Source: Candidatus Woesearchaeota archaeon
Lineage (GTDB): Archaea > Nanobdellota > Nanobdellia > Woesearchaeales > JAFCFN01
Reading direction: 5' to 3'
Length of the DNA: 63,167 bases
Assembly: GCA_017608625.1 (NCBI GenBank)
Contig: JAFCFN010000004.1
Coordinates: 1 to 63,167 of the forward strand
Position numbers and translations under genes: made by a program. Positions 1-63,167 of this stretch are shown here, one piece after another. Under the pieces are notes generated by a model. It was not told where the DNA came from, ran no database searches, and saw only the letters and a list, made by a program, of their open reading frames with translations. How positions within the stretch are numbered: the first letter of the stretch is position 1; the number at the start of each line of letters is the position of its first letter.

Positions 1-2
1 AA

Positions 3-671
3 GCCTTGATAAAAGATCCTAAAAAATATTTAGGTGAAAAATTTAAATTCTATAATTTAGATAATGTAGTTCTAAGGATAGATAAAAAAGATAAGATATA
101 TAAAAATGACAAATTAAGTACACTTTATTTCCTTAAAGGACAAGAATTACATAATAAAGCAGGACATTTGACAGCAATTGGTTATGCTGGAGATATGCAG
201 TTTGATGAAAATAATTATGATGTAAAAAAGGCAATTTTAGAAATACACAAGCAAGGAGGAATTGCACTGGCAGACCATCCTTTCAATACAGCAGCGGGGG
301 GCATGGGAGAAGAGAAATTACTAGAAGTCAAAGACGAATTAGATGGAATAGAAGCATTTAATGCCCAAAATTTTTTGTTTATGAAGAAATATAATAAACA
401 GGCAGATGAATTTTGCGAAAAATATAATATATCAGGCATAGCTGTTCCTGACAGTCACAGAGGAGAGGTAGATTTAGCATGCACCTATTTTCCAAAACAT
501 GTTATCCAGACAGATAATGGAAAAAATTTTATAAATTCATTAAGAAAAGCTATTAAAGAGAAAATATTTTTTAGAGATAAAAAACAAGAGAAATGTCTAC
601 CAGTAAATAAAATTATAACTACTTATTTAATTGAAACCTATATATTACAAAAGATAAGAAAAGCAAAATGA
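3..671 (+). CDS. PHP-domain (polymerase/histidinol phosphatase-like) protein, 5'-partial
   Basis: GGIALADHPF, DGIEAFNA and PDSH motifs; frame is open to the window edge. Confidence 0.75.
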   Translation, partial: ALIKDPKKYLGEKFKFYNLDNVVLRIDKKDKIYKNDKLSTLYFLKGQELHNKAGHLTAIGYAGDMQFDENNYDVKKAILEIHKQGGIALADHPFNTAAGGMGEEKLLEVKDELDGIEAFNAQNFLFMKKYNKQADEFCEKYNISGIAVPDSHRGEVDLACTYFPKHVIQTDNGKNFINSLRKAIKEKIFFRDKKQEKCLPVNKIITTYLIETYILQKIRKAK

Positions 672-1339
672 AATTGTCAATAATTATTCCGGCATATAAT
701 GAAGAAGCTACAATTAGCCATGTGCTTAGAGGTTTAAAATCAAAGGGTTATAAAAACATAGTTGTAGTGGATGATGGGAGTATAGATAAAACTCCTCATA
801 TTGCTAAAAAAGAAGGAGTAAAGTTACATAGTCATATAATAAATAGAGGTTTAGGAGGGGCTTTAGGGACAGGCATAGAAGCAGCTTTATTAGAAAATCC
901 AGACATTATTGTTACTCTTGATGCAGATGGTCAGCATGATCCAAAAGACATTAAAAAGTTAATTAAACCCATAATTAGAGGAGAGGCTGATGTTGTTATT
1001 GGTAGCAGAATGTTAAATCCAAGAGGAATGCCTTTTAGTAAAAGAGTAGCCAATAAAATTGGCAATTTTATAACTTGGTTATTGTTTGGTGTTTATATAT
1101 CTGACTCCCAGAGCGGTTTAAGGGCTTTTAGCAAAAATGCTGCTCAAAAAATAAATATAAAAACAAATGGTATGGAAGTAAGCTCAGAGATTTTAAAAGA
1201 AGCAAAAAGGAATAATTTAAAAATAAAGGAAGTACCTATTAAGACAATATATACCAAATATTCAATTAAAAAAGGCCAGAAGTGGTGGCATGGCTTTAAG
1301 GTTTTAGGTAAGTTAGTATTGAGAAAATTAATGAGGTGA
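668..1339 (+). CDS. GT2 glycosyltransferase, dolichol-phosphate mannose synthase-like
   Basis: IIIPAYNEE, VVVDDGS, DADGQH and DSQSGLRAF motifs. Confidence 0.92.
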   Translation: MKLSIIIPAYNEEATISHVLRGLKSKGYKNIVVVDDGSIDKTPHIAKKEGVKLHSHIINRGLGGALGTGIEAALLENPDIIVTLDADGQHDPKDIKKLIKPIIRGEADVVIGSRMLNPRGMPFSKRVANKIGNFITWLLFGVYISDSQSGLRAFSKNAAQKINIKTNGMEVSSEILKEAKRNNLKIKEVPIKTIYTKYSIKKGQKWWHGFKVLGKLVLRKLMR

Positions 1340-1344
1340 AATAA

Positions 1345-1686
1345 ATGGTTGTAATTACTATTACTCCATTACAGATTGTAGTTGTTTTGTTTGCTTTATT
1401 TGCTTTAAGCAGAGTTATATTTAGACTAAAAGAAAGTAATATCACAAAAAAAGAAGCTTTTTTTTGGAGTCTGGTTTGGATAGCTTTGATTATAGTAGTA
1501 TTTCTGCCTGGAGTAGCTGGTTTTATAGCAGGTATTTTAGGTATTGGAAGAGCAATTGATGTTGTTGTTTATGCAGCGATAATTGTATTATTTTATTTGA
1601 TTTTTAGGATATATGTAAGATTGGAAAAGATAGATCATGAGATTACAACTATTGTAAGGAAGATTGCTATTAGGAAAAGGAAATAA
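1345..1686 (+). CDS. DUF2304-family small membrane protein
   Basis: Three TM segments, LGIGRxxD motif, C-terminal EITxIVRxIA; usual partner downstream of DPM1-like GT2. Confidence 0.8.
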   Translation: MVVITITPLQIVVVLFALFALSRVIFRLKESNITKKEAFFWSLVWIALIIVVFLPGVAGFIAGILGIGRAIDVVVYAAIIVLFYLIFRIYVRLEKIDHEITTIVRKIAIRKRK

Positions 1687-1689
1687 AAC

Positions 1690-2756
1690 ATGAGTTTGAT
1701 TAAGCTGTATAGATTTATTGATAAGTACATTGGAGGCTTTCTTTGTTTAGTCTTAAGTATTTTTTAAATGAAATCAAAAACATTCTTGTCATAAGATTAT
1801 GGACAATTGGAGAAAGTATTTTAACATTGCCGATGATTCATGCATTAAGAAAAAAATTCCCAAAAGCAAAAATTAATGTTTTAGTAACAAAAAGAAGCAA
1901 GGACGTTTTTGTTGGTAATAAAGATATTAATAAAATTATTTTAGTAGGTCTTAGAAATCTAAAGCTATTTAGAACATTTGATGTGGTAATAGATACAGAA
2001 CCTTATCTTAGATTGTCTGCTTTATTATCTTTTTATTTAGGTGAAAGAAGAATTGGATTCAGTCATGGTATCAGATCTTTACTTTATACGGATAAAATTA
2101 AATTTAATGATAAACAGCATGCTGTATTAACCTTTTTAGATTTAAGCAAAGTGGTGGGAGCTTGGTACAAACCTGACAAGCTAATTAAATTGTGGGTATC
2201 TGAGAGAGACAAGAAAATTGTTAAAAATTATCTAAAAAAAATAGGCATCAAAAAAACAGATTTTTTAATTGGTATCTGTCCGGGAGCTGCTGAATCTGCT
2301 AGGCAGAGGATGTGGTCTGCAGAAAGATTTGCTGAGTTGGCTGATAAACTAATTGAGGAATCTAAAGCTAAAATTATCTTTATTGAAAAGAATAAAAATT
2401 TAATTAGAAAAATACAAAGTTTAATGAAGTATAAATCTTTTGATAGTGATGGTTTAAATATTAAACAGATAACTTATTTAATTGAAAATTGTAAATTGTT
2501 TATATCTAATGATACTGGACCTATGCATATCGCAGCTGCGCAAGGTGTTAGGACGATTGGATTATTTGGTCCTAATACCCCTATCAGATATGGACCATAT
2601 GGCAAAGAAAATAGAGCGCTATATCATAAAATTGGATGTTCACCATGTATAAATCCTCATAAAGGAGCTTTTCCGAAATGTTTTAATAAAGAATTCCAAA
2701 AATGTTTAAAGCTAATAAACATTGAGGAAGTTTTATCTTGTTTAAAAAATGATTAA
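1690..2756 (+). CDS. GT9 (ADP-heptose heptosyltransferase-like); N-terminus apparently frameshifted at T6 tract 1760-1765
   Basis: ORF 1743-2756 has ISNDTGPMHIAAAQG and GLFGP; a GT9-like leader MSLIKLYRFIDKYIGGFLC starts at ATG 1690 in another frame. Confidence 0.85.
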
Positions 2757-3750
2757 AAAAATTCTCCTTTTTAAATTAGGAGCAATTGGAGATACTTTGA
2801 TGACCACCCCTTTAATTAGACAACTTAGAAAAAATTTTCCAAAAGCTAAAATTGATTATTTAATTGGAAAAACAGCTTCACAAGTTTTATATGGTAATAT
2901 ATATTTAGATAATATTATCAAGTTTGATGAGCAAATCTTTATTAAAAAGAAATTTTTTAAATGGTTAAAATTAATTAAAAAAATAAGGAAACGAAAATAT
3001 GATTTAATTTTTGTTCTTGATAAGCACTGGATTTTTAACTTAACAGCAAAACTTTTTGGCATATCAAGAAGAGTCGGTTTTGATAGGTTAGGTAATGAAG
3101 GGATTTTTTTAACGGATAGAGTATATTACAGTCCGATAAGACATGAAATCTTTTATTATCTAGATTTATTAAAAATCTTTATAGGCAAGGCTGATTACAA
3201 AGATTGGCAAATGGATTTATTTCTAAATAAGAAAGATTTAACCTTTGCTAATAAAATTTGGAAAGAATATAAATTGGAAGGAAAAAAAGTGATAGGTATC
3301 GCACCAGGTGGCGGAAATCCATTTGATAAGTACAGTTATCTGAGAATATTGCCAATAAATTACTATGCTGATTTGATAAAGAAATTAATCAAAAAAAATT
3401 ATATAATTTTATTTGGAGGAAAGAATGATTTTTACATTGGTGAAAAATTAGAAAAAGATATTAAAAGTAGAAGATTGATTAATTTGATAGGAAAAACTAC
3501 TTTAAAACAAACTGCAGCATTAATGGCTAAATGCAATAATATATATTGCAATGACTCTGGAGCAATGCATATTGCTGCCAGCGTTAATAAAAAAATAAAT
3601 AGTTTTTTTATTGTGACGCATCCAAAAAGAAAAGCCCCTTTATGGAAAGAGAGCAAATATTCTTGGATAAGCAAAAATTATTATTGTTGGAAATGTGAGT
3701 TGTTTGGGAAATATGGATATTATAAAGACAAGGATAAGGAGGAGATTTAG
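2749..3750 (+). CDS. GT9 glycosyltransferase
   Basis: KLGAIGDTLMTTP and CNDSGAMHIAA motifs. Confidence 0.9.
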   Translation: MIKKILLFKLGAIGDTLMTTPLIRQLRKNFPKAKIDYLIGKTASQVLYGNIYLDNIIKFDEQIFIKKKFFKWLKLIKKIRKRKYDLIFVLDKHWIFNLTAKLFGISRRVGFDRLGNEGIFLTDRVYYSPIRHEIFYYLDLLKIFIGKADYKDWQMDLFLNKKDLTFANKIWKEYKLEGKKVIGIAPGGGNPFDKYSYLRILPINYYADLIKKLIKKNYIILFGGKNDFYIGEKLEKDIKSRRLINLIGKTTLKQTAALMAKCNNIYCNDSGAMHIAASVNKKINSFFIVTHPKRKAPLWKESKYSWISKNYYCWKCELFGKYGYYKDKDKEEI

Positions 3751-3772
3751 GGGAAGGATGTAAAAATTAAAA

Positions 3773-5008
3773 ATGAAATTTTTATTTGTAACTGAATATT
3801 TCCCGCCTTTTATTATGGGGGGGGCAGAAATAAGTTTAAAGGTTTTGGTGGACGAACTTGTGAAAAATGGTCATAAGGTTGTAGTTTTAACACCAAATTA
3901 TAGTTCATTCAAAACTGTAATTGAAAAAAGAAGGAATTTAAAGATTACAAGATTTAAGTCTTTTAGAAGCTTTCTATATAAAAAAAAGGAAAAATTATCT
4001 TATAAAATGTATAGAAAAACAAAACCTCTTTTTTACTTACTTCTAAATCAATATGTCAAATATTCCTCTTACGAATTCAAAAAAAATGTTGAAAAGGTTT
4101 TAAAAAATGAAAATTTTGATGTGATTCATGCTAATAATTCAGAATCCATTCTAGCCTTAAATAATGTAAAAACACGTGCCAAAAAAATCGCTCATTTAAG
4201 AGATCTTGGTTTATTTTGCTATAATAGAGGACTAGACAATAACGGCAAACTTTGTTATGGATGTACGCAACAGAACTTAAAGAGTTGTATGGATACTAAT
4301 GGATTTGTTAATAAATTACTATTTACAGATATGAAAAAAAGGATTAATATTCTAAAAAAGCTATCTTCTTTTGATTTGCTAGTTGCAATAAGTAAATTTG
4401 TTAAAGAAAGATATGTTAATATCTTAGGAATCGATGGAAGTAGAATAAAAGTTTTATACAATCCAATATTTAATGATGTTATTTCAAACTTATCTAAAAA
4501 AGAAACAAGGAAATTACTTAAATTACCAAAAGATAAGAAAATCATTCTGTTTGTTGGTAGTTTAACAGAAAAAAAAGGGGCCCATTTAATTCCTAGAACT
4601 GCTAAAAAATTAAAGAACCATCTATTTATTGTGATTGGTGATGGTGTATTAAAGGATTTATTTTTAGAAAATAAGCAAAATAATATAATTTATCTTGGAT
4701 TTTTACCGATTACAAAGATTAAACATTTTTATAAAGCATCAGATATTTTGTTAGTTCCTTCTCTTTGGCATGAACCTTTTGGCAGGGTAGTTTTAGAAGG
4801 TGCGTATAATGGATGTTATGTTATTGGTAGTAATAGAGGGGCTATCCCCGAAGTTATTGATCAGTTAAAATGCGGAGTTTATGTTGAACCTTCTGTTGAG
4901 AATTTTATAAACAAAATAAAGAATTTTAATAGAAAGAAAGTAAAAAAACGAAAATTAAAAGAACTTAATTATTATAAACAATTTATGAATATAATATATA
5001 AAGATTAA
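3773..5008 (+). CDS. GT4 glycosyltransferase
   Basis: GGAE near N-terminus, FVGSLTEKKG, PSLWHEPFGRVVLEG. Confidence 0.92.
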   Translation: MKFLFVTEYFPPFIMGGAEISLKVLVDELVKNGHKVVVLTPNYSSFKTVIEKRRNLKITRFKSFRSFLYKKKEKLSYKMYRKTKPLFYLLLNQYVKYSSYEFKKNVEKVLKNENFDVIHANNSESILALNNVKTRAKKIAHLRDLGLFCYNRGLDNNGKLCYGCTQQNLKSCMDTNGFVNKLLFTDMKKRINILKKLSSFDLLVAISKFVKERYVNILGIDGSRIKVLYNPIFNDVISNLSKKETRKLLKLPKDKKIILFVGSLTEKKGAHLIPRTAKKLKNHLFIVIGDGVLKDLFLENKQNNIIYLGFLPITKIKHFYKASDILLVPSLWHEPFGRVVLEGAYNGCYVIGSNRGAIPEVIDQLKCGVYVEPSVENFINKIKNFNRKKVKKRKLKELNYYKQFMNIIYKD

Positions 5009-5049
5009 AATTTAAATGTTTAATAGACAAATTTTGATATAATTTAAAT

Positions 5050-6117
5050 TTAATCTTGAATTTTAGATGATTTTAATTTTTTAAAATAATCTAAAAAAAC
5101 TTGATATACATCATTAGGTTCTATTTCCATTTCTTTTTTCCTTAATTTTTTATAAATTTTGAGAAAACCGTAATAAGGTTTATAATAAGGAATATAATTT
5201 TTAGGGGTTATTATCATAGCATTATTAGAAAATGGACGTGTACGTTTAGGATCCGGCCCACCTTTAAATAAATTTATTTGAGGAATACAAAATAAGGATG
5301 CTATGTGAGCTAATCCGCTGTCGTTACTTATAAAAAAATTACACCTACTTATTAATGAAATCACTTGCCTTAAGAAAAAGTCCTTTATAAGAATAACATT
5401 TTTAAACATTTTAAAATATTCTTCATATTCTATTTCATCCGGCCCTAGAAAAATTAAAAATTTTACATTTTTAAAATTATTTTTGATTATATTTAACAGT
5501 TTTATCCAATTGTTTATGTTCCATCTTTTCCAAGGCTGGTCTTTTCTAGATCCAGGATGTATGCCAATTATAAAATATTTATTAAGTGAATGTTTTTTCC
5601 AAAAATCATTTGCAAATACCTTCTCATCATTTGTTATTCTATAGACATATTTTAAGTCGTTTTTACGTATATTTAAAAATTTAATTAAATTTAAATTTTC
5701 GTAAACGCTATGTGTATTTTTAATTTCTGGTGAGTATGTTAAAAACCAGCTTATCTTCTTAAACACTCGAAATTTATACTTATGTTGAATTCTTCTCTTT
5801 GCTCCTATTAATTTCATGAATAGAGCAGAAAATATTCCTTGGGACGGATAAATTGTTATTGCGATGTCATAATTATTTAACTTTAATTTTGTTATTAATC
5901 TTTTTACTTCACTGTTCAGAAATAAATCTTTTATAAAAGGATATTTTAAAATAAAGATTTTATTTACAAAAGGTTGATTTTCTAATAAATCTTTTGTTCT
6001 TCTTGGTGCTACTAAGAAATCTATTTTTGTGTTGTATTTCTCTTTGAGCAATTTTATCATTGGAAAAGCCATAATTAAGTTACCAATTCCAGAAAGTGCA
6101 ATTATTAGGATTTTCAT
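5050..6117 (-). CDS. GT9 glycosyltransferase
   Basis: SGIGNLIM, GIHPGS..KRW, ISNDSGLAHIAS. Confidence 0.9.
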   Translation of the reverse strand: MKILIIALSGIGNLIMAFPMIKLLKEKYNTKIDFLVAPRRTKDLLENQPFVNKIFILKYPFIKDLFLNSEVKRLITKLKLNNYDIAITIYPSQGIFSALFMKLIGAKRRIQHKYKFRVFKKISWFLTYSPEIKNTHSVYENLNLIKFLNIRKNDLKYVYRITNDEKVFANDFWKKHSLNKYFIIGIHPGSRKDQPWKRWNINNWIKLLNIIKNNFKNVKFLIFLGPDEIEYEEYFKMFKNVILIKDFFLRQVISLISRCNFFISNDSGLAHIASLFCIPQINLFKGGPDPKRTRPFSNNAMIITPKNYIPYYKPYYGFLKIYKKLRKKEMEIEPNDVYQVFLDYFKKLKSSKIQD

Positions 6118-6139
6118 AAAAACACCAAATTTTAAAAAT

Positions 6140-6811
6140 TTAAATTTTATTTATCTTCTTACCTAAGCCCCCTATTGAGGTTCCATATAAATGAGCAAAA
6201 AATGTTGATGAAGCATCTCTATCATTAAATAAAAATCTTTTCAATATTAAATAAGGACCTAATAATACACTTTTCCAACTTCTCCAAACTTTTATTGTTA
6301 GAATTCTAAAATCATTTTCTTCTAATAAACGCTTAATAGATGCATAATTATAAGGTCTTATATGTGTTGGATCGCTCCAAAAATTCATATTACCGTCGGG
6401 AATAAAGGCTCTTTTATAATAAGGCATTTCTATATAAATATATCCGCCATTTTTTAAAAGCCTATTAAACTCTATCATAAAGCTGTGAGGATTTAGAACA
6501 TGTTCTAATACATGCATACAAAAAATGAAATCAAAAGTTTCCTTCTTAAAAGGCAAATTATCTCCACTAGATTTTTTAAAGTTTATATATTCTGGTAAAA
6601 ATTCTTCTACTTCTCCAATATCTACACCATATAATTTCAAGTCAGGTCTTATTTTATGAATTTCTTTAAGATAAGTTCCTTTTCCGCATCCAACGTCCAA
6701 CACTTTAGAATTTTTTGGTAGTTTTTTTATAATATTTATTAAGAACTTTTTTGAAGGCCTATTTCCTTCTTCATAATTTTTAAAATATTTGTTTTTAAAT
6801 CTTTTCTCCAT
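6140..6811 (-). CDS. Class I SAM-dependent methyltransferase
   Basis: VLDVGCGKG, HVLEHV, LKNGG, DPTH. Confidence 0.9.
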   Translation of the reverse strand: MEKRFKNKYFKNYEEGNRPSKKFLINIIKKLPKNSKVLDVGCGKGTYLKEIHKIRPDLKLYGVDIGEVEEFLPEYINFKKSSGDNLPFKKETFDFIFCMHVLEHVLNPHSFMIEFNRLLKNGGYIYIEMPYYKRAFIPDGNMNFWSDPTHIRPYNYASIKRLLEENDFRILTIKVWRSWKSVLLGPYLILKRFLFNDRDASSTFFAHLYGTSIGGLGKKINKI

Positions 6812-6824
6812 TTTTAATTAGATA

Positions 6825-8384
6825 TCACAAAACTTTAATAATCTTTTCCATAATTTTATTTATAACTTTGTTTTTGTTTTCTGTTTTAACCTTCAAATCA
6901 AAAATATTTTCTATTATCCTCTTTTGGGCGTTTTGGTTTTTCGGTTTGATAAACATTTGCATCTCAAAATAAATCACTCCTCCTACAATTATACAAACCA
7001 CTGCCTCTACCCAAGAATTCAACACTAAAATACTTTTTAACAAAGTTATAATCCCAACAAATACTGACCCAGCAACTAAAGTTTTCCCAAAACTACTCCA
7101 AGGAAGTTTTGCATTTATATATTTTTTTATCCACACTGTGCTAAAGCAAAGCATAATTCCATAGCTAACAAAAGTAGTAACAGCTGCTCCTATTATGCCA
7201 TATTTTGGAATCAAAATAAGATTAAAAATCAAGTTAAACAAAGCAGCAACATAAACAATCTTTGTGTTTATTCTTGGTTTTCCTAGACCATTAATCATAT
7301 TAAAATTGAGCATTGCAAAAGAAAAAAGAATGGTTCCTATTGACAAAATCTGTAAAGCAAGAGAGGCATTTTCATAAACACTACCAAACAACAACCTTAT
7401 TATAATCTTTGGGAAAGAGAACATAATCAATGCAAATGGTAAAATTATGATTAACAAATATCTATAAACATTTTCTATCCCATATCTTAGCCTTTTTCTG
7501 TCTTTTCTAGCCCAAAGTTCAGAAAACATAGGAAAGAATACAGTGCCTATTGCAGCAGAAAAATAAGTTAAGATCCTTGCTGTTGGCAAAGCAACATTAT
7601 ACAAACCTACTTGCTCCAAACCTGAGAAATATGTTAACATAATAGTATCAGTATAACCAAGAATAACCATTCCAGCCATGCCAACAACAACTGGCATTCC
7701 AAATTTGAAAAGTTTTTTAGTTAGTTTTTTGCTAAAATTTGTTTTGATTTTGCAAAACTGGGGAAAAACTTTTTTTGTTAAAACAGGATAAAATATTACA
7801 AAAAGAATAACAGGGTAAAACATATAAGCCAAAGTCGGAGCTAACAAACCTAAATTAAGTCTAAAACCAAAAAAAGCTATAATCAAAATAACTAACATTT
7901 TACTAAAATTAGTAAGTGCCACATATAACATATTCTGAAAACCTTGAAAAGAATAATTCAGAACATCAATAAACACAACGAGAATAAAACCAATAGCTAA
8001 TAATTTAATAATTGAAGAAGAAGCAGAAGAATGAAAATAATGCAAAGATAAATAATCTGCAGACAAAAACAAAATTATTGTAATAAAAACAGCAATAATA
8101 AACTGAAGCAGAGCAACTGTAATGATTGTACTTTTAACCAAATCTTTTTTTTTCTTAACCAAATATTCAGGTATATACTTAACAAGAGCTTGTCCTAAAC
8201 CAAGTCCTCTGAATGTGGTAATTAAACCAACCAAAGTTAACACAGCATAAAACAACCCATACTCCTCTACTGTTAAATTCCTAGCAAACAAAATCCTAAC
8301 TAAATATCCAAGAAAACCAGCAAGAATAGAAAAAATAAATACTGTAGCAGCTCCTCTGACAGCTCTTCTTGTGTAATTGACCAT
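6825..8384 (-). CDS. Wzx-type oligosaccharide flippase
   Basis: About 14 TM segments; ARNLTVEEYG, TDTIML..VGLYNVA, LIPKYGIIGAA. Confidence 0.9.
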   Translation of the reverse strand: MVNYTRRAVRGAATVFIFSILAGFLGYLVRILFARNLTVEEYGLFYAVLTLVGLITTFRGLGLGQALVKYIPEYLVKKKKDLVKSTIITVALLQFIIAVFITIILFLSADYLSLHYFHSSASSSIIKLLAIGFILVVFIDVLNYSFQGFQNMLYVALTNFSKMLVILIIAFFGFRLNLGLLAPTLAYMFYPVILFVIFYPVLTKKVFPQFCKIKTNFSKKLTKKLFKFGMPVVVGMAGMVILGYTDTIMLTYFSGLEQVGLYNVALPTARILTYFSAAIGTVFFPMFSELWARKDRKRLRYGIENVYRYLLIIILPFALIMFSFPKIIIRLLFGSVYENASLALQILSIGTILFSFAMLNFNMINGLGKPRINTKIVYVAALFNLIFNLILIPKYGIIGAAVTTFVSYGIMLCFSTVWIKKYINAKLPWSSFGKTLVAGSVFVGIITLLKSILVLNSWVEAVVCIIVGGVIYFEMQMFIKPKNQNAQKRIIENIFDLKVKTENKNKVINKIMEKIIKVL

Positions 8385-8435
8385 GTCTCTTTAAAACCAA
8401 AAACTATTTAAATAATTATCTGTTCAGAAATACCA

Positions 8436-8564
8436 GACGGCCATAGGAGGCTTGTCCCACCTGGTCCCATTCCGAACCCAGTAACCTTTTAAAGGTTGGG
8501 TAAAAGTGAAATGGCCTTCCGTACTGGAGTGTACTGCATTACGCGGGAAATCCAGTAAGCCGTC
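8436..8564 (+). rRNA. rrf: 5S rRNA with a 22-nt insertion (8482-8503), candidate BHB intron
   Basis: Helix I GACGGC/GCCGTC; loop C CCCATTCCGAAC; AAGTGAAA; helix V TACTGGA/TCCAGTA; TATA-like TTTAAATA about 25 nt upstream. Confidence 0.9.
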
Positions 8565-8621
8565 ACTTTAAATTTCTAGAATCATTTAATTTGTTTTTAT
8601 CAATACATCTTCATAATGCTT

Positions 8622-8735
8622 TGTTGTATAATACAACACTTTTCTTTAATTTACTCTTATTTGTTATATCATACAACTAAGTTGTATCATACAACAGAAA
8701 GATTTAAATATCAGTTATTTGTTGTATGATATAAA
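8622..8735 (+). promoter_or_regulatory. BRE/TATA promoter (TTTAAATA 8703-8710) with four GTTGTAT-N-ATACAAC operator-like palindromes
   Basis: Copies at 8623-8637, 8663-8677, 8681-8695 and 8721-8735. Confidence 0.8.
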
Positions 8736-9080
8736 ATGAGTGAAACTGAAGATATTTTAATTAATAATGCTAAAGAATACTTTAAAAATGCGCTAGAAGC
8801 TCAAACTAAAAACGAGTTTAATACAGCAGTCACATTATTTTTTAAAGTAATGACTGCATTGTGTGATTTGTTTATTCTTAGAAAAGAAGGCAGTATACCA
8901 ACTTCCTATGCAAATCGATTCAGAATATTGGAAGCAAGATACAAGGAATTATATGATCTGATTGATAAGGATTTTCCTTTTTATCAGGAAAGTTATAAAA
9001 CAAGACTTACTAAAGAGGTTTCTTTGATTTTATTTGAAGATGTTAAAAAAATATCAAAAATCGTTGGGATTGATCTGTAA
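8736..9080 (+). CDS. HEPN-like helical protein (partner of MNT)
   Basis: NAKEYFKNA..AVTLFFK helical pattern, 114 aa, overlaps an MNT gene. Confidence 0.65.
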   Translation: MSETEDILINNAKEYFKNALEAQTKNEFNTAVTLFFKVMTALCDLFILRKEGSIPTSYANRFRILEARYKELYDLIDKDFPFYQESYKTRLTKEVSLILFEDVKKISKIVGIDL

Positions 9081-9621
9081 TAAATTTAAAAGAAAACACA
9101 AGGATATCATAGATATAGTTCTTTATGGTTCTTTGGTAAAGGGAAAAATAAAATCAAGAGATATTGATATAATGGTTATTTTTTTGAATACTGAACTAAA
9201 AACACGTCTAGAAATTATACAAGAGCTTAAAAGACAATTACGCGTTTCTTTAGAAAATGTTGATGTAAAGTCCATGAATTTTTCTGATTTTTTTGATCCT
9301 ACTTTTCTTGCGAGACAGGGAATTTTAATCGAAGGAATAAGCTTGATCGATAAAAAGAGCTTAGCAGAAAAATTAGGATTTAAAAGTTATGCCATATTTA
9401 CTTATAATCTTGCTAATTTATCCCATACTGAGAAAATAAAATTCAATTATGCATTAAATGGTAGAAAAGGGACAGGTGTTTTACAAAATTTAAAAGGAAT
9501 GTCCTTGGGAAAAGGGGTGGTTCAAGTACCAATCACAACTAGTTTAACTTTTGAAGAATTTTTAGAAAAATGGAACATTCAATATAAAATTAAGCACGCC
9601 CTGATATCTTTTTATGTTTGA
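9034..9621 (+). CDS. Minimal nucleotidyltransferase (MNT) fused to a C-terminal 'YALxGR' domain
   Basis: LYGSLVKGK..RDIDI motif plus an extra ~75-aa C-terminal domain. Confidence 0.85.
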   Translation: MKMLKKYQKSLGLICNKFKRKHKDIIDIVLYGSLVKGKIKSRDIDIMVIFLNTELKTRLEIIQELKRQLRVSLENVDVKSMNFSDFFDPTFLARQGILIEGISLIDKKSLAEKLGFKSYAIFTYNLANLSHTEKIKFNYALNGRKGTGVLQNLKGMSLGKGVVQVPITTSLTFEEFLEKWNIQYKIKHALISFYV

Positions 9622-10724
9622 ATTTCTAGGGTTATCTTCTTCTCTTTAGCATTAACTTCTTTTATTATTTTATGACTTTTCAGCCTTTCTTTAATCTCTT
9701 GCAAAGAGTATTTTTTTCTAGCTTCGTTTATTTGGTTAATGATATCTTTTATTAAATTATACTTTTTATAGATTAGTTCTGCTTTTTTCTGATTTTCTTT
9801 AATTTCATTTTTAAGTTCTTTTATTTGTTCTTTTTGTTTTTCTACTATTCTTAGCTGTTTTTTAATTGCTTTTTGTTTTGCTAATTCAGCTGGAGAAGCT
9901 AATTCCTTTGTAAAATAAAAATCCAGAGCCTCGTTGAATGTTTTTATTTCTTTAAAATTATCTTCCTCATACTGTTGTAAAGGGAATGGAACAATATCTT
10001 GTAGATTTTGGTTTCTATAAATAATGCCTGCTTCGATTTTTTTGTTCTTTAATATTGATAAACTCTTAAAAATTTTGTTGACTTCATCTTTTGTTAAATG
10101 ATTTGCCTTTTTTGTTTTATCTATTTTAGCCAATAAGCAAACTTCTTCTGCATATAACCCTCCTAAACCAAGTTGAACTGCTAAGGTTCTTACTAAATCC
10201 AAATTTGAACTTTTTAGTAACTCTTTTAGTTCTTTGATTTTTAGTTTTAGAAAATTATATTTTTTCTGAGGGTATTTATAGAAAAGTCCTTTTTTAATTT
10301 CTCTGTCCTTCCATTTCTGCTGTTCCAAACAATTGATTATTTTGTTTTCTTCGTCCAATAATATTATGTTACCTTTATCAAATAACTCAATTATTAATTG
10401 ATACTTTTCTTTTTTGGTTTCTAGCGTAAAGCTTATTATCCTTTCAAAACCAAGTTGTTTTACTTCTCTGACCCTTGCATTTGCTAAGTATTTTCTGAGA
10501 AATAAGCAGAAAGAAGATGGTTCGCCATATTTTTCTTTAGATTTTATTAAATAAATTATTTTTCCTGGAATGATTTTGAGGATTTTCTTGCCTTTAGTTG
10601 GCACGTAGAATTGGATAATGAGTTCTTTTTTTGACGGATGATAAATTTGATCTATTCTAGCATTTATTAAGACTTGCAATTCCTTTAATAAGCAAAAATA
10701 GTCTAAGGCTGAAAATTGTCTCAT
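9612..10724 (-). CDS. NFACT/Rqc2 (FbpA)-family protein, N-terminal domains only
   Basis: PSSFCLFLRKYL, QLGFERII, IIELFDKGNIIL, LGLGGLYAEEVC, coiled coil; no NFACT-R domain. Confidence 0.85.
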   Translation of the reverse strand: MRQFSALDYFCLLKELQVLINARIDQIYHPSKKELIIQFYVPTKGKKILKIIPGKIIYLIKSKEKYGEPSSFCLFLRKYLANARVREVKQLGFERIISFTLETKKEKYQLIIELFDKGNIILLDEENKIINCLEQQKWKDREIKKGLFYKYPQKKYNFLKLKIKELKELLKSSNLDLVRTLAVQLGLGGLYAEEVCLLAKIDKTKKANHLTKDEVNKIFKSLSILKNKKIEAGIIYRNQNLQDIVPFPLQQYEEDNFKEIKTFNEALDFYFTKELASPAELAKQKAIKKQLRIVEKQKEQIKELKNEIKENQKKAELIYKKYNLIKDIINQINEARKKYSLQEIKERLKSHKIIKEVNAKEKKITLEIQT

Positions 10725-10773
10725 AATAAAAAGAAAGAAAAAGGTATTTTTAATGGTTTCTAATCAAATCAAT

Positions 10774-11349
10774 TTATTTTGATTTCTTGTATAGTTCCTT
10801 ATATCTTACAAGTTTATCAAATTCTTTAATAGGTATTTTTATTGCCACTTCTGTTTGATATAAATTGGTGAATACTTCAGACTTTTTTATCAATTCAATA
10901 GCTATTCCTGCTTCCTCAATTTCATGTGGTAGTTTTGATCTCATAAGATTTGCTGCTTTAATAAAAGGGTCATTACCTTCTTTTGTGGGATAATTATCAG
11001 CATAAAACCATATGTGTTTTCCATCCTGGTTTTTAATCATATATTCTTGAAGATCTGATATAACGCATGTTGCTATAGGATATTCATTAGCTTTTCTTTT
11101 ACTTTTAGGTATAGTTTCTCCATATGCATTATACACTTTATCTTTCATGGTTTTTTTGATCATGTTATTCTCAAAATCTGTAGTACTTATAGGCATAGTT
11201 GCACATCCTTGTAATCCCATTAACACACTTAAAGTTAAAGCTGCCAGCCCTTTTTCATTTACATCAGTTGTTAAAATATCTCCAATGCCAGGTATTTTTC
11301 TTACACCATCATTTAATTTTTTTCTTATGTTTTGAATATAGTTTTTCAT
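10774..11349 (-). CDS. Hypothetical lipoprotein
   Basis: Hydrophobic stretch ending LQGC; 191-aa ORF with upstream TATA-like box. Confidence 0.6.
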   Translation of the reverse strand: MKNYIQNIRKKLNDGVRKIPGIGDILTTDVNEKGLAALTLSVLMGLQGCATMPISTTDFENNMIKKTMKDKVYNAYGETIPKSKRKANEYPIATCVISDLQEYMIKNQDGKHIWFYADNYPTKEGNDPFIKAANLMRSKLPHEIEEAGIAIELIKKSEVFTNLYQTEVAIKIPIKEFDKLVRYKELYKKSK

Positions 11350-11410
11350 TCTTTACACACCATAACTAGCATATATCAAGATTTAAAGCATAACTTATAT
11401 ATAAATCTTT

Positions 11411-11911
11411 CTATTTTATACTACTGATTAGTAACAACTTATTTATTTCTATGCCTCTTGTAGTATCAACAACCAAAACCTTATGTTTTAGTTCTTTTGC
11501 CTCATTTAAGCAGACATCAAATATTTCACAATCTAAATTTTCCCTTATTTTTGCTTTATTATACCCTCTTTTTCTCAACCTTTTTTCTAGTGTTTTTAAG
11601 CTGCATTTTGTTATTATGCATAAATCAACATATCTTTTTGGGAGATAGTGGCTTAGATGAGAATCAATAATTATTCCACTTACTGTCCCTTGCCTTCCTT
11701 CTAGGGACTTAATAATGTCTATTATGACTTTGTTCAGTTTTTTAACATCAACAACATAGCATTTCCTTTTTTTATCATAACTTTCTGCTAATTTATGTTC
11801 TTTTATTATCTTGTTAACATCAAGGTATTTGTAGTTTAATTTTTTTGCTAGTTTTTTTGCTAAAGTTGTTTTTCCTGTCCCTACACTACCAGATATAACA
11901 ATAACTTTCAT
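11411..11911 (-). CDS. AK6/Fap7-type adenylate kinase
   Basis: ISGSVGTGKTT, IIDSHLSH, RGYNKAKIRENLDCEI. Confidence 0.9.
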   Translation of the reverse strand: MKVIVISGSVGTGKTTLAKKLAKKLNYKYLDVNKIIKEHKLAESYDKKRKCYVVDVKKLNKVIIDIIKSLEGRQGTVSGIIIDSHLSHYLPKRYVDLCIITKCSLKTLEKRLRKRGYNKAKIRENLDCEIFDVCLNEAKELKHKVLVVDTTRGIEINKLLLISSIK

Positions 11912-11952
11912 GCTATTAGAAAAAGAAAGAAGATATTTAAAGCTTTAGTAGC

Positions 11953-12050
11953 AACCTTCAAAAAGGTTGATCATTTGGGGAACATGCGCTTTGCTTAGTT
12001 CCCCTTTTAAAGATGTTTAATCATCTGGTAAAATTAAAGCTTTGCTTAAA
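11953..12050 (-). repeat. Intergenic bipartite palindromic element, copy A
   Basis: AACCTT-CAAA-AAGGTT, GATC, GGGGAAC-ATGCGCTTTGCTTA-GTTCCCC; resembles 29507-29584. Confidence 0.7.
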
Positions 12051-12064
12051 ATCTGTTTTGATTT

Positions 12065-12313
12065 TTAGTAGAAAACAGCAACGCATTTATTGTTAATACA
12101 TTTACATGTTCCTTGTCCGCAGTCTAGAGTGTTTGCTTGACATTCCGTTGTGCAGAAAATATTGGTGCAATTTGGTGCATTCTCTTTTGCAGTGCAAGAA
12201 GTAGGATGACAGCATTGTGTAGGAACACAATCTGAATCTTTGATGCATTCGTGTTGCCTAATACAACCACTAATTAAAAATAGAATAAGAATTAAAAAAA
12301 ATATTTTTCTTAT
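12065..12313 (-). CDS. Small cysteine-rich lipoprotein; probable ATA start
   Basis: GAGGAG RBS then ATA at 12313; lipobox LISGC followed by a Cys-rich domain. Confidence 0.7.
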   Translation of the reverse strand: MRKIFFLILILFLISGCIRQHECIKDSDCVPTQCCHPTSCTAKENAPNCTNIFCTTECQANTLDCGQGTCKCINNKCVAVFY

Positions 12314-12326
12314 AATTTTCTCCTCT

Positions 12327-13958
12327 TTAATATTCAGGCATTCCTCCTGGCATTCCACTAGAAGGTGTTGATGGAGTTTTCTCTTTTCCACCTGCAATCA
12401 CATCATCTATTCTTAGAATCATCTCTGCCACTTCTGATGCTGATTTTATTGCCTGAGTTTTTATCTTTAAAGGTTCTATTACTCCTTTTTTCCAGTTGTC
12501 AACTATTTTTCCTGAGTAAACATCTATTCCAGCACTTTTTCTTCCTTTGTTGTGCTCTGCTTTTAATTCTGTTAAGATATCAATTGGATCTAGGCCAGCA
12601 TTTTCTGCTAGTGTTCTTGGAATAATTTCCACTGAGTCAGCAAATGCATTTACTGCAAGCTGCTCTCTTCCAGGCAAAGAGTGAGCGAATTTTCTTAAGC
12701 CTTTTGCAAGCTCTATCTCTACTGCTCCACCACCAGCAACAACCTTTCCAACTCTTAAAGCAGATGTAACATCTCCTATTGCATCCTCTACTGCCCTTTT
12801 GATTTCATCAACAACATGCTCTGTTCCCCCTCTTACTAAAATTGTGACTGCTTTTGGATTTTTACATTCCTCAACATATGTCATTTCTTCATCTCCTATT
12901 TTTAGCTCTCTTACTATTCCTGCTTTTCCTAGATCTTTTTCTGTTAAATCATCTAAGTTAGTTACTACTCTTGCTCCTGTTGCTCTTGCTAGCTTTTCCA
13001 TATCACTCTTTTTAATTCTTCTTGCTGCATAAATGCCTCTCTTTGCTAAGAAATGCTGTGCAATATCGTCTATACCTTTCTGGCAGAATAGTACATTGCA
13101 ACCTGAGCTAGCTACTTTGTCTACCATTGCTTTTAACATTTTTTCTTCTTGATCAATGAATGCCTGCATTTGCTCAGGAGAGGTTATTTGTATTTTTGCG
13201 TCTATTTCTGTGCTTTTAATTTCTAAAGCACAATCTATTAATGCTATTTTGGCATTTTTAACTAGTTTAGGCATAGCAGAATGAACTCTTTCTTTATCTA
13301 AAATAATCCCTTGAATTAATTCAGAATCCTCTACGCCTGCACCTACTTTTTTCTCTATTTTGATATCATCTGTGTTAATAACAATTTTGTCATTTTCTTT
13401 TTCAACAATCTCTTTAACAGCTTTTACAACTAGGTCTGCTAATTTTTCTTTTGCTGTTTCTGCTCCTTTTCCTGTCATTGCTGTTATTGCTATCTTTTTC
13501 AATAATTCAGTGTCTTTTTCAGTTACTTTTTCAGCTATTTTTTCAAGTATAATTTGAGATTGAGCAGCTGCTTGCCTATATCCTCTTGCTAAAACAGTTG
13601 GATGAATTTCCTGATCAAGTAGCCTTTCAGCATTTTTCAATAGCTCTCCAGCAAGTACAACAGCTGTTGTTGTTCCATCCCCTACTTCATCATTTTGAGT
13701 TTTTGCAACCTCCACTATCATTTTTGCAGCAGGATGCTCGACATTTAGTTCTTCTACTATTGTTGCACCGTCATTTGTCACTGTTATATCTCCTAAACTA
13801 TCAACAATCATCTTGTCCATACCTTTTGGACCAAGAGTTGTTCTGACTGTTTCTGCTACTAGCTTGGCTGCCATTATATTTGTTCTTTGCGCATCCCTGC
13901 CAGTAGTTCTTTGATATCCTTCAGGTAATATAAAAATAGGTTGAACCTGATTTGCCAT
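12327..13958 (-). CDS. ths: Thermosome subunit (group II chaperonin)
   Basis: [29 protein letters not shown] tail; ATG 13958 after GGGGGTG RBS. Confidence 0.97.
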
Positions 13959-14101
13959 GCTACACACCCCCTGTTTTTTTTGAAAGAATGTTGGAGTCTT
14001 GAATGATTTGAGCAATACCTATTTATAAACATATCGTTTTAAATTTTTATCTAAAAAAGCAAAAGATTTAAATATCTCTTTATCACTTTTAAGTTACAAA
14101 A

Positions 14102-14728
14102 ATGGAAAAGAAACTTACTAGCGAAGTATTAGATAACATCCTTGATAAAATAGAGAATCCTAACATAGCTGTTGTTGGTCCTGGTTTAAATGAGGATCTA
14201 ATGATCTGTGATGCTTCTCTTTTCTATTATTTAAATAGATTATATAATAGGAGAGGAAAATTGAGTATAATTGATAAATACGATTTTTTCATTAAGTACT
14301 ATAAAAAAGATATTCTATGTCAAAGATTCCCTATGACAAAAAATATAGAATATCTGATAGAGGATATAACTGCAAAGAATAATAGTGTGAAAAGAAAGTT
14401 TGACATTATATCTTATCATTGCAGTGTCCCTTTTATTTCTGCAACAGAAGAGGGTATAAAGAAAGTTATTAATTCAAGTTACTGCTTACTTAAGGAAAAT
14501 GGTAAAGCAATTTTTATGTCATTTTGTGGAGAAAGTGAATACATGTTACACAAATTATTTTCTCAAACAACAAAAATACTGAGATCATTGTTACTTTCTG
14601 ATAAGAGATTTAAGGTTGAGGATTTTAATATAGAAGATTCTTATGTGGCTTATAATGGAACACAAAAAGAGACAATTTGGCCATACTATGCCTGCAATAC
14701 TATGACAATAGCAACAAAACTAAAATGA
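14102..14728 (+). CDS. Divergent SAM-dependent methyltransferase-like protein
   Basis: VVGPG motif, FDII, LLKENGKAIF. Confidence 0.55.
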   Translation: MEKKLTSEVLDNILDKIENPNIAVVGPGLNEDLMICDASLFYYLNRLYNRRGKLSIIDKYDFFIKYYKKDILCQRFPMTKNIEYLIEDITAKNNSVKRKFDIISYHCSVPFISATEEGIKKVINSSYCLLKENGKAIFMSFCGESEYMLHKLFSQTTKILRSLLLSDKRFKVEDFNIEDSYVAYNGTQKETIWPYYACNTMTIATKLK

Positions 14729-15276
14729 TAATAACAATATCTGGTTTGCCTGGAAGTGGGAAAAGCACTGTTGCTAAGTATGTAGCTAAAAAACTTAATC
14801 TTAAACATTACTATATTGGTCAGATTTTAAGGGATATGGCCAAAAAGCAAGGAAAGGTTTTTCAGGATTTTTATAAAGAAGCAGATCCAGAAGAGGTTGA
14901 TAAAAAGGTTGATGAATATCAAAAGAAGTTAGGGATAATAGAAGATAATTTTATCATTGAAGGAAGAACTTCATTTTATTTTATACCTCACTCAACCAAA
15001 GTGTTTTTGACTGTTGATTTAAAAGTAGGCGCTAAAAGGATTTTTGAAGAATCAAAAAGAAGAAAGGAAATTGGATCTGAAAGAACTTACAATAGTTTAG
15101 AGGAGGCAATAAATGATGTTAAAGATAGAATTGAAACAGAGAAAAAGAGATATTGGGAGCTTTATCATCTTGATCATCACAATCTTAAATTATATGACCT
15201 TGTTATTGATTCCACTCATCTGACACCTACTCAAATTGGCGATCTAATAATAGATTATGTAAAAAACAAAAATTGA
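14725..15276 (+). CDS. cmk: Archaeal cytidylate kinase
   Basis: MIITISGLPGSGKSTVAK, EGR, RY..LY..YDLVIDS; ATG overlaps upstream stop (ATGA). Confidence 0.92.
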   Translation: MIITISGLPGSGKSTVAKYVAKKLNLKHYYIGQILRDMAKKQGKVFQDFYKEADPEEVDKKVDEYQKKLGIIEDNFIIEGRTSFYFIPHSTKVFLTVDLKVGAKRIFEESKRRKEIGSERTYNSLEEAINDVKDRIETEKKRYWELYHLDHHNLKLYDLVIDSTHLTPTQIGDLIIDYVKNKN

Positions 15277-15287
15277 TTTTTTGAAAA

Positions 15288-15953
15288 ATGGAATTTGATA
15301 ATCAGGATTTAATAGACGAGATATACAAAGACATTGGAAAAATAAAGAAGATACATCCTAATTTATTTTTTACAGCAATAACAAAAGATGTTTTTGAAGA
15401 AAAAGCAGTGGATGATGCAGTTATTGTTTACATTTCAAATATTTTAACTAAATTTTTATCTACTGAAAATTTATACAAGCTTGGTAATTATATGATAGAT
15501 ATGCTGAAGATTCGGGGAGAATTAGATTCATATAGGAGATACTTGGCGGATATTCATATTGGTGATTATTCTTTATTCTTTACAGGAGTTTTCCCAGAAA
15601 TTTTTAAAAAAAGAATTGATCCGTACAAACCTATACCTCCAGACAAGTCTTTGTATTTTTATTTTGGTAAGAAAGCCTATATGGACGCTTCAAATAGCTT
15701 TGAAGCAAGGAAGCTTGGTTTAGATGAATTATTTGAGAATCTTTCAAAGGATTTTGAGGAATACTCTTATTTATTAAACATAGTAAAAGAAAGGCATATG
15801 CCAAATAAAAAAGCTTTGACAGATTTAATGCTTAAGGAGTATAATAAATACAAAGAAACAAAAAATATGCTGTACCTGCAAAAAGCAAGATCTATTGCAG
15901 ATGTGCTTAATATAAGGAAAGAACAGTTTCCTGATCTTTATAGAAACCTTTAA
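15288..15953 (+). CDS. Conserved hypothetical protein
   Basis: 221-aa ORF with IGDYSLFFTGVFPE motif. Confidence 0.65.
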   Translation: MEFDNQDLIDEIYKDIGKIKKIHPNLFFTAITKDVFEEKAVDDAVIVYISNILTKFLSTENLYKLGNYMIDMLKIRGELDSYRRYLADIHIGDYSLFFTGVFPEIFKKRIDPYKPIPPDKSLYFYFGKKAYMDASNSFEARKLGLDELFENLSKDFEEYSYLLNIVKERHMPNKKALTDLMLKEYNKYKETKNMLYLQKARSIADVLNIRKEQFPDLYRNL

Positions 15954-15978
15954 ATATATTCTCTGATGAATTCTTATC

Positions 15979-16722
15979 ATGTCAGAGAAAATAAAAAAAG
16001 GAGATTTTGTTGAATTAGACTATACTGGTAAAGAAAAAGATTCTGGTTTAGTTTTTGATACAACAATAGAAGATATTGCTAAGAAAAATAATTTGTACAA
16101 CAGGAATGCGAGCTATAAACCCATAATAGTATGCGTTGGAGAAAAACAAATTCTTGCTGGTTTGGATAAAGAATTAGAAGGAAAAGAAGTTGGCAAAAGC
16201 TACTCTTTTGAGATTCCTCCTGAACTTGGCTTTGGAAAGAAAAATGCAAAATTATTAAGAATAATTCCTGCTGCTGTTTTTAAGAAACAGCAGATTAGAC
16301 CTGTGCCAGGATTGCAAGTAAATGTAGATGGAATTATTGGAACAGTTAAAGCAGTTGGAGGAGGAAGAATAATTGTTGATTTTAATCATCCTCTTTCTGG
16401 AAAAACTTTGATTTATGATGTGGATATTAAAAGAATAATTACAGATAAAAAAGATCAAGTAAAAGCATATTTAGATCTTATTGGAATTAAAAATGCTGAT
16501 GTGGCATTATCAAATGATGGAGCAAAGATCAAATTAAAAACGCCACTGCCTGATGAATTTAAGGAAAGACTTTCAAAAAAATTACAAGATCTGGTTAAAC
16601 TTAAAAAGATTGATTTTGAAATTGTAAATGTTAAGAAAGAAGCCTCTAAAAAGATTGAAGAAAAAACATCAACTATCTCTAGTAAAGAGGAGAAAAAAGG
16701 CAAGCAAAAACCAGGTGAATAG
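15979..16722 (+). CDS. FKBP-type peptidyl-prolyl isomerase, long archaeal type
   Basis: GDFVELDYTG, VFDTT, VDFNHPLSGKTL. Confidence 0.93.
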   Translation: MSEKIKKGDFVELDYTGKEKDSGLVFDTTIEDIAKKNNLYNRNASYKPIIVCVGEKQILAGLDKELEGKEVGKSYSFEIPPELGFGKKNAKLLRIIPAAVFKKQQIRPVPGLQVNVDGIIGTVKAVGGGRIIVDFNHPLSGKTLIYDVDIKRIITDKKDQVKAYLDLIGIKNADVALSNDGAKIKLKTPLPDEFKERLSKKLQDLVKLKKIDFEIVNVKKEASKKIEEKTSTISSKEEKKGKQKPGE

Positions 16723-16825
16723 AATAGTGTAGAATAATAATTTTTAAATATAAGTAGTGTTTTTATGATTCTCAAGTGGGGAATTATCCTGTTTGTCATA
16801 TTAAAGTGAGGGGTGTTAGAAAAAA

Positions 16826-17971
16826 ATGGGGGATTTTATTAATGAACAAGAAGGAATTGATTCTATTGAACAACCAGTTCAAGAACAAAAACCAATACAA
16901 GGAGATTTACCAGTAAGAAATGCAAATGTTGAGGATGCGGAATTAGAAGAAATCCTTGCCAGACAAAGAGCAACTATTAAGGTTGTTGGAACTGGTGGCG
17001 GCGGAAATAATACAATCAACAGAATTGCTGAAGTGGGAATAACTGGTGTTGAGTCAATTGCTGTTAATACTGACGCTCAAGATTTATTATTTACAACAGC
17101 TGATAAAAAAATCCTTATTGGAAGAGAGATCACAAAAGGTCTTGGTGCTGGTTCTGATCCAAAAATAGGAGAAGAAGCTGCTAAAGAGAGTGAGCATGAG
17201 ATAAAACAAGCGATATATAATGCTGATATGGTGTTTATTACATGTGGTTTAGGTGGAGGAACAGGAACTGGATCTGCTCCTATAATAGCAGAGATTGCTA
17301 AAAAAATGGGAGCTTTGACAGTTGGAGTGGTTACACTACCTTTTACAATAGAAGGACAGACAAGATATGAGAATGCAATGATTGGTTTGGAGAAATTAGA
17401 GAATATAGTTGACACCCTGATTGTTATTCCGAATGATAAGTTATTGGAATTAGCACCTGATTTACCATTACAAACCGCTTTTAAGGTTGCTGATGAAATA
17501 TTGACAAATGCTGTTAAAGGGATTTCTGAATTAGTTACAAAAGCAGGTTTAGTTAACCTAGACTTTGCAGATATAAGAGCAGTTATGAAAGGCGGAGGAG
17601 TAGCTTTGATAGGTGTTGGAGAGAGTGATACAGAAAACAGAGCAGTTGAGGCTGTTGAAAAGGCAATTACAAATCCTTTGTTGGATGTTGATATCTCAGG
17701 AGCAAATGGAGCGTTGATTAATGTAGCAGGTGGACAGGATTTAACTCTTGATGAGGCTAAGAAGGTTGTTGAAACTGTTTCTGATAGACTATCAGAGAAT
17801 GCAAAGATTATATGGGGAGCGCAGATAAGCCCTGATTTGGCTAATACAATCAGAACAATGCTTATTGTGACAGGAGTTAAAAGCAGTCAGATATTTGGAC
17901 CAGGAAGAACAGTTAGTGACAAGAGAAAACAAGAGATAGAGCAAGAGCTAGGAATAAAGTTTGTTGACTAA
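16826..17971 (+). CDS. ftsZ: Cell division protein FtsZ
   Basis: [21 protein letters not shown]. Confidence 0.98.
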
Positions 17972-17986
17972 GATTTTTATTAAAGC

Positions 17987-18015
17987 TTTAAGAGAGTGAG
18001 AATTACTCTCTTAAA
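17987..18015 (+). repeat. 13-bp hairpin with GAA triloop downstream of ftsZ
   Basis: TTTAAGAGAGTGA-GAA-TTACTCTCTTAAA. Confidence 0.6.
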
Positions 18016-18075
18016 AATTTCAATCTTTTTGTTATAACCATAACATTTAAAAAACAATCCTCTTTTCTCTATATA

Positions 18076-18276
18076 ATGGATTATACAGAGGAAAAGCCAA
18101 ATTTAATAAATAAGTTAAGAAGATTCATAATAGAATGTGTGAGAGTTTTAAAAGTTACAAGAAAGCCAACCAAAGAAGAGTTTAAAACAATTGTCAAAGT
18201 AACTGGTTTGGGAATAATAATCATTGGTTTGATAGGCTTTATAATTCAGTTAATCAAGATCATATTTTTTAAGTAA
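18076..18276 (+). CDS. secE: Protein translocase SecE/Sec61-gamma
   Basis: RVLKVTRKPTKEEF plus TM segment; conserved ftsZ-secE-spt5-rpl11 synteny. Confidence 0.95.
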   Translation: MDYTEEKPNLINKLRRFIIECVRVLKVTRKPTKEEFKTIVKVTGLGIIIIGLIGFIIQLIKIIFFK

Positions 18277-18277
18277 A

Positions 18278-18754
18278 ATGGTAGAAGAAAGTGCTATATT
18301 TGCATTAAGAACAACACCTAATAGAGAAGATCAAGTAATGGATTTTGTTAGCTCTAATGCTGCTAAAAAAGGATTAGAAGTTTATTCTATTGTTAGGCCT
18401 CATGGTTTAAGAGGTTATATATTTATTGAGGCAAAAACAAGAACAGAGGCAGAGCAGGCAGCAGCAGGTGTTCCTTATGCAAGAGGAATATTGCCAAAAC
18501 CTGTTGAGTATAATGAAATAGAGCATATGCTTGAGCAGATCAAGGTTGAGAGAGATATAAGGAAGAATGATATTGTTGAGATTATTGCTGGAGCATTTAA
18601 AAGAGAGCAGGCAAAGATTATAAGAGTTGATAAACAAAAAGAAGAAGTTGTTGTAGAATTATTAGAAGCAGCTGTTCCTATTCCAATAACAGTAAGAATG
18701 GATGCTGTTAAGGTTATAAGAAGAGAGGGCGAGGCTGAGAAAGAGGAGGAATAA
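18278..18754 (+). CDS. spt5: Transcription elongation factor Spt5
   Basis: NGN domain (LRGYIFIEA) and KOW (VEIIAGAFK), PIPITV. Confidence 0.95.
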   Translation: MVEESAIFALRTTPNREDQVMDFVSSNAAKKGLEVYSIVRPHGLRGYIFIEAKTRTEAEQAAAGVPYARGILPKPVEYNEIEHMLEQIKVERDIRKNDIVEIIAGAFKREQAKIIRVDKQKEEVVVELLEAAVPIPITVRMDAVKVIRREGEAEKEEE

Positions 18755-18755
18755 T

Positions 18756-18820
18756 GCGAGCAAAGCGAGCAAATTTTTTGGTTAAGCTTTTTGCCGACTT
18801 AAAGGAGGGAAAAAGGTTAA
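18756..18820 (+). repeat. Palindromic element with tandem G.A motifs between spt5 and rpl11
   Basis: GCGAGCAAAGCGAGC at 18756-18770 and TTAAGCTTTTT..AAAAAGGTTAA hairpin at 18782-18820. Confidence 0.65.
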
Positions 18821-19561
18821 ATGGCAAAAGAGACTGTTGAAGCATTGGTGGAAGGAGGAAAAGCAACAGCAGCACCTCCATTAGGCCCAGCTTTGGGTCC
18901 ATTAGGAGTTAACATAGGTCAGGTAGTATCTGCAATTAATGAAAAAACCAAAGATTTTAAGGGAATGCAGGTTCCTATAAAAGTGATTGTTGATACTGAT
19001 ACAAAACAGTTTGAGATAACAGTCGGAACACCACCTGTTTCTTCTTTATTACTGAAGGAAGCTGGAATTGAGAAAGGTAGCAGTAATCCTCTGCAAGATA
19101 GGGTTGCTGATGTTCTTATAGAACAAATTATCAAAATTGCTAAGATGAAAGAAGATTCTTTATTAGGAAAAACATTAAAAGAGAAAGTTAAAGAAGTAAT
19201 TGGATCTGCTAATTCAATGGGAATATTGGTAGAAGGGAAGCCTGCTAAAGAGGCTATTAAATTAGTTGATGAGGGCAAGTTTGATAAAGAAATTTTAGAA
19301 GAGAAAACAGAGCTATCAGCAGAAGAGTTGAAAAAACTAGAAGAAGAGAAGAAGAAATTGGCAGAAGAAATAGAAGCAAGAAGAGCAGAATTTGAAGCTA
19401 AAGCTAAAGCAATTATTGAGGAGATGAAAGATGCTGAGAAATCAGCTATAAAAGCAAAACTAAGAGAAGCAGAGATTCCTGAACAGATTATTAAGGAGTT
19501 ATTGCCTGAAGAGGCAGCACCAGCCGCTGGTGGAGCTGCAGCTCCAGAGAAGAAGGAATAA
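18821..19561 (+). CDS. rpl11: 50S ribosomal protein L11 with long charged C-terminal extension
   Basis: GGKATAAPPLGPALGPLG, GSANSMGI. Confidence 0.96.
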   Translation: MAKETVEALVEGGKATAAPPLGPALGPLGVNIGQVVSAINEKTKDFKGMQVPIKVIVDTDTKQFEITVGTPPVSSLLLKEAGIEKGSSNPLQDRVADVLIEQIIKIAKMKEDSLLGKTLKEKVKEVIGSANSMGILVEGKPAKEAIKLVDEGKFDKEILEEKTELSAEELKKLEEEKKKLAEEIEARRAEFEAKAKAIIEEMKDAEKSAIKAKLREAEIPEQIIKELLPEEAAPAAGGAAAPEKKE

Positions 19562-19565
19562 ATTT

Positions 19566-20381
19566 TTATTTGTACAATTCTTTCGCTTTTTTATATTCTA
19601 AATTTAATTCTTTTAATAGGTTGATTATTCTTTCTTTATACTGGCCAAGGCCTTTCCAGTCTATGACAATTAAATCAACTTTTTCTTTTGTTTTATCTAA
19701 TGCTTGTTTGAGCATTTCTTTATCCAAATTATCGAGCTGATATTTTGGACAAACATGACCAAATGAATATTCTGTGTTAAGCATTACTTTTTTGAAAATC
19801 GGAGTATGGTGCAAACCGCCTATTCCAAAAGCAATTTTGTAGTTAGGAATTTTTTCTGTTAAAATATGAAGAATTGTTTTAGCAATTATTTGGCCTGCTT
19901 TCTTGTTTTGCCATTGTTCTAAAGAAGAACCAATCTCTATAAACATACATGGTTTTTCTAGATAAGGACCATGATGAGTGCATTCTTGAACTATTTCCCA
20001 TTCAGTATTTTTGGCTAATTTTTCTAGCTTTAACAAAGCCATTTTTAGCAAAGAAGCAGGCGCAATGCATAATTTTTTGTCTTTTCCTCCAAACTCTGCT
20101 TTCCCCCAATTACCTGGAGCATGAACAGATAAAGAGTTTATTTTAGAAGCAGCTTCATGTTTTGTTGCAAATACAAACAAATCAGCATTTATTTGTTTGT
20201 CAATATTCTCACAATAGATCGATTCTTTTTCTGTTGTGTAAATTTTGATATCTTTTAGTTGATAAACAAAATTATTGTCAAATATTTCTGTTGTTTTTTG
20301 GAATGGAAATAGTTCTAACAAATTTTCTTTTATATTAAGTCCTGCTGGATCTTTTTTTGAGATTATTATTGCTGTTTGCAT
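19566..20381 (-). CDS. dtdA: Archaeal D-aminoacyl-tRNA deacylase
   Basis: SKKDPAG, SVHAPGN, ECTHHGP, FIEIGS, GGLH. Confidence 0.93.
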   Translation of the reverse strand: MQTAIIISKKDPAGLNIKENLLELFPFQKTTEIFDNNFVYQLKDIKIYTTEKESIYCENIDKQINADLFVFATKHEAASKINSLSVHAPGNWGKAEFGGKDKKLCIAPASLLKMALLKLEKLAKNTEWEIVQECTHHGPYLEKPCMFIEIGSSLEQWQNKKAGQIIAKTILHILTEKIPNYKIAFGIGGLHHTPIFKKVMLNTEYSFGHVCPKYQLDNLDKEMLKQALDKTKEKVDLIVIDWKGLGQYKERIINLLKELNLEYKKAKELYK

Positions 20382-20447
20382 TTTTATATTAAATATGATA
20401 ATGTTTTTAAATATAGCTTATTTTTATCATATCAAAAAAGAGGTAAA

Positions 20448-23063
20448 ATGCATTATCACGCTTTAAATATTAGTGATGTTTTTAAGGCATTGAATTCTTC
20501 AAGAAAAGGTCTGACAGAAGCAGAGGCAAAAGCAAGACTTGAGAAATATGGCTTAAATGAAATAAAAGAGAAAAAACCAATTTCTGCTTTTAAAATATTT
20601 CTGTCACAGTTTGCATCACCAATAATCTGGATCTTATTGGGAGCAATAATAATTTCTTTAATAATAAAAGAACAGACAGATGCAGTTGTTATAGCTGCAA
20701 TTGTTATTTTAAATGCTGTTTTTGGATTTGTTCAAGAGTTTAAAGCAGGGAAAGCAATAGAGGCATTAAAGAGAATGGCTGGTTTGAAAGCAACTGTTAT
20801 CAGAGATGGAGAAGAGAAAGAAATCAGAGCAGAAGAGTTAGTTCCAGGAGATATTTTAGTTCTAGAAACAGGAGACAAAATAGCAGCTGATGCAAGATTA
20901 ATTGAGTCAGTTAATTTACAAACCCAAGAAGCAGCCTTAACAGGAGAAAGTCTTCCAGTTAAAAAAGAATTGACGATCTTGGATGAATCAATAGGTGTTG
21001 CTGACAGGAAAAACATGGTTTTCTCTGGAACAATTGTTACAAAAGGAAGAGCAAAAGCTATTGTAACTGCAACTGGAATGCAGACAGAGCTAGGAAAGAT
21101 AGCTAGTTTAATAGAGCAAGCTAAACCAGAGCCAACACCTTTACAAAAAAATCTAAAAAATCTTGCTAAGTTTTTAGGTTTGTTTGTCATAATTATTGCA
21201 ATAGTTGTTTTTATTGCAGGCATTATTAGAAAAGAAGCAACAGTAATGGATATGTTGCTTGTTTCTGTAGCATTAGCAGTAGCAGCAATACCTGAAGGTT
21301 TGCCTGCTGTTGTGACTATTTCTCTTGCACTAGGTGTTCAAAGAATGGTAAAAAGAAATGCATTAATCAGAAAATTGCCTAGTGTTGAGACATTGGGAGC
21401 ATGCACTGTTATTTGTACTGATAAAACAGGAACTTTAACTCACAATGAAATGACAGTAAGAAAACTTTATGTAAATAAAGAGGTTATAGAAGTAACTGGT
21501 TCTGGTTATGATTCAGTAGGAAAATTTAGCAAAGACCCAAAGGATTTTGAATTACTATTGAAAATAGGTGCTTTGAATAATGATGCAAAATTAAGAAAAG
21601 AGGGTAATGAGTGGTTAGTTATAGGTGATCCTACAGAAGCTGCATTATTGGTTTCAGCAAAAAAGGCAGGAATTGATATAGAAGATTTACAAGAAAAATA
21701 TCCAAGAAAGCAGGAAATACAGTTTTCTTCTGAGAGAAAGAGGATGACAACTATTCATAAAATAAACAAAAGTTTGTTTGCTTTTACAAAAGGAGCTCCT
21801 GATATAATAATTAATTTATGTGATAGAATTTTAATAAATGGAAGGGTAAGAAAACTGACAAAGCACGATAAAAGAGCAATTCTTGAGCAGAATGAAAAAT
21901 TTGCAAGAAAAGCTCTTAGAGTATTAGGATTTGCTTATAAAAAAATTAAAGGCACAGAATCAGAAGAAGAGATAGAAAGTAATATGATTTTTGTAGGCTT
22001 ACAAGCAATGATTGATCCTCCTAGAAAAGGAGTTAAGGAGGCTATTGCCAAATGTAAAAAAGCAGGAATCAAAGTAGTGATGATAACAGGGGATTATGAA
22101 GGTACAGCAAGAGCAATTGCTGAGGAGATAGGAATAAGAGGTAAGTCTCTTACAGGAGCTGAGTTAGATAGAATTCATAATTTGGAGGACATTGTGGAAG
22201 ATATTGCTATTTATGCAAGAGTTGACCCTGGCCATAAGACAAAGATAATAGATGCTTTGAGAAAGAGAGGCCACACAATAGCAATGACAGGAGATGGGGT
22301 AAATGACGCACCTGCTTTGAAAATGGCAGATATTGGAATAGCAATGGGCGTTACTGGAACAGATGTTGCAAAAGAAGCAAGTGAGATGATACTTACTGAC
22401 GACAATTTTGTAAGTATTGTTAATGCTGTTGAAGAAGGAAGAAGTATTTATGATAATATAAGAAAGTTTGTTTTTTATTTGCTTTCTTCTAATATGGGAG
22501 AAATACTGACATTATTTATAGCAATTTTAATTGGTTTACCTTTACCATTGATTGCTTTACAGATCTTATGGATTAATTTACTGACAGACGGTTTGCCAGC
22601 TTTAGCATTAAGTGTTGATCCTGCTGCACCAGATATTATGGTAAGGCCTCCAAGAAAAGTAAAGGAAAAAATAATGAGTAAAGAGAGAATAATTATGATG
22701 ATTTTTGTTGGTTTGGTAATGATGGTAGGTACACTAGGGATTTTTAAGTATTACAAACCTTCTTTAAATTTAGAATATGCTAGAACAATGGCATTTACAA
22801 CTTTGATGTTTTTTCAAATGTGGAACGTGTTGAATGCAAGATCAGAGAAAAGTAGTTTATTTAAAATTGGAATTTTTACCAATAAATATTTAATAGGAGC
22901 AATGCTTGTATCTATTATATTGCAGTTCATTGTGCTTTATACACCTTTAAATGTGATGTTCCATACACTGGCAATAACTGCTGTTGATTGGATCTATGTT
23001 ATTGCTGTTTCAGCATCAGTATTCATTTTTTACGAAATAATAAAAATCATAAAAAAGAGATAA
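20448..23063 (+). CDS. P-type IIA cation (Ca2+)-transporting ATPase
   Basis: LTGES, IPEGLP, DKTGT, TGDGVNDAPAL; ATG 20448 after GAGG. Confidence 0.95.
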   Translation: MHYHALNISDVFKALNSSRKGLTEAEAKARLEKYGLNEIKEKKPISAFKIFLSQFASPIIWILLGAIIISLIIKEQTDAVVIAAIVILNAVFGFVQEFKAGKAIEALKRMAGLKATVIRDGEEKEIRAEELVPGDILVLETGDKIAADARLIESVNLQTQEAALTGESLPVKKELTILDESIGVADRKNMVFSGTIVTKGRAKAIVTATGMQTELGKIASLIEQAKPEPTPLQKNLKNLAKFLGLFVIIIAIVVFIAGIIRKEATVMDMLLVSVALAVAAIPEGLPAVVTISLALGVQRMVKRNALIRKLPSVETLGACTVICTDKTGTLTHNEMTVRKLYVNKEVIEVTGSGYDSVGKFSKDPKDFELLLKIGALNNDAKLRKEGNEWLVIGDPTEAALLVSAKKAGIDIEDLQEKYPRKQEIQFSSERKRMTTIHKINKSLFAFTKGAPDIIINLCDRILINGRVRKLTKHDKRAILEQNEKFARKALRVLGFAYKKIKGTESEEEIESNMIFVGLQAMIDPPRKGVKEAIAKCKKAGIKVVMITGDYEGTARAIAEEIGIRGKSLTGAELDRIHNLEDIVEDIAIYARVDPGHKTKIIDALRKRGHTIAMTGDGVNDAPALKMADIGIAMGVTGTDVAKEASEMILTDDNFVSIVNAVEEGRSIYDNIRKFVFYLLSSNMGEILTLFIAILIGLPLPLIALQILWINLLTDGLPALALSVDPAAPDIMVRPPRKVKEKIMSKERIIMMIFVGLVMMVGTLGIFKYYKPSLNLEYARTMAFTTLMFFQMWNVLNARSEKSSLFKIGIFTNKYLIGAMLVSIILQFIVLYTPLNVMFHTLAITAVDWIYVIAVSASVFIFYEIIKIIKKR

Positions 23064-23064
23064 A

Positions 23065-24033
23065 ATGTCAATTATTGGTTTAGTAAATATCAATCCTTTA
23101 TTGTTTCATGCAATTGTTATAATTGCCAGTTTGATTGTTCTAATTAAAGCAGCTGATTTAGCGGTTTATGGTATAGTAAGATATGCAAGAAAATTGGGAA
23201 TTTCGGATTATTTAATAGGTTTGATAGTTATTTCTTTGGCAGCTTCATTGCCTGAATTGGTTTCTTCTTTGAATGGAAGTGTGATAGGAGACACAGGAAT
23301 TGTTTTTGGAACTATTCTCGGTTCTAATGTGTGTGGAATTGGTTTGGTTATAGGTGTTTTAGCATTAGTAGGTAAAAGAGTCAGTATGGAGTGTAAGATT
23401 TTTGAGAAAACAAAATCAGACATTTTTCTTTTAAGTTTATTGCCTTTTGTTTTGTTGTTGGATTCCAAATTAAATAGATTCGATGGAGTATTATTAATTA
23501 TTGCTTATTTTATATGGATTGGTTTACTTTGGAAAAGAGAAGGAGAATTAGGAAAAGTCAAGAAAGATGTGAAATTAAAGCACATTTACAGGGATGCTTT
23601 GATATTTATTGGATGCTTGGTTGCAATATTGCTTGCTGCTAGATGGATTGTGTTTAGTTCTGTAAATATTGCCAAATTGTTGGCTATTCCATCATATATA
23701 GTTGCTTTAATTGTAATAGGTATTGGTTCTAGTATACCTGATTTAACAGTTGGGATAAGATCTGTTGTTAGGCATCATGCTTCCATTGGAGTTGGTGATG
23801 CTTTAGGCAGTTTAGTAATGAAAAGCTTACTCTTTTTTGGTATACTCGCTTTAATTAATCCTTTAGTTGTTGAATGGTCAACGATTATTATAGCATTTTT
23901 CTTCATAACAATTATACTAGCTTTAGTTTTAAAATTTACAAAAGACAAAGTAATCAGCTGGAGAGAAGGGTTAATGCTTGTTTTGCTTTATTTTGCTTTT
24001 TTATTTCTGCAGATCTTTTGGTTAGTTTTATAA
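23065..24033 (+). CDS. CaCA-family Na+/Ca2+ antiporter (YrbG-like)
   Basis: Alpha repeats SLPEL..GSN and SSIPDL..GS; about 10 TM. Confidence 0.88.
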   Translation: MSIIGLVNINPLLFHAIVIIASLIVLIKAADLAVYGIVRYARKLGISDYLIGLIVISLAASLPELVSSLNGSVIGDTGIVFGTILGSNVCGIGLVIGVLALVGKRVSMECKIFEKTKSDIFLLSLLPFVLLLDSKLNRFDGVLLIIAYFIWIGLLWKREGELGKVKKDVKLKHIYRDALIFIGCLVAILLAARWIVFSSVNIAKLLAIPSYIVALIVIGIGSSIPDLTVGIRSVVRHHASIGVGDALGSLVMKSLLFFGILALINPLVVEWSTIIIAFFFITIILALVLKFTKDKVISWREGLMLVLLYFAFLFLQIFWLVL

Positions 24034-24057
24034 AGGATGTTTAATATTTTTGCTTTT

Positions 24058-25740
24058 ATGGATTTTTACCAGGAAATAATATCTATTTTGAAAAAGAATA
24101 AACTAACTAAAAAAGAGGTAGCTAGATTAAAGACTAGACTTTGTCGTAAATATAAATTGAAAAGGATTCCTACTGATGTCGAGATTTTATTGAATGCTTC
24201 TGCAGATGATTTACCAAAACTGAAATATTTGCAAACAAAACCTGCAAGAACTTTGTCTGGGGTGAGTCCTGTAGCTGTTATGACTAAACCAATAAGATGT
24301 CCTCATGGAAAATGCGCTTATTGTCCTGGTGGAGTTAGAAGTGTATTTGGAACAGTGCCTCAAAGCTATACTGGAAGAGAGCCTGCTACAAGAAGAGCGA
24401 TAAGAAATCTTTATGATCCTTATTTACAGGTTTTTAATAGGCTAGAGCAATATATCTGCTTAGGACATATGCCTCAAAAAGTTGATTTGATTGTAATGGG
24501 AGGAACATTTCCAAGCTTTCCAAAAAAATATCAGAGAGAGTTTATAACTTATTGCTTTAAAGCAATGAATGATTTTTCTAAATTGTTTTTTAAAAAGAAT
24601 CAATTTGATATTGCTAGATTCAAAGAATTTTTTGAATTGCCAGGGGATATTCACAGTAAAGAAAGGATTGAAAGAATACAGAAAAAATTGTTGAAATTAA
24701 AAAAATCATCACAAACTACTCTTGAGCAAGAGCAAAAGAGAAATGAAAAATCAAATATAAAATGCATTGGTTTAACAATAGAGACAAGACCTGATTATGG
24801 TAAACTAGAGCAGGGTAATTGGATGTTAAAGCTTGGGTGTACAAAGGTTGAATTAGGTATACAGAGTGTTTATGATGATGTTCTGAAAAAGATAGAAAGA
24901 GGACATTCTGTTAAAGATTCTATTGAGTCAATTAGAATATTGAAAGATTTAGGTTTTAAATTAAATTTTCATATGATGCCTGGCTTGCCAGGTGTTAATA
25001 TGCAGAGAGATTTAGAAGGTTTAAAAGAGCTATTTAAAAATCCTGATTTCAGGCCAGATATGTTAAAGTTATATCCTTGCATGGTTGTCAAAGGAACAAA
25101 GCTTTATGATTTGTGGAAGAAAAATAAGTATAAACCATTGACAACAAAACAAGCTGCTGAATTAATAATGGAATTTAAGAAGTCTGTTCCAGAGTATTGT
25201 AGAATAATGAGAGTACAAAGAGATATTCCAACTTATGCTACAGAAGCTGGTGTTGACAGAACAAATTTAAGACAATATATTGAGGAGTTAATGAAAAAGA
25301 AGAAAATAAAATGCAGATGCATAAGATGCAGAGAACCAAGAGGAAGAAATATATCTAACAAGATTAAGATTTTAGCTGGATATTATGAAGCATCTGAAGG
25401 TATGGAGTTTTTTATTTCTGCAGAAGATGTTAAGAATGACATTTTACTAGGGTTTTGCAGATTAAGATTCCCTTCACAAAGTTTAAGAGAAGAGATAACA
25501 AACAAAACAGCCTTAATAAGAGAGTTGCATGTTTATGGACAATTAGCTGAGATAGGAAAAAAAGGTATTGTGCAGCACAAAGGAATAGGTAAAAAATTGC
25601 TAAAAAAAGCAGAGAAAATAGCAAAAATTTATTACAAAAATAAGATTGTTGTTATAGCAGGAATAGGTGCAAGAGAGTATTTTAGAAAACTTGGTTATAG
25701 AAGAGAAGGACCTTATATGGTAAAATTTTTGAAAAAATAA
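24058..25740 (+). CDS. elp3: Elp3 tRNA U34 carboxymethyltransferase (radical SAM + KAT)
   Basis: CPHGKCAYCP, QSYTGREP, ETRPD, RELHVYG, QHKGIG; start 24037 also possible. Confidence 0.96.
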   Translation: MDFYQEIISILKKNKLTKKEVARLKTRLCRKYKLKRIPTDVEILLNASADDLPKLKYLQTKPARTLSGVSPVAVMTKPIRCPHGKCAYCPGGVRSVFGTVPQSYTGREPATRRAIRNLYDPYLQVFNRLEQYICLGHMPQKVDLIVMGGTFPSFPKKYQREFITYCFKAMNDFSKLFFKKNQFDIARFKEFFELPGDIHSKERIERIQKKLLKLKKSSQTTLEQEQKRNEKSNIKCIGLTIETRPDYGKLEQGNWMLKLGCTKVELGIQSVYDDVLKKIERGHSVKDSIESIRILKDLGFKLNFHMMPGLPGVNMQRDLEGLKELFKNPDFRPDMLKLYPCMVVKGTKLYDLWKKNKYKPLTTKQAAELIMEFKKSVPEYCRIMRVQRDIPTYATEAGVDRTNLRQYIEELMKKKKIKCRCIRCREPRGRNISNKIKILAGYYEASEGMEFFISAEDVKNDILLGFCRLRFPSQSLREEITNKTALIRELHVYGQLAEIGKKGIVQHKGIGKKLLKKAEKIAKIYYKNKIVVIAGIGAREYFRKLGYRREGPYMVKFLKK

Positions 25741-25741
25741 A

Positions 25742-26686
25742 ATGCTAACTCCAATCCCAGGAACAGAAAATATAGAATTCAAGCAAGCATTTGTAGAGAG
25801 ATATAGCAAGCTTGCTGATTGGGGAGAGTTTAAGAAATATTCTTTATCTTTTTTGAGGAGAAGTATTAGAGTTAATACCTTAAAGATTTCTGTGGATGAA
25901 TTGAAGAAAAGATTGGGTAAAGAATGGAAGCTAAAGCAAATACCTTGGTGTAAAGAGGGGTTTTGGATAGAGCATAAAAAAGGTGAAAGAAGAGATATTG
26001 GCAATACATTAGAACATTCCTTGGGTTATATTTATGTTCAGGAAGCAGCTTCTATGTTACCGCCTTTAATTTTGAAACCAAAACCAGGAGAGATTGTGTT
26101 AGATATGTGTGCAGCTCCTGGAAGCAAGGCAACACAAATAGCAGCTTTGATGAAAAACAGAGGAGTATTGATTGCGAATGATATAAAAGGGGACAGGATT
26201 GCTGCATTAGGTATTAATATACAAAGAATGGGAATAACTAATACAATAATTACACAAATGTCTGGAGATTGGTTTAAAGAGATAGAATTTGATAAAATTC
26301 TTGTTGACGCTCCTTGTTCAGGAACAGGCACAATAAGAAAGAGTTTGAAAACATTACAAATATGGAACCCTAACATGATTAAAAGATTGGCAGGACTGCA
26401 AAGGAAATTAATAGACAGCGCTTTTAATTGTTTAAAAAAAGAAGGAAATTTAGTTTATTCAACTTGTTCATTAGAGCCTGAAGAGAATGAAGGAGTTGTT
26501 AATTTTTTATTAAATAAATATGAGAATGCAAAGTTAATTGATATTAAATTAAATATTAAAAAAAGTCCTGCTATTTTAGAATTCGAAGATAAAAGATACA
26601 ATAAAGAGATAAAGAAATGCTTAAGAATCTGGCCACAGGACAATGATACTGAAGGATTTTTTGTAGCTAAAATTAAGAAAAAATGA
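25742..26686 (+). CDS. NOL1/NOP2/Sun RNA m5C methyltransferase
   Basis: LDMCAAPGSK, DAPCSG, YSTCS. Confidence 0.95.
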   Translation: MLTPIPGTENIEFKQAFVERYSKLADWGEFKKYSLSFLRRSIRVNTLKISVDELKKRLGKEWKLKQIPWCKEGFWIEHKKGERRDIGNTLEHSLGYIYVQEAASMLPPLILKPKPGEIVLDMCAAPGSKATQIAALMKNRGVLIANDIKGDRIAALGINIQRMGITNTIITQMSGDWFKEIEFDKILVDAPCSGTGTIRKSLKTLQIWNPNMIKRLAGLQRKLIDSAFNCLKKEGNLVYSTCSLEPEENEGVVNFLLNKYENAKLIDIKLNIKKSPAILEFEDKRYNKEIKKCLRIWPQDNDTEGFFVAKIKKK

Positions 26687-27063
26687 GAAAAAAAGGAAAA
26701 CCTAAAAAAATTAGGAAAATAAAGCAGATTGCATTAGAGAGAATAAAAATTTTGTTTGAACAAGCTGAGAAGATAGCAAAAGAAGATCCTTCCTTAGCAA
26801 ACAGATATGTTTATTTGGCTAGAAAAATATCTATGAAAGCTAAGGTAAGAATTCCTAGAGAACTAAAAAGAAGATTCTGTAAACATTGCTATGTTTATTT
26901 TATTCCAGGAGTTAATTATAGAGTTAGAATACAGAGGGGAAAAGTTGTTTATTACTGCTTTAATTGTAAAAAATATATGAGGTTTCCTTATGTTAAAGAA
27001 CAAAAGGCTAAAAGATCAAGTAAAAATAATCACTTGAGAGTAAATAAAAATAGAAAGATTTAA
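26683..27063 (+). CDS. rnp4: RNase P protein Rpp21
   Basis: IALERI..LF, KRRFCKHC..CFNC zinc ribbon. Confidence 0.92.
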   Translation: MRKKGKPKKIRKIKQIALERIKILFEQAEKIAKEDPSLANRYVYLARKISMKAKVRIPRELKRRFCKHCYVYFIPGVNYRVRIQRGKVVYYCFNCKKYMRFPYVKEQKAKRSSKNNHLRVNKNRKI

Positions 27064-27089
27064 ATATATTTTTTTTCTGCATTCATATT

Positions 27090-27389
27090 ATGGCTCATCT
27101 TAATAATATTGAACACTGGCAAACCATAAACAAGATATTAGGATATAATCTAGATAAATTTAAACATATGAGATCAAAACATATTGATGATTCAATTGAT
27201 GATATGCAATTTGAAAGATTTATGCGGAATTTAAGTGAGGCAGAAAGAAAGGAAATTAAAAAATATGAATTGGATATTGTTTATTCTCGTTTTCTTTGTG
27301 CGCTTTATGGAATAGATTATGTACAACCCCATTCTAAAAAATTGAAACTTGCGAGTATGAGAAGATATCAAAAAAGGTTTTTTGGTTAA
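27090..27389 (+). CDS. Hypothetical protein
   Basis: 99-aa ORF preceded by TTTAAATA. Confidence 0.55.
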   Translation: MAHLNNIEHWQTINKILGYNLDKFKHMRSKHIDDSIDDMQFERFMRNLSEAERKEIKKYELDIVYSRFLCALYGIDYVQPHSKKLKLASMRRYQKRFFG

Positions 27390-27429
27390 AAAGTAAAGTT
27401 TTTTATAGGAGTTGCTTATATATTACTTC

Positions 27430-27693
27430 ATGCAATATAATTTAGAACTAGACAAAGTAATAAAAGAAATAAGAAGACAAAAGGCAAAAGTAGTTTGTAT
27501 CCAATTGCCAGATGGTTTAAAACCAATTGCTAAACACATAGTTGATAAAATAGAGTTAGAAACGAATTCTAAAATAATAATGTGGCAAGGAAGTTGTTTT
27601 GGAGCATGTGATTTGCCTTTACAATTGGAAAACTTGGGCATCGATTTAGTGGTGCAATTTGGGCATAATGAATATGAAAGAAAACTTAGTTAA
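27430..27693 (+). CDS. Diphthamide synthesis Dph2, N-terminal domain only
   Basis: CIQLPDGLK, SCFGACD, VVQFGH; stops after about 87 aa. Confidence 0.8.
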   Translation: MQYNLELDKVIKEIRRQKAKVVCIQLPDGLKPIAKHIVDKIELETNSKIIMWQGSCFGACDLPLQLENLGIDLVVQFGHNEYERKLS

Positions 27694-28249
27694 AGTAATT
27701 GAGAATGCCGTAGAAATTGTTGAGGCATTGGAAAAAAAGAATGAAAAAATTTACAAAAAAAGAGCTCATATAATGAAAAGATTAAAGAAGTGGGAGGCAG
27801 CAAGAAAAGAAAGATACGCCAGAGTTCCAGATATGCTGAAACAGCAAATTTCGAATTACTATAAAGAAGCCTATTTGTTGGATAGAAGAATTGCCAAACT
27901 TTTGATAGAACATGTTTTAGAATTAATGGTTGCAGAGGATGAACAAAGAACTGTTATTTATTTAAAATTAAAAAAGTTACAGGATGTTTTATCGGATGAA
28001 GATACATTGGTGGCTCTTCTAAATGATCAAAAATCGTATATGATTAATTCTCTAAGATATCTGCAATCATTTAGAGAAGCAGCAGAAAAGGTATTAAAAA
28101 TAAACAAAGAGAAAAATTTGATAAAACTTACCCTTGATATCAAAAGCGAGGAAAAGCTTATTAACAAATTCAATAAAGATATTGATAAACAAATAAAATT
28201 AATAAAAAAAGAAGAAAGATATAGTAAAGCATTGGCAAAAGCAAGATAA
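27668..28249 (+). CDS. Hypothetical coiled-coil protein
   Basis: Highly charged helical ORF. Confidence 0.6.
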   Translation: MNMKENLVKVIENAVEIVEALEKKNEKIYKKRAHIMKRLKKWEAARKERYARVPDMLKQQISNYYKEAYLLDRRIAKLLIEHVLELMVAEDEQRTVIYLKLKKLQDVLSDEDTLVALLNDQKSYMINSLRYLQSFREAAEKVLKINKEKNLIKLTLDIKSEEKLINKFNKDIDKQIKLIKKEERYSKALAKAR

Positions 28250-28251
28250 AA

Positions 28252-28710
28252 ATGCAATTTTTCATTTATTTTTTGGTATCAGCAATATCTTTCTTAGGTT
28301 TGGCATTTGGAATAATTATAGCATTTATTGCTAAAGATGAGCTAAAACAAGGAAAAAAGTATTTTATTACATTGCAAAACGCAATTGTAGCTTTATCAGT
28401 AGGTGTTTTAGCTTATTTTTATAAAATTGATTTATACTTTGTTGTGATTTTGACACTGCTGATTTTTTTTGTATTATTTTACATTGAAAATGTAAAAAAG
28501 AGTTACGTGATCTATCCGTTGCTTGCATTTATATTTTATATTAGCAGTGGAATTACTTCTTTTTTTGTTGTAGAATCTGTGTTAATCTTTTTATATGGAT
28601 TTCCAACAGCAGCTTTGTTGGTTAGAAAAAGAAAAGACATAATATATGTTATTTTAAAGCACATACCTTTTTTGATTATTGTAAATTTTCTTCCTTTAGT
28701 TTTTCCTTAA
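28252..28710 (+). CDS. Hypothetical integral membrane protein
   Basis: Five to six TM segments, AKDELKQGKKY loop. Confidence 0.7.
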   Translation: MQFFIYFLVSAISFLGLAFGIIIAFIAKDELKQGKKYFITLQNAIVALSVGVLAYFYKIDLYFVVILTLLIFFVLFYIENVKKSYVIYPLLAFIFYISSGITSFFVVESVLIFLYGFPTAALLVRKRKDIIYVILKHIPFLIIVNFLPLVFP

Positions 28711-29491
28711 GCAAAGTTCTATTAACCTCTTCTTTCCCAACATTTTTTGAAAAAAGCCTTTTAATTTTTGCTATTACTCTAGGATCTTTGTAGTTTTCTC
28801 CAATTAATGCTGCTGCTAATTTTTTGTATTCTATAACCGCTTTACCTAAAGGAGAATGCTGAGAAGCAGGGATTGTGTAAGCAACGGATTCAAGTATTTT
28901 TATATCCTCTGGCAGTACAGCTAATACAGGCACATCTGTTGCTTCCTCTATCTCCTCCAAGCTTAATTCGAATTTTTTATTTCTAACTTTATTTAGTATC
29001 AAACCAGCAATAGGTGTCTTCTTTCTTTTTGCCACTTTTACAGCGTGCATTGTACAGCTTAAAGTTGGAAAATCCGGGGATGTTACAGCAATTAGCTGAT
29101 CAGATGCAACCATTGTTGCTATAATCTCTTCATTTAAAGTAGGAGAAGAGTCTAGTATAATCACATCATAATCTTTTTTGATATCATTTAGTTTTCTCTT
29201 TAATTCAAAAGGATTTATCTTTCTTCCTAGTAAAGCTCCTGGAAGAACATCAAACTGCTCATACTTTTTTATTGCTTTTGTTATTGGGACATTTTTGTTT
29301 AAAACATCATGCAGTGTAAATTCTGGATCAACTATACCTAGATGTAAGCCTAGATTTGGAGCAGAGAAATTAGCATCAACAATTAGAACCTTTTTATTAA
29401 ACTCATTGGCTAAGATAGCACCTAGATTAACAGCAGTGGTTGTTTTCCCTACACCTCCTTTTATAGAAATTACCCCAATAACTTTGCCCAT
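28676..29491 (-). CDS. minD: MinD/ParA-family ATPase
   Basis: KGGVGKTT, VDAN..PNLGLHLG, ILDSSP, ILNKV; GGAGGTG RBS. Confidence 0.9.
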   Translation of the reverse strand: MGKVIGVISIKGGVGKTTTAVNLGAILANEFNKKVLIVDANFSAPNLGLHLGIVDPEFTLHDVLNKNVPITKAIKKYEQFDVLPGALLGRKINPFELKRKLNDIKKDYDVIILDSSPTLNEEIIATMVASDQLIAVTSPDFPTLSCTMHAVKVAKRKKTPIAGLILNKVRNKKFELSLEEIEEATDVPVLAVLPEDIKILESVAYTIPASQHSPLGKAVIEYKKLAAALIGENYKDPRVIAKIKRLFSKNVGKEEVNRTLLKEKLKEENLQ

Positions 29492-29506
29492 TATTTATAC
29501 ACCTCC

Positions 29507-29584
29507 AAACCTCAAAAGGTTTGATCGTTTAAGGGACATGCGCTCACTTTGTTCGCTTAGTCCCTTGGTCTCGCTTTGCTTGAC
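29507..29584 (-). repeat. Intergenic bipartite palindromic element, copy B
   Basis: AAACCT-CAAA-AGGTTT, GATC, AAGGGAC-ATGCGCTCACTTTGTTCGCTTA-GTCCCTT, then GTCTCGCTTTGCTTGAC. Confidence 0.7.
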
Positions 29585-32500
29585 TTATTTATACACTTCT
29601 TTTAGTTTATTAAGCAGATGTTGTTTATATTCTTTTGTTTTTTTGATTTGTTTTTTAGTCTTTTCATCCAGTTTTTCTATATCTTTAATTATGTCTTTTA
29701 CAAATTTCTTTGCTTCTTTTTCAGCCAGCAGTTCCTTCCTTTCTTCTATTTTCTTAACTATTTCTTTTTTAACATTAATATCTTTTTCTATTTCTTTTTC
29801 AGCCTTTTTATAGTCTTCTATTTTTCCAATTCTTTCTTTAAGTTTCTTTATTGTTTCGGTTTCTATTTTATTTATATCTTTAACAGCTTTTTTGAATTCT
29901 TTTAGATCTCTTTCTTTTTTGTTTAGAACGGCTAGTTCGAGTTTCTCTTTGAAAGTAAGTGATTCTTCTTTTTCTGACAATTCCTCTTTTTTAGGCAATT
30001 TTACAAATTGTCTTTCTATTACTTTTTCCTTTTCTTTTAACTCTTCAATCTTTTCCTTCTTTTTAAATAAATCTTTTTTAATGCCAGTTAATGCATTTTC
30101 TAACTTTTTCAGCAGTTTTGTATTCTCAACTATACCAAATGTTGAAGCAGTTATTTTTTTATCCAACACTTCACACTCTTTTTGAATATTTTTTAGCTCT
30201 TCTTTTTCTTTATCAAGAAGTCTTATCTTAGACTGTTCTCTTAAAGCTAATACTCTTTCTTTATTTTTTAGTTTCCTTATTTTGTTTATGATTAACTTAA
30301 TATTTAAATCAAGGTTTTTCAATTTCTTTTCCAAGTTCTTTAAAGGAGCGTCTGCTTTCTTTTTTAGCGCATCAGGAATAACTACCCCTGCTCTTTCAAA
30401 TCTTGAGAATTTAGCTTCTTTTCTTTTGTAAAGTTCTTTGAGTAATTTAACAAATCCTTGTTTCTTGATTTGGAAATTTTGTTCATCTTTTTCAAATTCT
30501 TTTCTTACATTAGATAAAGTTGATTTTTGACTTGAAAGTTTTTCTATAGTAGTTTGCAGTAAAGCAATTCTTTCATTGGTTATAGCTTTTACAAGCTCTT
30601 TTTCTTTTTTAATAGATTCTAGCTTTTTGAGATGCTCTTTATAATCATTGAGTAAGTCCTGAGTTGCTGCAATTTTGGTTTTTATATCCTTAGATAATTC
30701 TTCATCTTTTTTGATTAATGTTAGCAATTTGTTTTCTTTGTTCTTCAACTTTCTTTCTTTTGTTTCTATTTTTCTTATATCCTCTGTCATATCTTCTATC
30801 GCTTGCTTTCTCTCATTAAGCTTTTTCAGATCTTTTTCTAATTTTGTTATCTCGTTTTCTAATCTTGTAACTTTTTCTTCATCTTTTTTCTTTATTGTTT
30901 CTAAACTAATGACAAACTCTTTACCTTCTTTTTCAAGCTCTCTTGTTTTTGCTATTTTTTCTTTTAACTCTTCAATCTTCTCTTTTTCTTTTACTAAATC
31001 TTTAGGTTTGATTGTTTTCTCTATTTCTATCTTTAGTTTGCCAGGGAACTTTTCAATTTTATCGGCCATCTTATGCCCTACTCTTATAATTTCTTCTTTA
31101 TGTCTTTGTACAGTTACTATTATAGTAATAGATCCAGAGATGCAGACAAGTGTTATTAGTATCCATAAGATATTATTTTCTATAGTATCGACCACAGAAT
31201 TTACTGCTGAGGAAATCCAAGCTATTAATTTAGGTCTTTCTTCTATGTGGGGTTTTGGGATCTCTTCCATAGGATGAATTTCTTCCGGCAGTGTTGGAGC
31301 TGTATAATTACAACTCCGTATTTCTGTTTTATTACCTAGACCACATGCTATATCTTTACATATTCTTGTTTGGGTTCCATTTTCTGTACACTCAGACCAC
31401 TCTGTGCAGTTCCATTTTATAGAACATCCTGCTTTGCCTGCTCTGCTAGGTGCAGGAGCAGCACAATCAACTGGGCAATTATTATAATCTTCTCCACTAT
31501 CACATATTCCGTCTCCGCAATAACTTTCTTGTTTTATTGAGAATCCTGATAAGTTTGTAAGTGTTATTGTTAAGGTGTCTTCTGTTTTATCTTGCACCAC
31601 ATTACTTAAATATTGCCATGTTCCTCCACATTCTTGTTGACTAAAATTCCAGTCAGCACACTTATACAAGCTAAGATAGTTTTCATTTGTAAATGCTATA
31701 TTGCTGTAATTGAAAGTTAGTGTGACATTGCTTTGGTTAAACTCACTTTCAACAGCGTATGTTGCTAAATAACCTGTTACAGGAGTTTGCTTTTTGTCTA
31801 TTCTAAGTGTTTTATTGTTGTATTTTGTTAGATTAACATTATTTAATTTTATTTTTATTGAACTATTGTATGCTTCGAAAAACAGATCATAATTCAAAAT
31901 AGGTTGTGAGCTATTCAGTGTTTCATTAAATTGATAATTGCTTACTTCTTTTTCTGTTCCAGTAATGTAAAGAGTGAGATCTACTGGAACATTATTTCCA
32001 TTACTATCTTTCACAGTTATTGTAAACTCGAATCCTGTATTTGATATGAAATAATCTGTTATGTTTACTAGATTTCCTAAAGTGTCATTAGCATAGAAAG
32101 TTATATCATATCTGCCATTAATTGTTGTTGAATAATTTAACGGGAATGATGTTATTGAAGCAGTTGTTGAGTCTGGCAGTGTTATTGTTGCCCATAGAGT
32201 TGATATATTTGAGTTATCAGTCGCATTTGCATCTATTGTTATATTCTCTCCAGTCATAACAGCAGCGGGATATATTGAGTAATTTATAGTTGGAGGAGTT
32301 ATCTCTGTTCTAATTTTATAATTATAATATTCTGTGCTATTCCAGTTATTGTATAAATCACTAGCAAGCCATCTATAATTGTATTCTCCTACTGAAAGAT
32401 TTGTAAATGTGTAATAATACACATCTCCTGATTTTGTTGTTACAGTAAAATTCTGGCCATTAAATTCTAGAATTACTTTGCTTATGTTTACATTATCTGT

Positions 32501-35500
32501 CCATGTAGCATAAAGTGTAAAGAATGTTTCATTTAGTAAAGCAGGAGATTCAGGATCTGCTCTTATGTTAAAGTAAACAGGAGCAGATAAGTCAGCTATA
32601 TTAAAGTATGTTTTTTGTGTATTATTTAGATTGTTTGATGTATCATTTACAATTATTGTTATGTTATATCTTCCTAGATAAGTTGTGTCTGTGAAGAGCT
32701 CTTCATATAAACCAGAGCTTGAGTTATAGCTTAGTTCTAGTAATTGATCGTTGTCAGCCCATTCAATATTTGCCAAAACACTATCAATAGCAGTTTCATC
32801 AGATGCATTTACCTTTATAGCGATTGGAGTATTATAATTATAAGTTACATTAGTAAGTGGAGCTGTTATAATCACACTTGGAGCAGTTATATCTATAACA
32901 TCAAAGAAATCAGTTTCTGTGTTGTTCGTATTATTGGATGCATCTCTTGCAATTATTCTTATGTAATATCTTCCTGCTGGATCTTGATTAGTAGGAGTAT
33001 AAGTATAATACCATACGTTATTGTCACTTTTTATCATGTCAAATGTCAGTGTTATGTTGTCCGGCTTTGTTATATTTAGTTTTACAGTCACATTTGTAGC
33101 GTCTATTACATTTACAGTTATATTAGTTGTTTGAGTTTGATTAATTACTCCAGGCGTTGTTGTTATGTTTATTACGGAAGGATTTTGTGTATCTTGCACT
33201 GTTATAAGGAGTGTTTTTGAGCTGGATGAATAGTTTCGCGTAGTAGGATAAACTGCTGTTATATTATAAACACCTAGTTCAGTGTATGTTGTTGTATTTT
33301 CTAATGGGCTTGTACCATTATTAATCAAAGCTCCATCTTGATATAGTTCTAGATAACCTGCTGGAGGAGTAATTGTTTCTGCCTTAATTGCTACAGCTGT
33401 GTTTATTTCTATTGTTTTATTTTCTGTAAGATTATCTAGTGTTAAATTGATCGAAGAGTTTGCTTTGTTTATCATATACTCTGACAGAGGTGTACTATTC
33501 CAATTATTGTAAACGTCGTTTGCATACCATTTATATGAATAATTTCCAGCAGGAAGGGATTGTATAGTGAAATAATACTTGTCTCCAGATTTTGTAGTTA
33601 CTGTGTTATTTTCTCCATTGAGTTCAAATAGTACAGAGTTAACTTTTATATTATCTGTCCATGTGCAATAGAAAATATAGGATTGATTAGGGCTATATGT
33701 TGTTGGTGAAACTGGATCAGTAGTTATATTACTCCAAGCTGGAGGGGAGATATCATTTATTTCAAAACTTGTTTTTTCTGTATCGTTTACATTATTGGAT
33801 GTATCATTGGCTATTATTGTTATATTGTATTCTGTTATTATTGACGTTTCATCAAAAACATTCTCATAAAATAAAGAAGTTGAATTATAGTTTAGTTTTA
33901 GTATTCTGTTATTTCCATCCCAACTTACATTTGCTAGAACACTGTCTACTTGTGTTTCATCTGTTGCATTAACTTTGATAGGTACTACAGAATTATAATC
34001 ATAAATTGTATTTTCAACAGGTTCTATAATCTCCACAACAGGTTTTGTTATGTCTAATACTGTAAAGTTTATAGTTTCTGTATCATTTATATTATTAGAT
34101 GTGTCATTTGCAATAACTCTTACGTAATATATTCCTGCTTTGTTTTGATTGTTTGCGGTATATTCATAATAGTATACATCATTGATGCCTTCTAACATTT
34201 CATAACTTTCAGTTATATTATCTGCACGGGTTATGTTTACAATTACTTTGCTAATATCTGTGTTGTCTGTTACTATGACTGTTATATTTGTTGTTTGAGT
34301 CTGGTTTATTGTAGCAGGAGTAGCAGTTAAGTTAGTTACAGAAGGATTTGTATTGTCCTCTACTTCTATGAAATGGGTTTCATAGCTAGGAGTATAATTT
34401 CTGCTTCCATTATAAATAGCAGTTATATTGTAGATTCCTGTTTCATTATATATCATAAAAATTGTTAGTGGAGATGAGCCATTAGCTATTTTTACACCAT
34501 TTTGGTATAACTCGATATAGCCTGTAGAAGGAATTATTAAGGTTGCTGTTATGTTTACTTGTAAACCAGCTTCTATTGTGATATTTTCATCATAATTGTT
34601 TAGTGTTAAGTTAATTAATGAAATCATTTTTGGATTTACTGTAACATTATCTGTTAGCTTGATTAGTTCTGTTCCTATTGAATCACATGTAACATTATAA
34701 TCAAATGTTCCGTTTTCTGCAAATGACCTGTTATATTCATATAACTCTGTTGTTGTGTTGAATATCATTATTGCACTTGAATCTGCAAAATCAATTGTAC
34801 AAATTGCAGCAAGTATGGGATTTCCATTTACAACTTTTGTATAATTAGCAAAGAATTTTATTTGTTCATCTACATATTTTGTTTGATTGGCATAAGGCAT
34901 ATCTTTATCAGTTTCATCCCAGATTACTAGTTTTGCATTTCCTGCTGTTGTAAAAGATGTAAAGTGACTTACATTAAATATCGCTGTGCCATTTACATAA
35001 CTTACATTTGAACAAATTGAAGCATTACAATACTCTCCATTTATATATACGTCAGGAGCATCCTCCCATCCGAGATTTCTGATGTAGAGTGTAGCAGATG
35101 AATTAAAACTAGAATGTAGCCCAGTGATTGTTACATTATTATAAGAAAGTTTTACTGCTGTATCAAAATCCTGATCAACTGCATTAACACATTCATGCCA
35201 TATTACCATGTCTGTATCAGGATTGTCAAGTATGGCTGTACTGTTACATACATTACTTAAATCAGGTAAAGAAGCCCAATCTGTTGTGTTTCCAGAGAAA
35301 TTACTGTAGTTTGGTACAGCCTCTCTGTTCACTTCTACAATTCTTGTTAAAGAGATATTCTTGTGTCCAAGCGAATCATAAACTTCACAATACCAGGAAT
35401 AGTTTCCGTCAGAGAGGTTCAATAATGTAAATTCTGCAGTTGTGTTTGTTCCAGATATATTGACTGTTTTGTTTAAGGTTCCTTCAAAATAAAAGGAGAT

Positions 35501-38485
35501 ATTTTTAAGGTTAAGATTGTCAATTACACTACAGTTAAAGTAAATATTTCCATCTCCATCAACTGCATTATCATTTGGTGAGAGAGAAGTAAATGAAGGA
35601 GGAGTTGTATCAACAGTAAAGCTTCTTGTTTCACTTGTATTTATATTATTTGCATCATCCCAACAAGTTATATTCCAGTAGTGTGTGCCATCACTAAATC
35701 CTGAGACTGTATAGTTCGTTGCTGTAGCATTATGACTTATTATATTGCTAGCATTGACAATACCATCAATAGTTAAATTGCAACGCAAACCTACATCAAG
35801 ATTATCTGTAGCTGTCCAATTAAAGTTAATTTCAGTAGAGCTTGTATTAAATGTATCCAATGGGGAATTTATAGTTATTGTTGGCTTTGTATTGTCTATT
35901 ATGAAATAGTATGCCATTAAATCAAAGCTGCATCTATCATAGATATCACAAGCCTCTATTTTTATCTTGTATTTTCCGTCAGTAGCTGATGTTGTATCAT
36001 ATATCTGAAATTCTGTTCCTTCTGGCACAGAACTGTTAATTGTCTCAAGAAAACCATTATCATAAGTCATTAAACTGACATTATAATCAAAAGGATCTCC
36101 ATTAGGATCATGCGACGCAAGCCAGGTTATATTTAAAATTCCTTTATAAACTTTGAAATATTCTGGATTAGTGATTTGCGGTTTTGTTGGTGGATCCCTG
36201 CCTTGTTCCCATATATCAGTCTGTAGAGTGGAGTATGCATTATTTCCTAAGCTGTCATTTGCCCAAACCTTATACTGGAACTGCTGATTGTTAGCAAAGT
36301 CAAACCAGTGAATATGTGCATCTGCCTCCCAATTATTTTCTAAGTTCCATGTTGTTCCATTATCAGCAGAATAATAAGTGTGCCCTGTTCCAAGTGTTAT
36401 GTTTTGCCTTCTTAACTCCCATGCAGCACTTATATTACTTACATCACGCGCTTCCAATATTATTGACATGTTTGGAGTAGCTTTAACACTTAATATTGTT
36501 CCATTAGAATTTATTGAGAAACGCAAGAATTTCCTTCCATAAGGCAAGGTTGGATCAAATGGTTCAAGCCCTCCAATATACACACAATTTGCATTTGTTA
36601 AAGGATCTCCTGCAGTATAACTAGAGTTACAATAATATACATCAAGATCATCTACAGTTCCTGTTTTATTGACAACATATACCTCAAGTCTATAGCTTAC
36701 ATTTTCAGCAACATAAAGTCCTGTGAAATTTATTTTTACAGAACGATTTACATAAATATCTTCGTAAGTACTGTTAAACTTATCAAGATCTTTAATAAAT
36801 AGATTGTATTTGCTTGGCCTATAAAACCAGTGAGATATATTTGCACACCATCTTCCATTTTGAAGACTGCCTCCTATTAAACTCATGTTAACATAACCAG
36901 GATCTTCTGGAATAATTCCAGCTTGCTCAGCTGTGCCACTGTTGTTATAGTAAAGTTTAGCTTCTGTTATGTTTGTTACACCTGTTATATTTACCTTTAT
37001 CTGGATATCTCCTCCACTACTAGCATTAAGATCAGAAGGAATTTGCTCCCAGTCAGAGAAAGAAGGGTATATTGAAATACCTCTAATTTGAATGTCGTCA
37101 ACTTTACACTCTTCATTTGGCACACTGCTATAACATCTAAACCTTATTTTAAAGTTAGGATTGTTATTAGCATCAGGTGTTAAACTATTGTTATCAAAAG
37201 TATAAGCAGCAGTATTTGTTCCTGTGATATTAAGCACATTAATCCAAGTTGTGCCATTATACCAATCTGCTCTTAGGTACTCTCCTGCATCAAGTCCATC
37301 AGTATCATACCAAAAACTAAAGGTTATATTCTTATAATTGGCTGTGCTAATGCTTGTTTCAATTATACTTTCACCATCTGTATTTTCAGTTTCTATATAA
37401 TAAATTCCAGCATAAGGATCATCTGTTGCAATTGCCCAAGCTCTACCTATTCCTGAAGTAGTCCAATTGTTTGTTGCTAAAGAAGCAGATTCCCAGTCTT
37501 CAAAGAATGTTCCACTGAAATTTGACAAAGGCGCAGCATCATGGATATAATCAAATTCCAGATATGTTATTGGTCCTTGGGTGCTTATAATTTTAAAATC
37601 AAACTGATTTGTTTGGTAAGAGAGATTATTTAGAATTATGTCTTGCCATTCTCCTGAAGAGTTAAATACTTTGGATTTTCCTAATAATGGGGAAGTAGTA
37701 TTAACATGATAGATTTCAAACCAAGTATTTTTAAGTTCTTGATTCCTTACATAAACATTAATAATGCTTCCATTTGTTAGATTGTGAGCAAATGTAACTC
37801 TTATAAACTCATTTGCATAAATTGGTTCTGACCAATTATCATCTTTGCGCTCAACTTCAGCAAATATGTCAGAAATGAATGAATAATTACTATCTAAATG
37901 TTCAGCAGCAGTAATATTAATCTCAGCAAATCCTGGATCCTCTGCTGTTAAAACAAAAGTATATTCTTGTCCAGGTATAATATTCATTAACTTAGTCCAG
38001 CTGCCGTGACAGCTTTGTTCTGTAAAATTCCAGTCTTTACATTTATATAACATGGTTCCTTTTGCTACTGCAGTTACAGTCGCATTATCAAAGACTATAT
38101 TGGTTGGGTCAATGGCATAAACCTCAACAAATTTTCCTTCTTTTTCATTTGGAACATCATCTATACCAATTTCAATTGTTTCATTGTATGTTAAATTATT
38201 GAATTCTATTTTCTTTACAGGGGTTGATTTTGGAATTACCTCAACCTTTTTTCCTATAATATTAATCTCTGCATAAATTGAATTATTCTTGCTATCTTTT
38301 AATTTATAATCAGCCATGGCTAAGATAGAAGCATTAGTTATATTAGTTCCATTTACTTTATAGACTGCTTCGCCTGCTTGAACAAAAATATCATTAATAA
38401 TAGGAACAGCTATTATTTGTGGCAATAATATTATAGCAACTAATGCAAAGATACAGATTCCAATTATTGCTTTTTTGTTGTTCAT
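29585..38485 (-). CDS. Giant 2966-aa membrane-anchored surface protein (Ig-like repeats, Cys motifs, one TM, ~490-aa cytoplasmic coiled coil)
   Basis: Signal peptide; many DxTxP..ANDTSNN beta-sandwich repeats; dense N-x-S/T sequons; CGDGIC motif; TM near aa 2450; K/E-rich tail. Confidence 0.85.
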   Translation of the reverse strand: MNNKKAIIGICIFALVAIILLPQIIAVPIINDIFVQAGEAVYKVNGTNITNASILAMADYKLKDSKNNSIYAEINIIGKKVEVIPKSTPVKKIEFNNLTYNETIEIGIDDVPNEKEGKFVEVYAIDPTNIVFDNATVTAVAKGTMLYKCKDWNFTEQSCHGSWTKLMNIIPGQEYTFVLTAEDPGFAEINITAAEHLDSNYSFISDIFAEVERKDDNWSEPIYANEFIRVTFAHNLTNGSIINVYVRNQELKNTWFEIYHVNTTSPLLGKSKVFNSSGEWQDIILNNLSYQTNQFDFKIISTQGPITYLEFDYIHDAAPLSNFSGTFFEDWESASLATNNWTTSGIGRAWAIATDDPYAGIYYIETENTDGESIIETSISTANYKNITFSFWYDTDGLDAGEYLRADWYNGTTWINVLNITGTNTAAYTFDNNSLTPDANNNPNFKIRFRCYSSVPNEECKVDDIQIRGISIYPSFSDWEQIPSDLNASSGGDIQIKVNITGVTNITEAKLYYNNSGTAEQAGIIPEDPGYVNMSLIGGSLQNGRWCANISHWFYRPSKYNLFIKDLDKFNSTYEDIYVNRSVKINFTGLYVAENVSYRLEVYVVNKTGTVDDLDVYYCNSSYTAGDPLTNANCVYIGGLEPFDPTLPYGRKFLRFSINSNGTILSVKATPNMSIILEARDVSNISAAWELRRQNITLGTGHTYYSADNGTTWNLENNWEADAHIHWFDFANNQQFQYKVWANDSLGNNAYSTLQTDIWEQGRDPPTKPQITNPEYFKVYKGILNITWLASHDPNGDPFDYNVSLMTYDNGFLETINSSVPEGTEFQIYDTTSATDGKYKIKIEACDIYDRCSFDLMAYYFIIDNTKPTITINSPLDTFNTSSTEINFNWTATDNLDVGLRCNLTIDGIVNASNIISHNATATNYTVSGFSDGTHYWNITCWDDANNINTSETRSFTVDTTPPSFTSLSPNDNAVDGDGNIYFNCSVIDNLNLKNISFYFEGTLNKTVNISGTNTTAEFTLLNLSDGNYSWYCEVYDSLGHKNISLTRIVEVNREAVPNYSNFSGNTTDWASLPDLSNVCNSTAILDNPDTDMVIWHECVNAVDQDFDTAVKLSYNNVTITGLHSSFNSSATLYIRNLGWEDAPDVYINGEYCNASICSNVSYVNGTAIFNVSHFTSFTTAGNAKLVIWDETDKDMPYANQTKYVDEQIKFFANYTKVVNGNPILAAICTIDFADSSAIMIFNTTTELYEYNRSFAENGTFDYNVTCDSIGTELIKLTDNVTVNPKMISLINLTLNNYDENITIEAGLQVNITATLIIPSTGYIELYQNGVKIANGSSPLTIFMIYNETGIYNITAIYNGSRNYTPSYETHFIEVEDNTNPSVTNLTATPATINQTQTTNITVIVTDNTDISKVIVNITRADNITESYEMLEGINDVYYYEYTANNQNKAGIYYVRVIANDTSNNINDTETINFTVLDITKPVVEIIEPVENTIYDYNSVVPIKVNATDETQVDSVLANVSWDGNNRILKLNYNSTSLFYENVFDETSIITEYNITIIANDTSNNVNDTEKTSFEINDISPPAWSNITTDPVSPTTYSPNQSYIFYCTWTDNIKVNSVLFELNGENNTVTTKSGDKYYFTIQSLPAGNYSYKWYANDVYNNWNSTPLSEYMINKANSSINLTLDNLTENKTIEINTAVAIKAETITPPAGYLELYQDGALINNGTSPLENTTTYTELGVYNITAVYPTTRNYSSSSKTLLITVQDTQNPSVINITTTPGVINQTQTTNITVNVIDATNVTVKLNITKPDNITLTFDMIKSDNNVWYYTYTPTNQDPAGRYYIRIIARDASNNTNNTETDFFDVIDITAPSVIITAPLTNVTYNYNTPIAIKVNASDETAIDSVLANIEWADNDQLLELSYNSSSGLYEELFTDTTYLGRYNITIIVNDTSNNLNNTQKTYFNIADLSAPVYFNIRADPESPALLNETFFTLYATWTDNVNISKVILEFNGQNFTVTTKSGDVYYYTFTNLSVGEYNYRWLASDLYNNWNSTEYYNYKIRTEITPPTINYSIYPAAVMTGENITIDANATDNSNISTLWATITLPDSTTASITSFPLNYSTTINGRYDITFYANDTLGNLVNITDYFISNTGFEFTITVKDSNGNNVPVDLTLYITGTEKEVSNYQFNETLNSSQPILNYDLFFEAYNSSIKIKLNNVNLTKYNNKTLRIDKKQTPVTGYLATYAVESEFNQSNVTLTFNYSNIAFTNENYLSLYKCADWNFSQQECGGTWQYLSNVVQDKTEDTLTITLTNLSGFSIKQESYCGDGICDSGEDYNNCPVDCAAPAPSRAGKAGCSIKWNCTEWSECTENGTQTRICKDIACGLGNKTEIRSCNYTAPTLPEEIHPMEEIPKPHIEERPKLIAWISSAVNSVVDTIENNILWILITLVCISGSITIIVTVQRHKEEIIRVGHKMADKIEKFPGKLKIEIEKTIKPKDLVKEKEKIEELKEKIAKTRELEKEGKEFVISLETIKKKDEEKVTRLENEITKLEKDLKKLNERKQAIEDMTEDIRKIETKERKLKNKENKLLTLIKKDEELSKDIKTKIAATQDLLNDYKEHLKKLESIKKEKELVKAITNERIALLQTTIEKLSSQKSTLSNVRKEFEKDEQNFQIKKQGFVKLLKELYKRKEAKFSRFERAGVVIPDALKKKADAPLKNLEKKLKNLDLNIKLIINKIRKLKNKERVLALREQSKIRLLDKEKEELKNIQKECEVLDKKITASTFGIVENTKLLKKLENALTGIKKDLFKKKEKIEELKEKEKVIERQFVKLPKKEELSEKEESLTFKEKLELAVLNKKERDLKEFKKAVKDINKIETETIKKLKERIGKIEDYKKAEKEIEKDINVKKEIVKKIEERKELLAEKEAKKFVKDIIKDIEKLDEKTKKQIKKTKEYKQHLLNKLKEVYK

Positions 38486-38778
38486 TTCTCAACAAACACC
38501 TTCTTTTTTTCATAAGCACATTTCCATAATTTTAGGAAATCCTCTACTTCAGGAGCATATTTAATAGAAACAAGAAGAACTGTTCTTCCAAGATGTTCTA
38601 TATTTAATGCTTTAATTATACCAGATTTACCATCTCTTCCTTTAAGAGCATAATAAAATCTGACTTTGTCTTTTTTCAGCAAATGTTCTGTAGAATAAGT
38701 AAAAATTAGTGCCTCTTTATAATTCTCAATAGAATTCTCTTTATCCTCTTTTTTTGCTGGCATTTTGCTAAAAAACAT
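38482..38778 (-). CDS. Small 'YALxGR' domain protein, homologous to the MNT C-terminal domain; putative regulator
   Basis: IFTY..KVRFYYALKGR..LGRTV..EDFLKLW aligns by eye with IFTY..KIKFNYALNGR..LGKGV..EEFLEKW. Confidence 0.75.
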   Translation of the reverse strand: MFFSKMPAKKEDKENSIENYKEALIFTYSTEHLLKKDKVRFYYALKGRDGKSGIIKALNIEHLGRTVLLVSIKYAPEVEDFLKLWKCAYEKKKVFVEK

Positions 38779-38786
38779 AAAATTGT

Positions 38787-38864
38787 TAATGTTAAATAGA
38801 TTAACATTACTGCTATATAAAGGTTTTGGTGTTATATTTATTAACTTGTTAAATAGGTTAACAA
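38787..38864 (-). promoter_or_regulatory. BRE/TATA promoter (TTTATATA 38821-38814) with three GTTAA-N5-TTAAC operator-like palindromes
   Basis: Copies at 38791-38805, 38831-38845 (one mismatch) and 38848-38862. Confidence 0.78.
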
Positions 38865-38994
38865 ATAATGAAAAATAAACTTTTTATTGATTATGTCCAG
38901 AAATAGGTTTTTATTAGCTTTTTTATGCTGTTAAGAATCACATAAATAAAATTCAAGACAGTTTTGTTTGCAACTAATCTGATTAAAAACAAAA

Positions 38995-39744
38995 CTAAGA
39001 TGTAGAATTCAGAACAGATAAAATGGCAGATTCTATTGGATCATCCAATCCAATTAATTCTTTTTCATCTATTGTTACAACATAATTCAATGTTGTTGCA
39101 ACTTGAGTGATTGTTTCAATTTCACCATTTATAATATTTATCTCATAAATTCGTTTTATTTTATCTTTGTCCTGTATTTGAAGTAAAAATTTTTCATTTT
39201 TTGTTTTTTCTAAATTAATTTTTTTGTTAATTCTATTTACATATTCAGATAATATTTTTTCGTCTGGATATTTCACCCCTTCAAGTTTTTTAATTGCAAG
39301 AGAGGTAACTTCTGTTATTTTTTCAACTATTCCCAGAATATCCTCATCTTTATTTTTGGTTATATTGGAAATTATTGAATGATACTCTTCAAGTGTATCT
39401 TTTACTAGTGTTTTATCATTTTCTTTTATCTTATCCCAGTTGTTAGAAATCTTTTCAACAAGCCACTTATAATCATCTAAAACATCTTTCATCTCATCAA
39501 AATATTCTTCTCTATTCTTGTTTTTGTCAAGTTCTTCTAGTTCACTAACCCTCTCATTAGCTATGTCCATGATTTTCTCTGTTTTTTCCTCAGCATTTGT
39601 TAAGGATACGTCAACCCTATCTTTTATTTTGTCTATGTACCAAAACATTGATGTTGGAGGAATTGTTAGTGTTAGTTGATTTGATATAAGTGCAATAATG
39701 ATTAACACCAACACAATAAATGCGATAGCAGGAGATCTTACCAT
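38995..39744 (-). CDS. Membrane-anchored DUF5667-like helical protein
   Basis: N-terminal TM, then PTSMFWYIDKIKDRV..ANERVSEL. Confidence 0.6.
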   Translation of the reverse strand: MVRSPAIAFIVLVLIIIALISNQLTLTIPPTSMFWYIDKIKDRVDVSLTNAEEKTEKIMDIANERVSELEELDKNKNREEYFDEMKDVLDDYKWLVEKISNNWDKIKENDKTLVKDTLEEYHSIISNITKNKDEDILGIVEKITEVTSLAIKKLEGVKYPDEKILSEYVNRINKKINLEKTKNEKFLLQIQDKDKIKRIYEINIINGEIETITQVATTLNYVVTIDEKELIGLDDPIESAILSVLNSTS

Positions 39745-39841
39745 AATAAGATACAGCTCCTCTCTTTTTAAATAATTTTTGATAATCCTCATAAACAAAA
39801 ATCAAAAGACTTATAAAAGAAAAATGAACTCTTTTAATCAA

Positions 39842-39982
39842 GCCTCGGTAGCTCAGTAGGTGGAGCACACGGCTGTTATCACAATCTTGTTAAGGATTGT
39901 TTGTGGTAACCGTGCGGTCGGCAGTTCGAGTGACATTAAATTTGCATAGCAAATTTATGGCTTGAGAATCTGCCCCGAGGCG
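39842..39982 (+). tRNA. tRNA-Asn(GTT) with introns at 37/38 (39879-39908) and 59/60 (39931-39968)
   Basis: Acceptor GCCTCGG/CCGAGGC, anticodon stem CACGG/CCGTG, T stem GGCAG/CTGCC. Confidence 0.9.
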
Positions 39983-40013
39983 TAGCCTAAATTGGCTTCA
40001 TTTATTTAAATAT

Positions 40014-40180
40014 GGGCTGGTAGCTCAGTCTGGAGAGCAAAGCGAAACAGTCGCTTCGCTCGTGCAATTGGAGCACTACATTGTTTACAACATGTAAACA
40101 AGGTGAGGCTGATAACGTAGCGGTCGCCGGTTCAAAATTGTAGGAATAGTGTCCTGCAATAGAGAATCCGGTCCAGCCCA
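40014..40180 (+). tRNA. tRNA-Ile(GAT) with three introns: 19/20 (40034-40067), 30/31 (40080-40107), 59/60 (40137-40166)
   Basis: Acceptor GGGCTGG/CCAGCCC, spliced anticodon arm CTACG-CTGATAA-CGTAG, T stem GCCGG/CCGGT; BHB geometry at the junctions. Confidence 0.88.
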
Positions 40181-40321
40181 TGTTCTTTTCTTCTGGATTT
40201 TTTTACGGTTTATCTTTTATAAAGAGAATTTAAATAACCATTCAAACACAATAAAGCTTATAAATAAGTTGTAATTTATAAATAGAAACAGTTAGTTAGC
40301 ACTTTAGGGGGTGGAAAGAAT

Positions 40322-41077
40322 ATGAGTTTAAAAATACTAATGGGAGCTTTATTATGCTTGCTTCTAATTTTAGGGGGTTGTATACAAGTAAGAGTTGTTG
40401 AAGAAGGTGTTGCAGAGAAAGAAACAGTTTCTTCATTAGTACCAAATGTAACAGAAGAAAATATAACTCAAGCAATAAATGCAACAAAAATAGAAGAAAT
40501 AAAAGAAGTTGAAGAAAAAGAAGTTGAAGAAGAGGTCGAGGCAGCAGAAGAGGAAGTAGAAGAAGAAAAAGTGCAAGAGATTAGTGTTACTGAAGGAGAT
40601 TTAATACAGTTAAAAGTTAAGGCAACAGATCCTGATGGAAATCCTTTAACATACTCTTTTTCAGAGCCTTTGAATAGCACAGGAGCATGGCAAACACAAG
40701 AAGGAGATGCAGGAGAGTATAATATTACAGTAACTGTGACTGATTCAGAGGGTTTATCAGCTTCTCAAGAGCTTAAGATAATTGTTTTAGCATTGAATCA
40801 TGCACCTATTTTAGAGAAAATAGACCCAATAGTTGTTGATGAAGGAGATACAATAGAAATTAAAATTAATGCGTCTGATCCAGATGGTGATGAACTAGAG
40901 ATAACATTCTCTGGATGGATGAACTCAAGCACGTATACAACAGACTATGATGATGCAGGCAACTACACAGTTACAGTAAAGGTTACAGATGGTAAAGAAA
41001 CAGTTTCACAGGATATATTAATCACAGTTAACAACAAGAACAGAGCACCAGTTATTACATCAATAAGCCTAACTTAA
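40322..41077 (+). CDS. Lipoprotein with acidic linker and two Ig-like (PKD/cadherin-like) repeats
   Basis: Lipobox LGGC; ATDPDG..LTY and TxYDDAGNYTVTV repeats. Confidence 0.8.
   Translation: MSLKILMGALLCLLLILGGCIQVRVVEEGVAEKETVSSLVPNVTEENITQAINATKIEEIKEVEEKEVEEEVEAAEEEVEEEKVQEISVTEGDLIQLKVKATDPDGNPLTYSFSEPLNSTGAWQTQEGDAGEYNITVTVTDSEGLSASQELKIIVLALNHAPILEKIDPIVVDEGDTIEIKINASDPDGDELEITFSGWMNSSTYTTDYDDAGNYTVTVKVTDGKETVSQDILITVNNKNRAPVITSISLT
40946..41014 (+). repeat. 69-bp exact direct repeat, copy 1 (copy 2 at 41879-41947)
   Basis: TATGATGATGCAGGC...GTTTCACAGGAT is identical in two adjacent genes. Confidence 0.9.
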
Positions 41078-41107
41078 ATTTTATTTTTTCTTTTTAAAAT
41101 ATAAAAA

Positions 41108-42559
41108 ATGAGAAGGGCTTTGATATTATTGTTTGTATTACTTTTTTTAATTAGCCCTTGCTTTGCAATAGACAAAATAACTGTTGATGAAGGCACTCTA
41201 ATAAAACTAAAAATAGATGCATATGATTTGGATAATGATAAATTAGAATATTTCTTTCCAGAACCTTTTAATGAAAATGGGGAATGGCAGACTAATTACA
41301 CAGATGCTGGAATTTATAATTTTACTATTGCTGTAAGTGATGGTAAAGATATTTCTTATAGGCAGGTACAGATCATAATAAAAGACAAAGACAGACCTCC
41401 TGTTTTTGTTGGATTAAAAGACAGTTATGTTGTAAAAGAAAACGAAACTCTAAATATAGAATTAAATGCAACAGACCCTGATGGAGATGAAGTAGATTTT
41501 ATTGCTGTTAATCTTCCAGATACAGCTTCTTTTTCCAAAGGAGTTTTTGAATGGAAACCAGATTTTGATACAGTTGCTAAAGATAATACCTTTAAAAATA
41601 AAGTGCTAACTAAACTTCACTTGTATAATTATTTCAGGAAGAAAGAGGGAAAATTCAATATTGTTTTTGTTGCAAAAGGAAAAGAAGAGTCTACTAAAAA
41701 AGATGTTAAGATCATAGTAAAAGATGTTAACAGGCCTCCTGTTTTAAAGGAGCTAAAAGATATAATTGTAACTGAGGGAGAAAAGATAGAACTAGAGCCA
41801 GAAGCAATAGATCCTGACAATGATGTTTTAACATTCTCTTATTCTGGTTTTATGAACTCAGACAGCTATAAAACAAATTATGATGATGCAGGCAACTACA
41901 CAGTTACAGTAAAGGTTACAGATGGTAAAGAAACAGTTTCACAGGATGTTAAAGTAGTTGTTAAAAATGAAAATAGAGCACCCGAATTTAAGAAGATAAA
42001 GGACAAAGTTGTTTATGAGAATCAAACCATTAAGTTTGAGCTAAAAGCAGAAGACAAGGATAATGATAAAATAACTTATTCTGCTGAACAAATGCCTGAT
42101 GGAGCAAATTTAAGTGATAATGTTTTTACTTATACTCCAGATTTTGATGTAACAAATAGTAGTAAAACATACATTGTAACATTTATTGCAGCTGATTCAG
42201 AAACAGAAACAAAACAAAAAGCAAAAATAACTGTTAGAAATGTGAATAGGAAACCTGTCATTGAAGAATTTTCGAACATAACAAAGGCTTATATAAATGA
42301 ACCAGCTAAATTTTCAGTAAATGCAACAGACCCTGATGGAGACAGTCTAACTTACAAATGGGTGTTTGGTTTATTTGATAGTTATGTAGGAAGTAATTAT
42401 CATATTAGAAAGTTTACAACACCTGGAATTAAGACAGTTAAAGTAATAGTTTCTGATGGAGAATCAGCTATAGTTCAAAAATGGAAAGTGGATGTTAGAG
42501 AAAAAGCAAAACCTGTTGAAACTGTAAAGAAGGTATATAAAACCTATATAATAGAGTAG
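41108..42559 (+). CDS. Secreted protein with tandem Ig-like/PKD repeats
   Basis: Signal peptide; five NRxP..DPDGD repeats. Confidence 0.8.
   Translation: MRRALILLFVLLFLISPCFAIDKITVDEGTLIKLKIDAYDLDNDKLEYFFPEPFNENGEWQTNYTDAGIYNFTIAVSDGKDISYRQVQIIIKDKDRPPVFVGLKDSYVVKENETLNIELNATDPDGDEVDFIAVNLPDTASFSKGVFEWKPDFDTVAKDNTFKNKVLTKLHLYNYFRKKEGKFNIVFVAKGKEESTKKDVKIIVKDVNRPPVLKELKDIIVTEGEKIELEPEAIDPDNDVLTFSYSGFMNSDSYKTNYDDAGNYTVTVKVTDGKETVSQDVKVVVKNENRAPEFKKIKDKVVYENQTIKFELKAEDKDNDKITYSAEQMPDGANLSDNVFTYTPDFDVTNSSKTYIVTFIAADSETETKQKAKITVRNVNRKPVIEEFSNITKAYINEPAKFSVNATDPDGDSLTYKWVFGLFDSYVGSNYHIRKFTTPGIKTVKVIVSDGESAIVQKWKVDVREKAKPVETVKKVYKTYIIE
41879..41947 (+). repeat. 69-bp exact direct repeat, copy 2
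   Basis: Identical to 40946-41014. Confidence 0.9.
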
Positions 42560-42603
42560 TTTTAATCCTAAATTATTTAAATCTTTTATTCTTTATTTTT
42601 CTT

Positions 42604-44193
42604 ATGTCTAAGAAAACAGTTCTTTATTCAAATAATCCTGTTGTAGATTTGGCTTTAGATACAATCAAAATCAACAAACAAGCATTTATTTTTGTTAATA
42701 CAAAGAGTTCTGCTGAAAAAACAGCTGAAGATATTGCAAATGCATTAGGCAAAAACACTATAAAAAAAGAATTAGAAGAATTAGCTGATAAGATAGAGCA
42801 TGTTCTGTCAAAACCAACCAAGCAGTGTGTGAGATTAGCAAAATGTATTAGAAAAGGAATAGCATTTCATCACGCTGGTTTAACAAATGAACAAAAGAAT
42901 ATGATAGAGGATTCTTTTAGAGAGGGTTTAATAAAAATAATCTGCTGTACTCCAACACTAGCAGCAGGAGTTGATCTACCAGCTTATAGAGTTATAATAA
43001 GAGATTTAAGAAGATTTGGATTTAGAGGATATGTGTGGATTCCTGTTTTGGAATATTTGCAAATGGCAGGTAGAGCAGGAAGGCCAAGTTTTGATAAAAA
43101 AGGAGAGGCAATAGCAATAGCAAAAACAGAAGCAGAAAAAGAAAAGATAATTGACAGTTATATTAATGGAGAGGCAGAAGACATTTATAGTAAACTAGCT
43201 GTTGAACCTATTTTAAGAATGTATCTGCTTTCTTTAATAGCAACAGAGTTTGTTAATACTAAAAAGGCAATTATGGAGTTTTTTTCAAAAACATTTTATG
43301 CTCATCAATTTAGAGATCTCTACAAGATTGAATCAATAATAACAAAGACTTTGGGTTTATTAGAGGAATGGGAATTTATTAACTCTAATAAACTTCCCCA
43401 ACCCACCCGCCCCCACCATCCACCAGAAAGAGATTTTGTATCTGCACTCGAACTAACTAATAATTATTCTATAAAAGCAACTTTATTAGGAAAAAGAGTT
43501 GCAGAGCTTTATATAGATCCTTTAACAGCACACCACATAATAGAGTGTTTGAAAAAAGCAAATAAGAGAGAAGTTTCTGCTATTGCTTTATTGCAGATGA
43601 TTTGCAATACTTTAGAGATGGAACCTCTTCTTAAAGTTAAGTTAAAAGAGTATGATGAAATTCAGTCAGAGATACTTAAATATGATTTTCTTGAACAGCC
43701 AAATATGTGGGATGAGGGTTATGAGGATTGGCTTAATTCTGTTAAAACAGCTTTGTTTTTTAATGATTGGATAAATGAAAAAGATGATGAATATTTGTTA
43801 GAAAAATACAAAATAAGACCAGGAGAAACAAGGGCAAAACTAGAAAGAGCAGATTGGCTGCTTTATTCTACATCAGAGTTAAGTAGGATATTACGCTTTC
43901 AAAAAATATTAAAAGATATTTTAAAATTAAGATTTAGGATAAAATATGGTGTTAAAGAGGAGTTACTGCCTTTGTTGAAATTAGAAGGTATTGGTAGAGT
44001 TAGAGCAAGAAAATTATTTAATAATGGAATTAAAACAATTAAAGATGTTAAAAAGGTTGATGTAGTTAAACTCATTCAAATAGTTGGAAAGAAAACTGCT
44101 TTAGATATTAAAAAGCAGGTTGGTCAAGAAATAAAAGAAGTGCCTAAAAGCAAGAGAAGAGGACAGTTGAGTTTGGGGAAATATCAAGAATGA
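42604..44193 (+). CDS. hel308: Hel308/Ski2-like helicase lacking the N-terminal RecA domain
   Basis: GIAFHHAGL, TPTLAAGVDLPA, QMAGRAGRP, GIGRVRARKL; no Walker A or DExH. Confidence 0.85.
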   Translation: MSKKTVLYSNNPVVDLALDTIKINKQAFIFVNTKSSAEKTAEDIANALGKNTIKKELEELADKIEHVLSKPTKQCVRLAKCIRKGIAFHHAGLTNEQKNMIEDSFREGLIKIICCTPTLAAGVDLPAYRVIIRDLRRFGFRGYVWIPVLEYLQMAGRAGRPSFDKKGEAIAIAKTEAEKEKIIDSYINGEAEDIYSKLAVEPILRMYLLSLIATEFVNTKKAIMEFFSKTFYAHQFRDLYKIESIITKTLGLLEEWEFINSNKLPQPTRPHHPPERDFVSALELTNNYSIKATLLGKRVAELYIDPLTAHHIIECLKKANKREVSAIALLQMICNTLEMEPLLKVKLKEYDEIQSEILKYDFLEQPNMWDEGYEDWLNSVKTALFFNDWINEKDDEYLLEKYKIRPGETRAKLERADWLLYSTSELSRILRFQKILKDILKLRFRIKYGVKEELLPLLKLEGIGRVRARKLFNNGIKTIKDVKKVDVVKLIQIVGKKTALDIKKQVGQEIKEVPKSKRRGQLSLGKYQE

Positions 44194-44702
44194 AAATATG
44201 TAAAACAGATTATAAGGCAAAACTGTTTGTAGGAGTTATGTTTTCTGATGAGAAATTATTAAATAAAGTAATTGGTGATCTAAAACAGAAATTTGGTGAA
44301 TTAGAAGAGGATTATTTAGAGTATGACTTTGATTTTACTAATTATTATGAAGAAGAGATGGGCAAGAATTTGAAAAAAAGAATTATTGTTTTTAAAGATT
44401 TGATAAATAGAGAAGAGATTGCTGATATTAAAATCTTTACTAATGAATTGGAGGAGAAATATTCTAAGGACGGTAAAAGGCAAGTGAATTTAGATCCTGG
44501 TTATTTTACAAAAGATCAGTTGTTATTACCATCTGCAAAAGAAAGCGCCTATAAAGTTTATTTGGGGAAAGGCGTTTTTGGACATTTATGCCTTATATTT
44601 AGTGGAAATAAAGCAATAGAAGTTAATAGAACATTCCCTGATTTTAGAACAGAACAAGTCAAAAATTTTTTTTTAGATTTAAAGAATAGATTGCCCCTAT
44701 AG
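44190..44702 (+). CDS. DUF4416-family protein
   Basis: FTNYYEEEMG, KIFTNELE, RQVNLDPGY, FPDFR. Confidence 0.8.
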   Translation: MKICKTDYKAKLFVGVMFSDEKLLNKVIGDLKQKFGELEEDYLEYDFDFTNYYEEEMGKNLKKRIIVFKDLINREEIADIKIFTNELEEKYSKDGKRQVNLDPGYFTKDQLLLPSAKESAYKVYLGKGVFGHLCLIFSGNKAIEVNRTFPDFRTEQVKNFFLDLKNRLPL

Positions 44703-44779
44703 TTCAGCTTGGATAGAACACAAGCTTGCGGTTTTTAAGTAAAAAGCTTGTAACCTCGGTTCAAATCCGGGTAGGGGCA
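44693..44779 (+). tRNA. tRNA-Arg(GCG) with 13-nt intron at 37/38 (44732-44744)
   Basis: Acceptor GCCCCTA/TAGGGGC, anticodon stem CAAGC/GCTTG, TTCAAAT loop, BHB helix TTGC/GTAA. Confidence 0.92.
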
Positions 44780-44837
44780 TTTTAAGCTTGGTAAAAAAAG
44801 AAAATTTTTTAAAAATCTTATTTATTATATTAACATC

Positions 44838-45503
44838 ATGTTAAGAATCAGTCTTATTGGTGCAGGCGATATAAATTATCACTATTTTAAATTATTGAAA
44901 ATAGATGAAAACAAATTTAACAAAGAATTAGATGATATAGCAAAAGTTCTTGTAGAAGAGAACTGTGAAATTGTATTGCTTCCTGACAGAGGAGTTTGTT
45001 TTGAAATAGCAAAAAGATATAAAAAGAATTGTGGAGCAAAGGTATTAGGAACAGTTCCTTTATCAGACAAGGATTTTGGAATAAATCATTTAAGACCGTA
45101 TATGGAAGCAGATGTTAATGGTAAAAAAATTTTTGATAAATTTATTGATACTGATAACTGGTATAAGCAAGATTTAACTTGTTGTATTTTTGGTGACGCT
45201 ATCTTAATGTTAGGTAATAGCTTAGGTTCTCTCGGTGAACTGGTTTATGGATATTATTTATATAAATTGTTTGTAGGAGATAAACCAGAGGTTAAAGCAA
45301 AGAAAAAAGCAATTCACCCAGAGACTAGGGCTGGAGAAAAAATACCTTATTCTGTTATTGTTTATCAACCATTTCTTAAGGGGAAATTGAATTCAGAAAT
45401 TGAGACATATATTAAAAAACTGAATGGAAATGTTTATTATGTTAACAATAGTAATGAATTAAAAAAAGTTTTAGAAAAATTAAAATCGCTAGCTCGCAAT
45501 TAG
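44838..45503 (+). CDS. Hypothetical Rossmann-like protein (possibly LOG/SLOG superfamily)
   Basis: ISLIGAG, VLGTVP, SLGSLGEL. Confidence 0.55.
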   Translation: MLRISLIGAGDINYHYFKLLKIDENKFNKELDDIAKVLVEENCEIVLLPDRGVCFEIAKRYKKNCGAKVLGTVPLSDKDFGINHLRPYMEADVNGKKIFDKFIDTDNWYKQDLTCCIFGDAILMLGNSLGSLGELVYGYYLYKLFVGDKPEVKAKKKAIHPETRAGEKIPYSVIVYQPFLKGKLNSEIETYIKKLNGNVYYVNNSNELKKVLEKLKSLARN

Positions 45504-45701
45504 ATGTAATTGAGTATTGAAATTTATTTTGTCAATTCAATATATTTTACCAAAAGGTGCGAATATTTGTATGATCCGCTTATTTAAAAGAAAAAGTTCC
45601 ACTAAAACCCAAACACTTAAATATATGAACAGATAATTCATTAAAAAACGCTTAGATAAGCTTTCTTAGCTTATTTTTTCGTTTAAAAGGGAGTTGATAT
45701 T

Positions 45702-46127
45702 ATGTCTGTTAAAAAAGGAGATAAAGTAAAGGTTGAATATACTGGAACACTAGATGATGGAACTGTTTTTGACACATCAGAAGGAAGAGAGCCTTTGGAG
45801 TTTGAAGTAGGCTCTGGTCAAATAATTAAAGGTTTTGATGATGCAGTTATAGGAATGAAAAAGGGAGAAGAGAAAGAGATAAAAATATCCCCATCAGAAG
45901 CATATGGAGAGGTTAATCCAGAATTAATAAAGAAAATTCCAAAAGATAATCTTCCGCCTGGGCAAGAACCACAACCAGGGATGATGCTTGTTTTGGGTAC
46001 ACCAGATGGAAGACGGATTCCAGCAAAGATAACTGAAGTTACGGACAAGGATGTAACTATTGACCTTAATCACCCTTTAGCTGGAAAAACCCTTAATTTC
46101 AAGATTAAGGTTGTGGATATATTATAA
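45702..46127 (+). CDS. slyD: FKBP-type PPIase, SlyD-like
   Basis: YTGTLDDGTVFDTS, DLNHPLAGKTLNF. Confidence 0.93.
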   Translation: MSVKKGDKVKVEYTGTLDDGTVFDTSEGREPLEFEVGSGQIIKGFDDAVIGMKKGEEKEIKISPSEAYGEVNPELIKKIPKDNLPPGQEPQPGMMLVLGTPDGRRIPAKITEVTDKDVTIDLNHPLAGKTLNFKIKVVDIL

Positions 46128-46240
46128 AACACCCAATAAAAGCAGCTTAAAAAATTCTGATTGAAAAGAAAAAATTTATATATAGTTACTTCTAAATAGT
46201 TACTAATTATAAAAAGGATGTCCTAGGTTCTGCTATAAAA

Positions 46241-47938
46241 ATGAACTTTAAAAAATTAAAAACAACAATTTTTCTATTGCTTTTGACTTTATTGCTTCCA
46301 AATTTTAAACAGAAAAAGCCTGTTAAAATCATCCCGGCATTGAAAAATGCTCTTATACTGACTGATAATGAAGTTAATTCATTAAACGAAGGCAATAGAA
46401 TTGTTGTCAATATTCCCTCCTATATGCTTTATTTTTGTAAAGATAACGAGATTGTAAAGAGTTATCCCATAAGTGTAGGCAGAAAAGGAAAACCTACTCC
46501 TGAAGGATTTTTTATTATAGATAGAAAGGAGAAAAGCCCATCTTATGTCCCTCTTGAAGGATCTCCTCATAGAAAGATTGCGAATTATTTTCCTCCAGGT
46601 AGGAATAATCCTTTTGGTACAAGATTAATGCATTTTTATAGTCATTTTTATATTCATGGTCTTCCAGATAAAGAGAGTTACTTGATAGGAAAAACAAAAG
46701 AAGATGGTTGTATTGGTATGTTAAATAAAGATATAGAAGAACTTTTTGATTATATACAACTCGGGACAAGAGTGGATATATTTTACAGAACATATTTGAT
46801 AACTAATCTGAAATCAAAATTAAATTGCCAAAAACTTCAGGACATTTACGATGGCTATAGAAGGATTATAATAAACAGAGAAGATTCTACCAAAAAAATT
46901 AAAAAAATTCCTGTGAGTTGGGTGAATCTTGCAAAGTTAAATGAAGTATCTCCAGAAAATTGGAATTTGGAAAGAAGATCTTTAGATGAAATAATTGCAA
47001 TAACTGATGAAGGATTTTATGATTATAAAATTGGAACAGCAGAACTAGTTGCTGGAGGAGATGTTATGTTGGGTTGGTTTATTGATCGATTTCTGAAAAG
47101 TGATTATGATCCTTTTTTATATATAAAACCTGTATTGAAAAATTCAGATATAGCTTTTTGTAATCTTGAAGCACCTTTTACAACCCGCGGAGAAAAAATA
47201 GAAAAAAAATTTAATTTTAGAGTTGATCCACAAAGAGTAATTTATTTGCAAAATGCAGAATTTGATATAGTTAGTATTGCAAACAACCACATTATGGATT
47301 ATGGCAAGCAAGGTTTAGAAGACACAATAGCAACTCTTGAGAGAGCAAGTATAACCTATTGTGGTGCAGGCATTTCTCTTAGCAAAGCAAGAGAAATTAG
47401 AATAATTAAAAAAAGAGGAGTTAAGTTTGCATTTCTTGGCTATTCAACCGTACAACCTTCTGACATTTTCGCAAGGCCAGGTACTCCTGGAGTAGCTTAT
47501 GCGAGCAAAGGATGGATTAAAGAAGATGTAAAAAAAGCGCAAAATTTAGCAGATATAGTTGTAGTTTCTTTACATAGCGGGGTAGAAAAAAACTATTCTC
47601 CCACTAGACGACAAAAAGAGCTTGCAAGATCAGCAATAGATGCTGGTGCACACATAGTTCTTGGACATCATCCACATGTGCTTGAAGGGATAGAAGAGTA
47701 CAAAAAAGGACTTATTATTTATTCTTTGGGAAATTTTGTGTTTGGCGCTTATAGAGGAAAGGAAATAAATAAAGGAATGATTTTACAAATAAAAGTAAAC
47801 AAGTATGGTATTGAAGATTATAATATACTTCCAATTGATATTTCTCCTGAAGTCAAATATCAACCGAGAATATTAAAGGGTAAAAAAAAAGAAAAGGTTC
47901 TCAACAAAATTAAAAAATTTTCTCAATATATCAAGTAA
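46241..47938 (+). CDS. Exported fusion: YkuD L,D-transpeptidase-like domain + CapA (PGA_cap) metallophosphatase domain
   Basis: YPISVG..PTPEG, PPGRNNPFG, YIHG..GCI; GGDVML, NLEAP, ANNHIMDYG, SLHSG, GHHPHV, YSLGNF. Confidence 0.88.
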   Translation: MNFKKLKTTIFLLLLTLLLPNFKQKKPVKIIPALKNALILTDNEVNSLNEGNRIVVNIPSYMLYFCKDNEIVKSYPISVGRKGKPTPEGFFIIDRKEKSPSYVPLEGSPHRKIANYFPPGRNNPFGTRLMHFYSHFYIHGLPDKESYLIGKTKEDGCIGMLNKDIEELFDYIQLGTRVDIFYRTYLITNLKSKLNCQKLQDIYDGYRRIIINREDSTKKIKKIPVSWVNLAKLNEVSPENWNLERRSLDEIIAITDEGFYDYKIGTAELVAGGDVMLGWFIDRFLKSDYDPFLYIKPVLKNSDIAFCNLEAPFTTRGEKIEKKFNFRVDPQRVIYLQNAEFDIVSIANNHIMDYGKQGLEDTIATLERASITYCGAGISLSKAREIRIIKKRGVKFAFLGYSTVQPSDIFARPGTPGVAYASKGWIKEDVKKAQNLADIVVVSLHSGVEKNYSPTRRQKELARSAIDAGAHIVLGHHPHVLEGIEEYKKGLIIYSLGNFVFGAYRGKEINKGMILQIKVNKYGIEDYNILPIDISPEVKYQPRILKGKKKEKVLNKIKKFSQYIK

Positions 47939-47949
47939 AACTCTGATAG

Positions 47950-49644
47950 TTATAGAACTCTTTTAACCTCATAAATAACAATCGCCTTTTTCTTGCCTTT
48001 GACTTTTACTTTGCCTAATTTTTTAACATTAACATTCTTTTTAACTAATTTATATGTATCTTCACTAATTAATACTTGTCCACCTTTTGCTATGCTGCAT
48101 AATCTTGCTGCTGTATTAACGCTATCACCGATTGCAGTATATTCCATTCTTTTTTCTGAGCCTATATTGCCTATTACAGCATAACCGGAGTTTATACCAA
48201 TACCAAATTTGACATTTTGTTTCAGACTGGTTGCAATTTTTTGCATTTCCAAAGCAGCTTTTATAGCATTTAAAGCATGATTTTTTTGTTTTAACGGAGC
48301 ACCGAATATTGCCATTATTGCGTCTCCCATATACTTGTCTAAAGTTCCATTATATTCAAACACAGCCTCTGTCATTTTTCCAAGATAAAGATTTAGCATT
48401 TTAACAACCTTTTCTGGAGGCAATTTTTCTGATAAAGCAGTAAATCCTCTGATGTCTGCAAACAGTGTTGTTATTTGTCTTTTTATTCCTTTTAGCTCAA
48501 TCTTTTCCTTACTTAAAATCTCTTTGGCAACATTTTCAGAGACATATTTTCCAAAAACAGACATTACTCTTTTTTTGCTTTTTTCTTCTGTTAAATAATT
48601 CATAACTGCAATTCCTGTATAAATAAATATGACATTAATTGGAGGATATATTATGTTCATTATTAGGCCTTTTTTGAAAGCAAAGATTGTGATAATTAAG
48701 TATACAAAAATTAATAAGATTGTTATAACTGTGGCTTTGAATATTCTAAAACCATATAAGATTAAGCTAGTTATAAGTCCAATAATGAATATTGTTAATA
48801 TAACGCTTAAATCTGTTTGATTAACTAAAAATTTTTTTGTCAAGAGTGTTTGAATAATATTGGCATGAATCTCAACACCAGGCATCGCTTTCCCCATAGA
48901 TGTTGGGACAAATGCATCATCATGCAAATCCGGAGAAGTAGCGCCAATTAGTACAATTTTATCTTTGAAGTCGACATTGACTTTTTTATTCAAAACATCA
49001 GAAAAAGAAAGTGTTGTAAAAGTGCCTGGTTTTCCTATAAAATTGATAAGCAGCTTATTAGTGTTGATCTGAAAATCTTCTATTCCTAAATAACTTTTTA
49101 AGATCTGCAAGGAAAAGCTCTCATAACTTTCATTACCGTGAATTTTCAGTATTGCTGATCTTGTTATACCATCATCATCTGTTAAAATATTTATGTGTCC
49201 TAGTCTAAGTGCAGCTTCTCTTAAAGCAGGAATAGGTTTTAGTATATCTCCACCTTTGCCTTCTTCATTAAAACTCATATATTCAACAGGGTAAACTATG
49301 TTCCCTGCTTTTTTTGTTGCATTTGCCAATAGTTTATCTTCAATAGGATCAGAAGGCTCAAAAAATGCAACATCTATACCAATAACTGCAGCATCAGATA
49401 TCAAAGGAATAAGTTGAGTAAAATTGTTCCTGCTCCACGGCCATCTTCCTATTTCTTGCAGGCTTTTATCGTCAATGGCGATTATTACAATATTATCTAA
49501 TGGCTTTTGTTCAGAATAAAGTGTATCAGCCAGTTTATGTTGCCATTTTGAAAAAACACTTGTATAAAACAAAACAGAAAAAGCAGAACTGATGATTAAT
49601 GCAATCAATATACAGAAAAAAAGCTTTTTGTTTCTTGTTAACAT
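47950..49644 (-). CDS. CHASE2-domain class III adenylate cyclase
   Basis: IGRWPWSR, DDDGITR, MPGVEIHAN; three TM; FADIRGFT, DKYMGD, YTAIGDSVNTAARL. Confidence 0.93.
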   Translation of the reverse strand: MLTRNKKLFFCILIALIISSAFSVLFYTSVFSKWQHKLADTLYSEQKPLDNIVIIAIDDKSLQEIGRWPWSRNNFTQLIPLISDAAVIGIDVAFFEPSDPIEDKLLANATKKAGNIVYPVEYMSFNEEGKGGDILKPIPALREAALRLGHINILTDDDGITRSAILKIHGNESYESFSLQILKSYLGIEDFQINTNKLLINFIGKPGTFTTLSFSDVLNKKVNVDFKDKIVLIGATSPDLHDDAFVPTSMGKAMPGVEIHANIIQTLLTKKFLVNQTDLSVILTIFIIGLITSLILYGFRIFKATVITILLIFVYLIITIFAFKKGLIMNIIYPPINVIFIYTGIAVMNYLTEEKSKKRVMSVFGKYVSENVAKEILSKEKIELKGIKRQITTLFADIRGFTALSEKLPPEKVVKMLNLYLGKMTEAVFEYNGTLDKYMGDAIMAIFGAPLKQKNHALNAIKAALEMQKIATSLKQNVKFGIGINSGYAVIGNIGSEKRMEYTAIGDSVNTAARLCSIAKGGQVLISEDTYKLVKKNVNVKKLGKVKVKGKKKAIVIYEVKRVL

Positions 49645-50537
49645 TATTGCTCAGACTCAAGTCTTTGAAGCTCTTTATTAAGTTCATCAAGTCTTTTTAT
49701 AAGTTTGTCAGGAATAATAGGATATTTTGCTAGCTCTCTTTTTTCCTCTTCTCTTGATCTATATTTTATGATATAATCTTTGATTTGCTCGTCAGTTACT
49801 CCAAATCTTTTTTTGGCAAGAGCAATTATTTTCCTATATTTGTACACTTCTTTTATTTTTAACTCTTTTATAAACTCCTTATCTCTAAGTTTATGTTTTC
49901 TAATCCATGATTTGTATTTTTCTTTTATTGTTGATTTATTTATTTTGGAAAGTTTGTCTTTTAATATGGTTGCCTGTTCATTTGCACCAATTTCCTGCTC
50001 TGCTAAGAATTTTTTAATTCCTACTTTAATTTGATATGGTTTCACACCTACTTTTCCTTCAGCTACAACAACTTCTGTTGAATTTCCTTCAATAACAACA
50101 CCAAAAGCAGTTCCTCTTACTGTAGCTACAGTTGTTGGAGTTTCTATATTTAGATCTGTTTCCATTCCTGCTAATTTCAATACTTTGCTCCATATTTCTC
50201 CTGTTTGTTGTTTTAAGGATATTGTTGTTGTATTCTTATTTGAGATTAATTCTTGAATATTTACTTCTGTATTGCTTTCTAATCTTACTACAGAGCTATC
50301 ATAAAATATAATTGACGCTAAGCTGTTATTTAGTGTTCTTATGCTATCACCTAATTTAAGTTCCATTCCATTTTGAGCAGTGACCCATTCTCCATCAGAT
50401 TTTATTTCTGCTATTCCCTGTCTAATGTACAATGTAGCAGCCACTGTTTTGGAAGGAGAAAGAAGATATAATATAGTGGCTCCTCCTATTATTAACAGAG
50501 TTGCAATAATAATAAGTGTTGTTTTTAAAGCACCCAT
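49644..50537 (-). CDS. Membrane-anchored FecR-domain protein
   Basis: GDSIRT, VRLESNT, IETPTTVATVRGTAF, EGKV. Confidence 0.85.
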   Translation of the reverse strand: MGALKTTLIIIATLLIIGGATILYLLSPSKTVAATLYIRQGIAEIKSDGEWVTAQNGMELKLGDSIRTLNNSLASIIFYDSSVVRLESNTEVNIQELISNKNTTTISLKQQTGEIWSKVLKLAGMETDLNIETPTTVATVRGTAFGVVIEGNSTEVVVAEGKVGVKPYQIKVGIKKFLAEQEIGANEQATILKDKLSKINKSTIKEKYKSWIRKHKLRDKEFIKELKIKEVYKYRKIIALAKKRFGVTDEQIKDYIIKYRSREEEKRELAKYPIIPDKLIKRLDELNKELQRLESEQ

Positions 50538-50570
50538 ATATAACAGGGAGAGTATTTTTAATATATAAAC

Positions 50571-51071
50571 TTATCGAACAATACTCACTTCAACTCCTTT
50601 GTCAAAAGGCAAAGTATAAGAATCAAATTTTTTCTTTACAAAATTTAGATAATCTTGAACTTTATCTTTATGAGAAATGACATTATGGGCTATGATTATA
50701 CAATTTTTATTTAGTTTTTTAAGAATTAGTTTTAAATAATTAAGATATTCTCTTTTTTTACCGTCAATAAAAATGAAATCAAGCTTTTTATTTAATTTTT
50801 TGAGAATTTCTATAGCATCACCAACTTTTACTTCAACAAATTTATTTAGTTTCATTTTTTGAAGATTATTTAAAGCTTTGTTTACTGAATCTTTACCTTG
50901 TTCTATTGTTATTACTTTACCTTTAGTTTTTCTGGCTGCTTTTGCTAAAAAAGAAGTAGAGTATCCTTCACCTGTTCCTATTTCTAGAATTGATTTAGCA
51001 TTTGTTAGAATAATTAATCTGTTTAATAATTCGCCAGTTGCTTGAGAAATAAAATAATCTTTTCTTTTCAT
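50571..51071 (-). CDS. O-methyltransferase (YrrM/COMT-like)
   Basis: ILEIGTGEGYST, DFIFIDG, IIAHNV. Confidence 0.88.
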   Translation of the reverse strand: MKRKDYFISQATGELLNRLIILTNAKSILEIGTGEGYSTSFLAKAARKTKGKVITIEQGKDSVNKALNNLQKMKLNKFVEVKVGDAIEILKKLNKKLDFIFIDGKKREYLNYLKLILKKLNKNCIIIAHNVISHKDKVQDYLNFVKKKFDSYTLPFDKGVEVSIVR

Positions 51072-51084
51072 TATAATAATATAA

Positions 51085-53007
51085 TTATTTCTTTCTTCCT
51101 CTTTGTTGTTCATACAATCTTTTTACTTTTTCCAAACTATCTGCCTCATCGGCAGGCTTGTCATATCTTATTTTAACTACTCTCGGGAATCTTAGAGCAA
51201 AACCAGAAGAATATGTAGGAGAACGTTGGATTTCTTCATAATCAACTTCTATAAGTATTTTTGGTTTTATTGTAACTTCTCTTCCTTTTTGTTTTATGAT
51301 TAAAGGTTTTAACATCTCTGTTAATTGAGTGAAGGTAACACCTGCTCCTTTTTCTTTTATTCCTGTTCCAACTTTTCCAATTTCTAAAAATTTGTCACCT
51401 TTTTTACAAGCAATTGTAAATGAGGAAAGCCATTTTGCTCTTTTTCCAGTTCCCCATTCAGCACCAATTATTGCCAAATCTAAAGTTTCCATTGTTGGCT
51501 TAACTTTAACACCATAACCTACTCTTGAGCCAGGTTCATAAACAGCATCCAGATTTTTTACCATAACTCCTTCATTACCTTTTTCCAAGGCTTCTTTGTA
51601 AAATGCTTCTGCTTCTTTTTCAGAAGAAGTGATCAATGCCTTTGCAACAGCAAGCTTGTTTGGAACTGGCTTCACAATTTTGTCCAACCAAGCCCTCCTT
51701 TTTTTGAATGGTTCTTTGATTATATTCTTATTATTTATCATAATAACATCAAAAAGATTAAGCATAACAGGAATTTCTTTTGTCATTTCCTTTATTCCAT
51801 ATTTTCTTTTAATTCTTTGAGAGATATTTTGAAAAGGCAACCATTTTTTTGTTTTTGGATCAATACCAATGACCTCTCCTTCTATAATATAGTTGTTTGC
51901 TTTTATATTCTTTTTAACTATATCTACTATATCTGGAAATTGTTTTGTTACATCCTCTAAACGCCTTGTGAAAAGTTTTATTTCTTTGTTTTTATGTATC
52001 TGCAATCTGAATCCATCATATTTGTATTCTAGTTCAGCAGGTTTTCCTACAATAGAAAAAGCATCTTCTAAATCTTTTGCTTTTTGGAAAAGCATAACTT
52101 TAATTGGAACTCCTATTTTTAATGCAATTGTAAGCAAGCCTTTTACGCCTTTTGTTTTTGCTGTTAATGCAGTTATGCCTAAATCATTTGATAGATTAAT
52201 TGCTGTTTGAACAACATTAATTAAATAATTATAAGCTTCTCTTGCTGTTTTTTCATCCTCTGTTAAAATTGAATCGTAATTTTTCAAATTTTTATTTTCT
52301 AAATCTTTTTTGGATTTTATTTTCAAAATTTTCCCTGTATGTTTTTTGGTTATTTCTATTGCAAATTTGTCATCTATTTTATTTCCACATTCCAAGCATT
52401 TTTGCATTTTTGGCATCCAATTTTTGCATTTTTGGCATTGAAAAAATATACCAATTATTGGAGGAAAAAAGGCCCATACAATAGCATCCCTTATAGAGCC
52501 TTCTGCAGCACCTATTCTTAATTCTCCTAGGAGTGTTCTTACTATGTATTTTGCTTCTAAAGGTTGTGCAGAAGATAGAAGTTCTCTTATTAATTGCAAT
52601 TTTCTTTCAACAGTTCCAGCACCTGTTAGTTCTGCTAGTTTTCTTAGATTAGTGATTACTTTTTTTACTGTTAATTCTTCTTTAGATAGTATCATCTGCT
52701 TTTTCTTTGCAATTAATTCTTCTGCTACTTTGCCTAGATCTCCAATAGAAGCCCATTTATCTTCAATTTTTCTTTGTTCTATTCCAGATGTTTGAGAAAG
52801 AGCTTTTAGAATCAATCTTGCTGCTACTCCTAGTTCTCTTTGATCGTAGCTAGGAAATACATTTCCTTGAACTAAAAGCGTAACTGTTTCAAGATCTTCT
52901 GTATTTGTTTTTTTGAGCAACTTTGCTATTAGATAGGTTTTTTCTAATCTTTTTGTTGTTTTTTCAAGTTCTTGGTATGTATTAACAAGCTCAGAGTATA
53001 ACATCAA
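51085..53007 (-). CDS. lig: ATP-dependent DNA ligase with a zinc-ribbon insertion
   Basis: EYKYDGFR, EGVMVK, ALRFPR. Confidence 0.96.
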   Translation of the reverse strand: MMLYSELVNTYQELEKTTKRLEKTYLIAKLLKKTNTEDLETVTLLVQGNVFPSYDQRELGVAARLILKALSQTSGIEQRKIEDKWASIGDLGKVAEELIAKKKQMILSKEELTVKKVITNLRKLAELTGAGTVERKLQLIRELLSSAQPLEAKYIVRTLLGELRIGAAEGSIRDAIVWAFFPPIIGIFFQCQKCKNWMPKMQKCLECGNKIDDKFAIEITKKHTGKILKIKSKKDLENKNLKNYDSILTEDEKTAREAYNYLINVVQTAINLSNDLGITALTAKTKGVKGLLTIALKIGVPIKVMLFQKAKDLEDAFSIVGKPAELEYKYDGFRLQIHKNKEIKLFTRRLEDVTKQFPDIVDIVKKNIKANNYIIEGEVIGIDPKTKKWLPFQNISQRIKRKYGIKEMTKEIPVMLNLFDVIMINNKNIIKEPFKKRRAWLDKIVKPVPNKLAVAKALITSSEKEAEAFYKEALEKGNEGVMVKNLDAVYEPGSRVGYGVKVKPTMETLDLAIIGAEWGTGKRAKWLSSFTIACKKGDKFLEIGKVGTGIKEKGAGVTFTQLTEMLKPLIIKQKGREVTIKPKILIEVDYEEIQRSPTYSSGFALRFPRVVKIRYDKPADEADSLEKVKRLYEQQRGRKK

Positions 53008-53155
53008 AAACTATATATATTAGAGTATATTTAAATCTTGCTGTAGGCAATAATATTTAGCTACGCTAAATATTTTAAACCTCCCCATTAGAGCACAACT
53101 AAGGAGAGTGCCCCACCCCAACAAAAGATTATGTTTTGACACAACTAAATATACA

Positions 53156-53821
53156 ATGGAACTAAATGAAACAATTAAAAAGAGAAGGTGTGTTAGAAGA
53201 TTTTTAGATAAACCAGTTGAGTGGGATAAAGTAAGTAAGATTATAGACTCTGCTAGATATGCACCTTCTGCAGGAAATATACAGGATTGGCGATTTATTG
53301 TTGTAACTGATAAAAGCAAAATAGCTAAATTATCTGATGCTGCTTTGGAACAAAGATTTATTGAACAGGCTCCTGTTGTAATTGTTGTTTGTTCTGATAT
53401 TGAAAAAATTAAAAGAGCTTATGGAATGAGAGGAGAAAAATTATATTCTATACAGGATTGTGCAGCAGCTGTGCAAAACATGTTTTTAACTATAACTGAT
53501 TTGGGTTTAGCAACATGTTGGGTGGGAGCATTTGATGAGGCAAAGGTTAAACAGATTTTATCTATTCCAGAAGGAGTAAGGCCTCAAGCAATATTGCCTA
53601 TTGGTTATGCTGATGAACAACCAAAAATGCCTTTAAGACAAGAACTGTATGCTATCACTTTTTTTGATAAGTACGGCAATAGAGTTAAAGATGTGGACGC
53701 TGTTCTTGGGAAATGGGGCAAAGTAATGGAGAGAGAAGTTAAAAAAGAAGCTAAAACAATTAGTAAAAAGATTAAGAAAACAATTAAAAAAGTTAAAGTG
53801 AGATTAAAGAAAAAGAAATAA
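53156..53821 (+). CDS. Nitroreductase-family protein
   Basis: RRCVRRF, APSAGNIQDWRF, LGLATCWVGAF, IGY. Confidence 0.92.
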   Translation: MELNETIKKRRCVRRFLDKPVEWDKVSKIIDSARYAPSAGNIQDWRFIVVTDKSKIAKLSDAALEQRFIEQAPVVIVVCSDIEKIKRAYGMRGEKLYSIQDCAAAVQNMFLTITDLGLATCWVGAFDEAKVKQILSIPEGVRPQAILPIGYADEQPKMPLRQELYAITFFDKYGNRVKDVDAVLGKWGKVMEREVKKEAKTISKKIKKTIKKVKVRLKKKK

Positions 53822-54103
53822 TTATCCAAACTGAGCTAAACAAGCTGCTCTAAACTCTTCGCTGACTTTATCACACAAGCTTGGATCATTCTTATTTACA
53901 GCTTCTATTGCATAACAATTATCTAATGCTTGCTGCTCAGTCATTTCTGGATTAGTTTCTTTAATTTGATCTAAACATTCCTTTACACTAATATCTGGAA
54001 TATAATCTACTTGATCAGCTGAGAGCTTAGGCTCTTTTGGTTTACAACCACTCAAAGCTATTAAACACATTACAAGCAATATTGGAATTATTTTCTTCAA
54101 CAT
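53822..54103 (-). CDS. Small Cys-containing lipoprotein
   Basis: Lipobox LSGC; CY..A....DPSLCDKV..C motif. Confidence 0.7.
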   Translation of the reverse strand: MLKKIIPILLVMCLIALSGCKPKEPKLSADQVDYIPDISVKECLDQIKETNPEMTEQQALDNCYAIEAVNKNDPSLCDKVSEEFRAACLAQFG

Positions 54104-57100
54104 TTTTCAGGATGTTTCTCACACCACCAAATAGGTTTGCCTGTTCCTTGTTTTCCAGGTTCTACTGGTTTAGAATCAGGCTCTGAATCATCTGCATCTA
54201 CTATTCCATCTCCATCATTATCTAAATCAAGAGCATCAGTTGTTCCTTCCTCATCTGTATCTTCTAAACTATCCTTTGCTTCACCTTCTGTTATTATTCC
54301 ATTAACCTGACAAACAGGAGCCCAACCATTCTGATTAATCCATACCTTCATTGTACCTTCTGTGCATCCAAATTTCTGCTCTCCTTTGTTTTCACCTGGC
54401 TTACAATACAAGATCTGCTCACAACTACAACCATAAGTTGTTGCAGTTGTTATGCTGCTGTCAACAATTTCTGGATTACTACTAGAGCCAATGTTTGTCT
54501 CAAATATTCTGTCTTCATCTACTGCTGCATAATGCTGTGGTCTTAATACATCTGTTGGAACAGATTCTTGTAATAGAGTGTCAGGGCATTTATCAACATC
54601 ATTTCTAACTCCATCATTATCTTCATCCAGATAAACTGTAACTTTTATTGTATTGCTGTTTCCAGCATTATCCCTGGCTGTCTTTACAATTATTACATAA
54701 ATAGAATCTGTTAGAGCTTCTAGTGAATCAAAATTAAATTCAGTAGGTCCTGGAGATGCTAGTGTAGCTAGTAAATTATTATTTGGATCATAGATTTCAA
54801 TTGTTGAACCTTTAATTCCAGAACTAGGTTCTGGATCTGTTATAAGGTTTTCTAGTGTTAGGCAGTTATCTACATAAATAATTTCATCATCTTTTACTAT
54901 AACAGATCCATTCTTATAATCAATGTTGTTGAATAGGAACTCTCCAGTGCATGTTCCATCTTGAGATGCTGTGAATTTAAGCTCTTCATATGGAGGAACT
55001 GTGTCTAGGAATATGTAGGTTGTTTTGCTTATTTGATTTCCAGCAATATCTGTTGCTATAACAGATATTGTGTTTAATCCTTCTACTAAATTAATAGTTG
55101 CTGCATATGTATTATCAATTATTGTTGCATTTACTCCATTAACTACTACTTCTTTTACTCCTGAAAGTTCATCTGTAACAGTGCCTGTTATTGTTTGTGT
55201 TGGAATGTTTGTTGGAGTTGTTACTGGATCTATTGTCAAAGATGGAGGAGTTTTGTCGATTTTTACTAAGGCTGATTTTATCTCTTCTTTATTTCCTGCA
55301 TAATCTTTACTATAATATCTTAAATAGTTATAACCTTCTTTAGAAATTAGGGCATGATTGCCAATTATGGATGGTGTGCAGTTATTAATTTGATCTGTAC
55401 AATAATATGTATATGCAACTCCTGATAAACTATCTCCACTAATTAATTCAATTGTTACATTTGTGTTATGCCATATATCATCAGAATCATCCATTGTTGT
55501 TGGAGGGTATGTATCAACCTTAACAACAAAATATTTTTCTGCTTCTTTATTGCCAGCATTATCAACAGAATAATAATATATTGTGTAAATGCCATCTGAT
55601 AGATTAAATGTTCCAGTGTATGGTGTATAGTTAGCTGAATTTATTTTGTAATATGTTTTTGATACACCTGAAGTAGCATCACTGGCTGTTAAAGTTATGT
55701 ATATTTCTTGTTCTTTATACCAGCCATTATCTCCAGTTACTCCAACTACTGAATGGTTTGTTGTAGGAGGAATTGTGTCAATAGTTGTTGTTGCTATGTC
55801 TGATTTATTGCTTTCATGATAAACATTATCAGTAGCAGTTACCTGATAATAATATGTCATGCCTTCTAAAACTAATGTATCATTGAAGTAAGTATTTAAT
55901 CCAGTGCTTATGTGAGATTCATTATTTTTATAGAGGGTGTAGTAAGCAACTCCTGAAACCTCATCATAGCTTTCATTCCAATCAACATATATATTAAGTT
56001 TTGTTGTATACTGCGGCAGTGGATATATATCCGGAATAGTTGGTGGATATAGATCAATTGTTACACTTGTTTTGGCAGAATCTTTACTTCTTCCTGCATT
56101 ATCATATGCTTTTACATAATATGTGTATGTGGTTGCATCAGATAAACCAGAATCAATATATGATGTATTAGTTGTTGTTAGGATTAATTGATTATTTCTG
56201 TATAGTTCGTAATAAGCAATTCCTGATGTGTTGTCATAACCAGTCCAAGTAATTTGTACGATTCCATCCCCATCAAATTCAGGTAAAGGATTTATGTTTA
56301 CTATAGGATCTGTTTTATCTATTTTAATTAAATCTGTGTTTGTTGATTCAACATTCCCTGCATTGTCTGTGCTGTAATATTTTACAAAATTATCCCCTTC
56401 TGTTGTTATTATAATAGAGTTTCCTGAAGTAGGTGTGCAATTATTATTTTGATTAGAGCAAATATACGAGTCAGCAACTCCTGATAAAGAATCAGAAGCT
56501 GTTGTTACAGCATTAACATTGCTTATGTACCATTCATTTCTGCCAAGTTGGCCTGTTAAACTAAGCGAGGTTGAAGGAGCAGTTTTATCAAGCTTTACAA
56601 TAATTTCTTTTATATTTTCTATATTGCCTGCATTGTCTGAACTATGGTATTTTATGTAGTATGCACCTTCATCTACAACATCAATTAATTTTTGATCTAT
56701 ATTTGGAACGCATGCATTGTTGTTATCAATACAATATTTTGTCCATAAGATACCAGATCCAATATCTGTTGCATTGAGTATGATATGGGCATCGCTATTT
56801 ACCCAAACATTATCATAAGCATAATTGTCTGTTGTAGCGGGTTTATCAATATCAATTGCAATTATTTTATTTTGGCATACTATATTTCCTGCTAAATCTT
56901 CTGCACAACCATTTACAATATATATTCCTGTTTGATTTAACCATTTCTCTATTGTTTTGCCTTCTGGTTCAGTTAATACAATTAAAGCATAAGTTGAGAA
57001 ATGATATGTTTCTAGTGTCAGTGTTTTTGCAACTGTATCCTTTATTGCATGTTGTGCTTCCCAGTTTCCTGTTTCTGGATTTTTATAAAATATATCCAAT

Positions 57101-58362
57101 TTTTCTTCTTCTTTTGGTTTCAGATCTAAATCACCATAATAGAATATGATTGTTATTGGTTTATCAAAAGTTGCGTTTATTGGCATTATATCATAATGCC
57201 TTAGTAATTTTCCTTGACCACTATTTGTACTGACTGCAAACTGGGATGAATTTTCCACGATGCTGAATACTGTATTATTTACTATTCCCCCATCAATAGC
57301 TGTATTAGAAGGTACATTGACTGTTACAGCTCCATCTGTAGATGTTAGAGTTCCTCCTTCTTGACCAATTAATTTTTTACTTTCTATTTTCCATTTATTT
57401 GCAGCATCATAAGCCAAACTGTCTTTCAATCCAGCGCAGTTTGTATCTGCGCTGGAATTAAAACCATAACTGTGACCCCAATAGTTTCCTCCTCCAAATA
57501 ATACAGCAAGATCTGTTCCTGAAGGAGGACAGGAATCAAAATGTACCTTGTAAACATTGTTTTTCAAAAGAGCGTTGTTGTTTGATTCTTCAAAATAAAC
57601 TTCATTTTTTATGTTATTTCCTGTTATGTAAGCGTGAGAAACTCCAAGCATATATAATTCGTTGAGTGTGTTATTAATTACCTTGTTATAGTTTCCTGCA
57701 GCAATTTCAACTCCAATATAACGGGTGTTAATTGTGTTGTTTACTATGTATGCATTTCCTTTTGTTATTATTTTAATTCCGCAGTCTCCAGTAATATAAT
57801 TATTTATAATGCTTGTATGATCATTTACATTGTATTCATCAGCAATTCCACAACCCCTAGCATTTATGACTTGATTATTTACGATACTATTATTAAAGCT
57901 GGTTGTTATACCTCCAAATCCCACTAAATATCCTATATCAGAAACAGCATTATCTTTAATTTTGTTATTATCAGAATTGACAATATGCACTAACTCATCG
58001 ATAGACTGTGTAGCTTCATTAGAAATTATGAGATTATTATCAGAATCTTTTAAATAAATTCCATATAAATAATCTTTGATAGTACAATTTTTAATTGTTA
58101 CTCCAGATCTGCCATTTAGGTAAATTCCATTTTTGTTACCTTCATATTGATATCCAATTGTATGTCCATTACAGTCCAAAGTAATGTCATTAGCACCAAT
58201 AATAATCCCATCTCCAGGACAATCTAATATGTCCTGAGTTAAAACAGTGTCTTCTGTTATTGTTTGGCCACAAACACCTTGACTAAATGCACTGGCAGAA
58301 TTAATTAGTATGATGCCCACTATTAAGATTAATACAGTGTTCAATAGTATGTTTCTTTTCAT
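54097..58362 (-). CDS. Large secreted protein: beta-helix (NosD-like), Ig-like/FN3 repeats, TSP3-like Cys-rich C-terminus
   Basis: Signal peptide; [10 protein letters not shown]; repeated YYSxDNAGNxE and DKTxP; DEDNDGV..DKCPDT. Confidence 0.8.
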
Positions 58363-59681
58363 TTTTTATTAATAGTCAAATTCAAATTTTTTATTCCTGA
58401 CAAAGAGTCTGTAGCATTGATTATAATTTTTACAGTTGAGACATACCAATTACTTAATCCTTCTATACCCTTAGCTATTATATTTGAAACAGGTTTTGTT
58501 TTATCTATGTTTACTTCTATTGATTTGATGGTTTCTTTATTTCCTGAATTATCAACAGCATAATATTCTATTATGTTGCTGCCTTCTTCTGAAATTAAAG
58601 TATTTACGTTTGATCCAGGGACTGTTATCCAGGCTCCATTATTAATCCTGTAATTAATTTCTTTTACACCGCATGCTGGAGAGCCTTCTTCAAACGCTGT
58701 TAGAGTTATATTGACATTATGATTTACCCAATCAGAAGGTGCATTATGAGTTGTTACAGGAGCAATTTGATCATTCTCATCTATTAAACCATTGCAATTG
58801 TTATCTAATCCATCACATACTTCTTCTGCTCCTGGATTTATATCAGCATTATTATCATCACAATCTGTGTCTGCAAAATATCCATCATTATCAGAATCCC
58901 CAATTATTTCAACATCTGTTAGTGTATAATCCCAAGCAAGTTTATCATTCCAATGATCTTTTCCAAAAGGATAAATCATTGCAACGAAATTATACACATT
59001 AGCTGACTGTGCTGTTTTTGGAACAATAAAATTAATATTATAGGTACCATCTGCTGTATTTATGTGATCCCATGTACCATCTGTAATGTATGTTTGGTCA
59101 TTATACTTTAATTCAACTCTCACACTTAGGTCTGTTGAGGGTACGCCAGTCCATGTTACAGGAACAGAATAAATAGTTACACCATCTGCATATAGCTTTT
59201 TAGGATAATTTCCAATTTTAAATGTAGCATCTTTACCGTCGCAATTTTCATCAATACCATTATTAAATATTTCAATAGCACCAGGATTTATATCAGCATT
59301 ATTATCATCACAATCAACAGCAGAATATGTACATCCTTCAGTATAGCCTTCTATACCATATCCATCATTATCATTATCTATACAAGTTATTATTATACAT
59401 GCATCTGGATCATCTGTACAAGCTATATCACCATAATCTGCTGGAGAAACTAAATCAAGATCCCCACACTCATAACCTTGCGTGTTGATAATAACTCCTG
59501 TTGTACAGAAGTCTGGATCTGTTGTGCATGATGCTCCATAATCCTCTGGATCTACTGAATCAATATTTTCACAAACATATTGTTGGTTGTTTATTATAAC
59601 TGTTTGGGCTAAGGCAATGCTGGATAAAATAAAGAAAAAAATGAAAAATACAAAAACTGCTTTATTAATTAAAAATTTCAT
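58359..59681 (-). CDS. Secreted protein with MopE-like metal-binding repeats and Ig-like domains
   Basis: Two [18 protein letters not shown] repeats (32-bp exact DNA repeat at 58834-58865 and 59284-59315). Confidence 0.8.
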
Positions 59682-59693
59682 ATTTACCCTTTA

Positions 59694-62600
59694 TTAAGAG
59701 ATTATTGGTTGTTTGAAAGTGTTGTCATTAGCACAATAATATCCATTAATACATGGTTGTGATGAATCACATACATCTCCATATTTTGTTGCTTGATAGC
59801 AATATTGTTGTGTTATTGTCCATTGTGGAACACATGCATTTGCTATATTGCTAGGAACTGCTATTTCTCCTGTCCAGCAATTTGCACAGTTTTCTTTTGC
59901 TGGTGCAAATACATTTATTGTTGGCAAATCACTATTCCCAGGTGTGCTATGACATGTATAATTATTTATTGCATTACCCCAACAGTATGTTGTACAATCA
60001 GCTTTTGCTGTGCATGGGCATCCATCAGCAGGGTTTATCAAAGCATTTGTGTCATCACAATCTGATAAAGTTGTTGATCCAGTGCATGCACTTAAATCAG
60101 TTCCTTGTGCTCCAAAACCATCTCCATCAGCATCACTACATTCTGGAGGTGCTGCTCCTACAGTACAAACATGTTTTCCTAAACCATTGTTGTAATGGTC
60201 TGCTATTTCTTCTGGTGTTAAGGCTCTGTTGTAGATTGCTACTTCGTCGATGAGGCCGTTGAAATATTTACCATCATAAGGCACACTCCCTCCAAAATAC
60301 CAATTTCCATTAGTTCCTTGATCACCCACCTCCCAAATTTCTCTATCACCAGAATTGTCCACACCGTTTACATAAAGATAAATTTGTCCATTTGGTACTT
60401 GTCTTACTACAATATGATACCACTCTCCTCCTGTCCAAGAAGTTCTTTTTGAATAAACACTTCTCCACTTCCACCAATAAACCCTTAATTTTCCTGTATC
60501 TGCTTGTAACATCCCCATAGGATTTATACCTCCTTCACCGGGATTCCCCCCTTCACCAACTAATAATTGATTTTCACTTGCAGAGGAATCAAAGGTATTT
60601 TGAAGTTTAAACCAATATTCGACTGTAAAACCATCGGCTATCGCATTTGATATTGGCGTGGCTTGTATTCTCACATAATCATCACTTCCATCAAAACTCA
60701 AAGCACTTCCAACCTTTCCTGTTGTCCATGTTGCACCATAAATTGTTCCATTATTAACTCCTAATACATCTGAAGCTATGTTTCCAGAACCTTCATCAAA
60801 CTGCCATACTGAAACAGCACCTTCTGGGCATACAACAGCAGCGGTAGTTTCTTCACTTCCAATTGAAATTGTTGGTTCTGGGGAGGCATATTTTCTAATA
60901 ACTAAATTATCAAAATAGTAACCATTAGTGTCATAACCCCATTTTACACCAATTCTTATATCCATATCAGTTGGATTATCAATCGCATGCCAACTCGTAT
61001 CTTCCAATACATTCCCGCTTAAGTCAGATATTACGATTTTTGCTTGACCGTTTGCTAAGAATGCTTCTATTTTGCGATTTAAATCAGAAGTTAAGTATTT
61101 CTCAGATGTAGTCCATACATCGTTGTTATAATCCCACCAATAAAGTGTCCCACCAGACCTAACATAAATTTCTCGCCAACGACTACTCCAGCTAGTTCCT
61201 CTAACTCCAACATTAAAATTTCCTGCTCCATTCAAGGTTGTAAATCTAGGATTGTATTGCGTGTTAGGAGAACCATCAGAACCTAAATAATCTATTGAAA
61301 AATACATTCCAACGTCAGTTGCATTAAATGGCTCACTTAAATGAAGATAAGCTGCATCTCTATTCCCTGTGCTATCTCCAACTATATTCACATGCAATTT
61401 GCCATCAACAATTTCTATCGTGCTATAAGATGATTTTGCATACCCTAATATCTTGTTATTATACCCATTAACTTGTGTTGAAAAATCATTCCAGTCATAC
61501 ATGGTTGCTGATTTATTGCTTGCACTCGCCGCATTTGGATTACCATAATACATATAAATGCTAGCTGTTGATCCTGCAGGGATATTTGGAACTTTTACCC
61601 ACGCAACAGATGGGCAGCTTTCTAGCCAATAAGACAATTGATTCCCATTCTGATCGCTAAATCTTAGATCAGAACAATCAGAATTCATCTTTCCTTCTGA
61701 TATTAATGCAGATCCATCAAATTCAACTTTTATTTGATAATCTGTTAAAGCATTTGAGTTTTCTGTGTTATCTATTGTTATTTCTCTTTTATATGCCCAC
61801 TGAGATAAAGATAACTCTTCAGGTTTTGTTTCATTATAATGCTGTTGAATTTCTTCTGGAGTTAGTGCTCTGTTATATATTTTTACTTCATCTATGAGGC
61901 CGTTGAAATATTGACCACTGTACTTACATCCTGATGCAACATCATTTGCACCTCCTATAAATATGCTACAGAAATTATTGGCAGCCATATCCACACCAAC
62001 ATATTTACTATCGCCTAATACACCATTCATATAAATACGAAGATAATTACCATCATATGTATAGGCAACATGATACCAATTATTTTCTGAATATGAAGTT
62101 GGAGAATCTATATAGTACCAGTTATCATCTGTTCCCTTAAACTGTCCACGGAAAAAATTACCCGCAGAAGATTTTAATAACTGATATCTTCCATTTTTTC
62201 CAGCAATCCATCTTTGTCCAGTATTAGAATCAGGTTTCACCCACGCCTCAATCGTAATCGCATCAGTAATATCCAAACTTGCTGAATCTGAGATAATCAC
62301 ATAATCATCCACCCCATCAAAACTCAAAGCCCTACCTCCTCCTGCAATAGGAGAATCAACACAAATTGCTCCATTAATAGTTCCATCATTTCCATAAGTT
62401 GATGAATCAGTTGCAGTACAATCATTAAATGTATAGTTTGCAACTAAAGGTTCAGGTTCAGGAGCAGCAGGAGTACAATATTGCTTTGAATTTAGGCCAT
62501 TAATATAATGTTGATTAATTTCATCAGCAGTTAGAGCTCTATCATAAATTGCTACTTCATCTATGAGGCCGTTGAAAGTAGCTCCAGGACCACCTTGCCA

Positions 62601-63167
62601 TCTTGAACCAATAAACACATTAGAGCTTGAGCCTCTTATTGCTCCACTGGTAGTTTTTTCTGACTTAAGGACACCATCAACATATAACTTAATCGAGGTA
62701 CCATCATATGTTCCAGCTATATGATACCATCTGCCTGCTGATATCTTTATATAATCAGTTGATATTAAAGCATCATACTCATTTACTATGCGAAAAGCTA
62801 CACCTTCCAATCCATCATCTAGCCTTAATTCATAATCCCCATTACCTGCCTCTCCTACATTATGTTTAATTAAAATGCCTGCATCTTTAAATGTATTTGA
62901 ATCCCATTTTATCCAAGCTTCAACTGTTATCTTTTGAGTAATATTCAAACTGTCAGAATAATTTATTTTAACATAATCATCCACACCATCGAAACTAAAT
63001 GCCTGCCCAACCTTTCCTTCTACAAATGTAGCTCCATTAATACTTCCATCATTATTACCATAAGCATCACTTGCATCACCATCAGCTTTCCAATAGCTTA
63101 CCAAACCTTCACTATGGCTCTCGCCACATGTTGGAACATCAGCAGCATGAGCTGCTATTTCTTCTGG
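59694..63167 (-). CDS. Large secreted protein with at least three LamG domains, DUF2341 and Cys-rich C-terminus, 5'-partial
   Basis: Three FDGxDDYV..FNGLIDEV.IYxRALT modules; WAYKREITI..DCSDLRF..YMYYGNP; frame open to the window end. Confidence 0.88.
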   Translation of the reverse strand, partial: PEEIAAHAADVPTCGESHSEGLVSYWKADGDASDAYGNNDGSINGATFVEGKVGQAFSFDGVDDYVKINYSDSLNITQKITVEAWIKWDSNTFKDAGILIKHNVGEAGNGDYELRLDDGLEGVAFRIVNEYDALISTDYIKISAGRWYHIAGTYDGTSIKLYVDGVLKSEKTTSGAIRGSSSNVFIGSRWQGGPGATFNGLIDEVAIYDRALTADEINQHYINGLNSKQYCTPAAPEPEPLVANYTFNDCTATDSSTYGNDGTINGAICVDSPIAGGGRALSFDGVDDYVIISDSASLDITDAITIEAWVKPDSNTGQRWIAGKNGRYQLLKSSAGNFFRGQFKGTDDNWYYIDSPTSYSENNWYHVAYTYDGNYLRIYMNGVLGDSKYVGVDMAANNFCSIFIGGANDVASGCKYSGQYFNGLIDEVKIYNRALTPEEIQQHYNETKPEELSLSQWAYKREITIDNTENSNALTDYQIKVEFDGSALISEGKMNSDCSDLRFSDQNGNQLSYWLESCPSVAWVKVPNIPAGSTASIYMYYGNPNAASASNKSATMYDWNDFSTQVNGYNNKILGYAKSSYSTIEIVDGKLHVNIVGDSTGNRDAAYLHLSEPFNATDVGMYFSIDYLGSDGSPNTQYNPRFTTLNGAGNFNVGVRGTSWSSRWREIYVRSGGTLYWWDYNNDVWTTSEKYLTSDLNRKIEAFLANGQAKIVISDLSGNVLEDTSWHAIDNPTDMDIRIGVKWGYDTNGYYFDNLVIRKYASPEPTISIGSEETTAAVVCPEGAVSVWQFDEGSGNIASDVLGVNNGTIYGATWTTGKVGSALSFDGSDDYVRIQATPISNAIADGFTVEYWFKLQNTFDSSASENQLLVGEGGNPGEGGINPMGMLQADTGKLRVYWWKWRSVYSKRTSWTGGEWYHIVVRQVPNGQIYLYVNGVDNSGDREIWEVGDQGTNGNWYFGGSVPYDGKYFNGLIDEVAIYNRALTPEEIADHYNNGLGKHVCTVGAAPPECSDADGDGFGAQGTDLSACTGSTTLSDCDDTNALINPADGCPCTAKADCTTYCWGNAINNYTCHSTPGNSDLPTINVFAPAKENCANCWTGEIAVPSNIANACVPQWTITQQYCYQATKYGDVCDSSQPCINGYYCANDNTFKQPIIS

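Follow-up and report, generated by a model that had tools for sequence, protein, structure and literature searches.

The window, which is the whole stretch of 63,167 nucleotides of woesearchaeal DNA that was analysed, carries a 5S rRNA gene interrupted by a 22-nt insert. This raises the question of whether the insert is retained in the mature 5S rRNA or removed from it by splicing. A reading of this DNA made from its letters and open reading frames (the sequence-only reading) had proposed the latter, in the form of an intron of the archaeal bulge–helix–bulge (BHB) type. The structure of the gene, the inserts of related 5S genes and the splicing machinery of the source genome were analysed computationally in this work, and are described below together with the other possible fates of the insert.

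Anatomy of the interrupted 5S rRNA gene

Comparison of the window with the Rfam 5S model RF00001 returned positions 8433–8568 with a score of 28.6 bits (E 8.6e-4). As a consequence of the 22-nt insert this score falls under the cut-off of 38, and the gene is missed at the default threshold. It is the sole 5S match in the source genome, G000, which comprises 645,741 bp in 14 contigs and is 98.72% complete. The gene is unlinked to the 16S–23S pair, located on contig C3, and both large rRNAs of this genome are of normal length. The features of the gene are given below.

8407–8414, forward strand: TATA-box-like TTTAAATA, about 20–25 nt upstream of the 5S 5' end, identified by eye
8433–8568, forward strand: 5S rRNA gene, precursor form of 136 nt (RF00001, model positions 1–120)
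8433–8481, forward strand: exon 1, with the helix I 5' strand, loop A, the helix II 5' strand, helix III and loop C, assigned from the Rfam consensus and 33 canonical relatives
8476–8479, forward strand: 5' strand of the central helix, ACCC, exon bases that in the mature molecule belong to the 3' strand of helix III; 4/4 Watson–Crick pairs with 8498–8501
8480–8482, forward strand: 5' bulge AG^T, with a predicted cut after G8481, from geometry and the best-scoring junction
8482–8503, forward strand: predicted 22-nt intron, absent from the 5S gene of the same-genus genome G001, its removal giving a canonical 114-nt 5S
8483–8497, forward strand: inner hairpin h', AACCTT (8483–8488), loop TTA (8489–8491) and AAGGTT (8492–8497), from sequence and fold
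8498–8501, forward strand: 3' strand of the central helix, GGGT, intron bases, from the pairing with ACCC and the alignment of inserts of the same type
8502–8504, forward strand: 3' 'bulge' AA^A, with a predicted cut after A8503 and no conserved outer helix closing it
8504–8568, forward strand: exon 2, with the loop B 3' side, the helix II 3' strand, helices IV and V and the helix I 3' strand, assigned from the Rfam alignment, the relatives' profile and the fold

The 3' end of exon 1 reads ...GAACCCAG, and deletion of 8482–8503 joins the two exons as ...CCGAACCCAG|AAGTGAAA... within a 5S of canonical length and fold. Scored against a profile of the 33 canonical relatives, the gene rises from 62.8 to 77.0 bits on deletion, where the canonical range is 71.4–114.0; this score comes from the relatives' profile and not from RF00001. 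The same deletion was the best of nine windows slid from −4 to +4, bearing out the proposal that cutting out these 22 nt would restore a canonical 5S. Alignment with the relatives places the insert between G8481 and A8504, where the 3' strand of helix III passes into loop B. A 27-nt insertion in loop C, as placed by cmscan, is an alignment artefact according to the same alignment.

The sequence-only reading had built its intron from an ACCC/GGGT helix, an AG^T bulge, an AACCTT/AAGGTT stem and an AA^A element, all of which were found at the positions listed above. The unconstrained minimum free energy (MFE) fold of the 136-nt RNA contains both the exon–intron helix and the hairpin, in an equivalent register of 5+5 bp (locally −9.5 kcal/mol, against −8.8 kcal/mol for the exact 4+6 register of that reading). 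Helix III forms only in the RNA spliced in silico, the MFE fold of the unspliced RNA pairing the helix III 3' strand with the intron. A more distant outer pairing, CCATT (8467–8471) with AATGG (8510–8514), had also been proposed. These segments can pair, but the pairing showed no conservation in the nine other genes with an insert after the same base, where 54.8% of cells were paired and shuffled controls averaged 54.5%. A test for an outer helix h likewise found 0 pairs adjoining the 3' element of the insert. Given that an outer helix is not conserved, the 5S motif takes the relaxed HBh' (bulge–helix–loop) form, as it had been labelled from the start, and not the strict hBHBh' form. The motif alone proves nothing, since a naive scan for it returned 173 matches in the 33 canonical 5S genes, or about five per ordinary 5S, and the scan was dropped as evidence.

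The TATA-box-like TTTAAATA was recognized against what we take to be the archaeal TATA-box consensus, and suggests that the 5S gene may form a transcription unit of its own. Just 3' of the gene, the segment 8653–8740 contains recurring 'TGTATCATACAAC'-like words and gives chance-level matches to miRNA models (E 6–9).

Inserts in related 5S genes

A 5S match was present in 53 of 61 genomes sampled across the order, mostly with a length of 112–118 nt. The 5S of the same-genus G001 is 114 nt long (67.4 bits) and has no insert, as is expected for sporadic archaeal introns. In a larger order-wide sample of 151 genomes, 136 had a 5S match, eight of them of 136–167 nt. A phylum-wide sample of 151 high-quality genomes gave a match in 149, of which eight were 136–178 nt long, and five of these eight genomes belong to other orders of the class. 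Inserts are present in roughly 5% of the sampled relatives (8/136 and 8/149). When the 15 genomes of the order-wide sample that had no match were searched with laxer filters, only two matches were returned, both with E above 6.

The union of the order-wide and phylum-wide samples comprises 14 insert-bearing genomes with 17 inserts, the window's own genome included, and the Rfam model finds a single 5S match in each. Two genomes with matches of normal length, G121 and G132, enter only the 136/151 tally. A match on G110:C87 (16.4 bits; G110 has a normal 5S) and one in G197 (83 nt, cut by the contig end) were left out. The inserts occupy three positions, after G8 or after A9 of the motif GAACNCRGA, or in loop C after CAU, and are distributed as follows.

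After G8 of GAACNCRG: G000 (the window), G129 and G073
One base on, after A9: G003, G009, G038, G059, G195, G241 and G243
In loop C, after CAU: G003, G144, G239, G180, G192, G195 and G243

Three of the 14 genes, those of G003 (L035), G195 (L048) and G243 (L050), hold two inserts each. In these genes one insert lies in loop C and the other where helix III meets loop B; a single cutting rule describes both, and the gene reaches a length of up to 178 nt.

The junctions of all 17 inserts were fixed by homology alone, using a profile built from the 33 canonical-length relatives and scored with the insert deleted. Deletion lifted the profile score by 14–36 bits in 14/14 genes. The chosen junction was the top of nine slid windows (−4 to +4) in 17/17 inserts, with ties in six of these, always with an identical product. 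At junctions placed in this way, a 4-bp helix formed by positions −6 to −3 of the 5' junction and −5 to −2 of the 3' junction, and so ending exactly 2 nt before both, was found in 16 of the 17 inserts; the only exception, in G192, has three of the four pairs. When either strand was slid by 1–5 nt, the helix was present in 0–1 of 17, and over 2000 trials with shuffled introns it occurred in 0.2 of 17 on average and never in more than three. In the loop-C inserts of the relatives a 3-bp outer helix can be seen by eye (CGA/UCG, or CGG/CCG in G144).

For a wider scan, a collection of species-representative genomes was searched with a 5S pattern that describes the exons only, allows a gap of 20–45 nt and holds no feature of an intron. 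This gave 56 loci, 45 with an archaeal and 11 with a bacterial label. The archaeal labels are Woesearchaeota, Nanoarchaeota and Nanoarchaeia, together with some 'uncultured Methanosarcinales'. One archaeal match, L055, was rejected as an ordinary 5S caught by accident, and two loci are duplicates over the match (L109, with a Portnoybacteria label, of L073, and L088 of L077). In total 43 distinct archaeal insert-bearing loci were obtained by the pattern, seven of which were recognized from contigs of equal length as already counted, leaving 36 new loci and bringing the total to about 50 genomes. The intron-bearing 5S region is identical in L109, binned with the CPR as Candidatus Portnoybacteria, and in L073, assigned to Candidatus Nanoarchaeia; L109 is likely a mis-binned archaeal contig. 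A scan of metagenome contigs for the two exon ends of the window gene separated by a gap of 0–30 nt, wide enough for the spliced, intron-less and unspliced forms alike, gave 0 matches.

Among the pattern loci, inserts of the A9 type form all four pairs of the central helix in 34/34 distinct loci. Inserts of the G8 type (eight loci) form four pairs in four loci and three in the other four, the mismatch always being the outermost A. The six bacterial chance matches that could be scored form 0–3 of these pairs. A loop-C insert of the same design also occurs in 16 of the 43 loci (for example L054, L058 and L065), with its 5' junction chosen partly by helix score, and the figure of 15/16 for these inserts is descriptive and not a test. 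In L086 a longer insert of the loop-C region (more than about 59 nt), beyond the search range, lies upstream of the site-B insert.

Alignments of the two junction types were made with MAFFT, the A9 alignment containing 36 sequences (35 distinct) and the G8 alignment ten, including the window. Across the A9 alignment the central helix is 100% paired despite substitutions, one of its pairs being UA in 24 sequences, AU in 10 and UG in 1, and another GC in 33 and AU in 2. Pairing of the inner helix reaches 96%, and each of its five pairs has changed on both strands. The whole A9 structure is 97.8% paired against 22–56% when slid, a level reached by 0 of 500 shuffles. For the G8 alignment the corresponding values are 89.5% against 14–55% when slid, with the central helix at 90% and the inner helix at 88.9%, and with both-side changes in all four of the counted pairs of the inner helix (10 genes). 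The window has the only C–G at a central pair that is A–U in the other nine genes, a change on both sides of the helix. Because the sequences are related and not independent, the shuffle statistics overstate significance, whereas the slid controls are unaffected. The sequence-only reading had put forward, as a check, a test of related insertions for covariation of the BHB helices; in the alignments above, the central helix covaries.

Splicing machinery and disrupted tRNA genes

The source genome encodes both of the proteins that splicing of this type would employ, and predicted introns were also identified in its tRNA genes. The loci concerned are given below.

L039:1474–2049 (contig C7), reverse strand: splicing endonuclease EndA, 191 aa (PF01974 97.6 bits, PF02778 55.5 bits)
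Contig C4: RNA ligase RtcB (570.9 bits)
Window 44692–44780, forward strand: tRNA-Ala(UGC), the window's one detectable tRNA, whose anticodon loop holds an insert of about 15 nt at or near the canonical position
C8:22899–22920, reverse strand: predicted 22-nt intron in the D-loop of tRNA-Gln(UUG)
C4:65652–65673, forward strand: predicted 22-nt intron in the T-loop of tRNA-Asp(GUC), at 59/60

EndA is encoded by one gene, and a second EndA-like gene sought in this genome up to E 10 was not found. The nearest structures are the catalytic subunit of the Nanoarchaeum equitans enzyme (3iey_A, E 5e-35) and the Methanocaldococcus jannaschii homotetramer (1a79_A, E 1e-31). In the residue alignment, the region near the catalytic histidine aligns with the M. 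jannaschii enzyme without an insertion, whereas the N. equitans subunit is six residues longer at this point. Given this, the permissiveness of the enzyme is not readable from the protein, and on the enzyme side this is where the case is weakest. At its N-terminus the protein is also extended by a lysine-rich stretch of about 20 aa, which lies outside the coverage of the PDB matches.

In the work of Kaneta et al. (PMC5829648), α4-type EndAs are reported for several DPANN lineages in association with marked disruption of tRNA genes, and the (αβ)2 and ε2 types of EndA are the ones shown to cut relaxed motifs. The enzyme encoded here differs from those relaxed-motif cutters in that its single gene appears to resemble the homotetramer type. 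With one EndA and few detectable tRNA genes, the source genome fits the association of α4 EndA with tRNA disruption drawn there.

Only 12 tRNA genes were detected in the source genome by ARAGORN, and only 10 scored above the cut-off of RF00005. Most of its tRNA genes must either be split or escape detection because they hold several introns or non-canonical ones. It had been suggested that the tRNAs in the window point to a permissive endonuclease. This does not hold for the window, which has a single detectable tRNA with its insert at or near the canonical position, and the argument for permissiveness rests instead on the whole genome. Two of its tRNA genes were checked by hand. Removal of the 22 nt from the T-loop gives a perfect tRNA-Asp(GUC) that was previously undetected, the intron having a strict motif with five outer pairs. 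When the 22 nt are taken out of the D-loop, the 67-nt call for tRNA-Gln(UUG), which is defective, becomes a perfect cloverleaf of 75 nt. The intron of tRNA-Gln reads GUGU AG^A hairpin GCAC UA^U without an outer helix, the same relaxed architecture and the same length as the 5S intron, and tRNA-Gln of this organism would appear to need the relaxed motif to be cut.

The hairpins of the two introns are alike, being AAUCUU AAU AAGAUU in tRNA-Gln and AACCUU UUA AAGGUU in 5S. A common origin is unproven, as the hairpin pattern occurs at six loci (12 strand-hits) in the genome against 2–10 in shuffled genomes. Splicing in silico across the genome followed by ARAGORN reduced 48,282 candidates to seven junction-spanning matches at five tRNA calls. 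A slid-deletion control of the same pipeline returned 3–6 calls against the five true ones. Since the control equals the true count, the pipeline was rejected as a test, and only the hand-checked tRNA-Asp and tRNA-Gln were used. A pipeline match to tRNA-Ala(GGC) was not used, its T-loop reading as a 5-nt loop at the junction.

Fate of the insert and implications

The interpretation favoured here, to which we assign a probability of about 0.8, is that 8482–8503 is an endonuclease-spliced intron with a relaxed HBh' form of the BHB motif, located in the single 5S rRNA gene of this organism. The intron proposed by the sequence-only reading is in this way supported by inserts in about 50 genomes, by junctions that were placed by homology and match the motif, by covariation, by the presence of genes for EndA and RtcB, and by the other short, non-canonical introns predicted in essential tRNAs of the genome. 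According to this interpretation, the 5S gene would be transcribed on its own, and in the precursor the GGGU of the intron would pair with the exon ACCC that later forms the helix III 3' strand. The 6-bp hairpin of the intron would adjoin this 4-bp helix, so that AG^U would bulge out of the 5' strand and AA^A would stay unpaired in the 3' strand. EndA would then cut both 3-nt elements behind their second base, and RtcB would join the exons and probably circularize the intron, allowing helix III to refold and give the canonical 114-nt 5S rRNA. The transcription, cleavage, ligation and circularization in this scheme are all inferred.

Alternatively, the mature 5S could keep the 22 nt in the form of an additional hairpin, in the manner of the retained expansion segments of Halococcus morrhuae and some Clostridia. 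According to the accessible part of a survey of such segments (Stepanov and Fox 2021, PMC7812874), 5S insertions of 13–109 nt exist and two have been shown in mature RNA. The insert of the window does form a stable hairpin. The same part of the survey places expansion segments only in Halobacteriales and four bacterial orders, describes them as retained where tested and as leaving the core undisturbed, and notes that only RNA data could rule out excision. The window insert departs from a segment that forms its own helix and leaves core folding undisturbed, as its last structured bases pair with the 3' strand of helix III and show covariation with it. Retention would have no need for four 3'-terminal bases of the insert to do so, and the exon–intron pairing competes with helix III, where the segments of the survey, as far as its accessible text goes, spare the folding of the core. 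Nor does retention offer a reason for boundaries lying exactly 2 nt past each helix strand in nearly all of the homology-placed inserts, or for three insertion points, one of them in the conserved loop C, obeying a single rule. For these reasons we consider retention quite improbable.

All of the evidence for cleavage applies equally to excision by EndA or another nuclease without re-joining of the exons, which would leave the 5S as base-paired pieces of 49 and 65 nt comparable to the rRNAs that are fragmented at intervening sequences in bacteria. Judging from the fold, the pieces would stay attached to each other through helices I and II. However, RtcB is encoded and must already join the tRNA exons released by the same endonuclease in this organism, and the products of archaeal EndA are ligated in the known tRNA and rRNA cases. 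Excision without ligation is therefore regarded as improbable. A non-functional gene or an assembly artefact is hardly credible by comparison. An Rfam score under the cut-off and an assembly in 14 contigs would be in keeping with it, but this is the only 5S of a nearly complete genome, its exons score inside the canonical range once the insert is removed, and the same architecture recurs in independent assemblies made by different groups.

The spliced intron favoured here is close to the non-canonical BHB introns of archaeal tRNAs with relaxed (HBh' or bulge–helix–loop) motifs. It shares with them a length in the range of 20–37 nt, a 4-bp exon–intron helix, an inner hairpin, 3-nt bulges cut after the second base, a sporadic distribution and exon bases that are sequestered until splicing, and no outer helix is present here. 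The difference from tRNA introns is in the host, a 5S rRNA, and in the insertion points, the loop B/helix III junction and loop C. In 16S and 23S rRNA, archaeal BHB introns lie at conserved functional sites, and EndA and ligase are known to act on these RNAs. The 5S introns would resemble these introns, as well as the processing stems of 16S and 23S, in that the same endonuclease and ligase act on an rRNA and in their location in conserved functional regions, and would differ from them in that those cases concern the large rRNAs, both of normal length in the source genome. The 16S/23S processing stems are supported by the sections available of PMC7714728 and of a preprint (10.64898/2026.03.23.713588). 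With the expansion segments treated in PMC7812874 the window insert shares the character of extra, helix-folding 5S sequence overlooked by databases; unlike the segments described in the part of that survey consulted, it pairs with bases of the core and follows the cutting rule of the endonuclease.

No published 5S intron was found in the literature searched, and the exact phrases occurred in 0 of about 8.4 million texts. PMC7812874 contains no occurrence of bulge-helix-bulge, DPANN, Woesearchaeota or Nanoarchaeota. In the portions consulted of PMC10515664, PMC7714728 and PMC8339473, EndA is described for 16S/23S and tRNA only, the ends of 5S being made by other nucleases. In the part seen of a further preprint (10.64898/2026.05.13.725050), some of 208 complete Nanobdellota genomes are without a 5S detectable above threshold, and interrupted 5S genes could lie behind these cases. 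Interruption of the gene would also account for standard models missing or under-scoring 5S in some DPANN genomes.

The substrates of archaeal splicing endonucleases have so far been tRNA, 16S and 23S rRNA and a few mRNAs, a list that 5S rRNA would join. It is very likely, as judged from the sequence comparisons above, that introns of a known kind have a new host in the 5S gene, and this would be the first intron in a 5S rRNA gene within the literature searched. The approximately 66 relaxed and strict motifs assembled here (17, plus 36 at site B and 13 in loop C) provide a test set for the substrate range of single-subunit DPANN EndA enzymes.

More tentatively, maturation of 5S rRNA may depend on the tRNA-splicing machinery in a sizeable minority of Woesearchaeales-like archaea, these being the first known 5S introns, with splicing as a possible obligatory checkpoint of assembly. 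This proposal, which we consider doubtful at present, includes the observation that a gene may have up to two insertion hot spots, loop C and the helix III/loop B junction, which we take to be ribosomal-protein binding sites of 5S. As the intron sequesters a strand of helix III, splicing could hold the 5S back from folding and from entry into the large subunit for as long as EndA and RtcB had not done their work. If this is true, tRNA processing and ribosome assembly would be coupled in organisms that also have heavily disrupted tRNA genes, and the coupling of ribosome assembly to tRNA splicing in reduced genomes becomes a question that can be tested.
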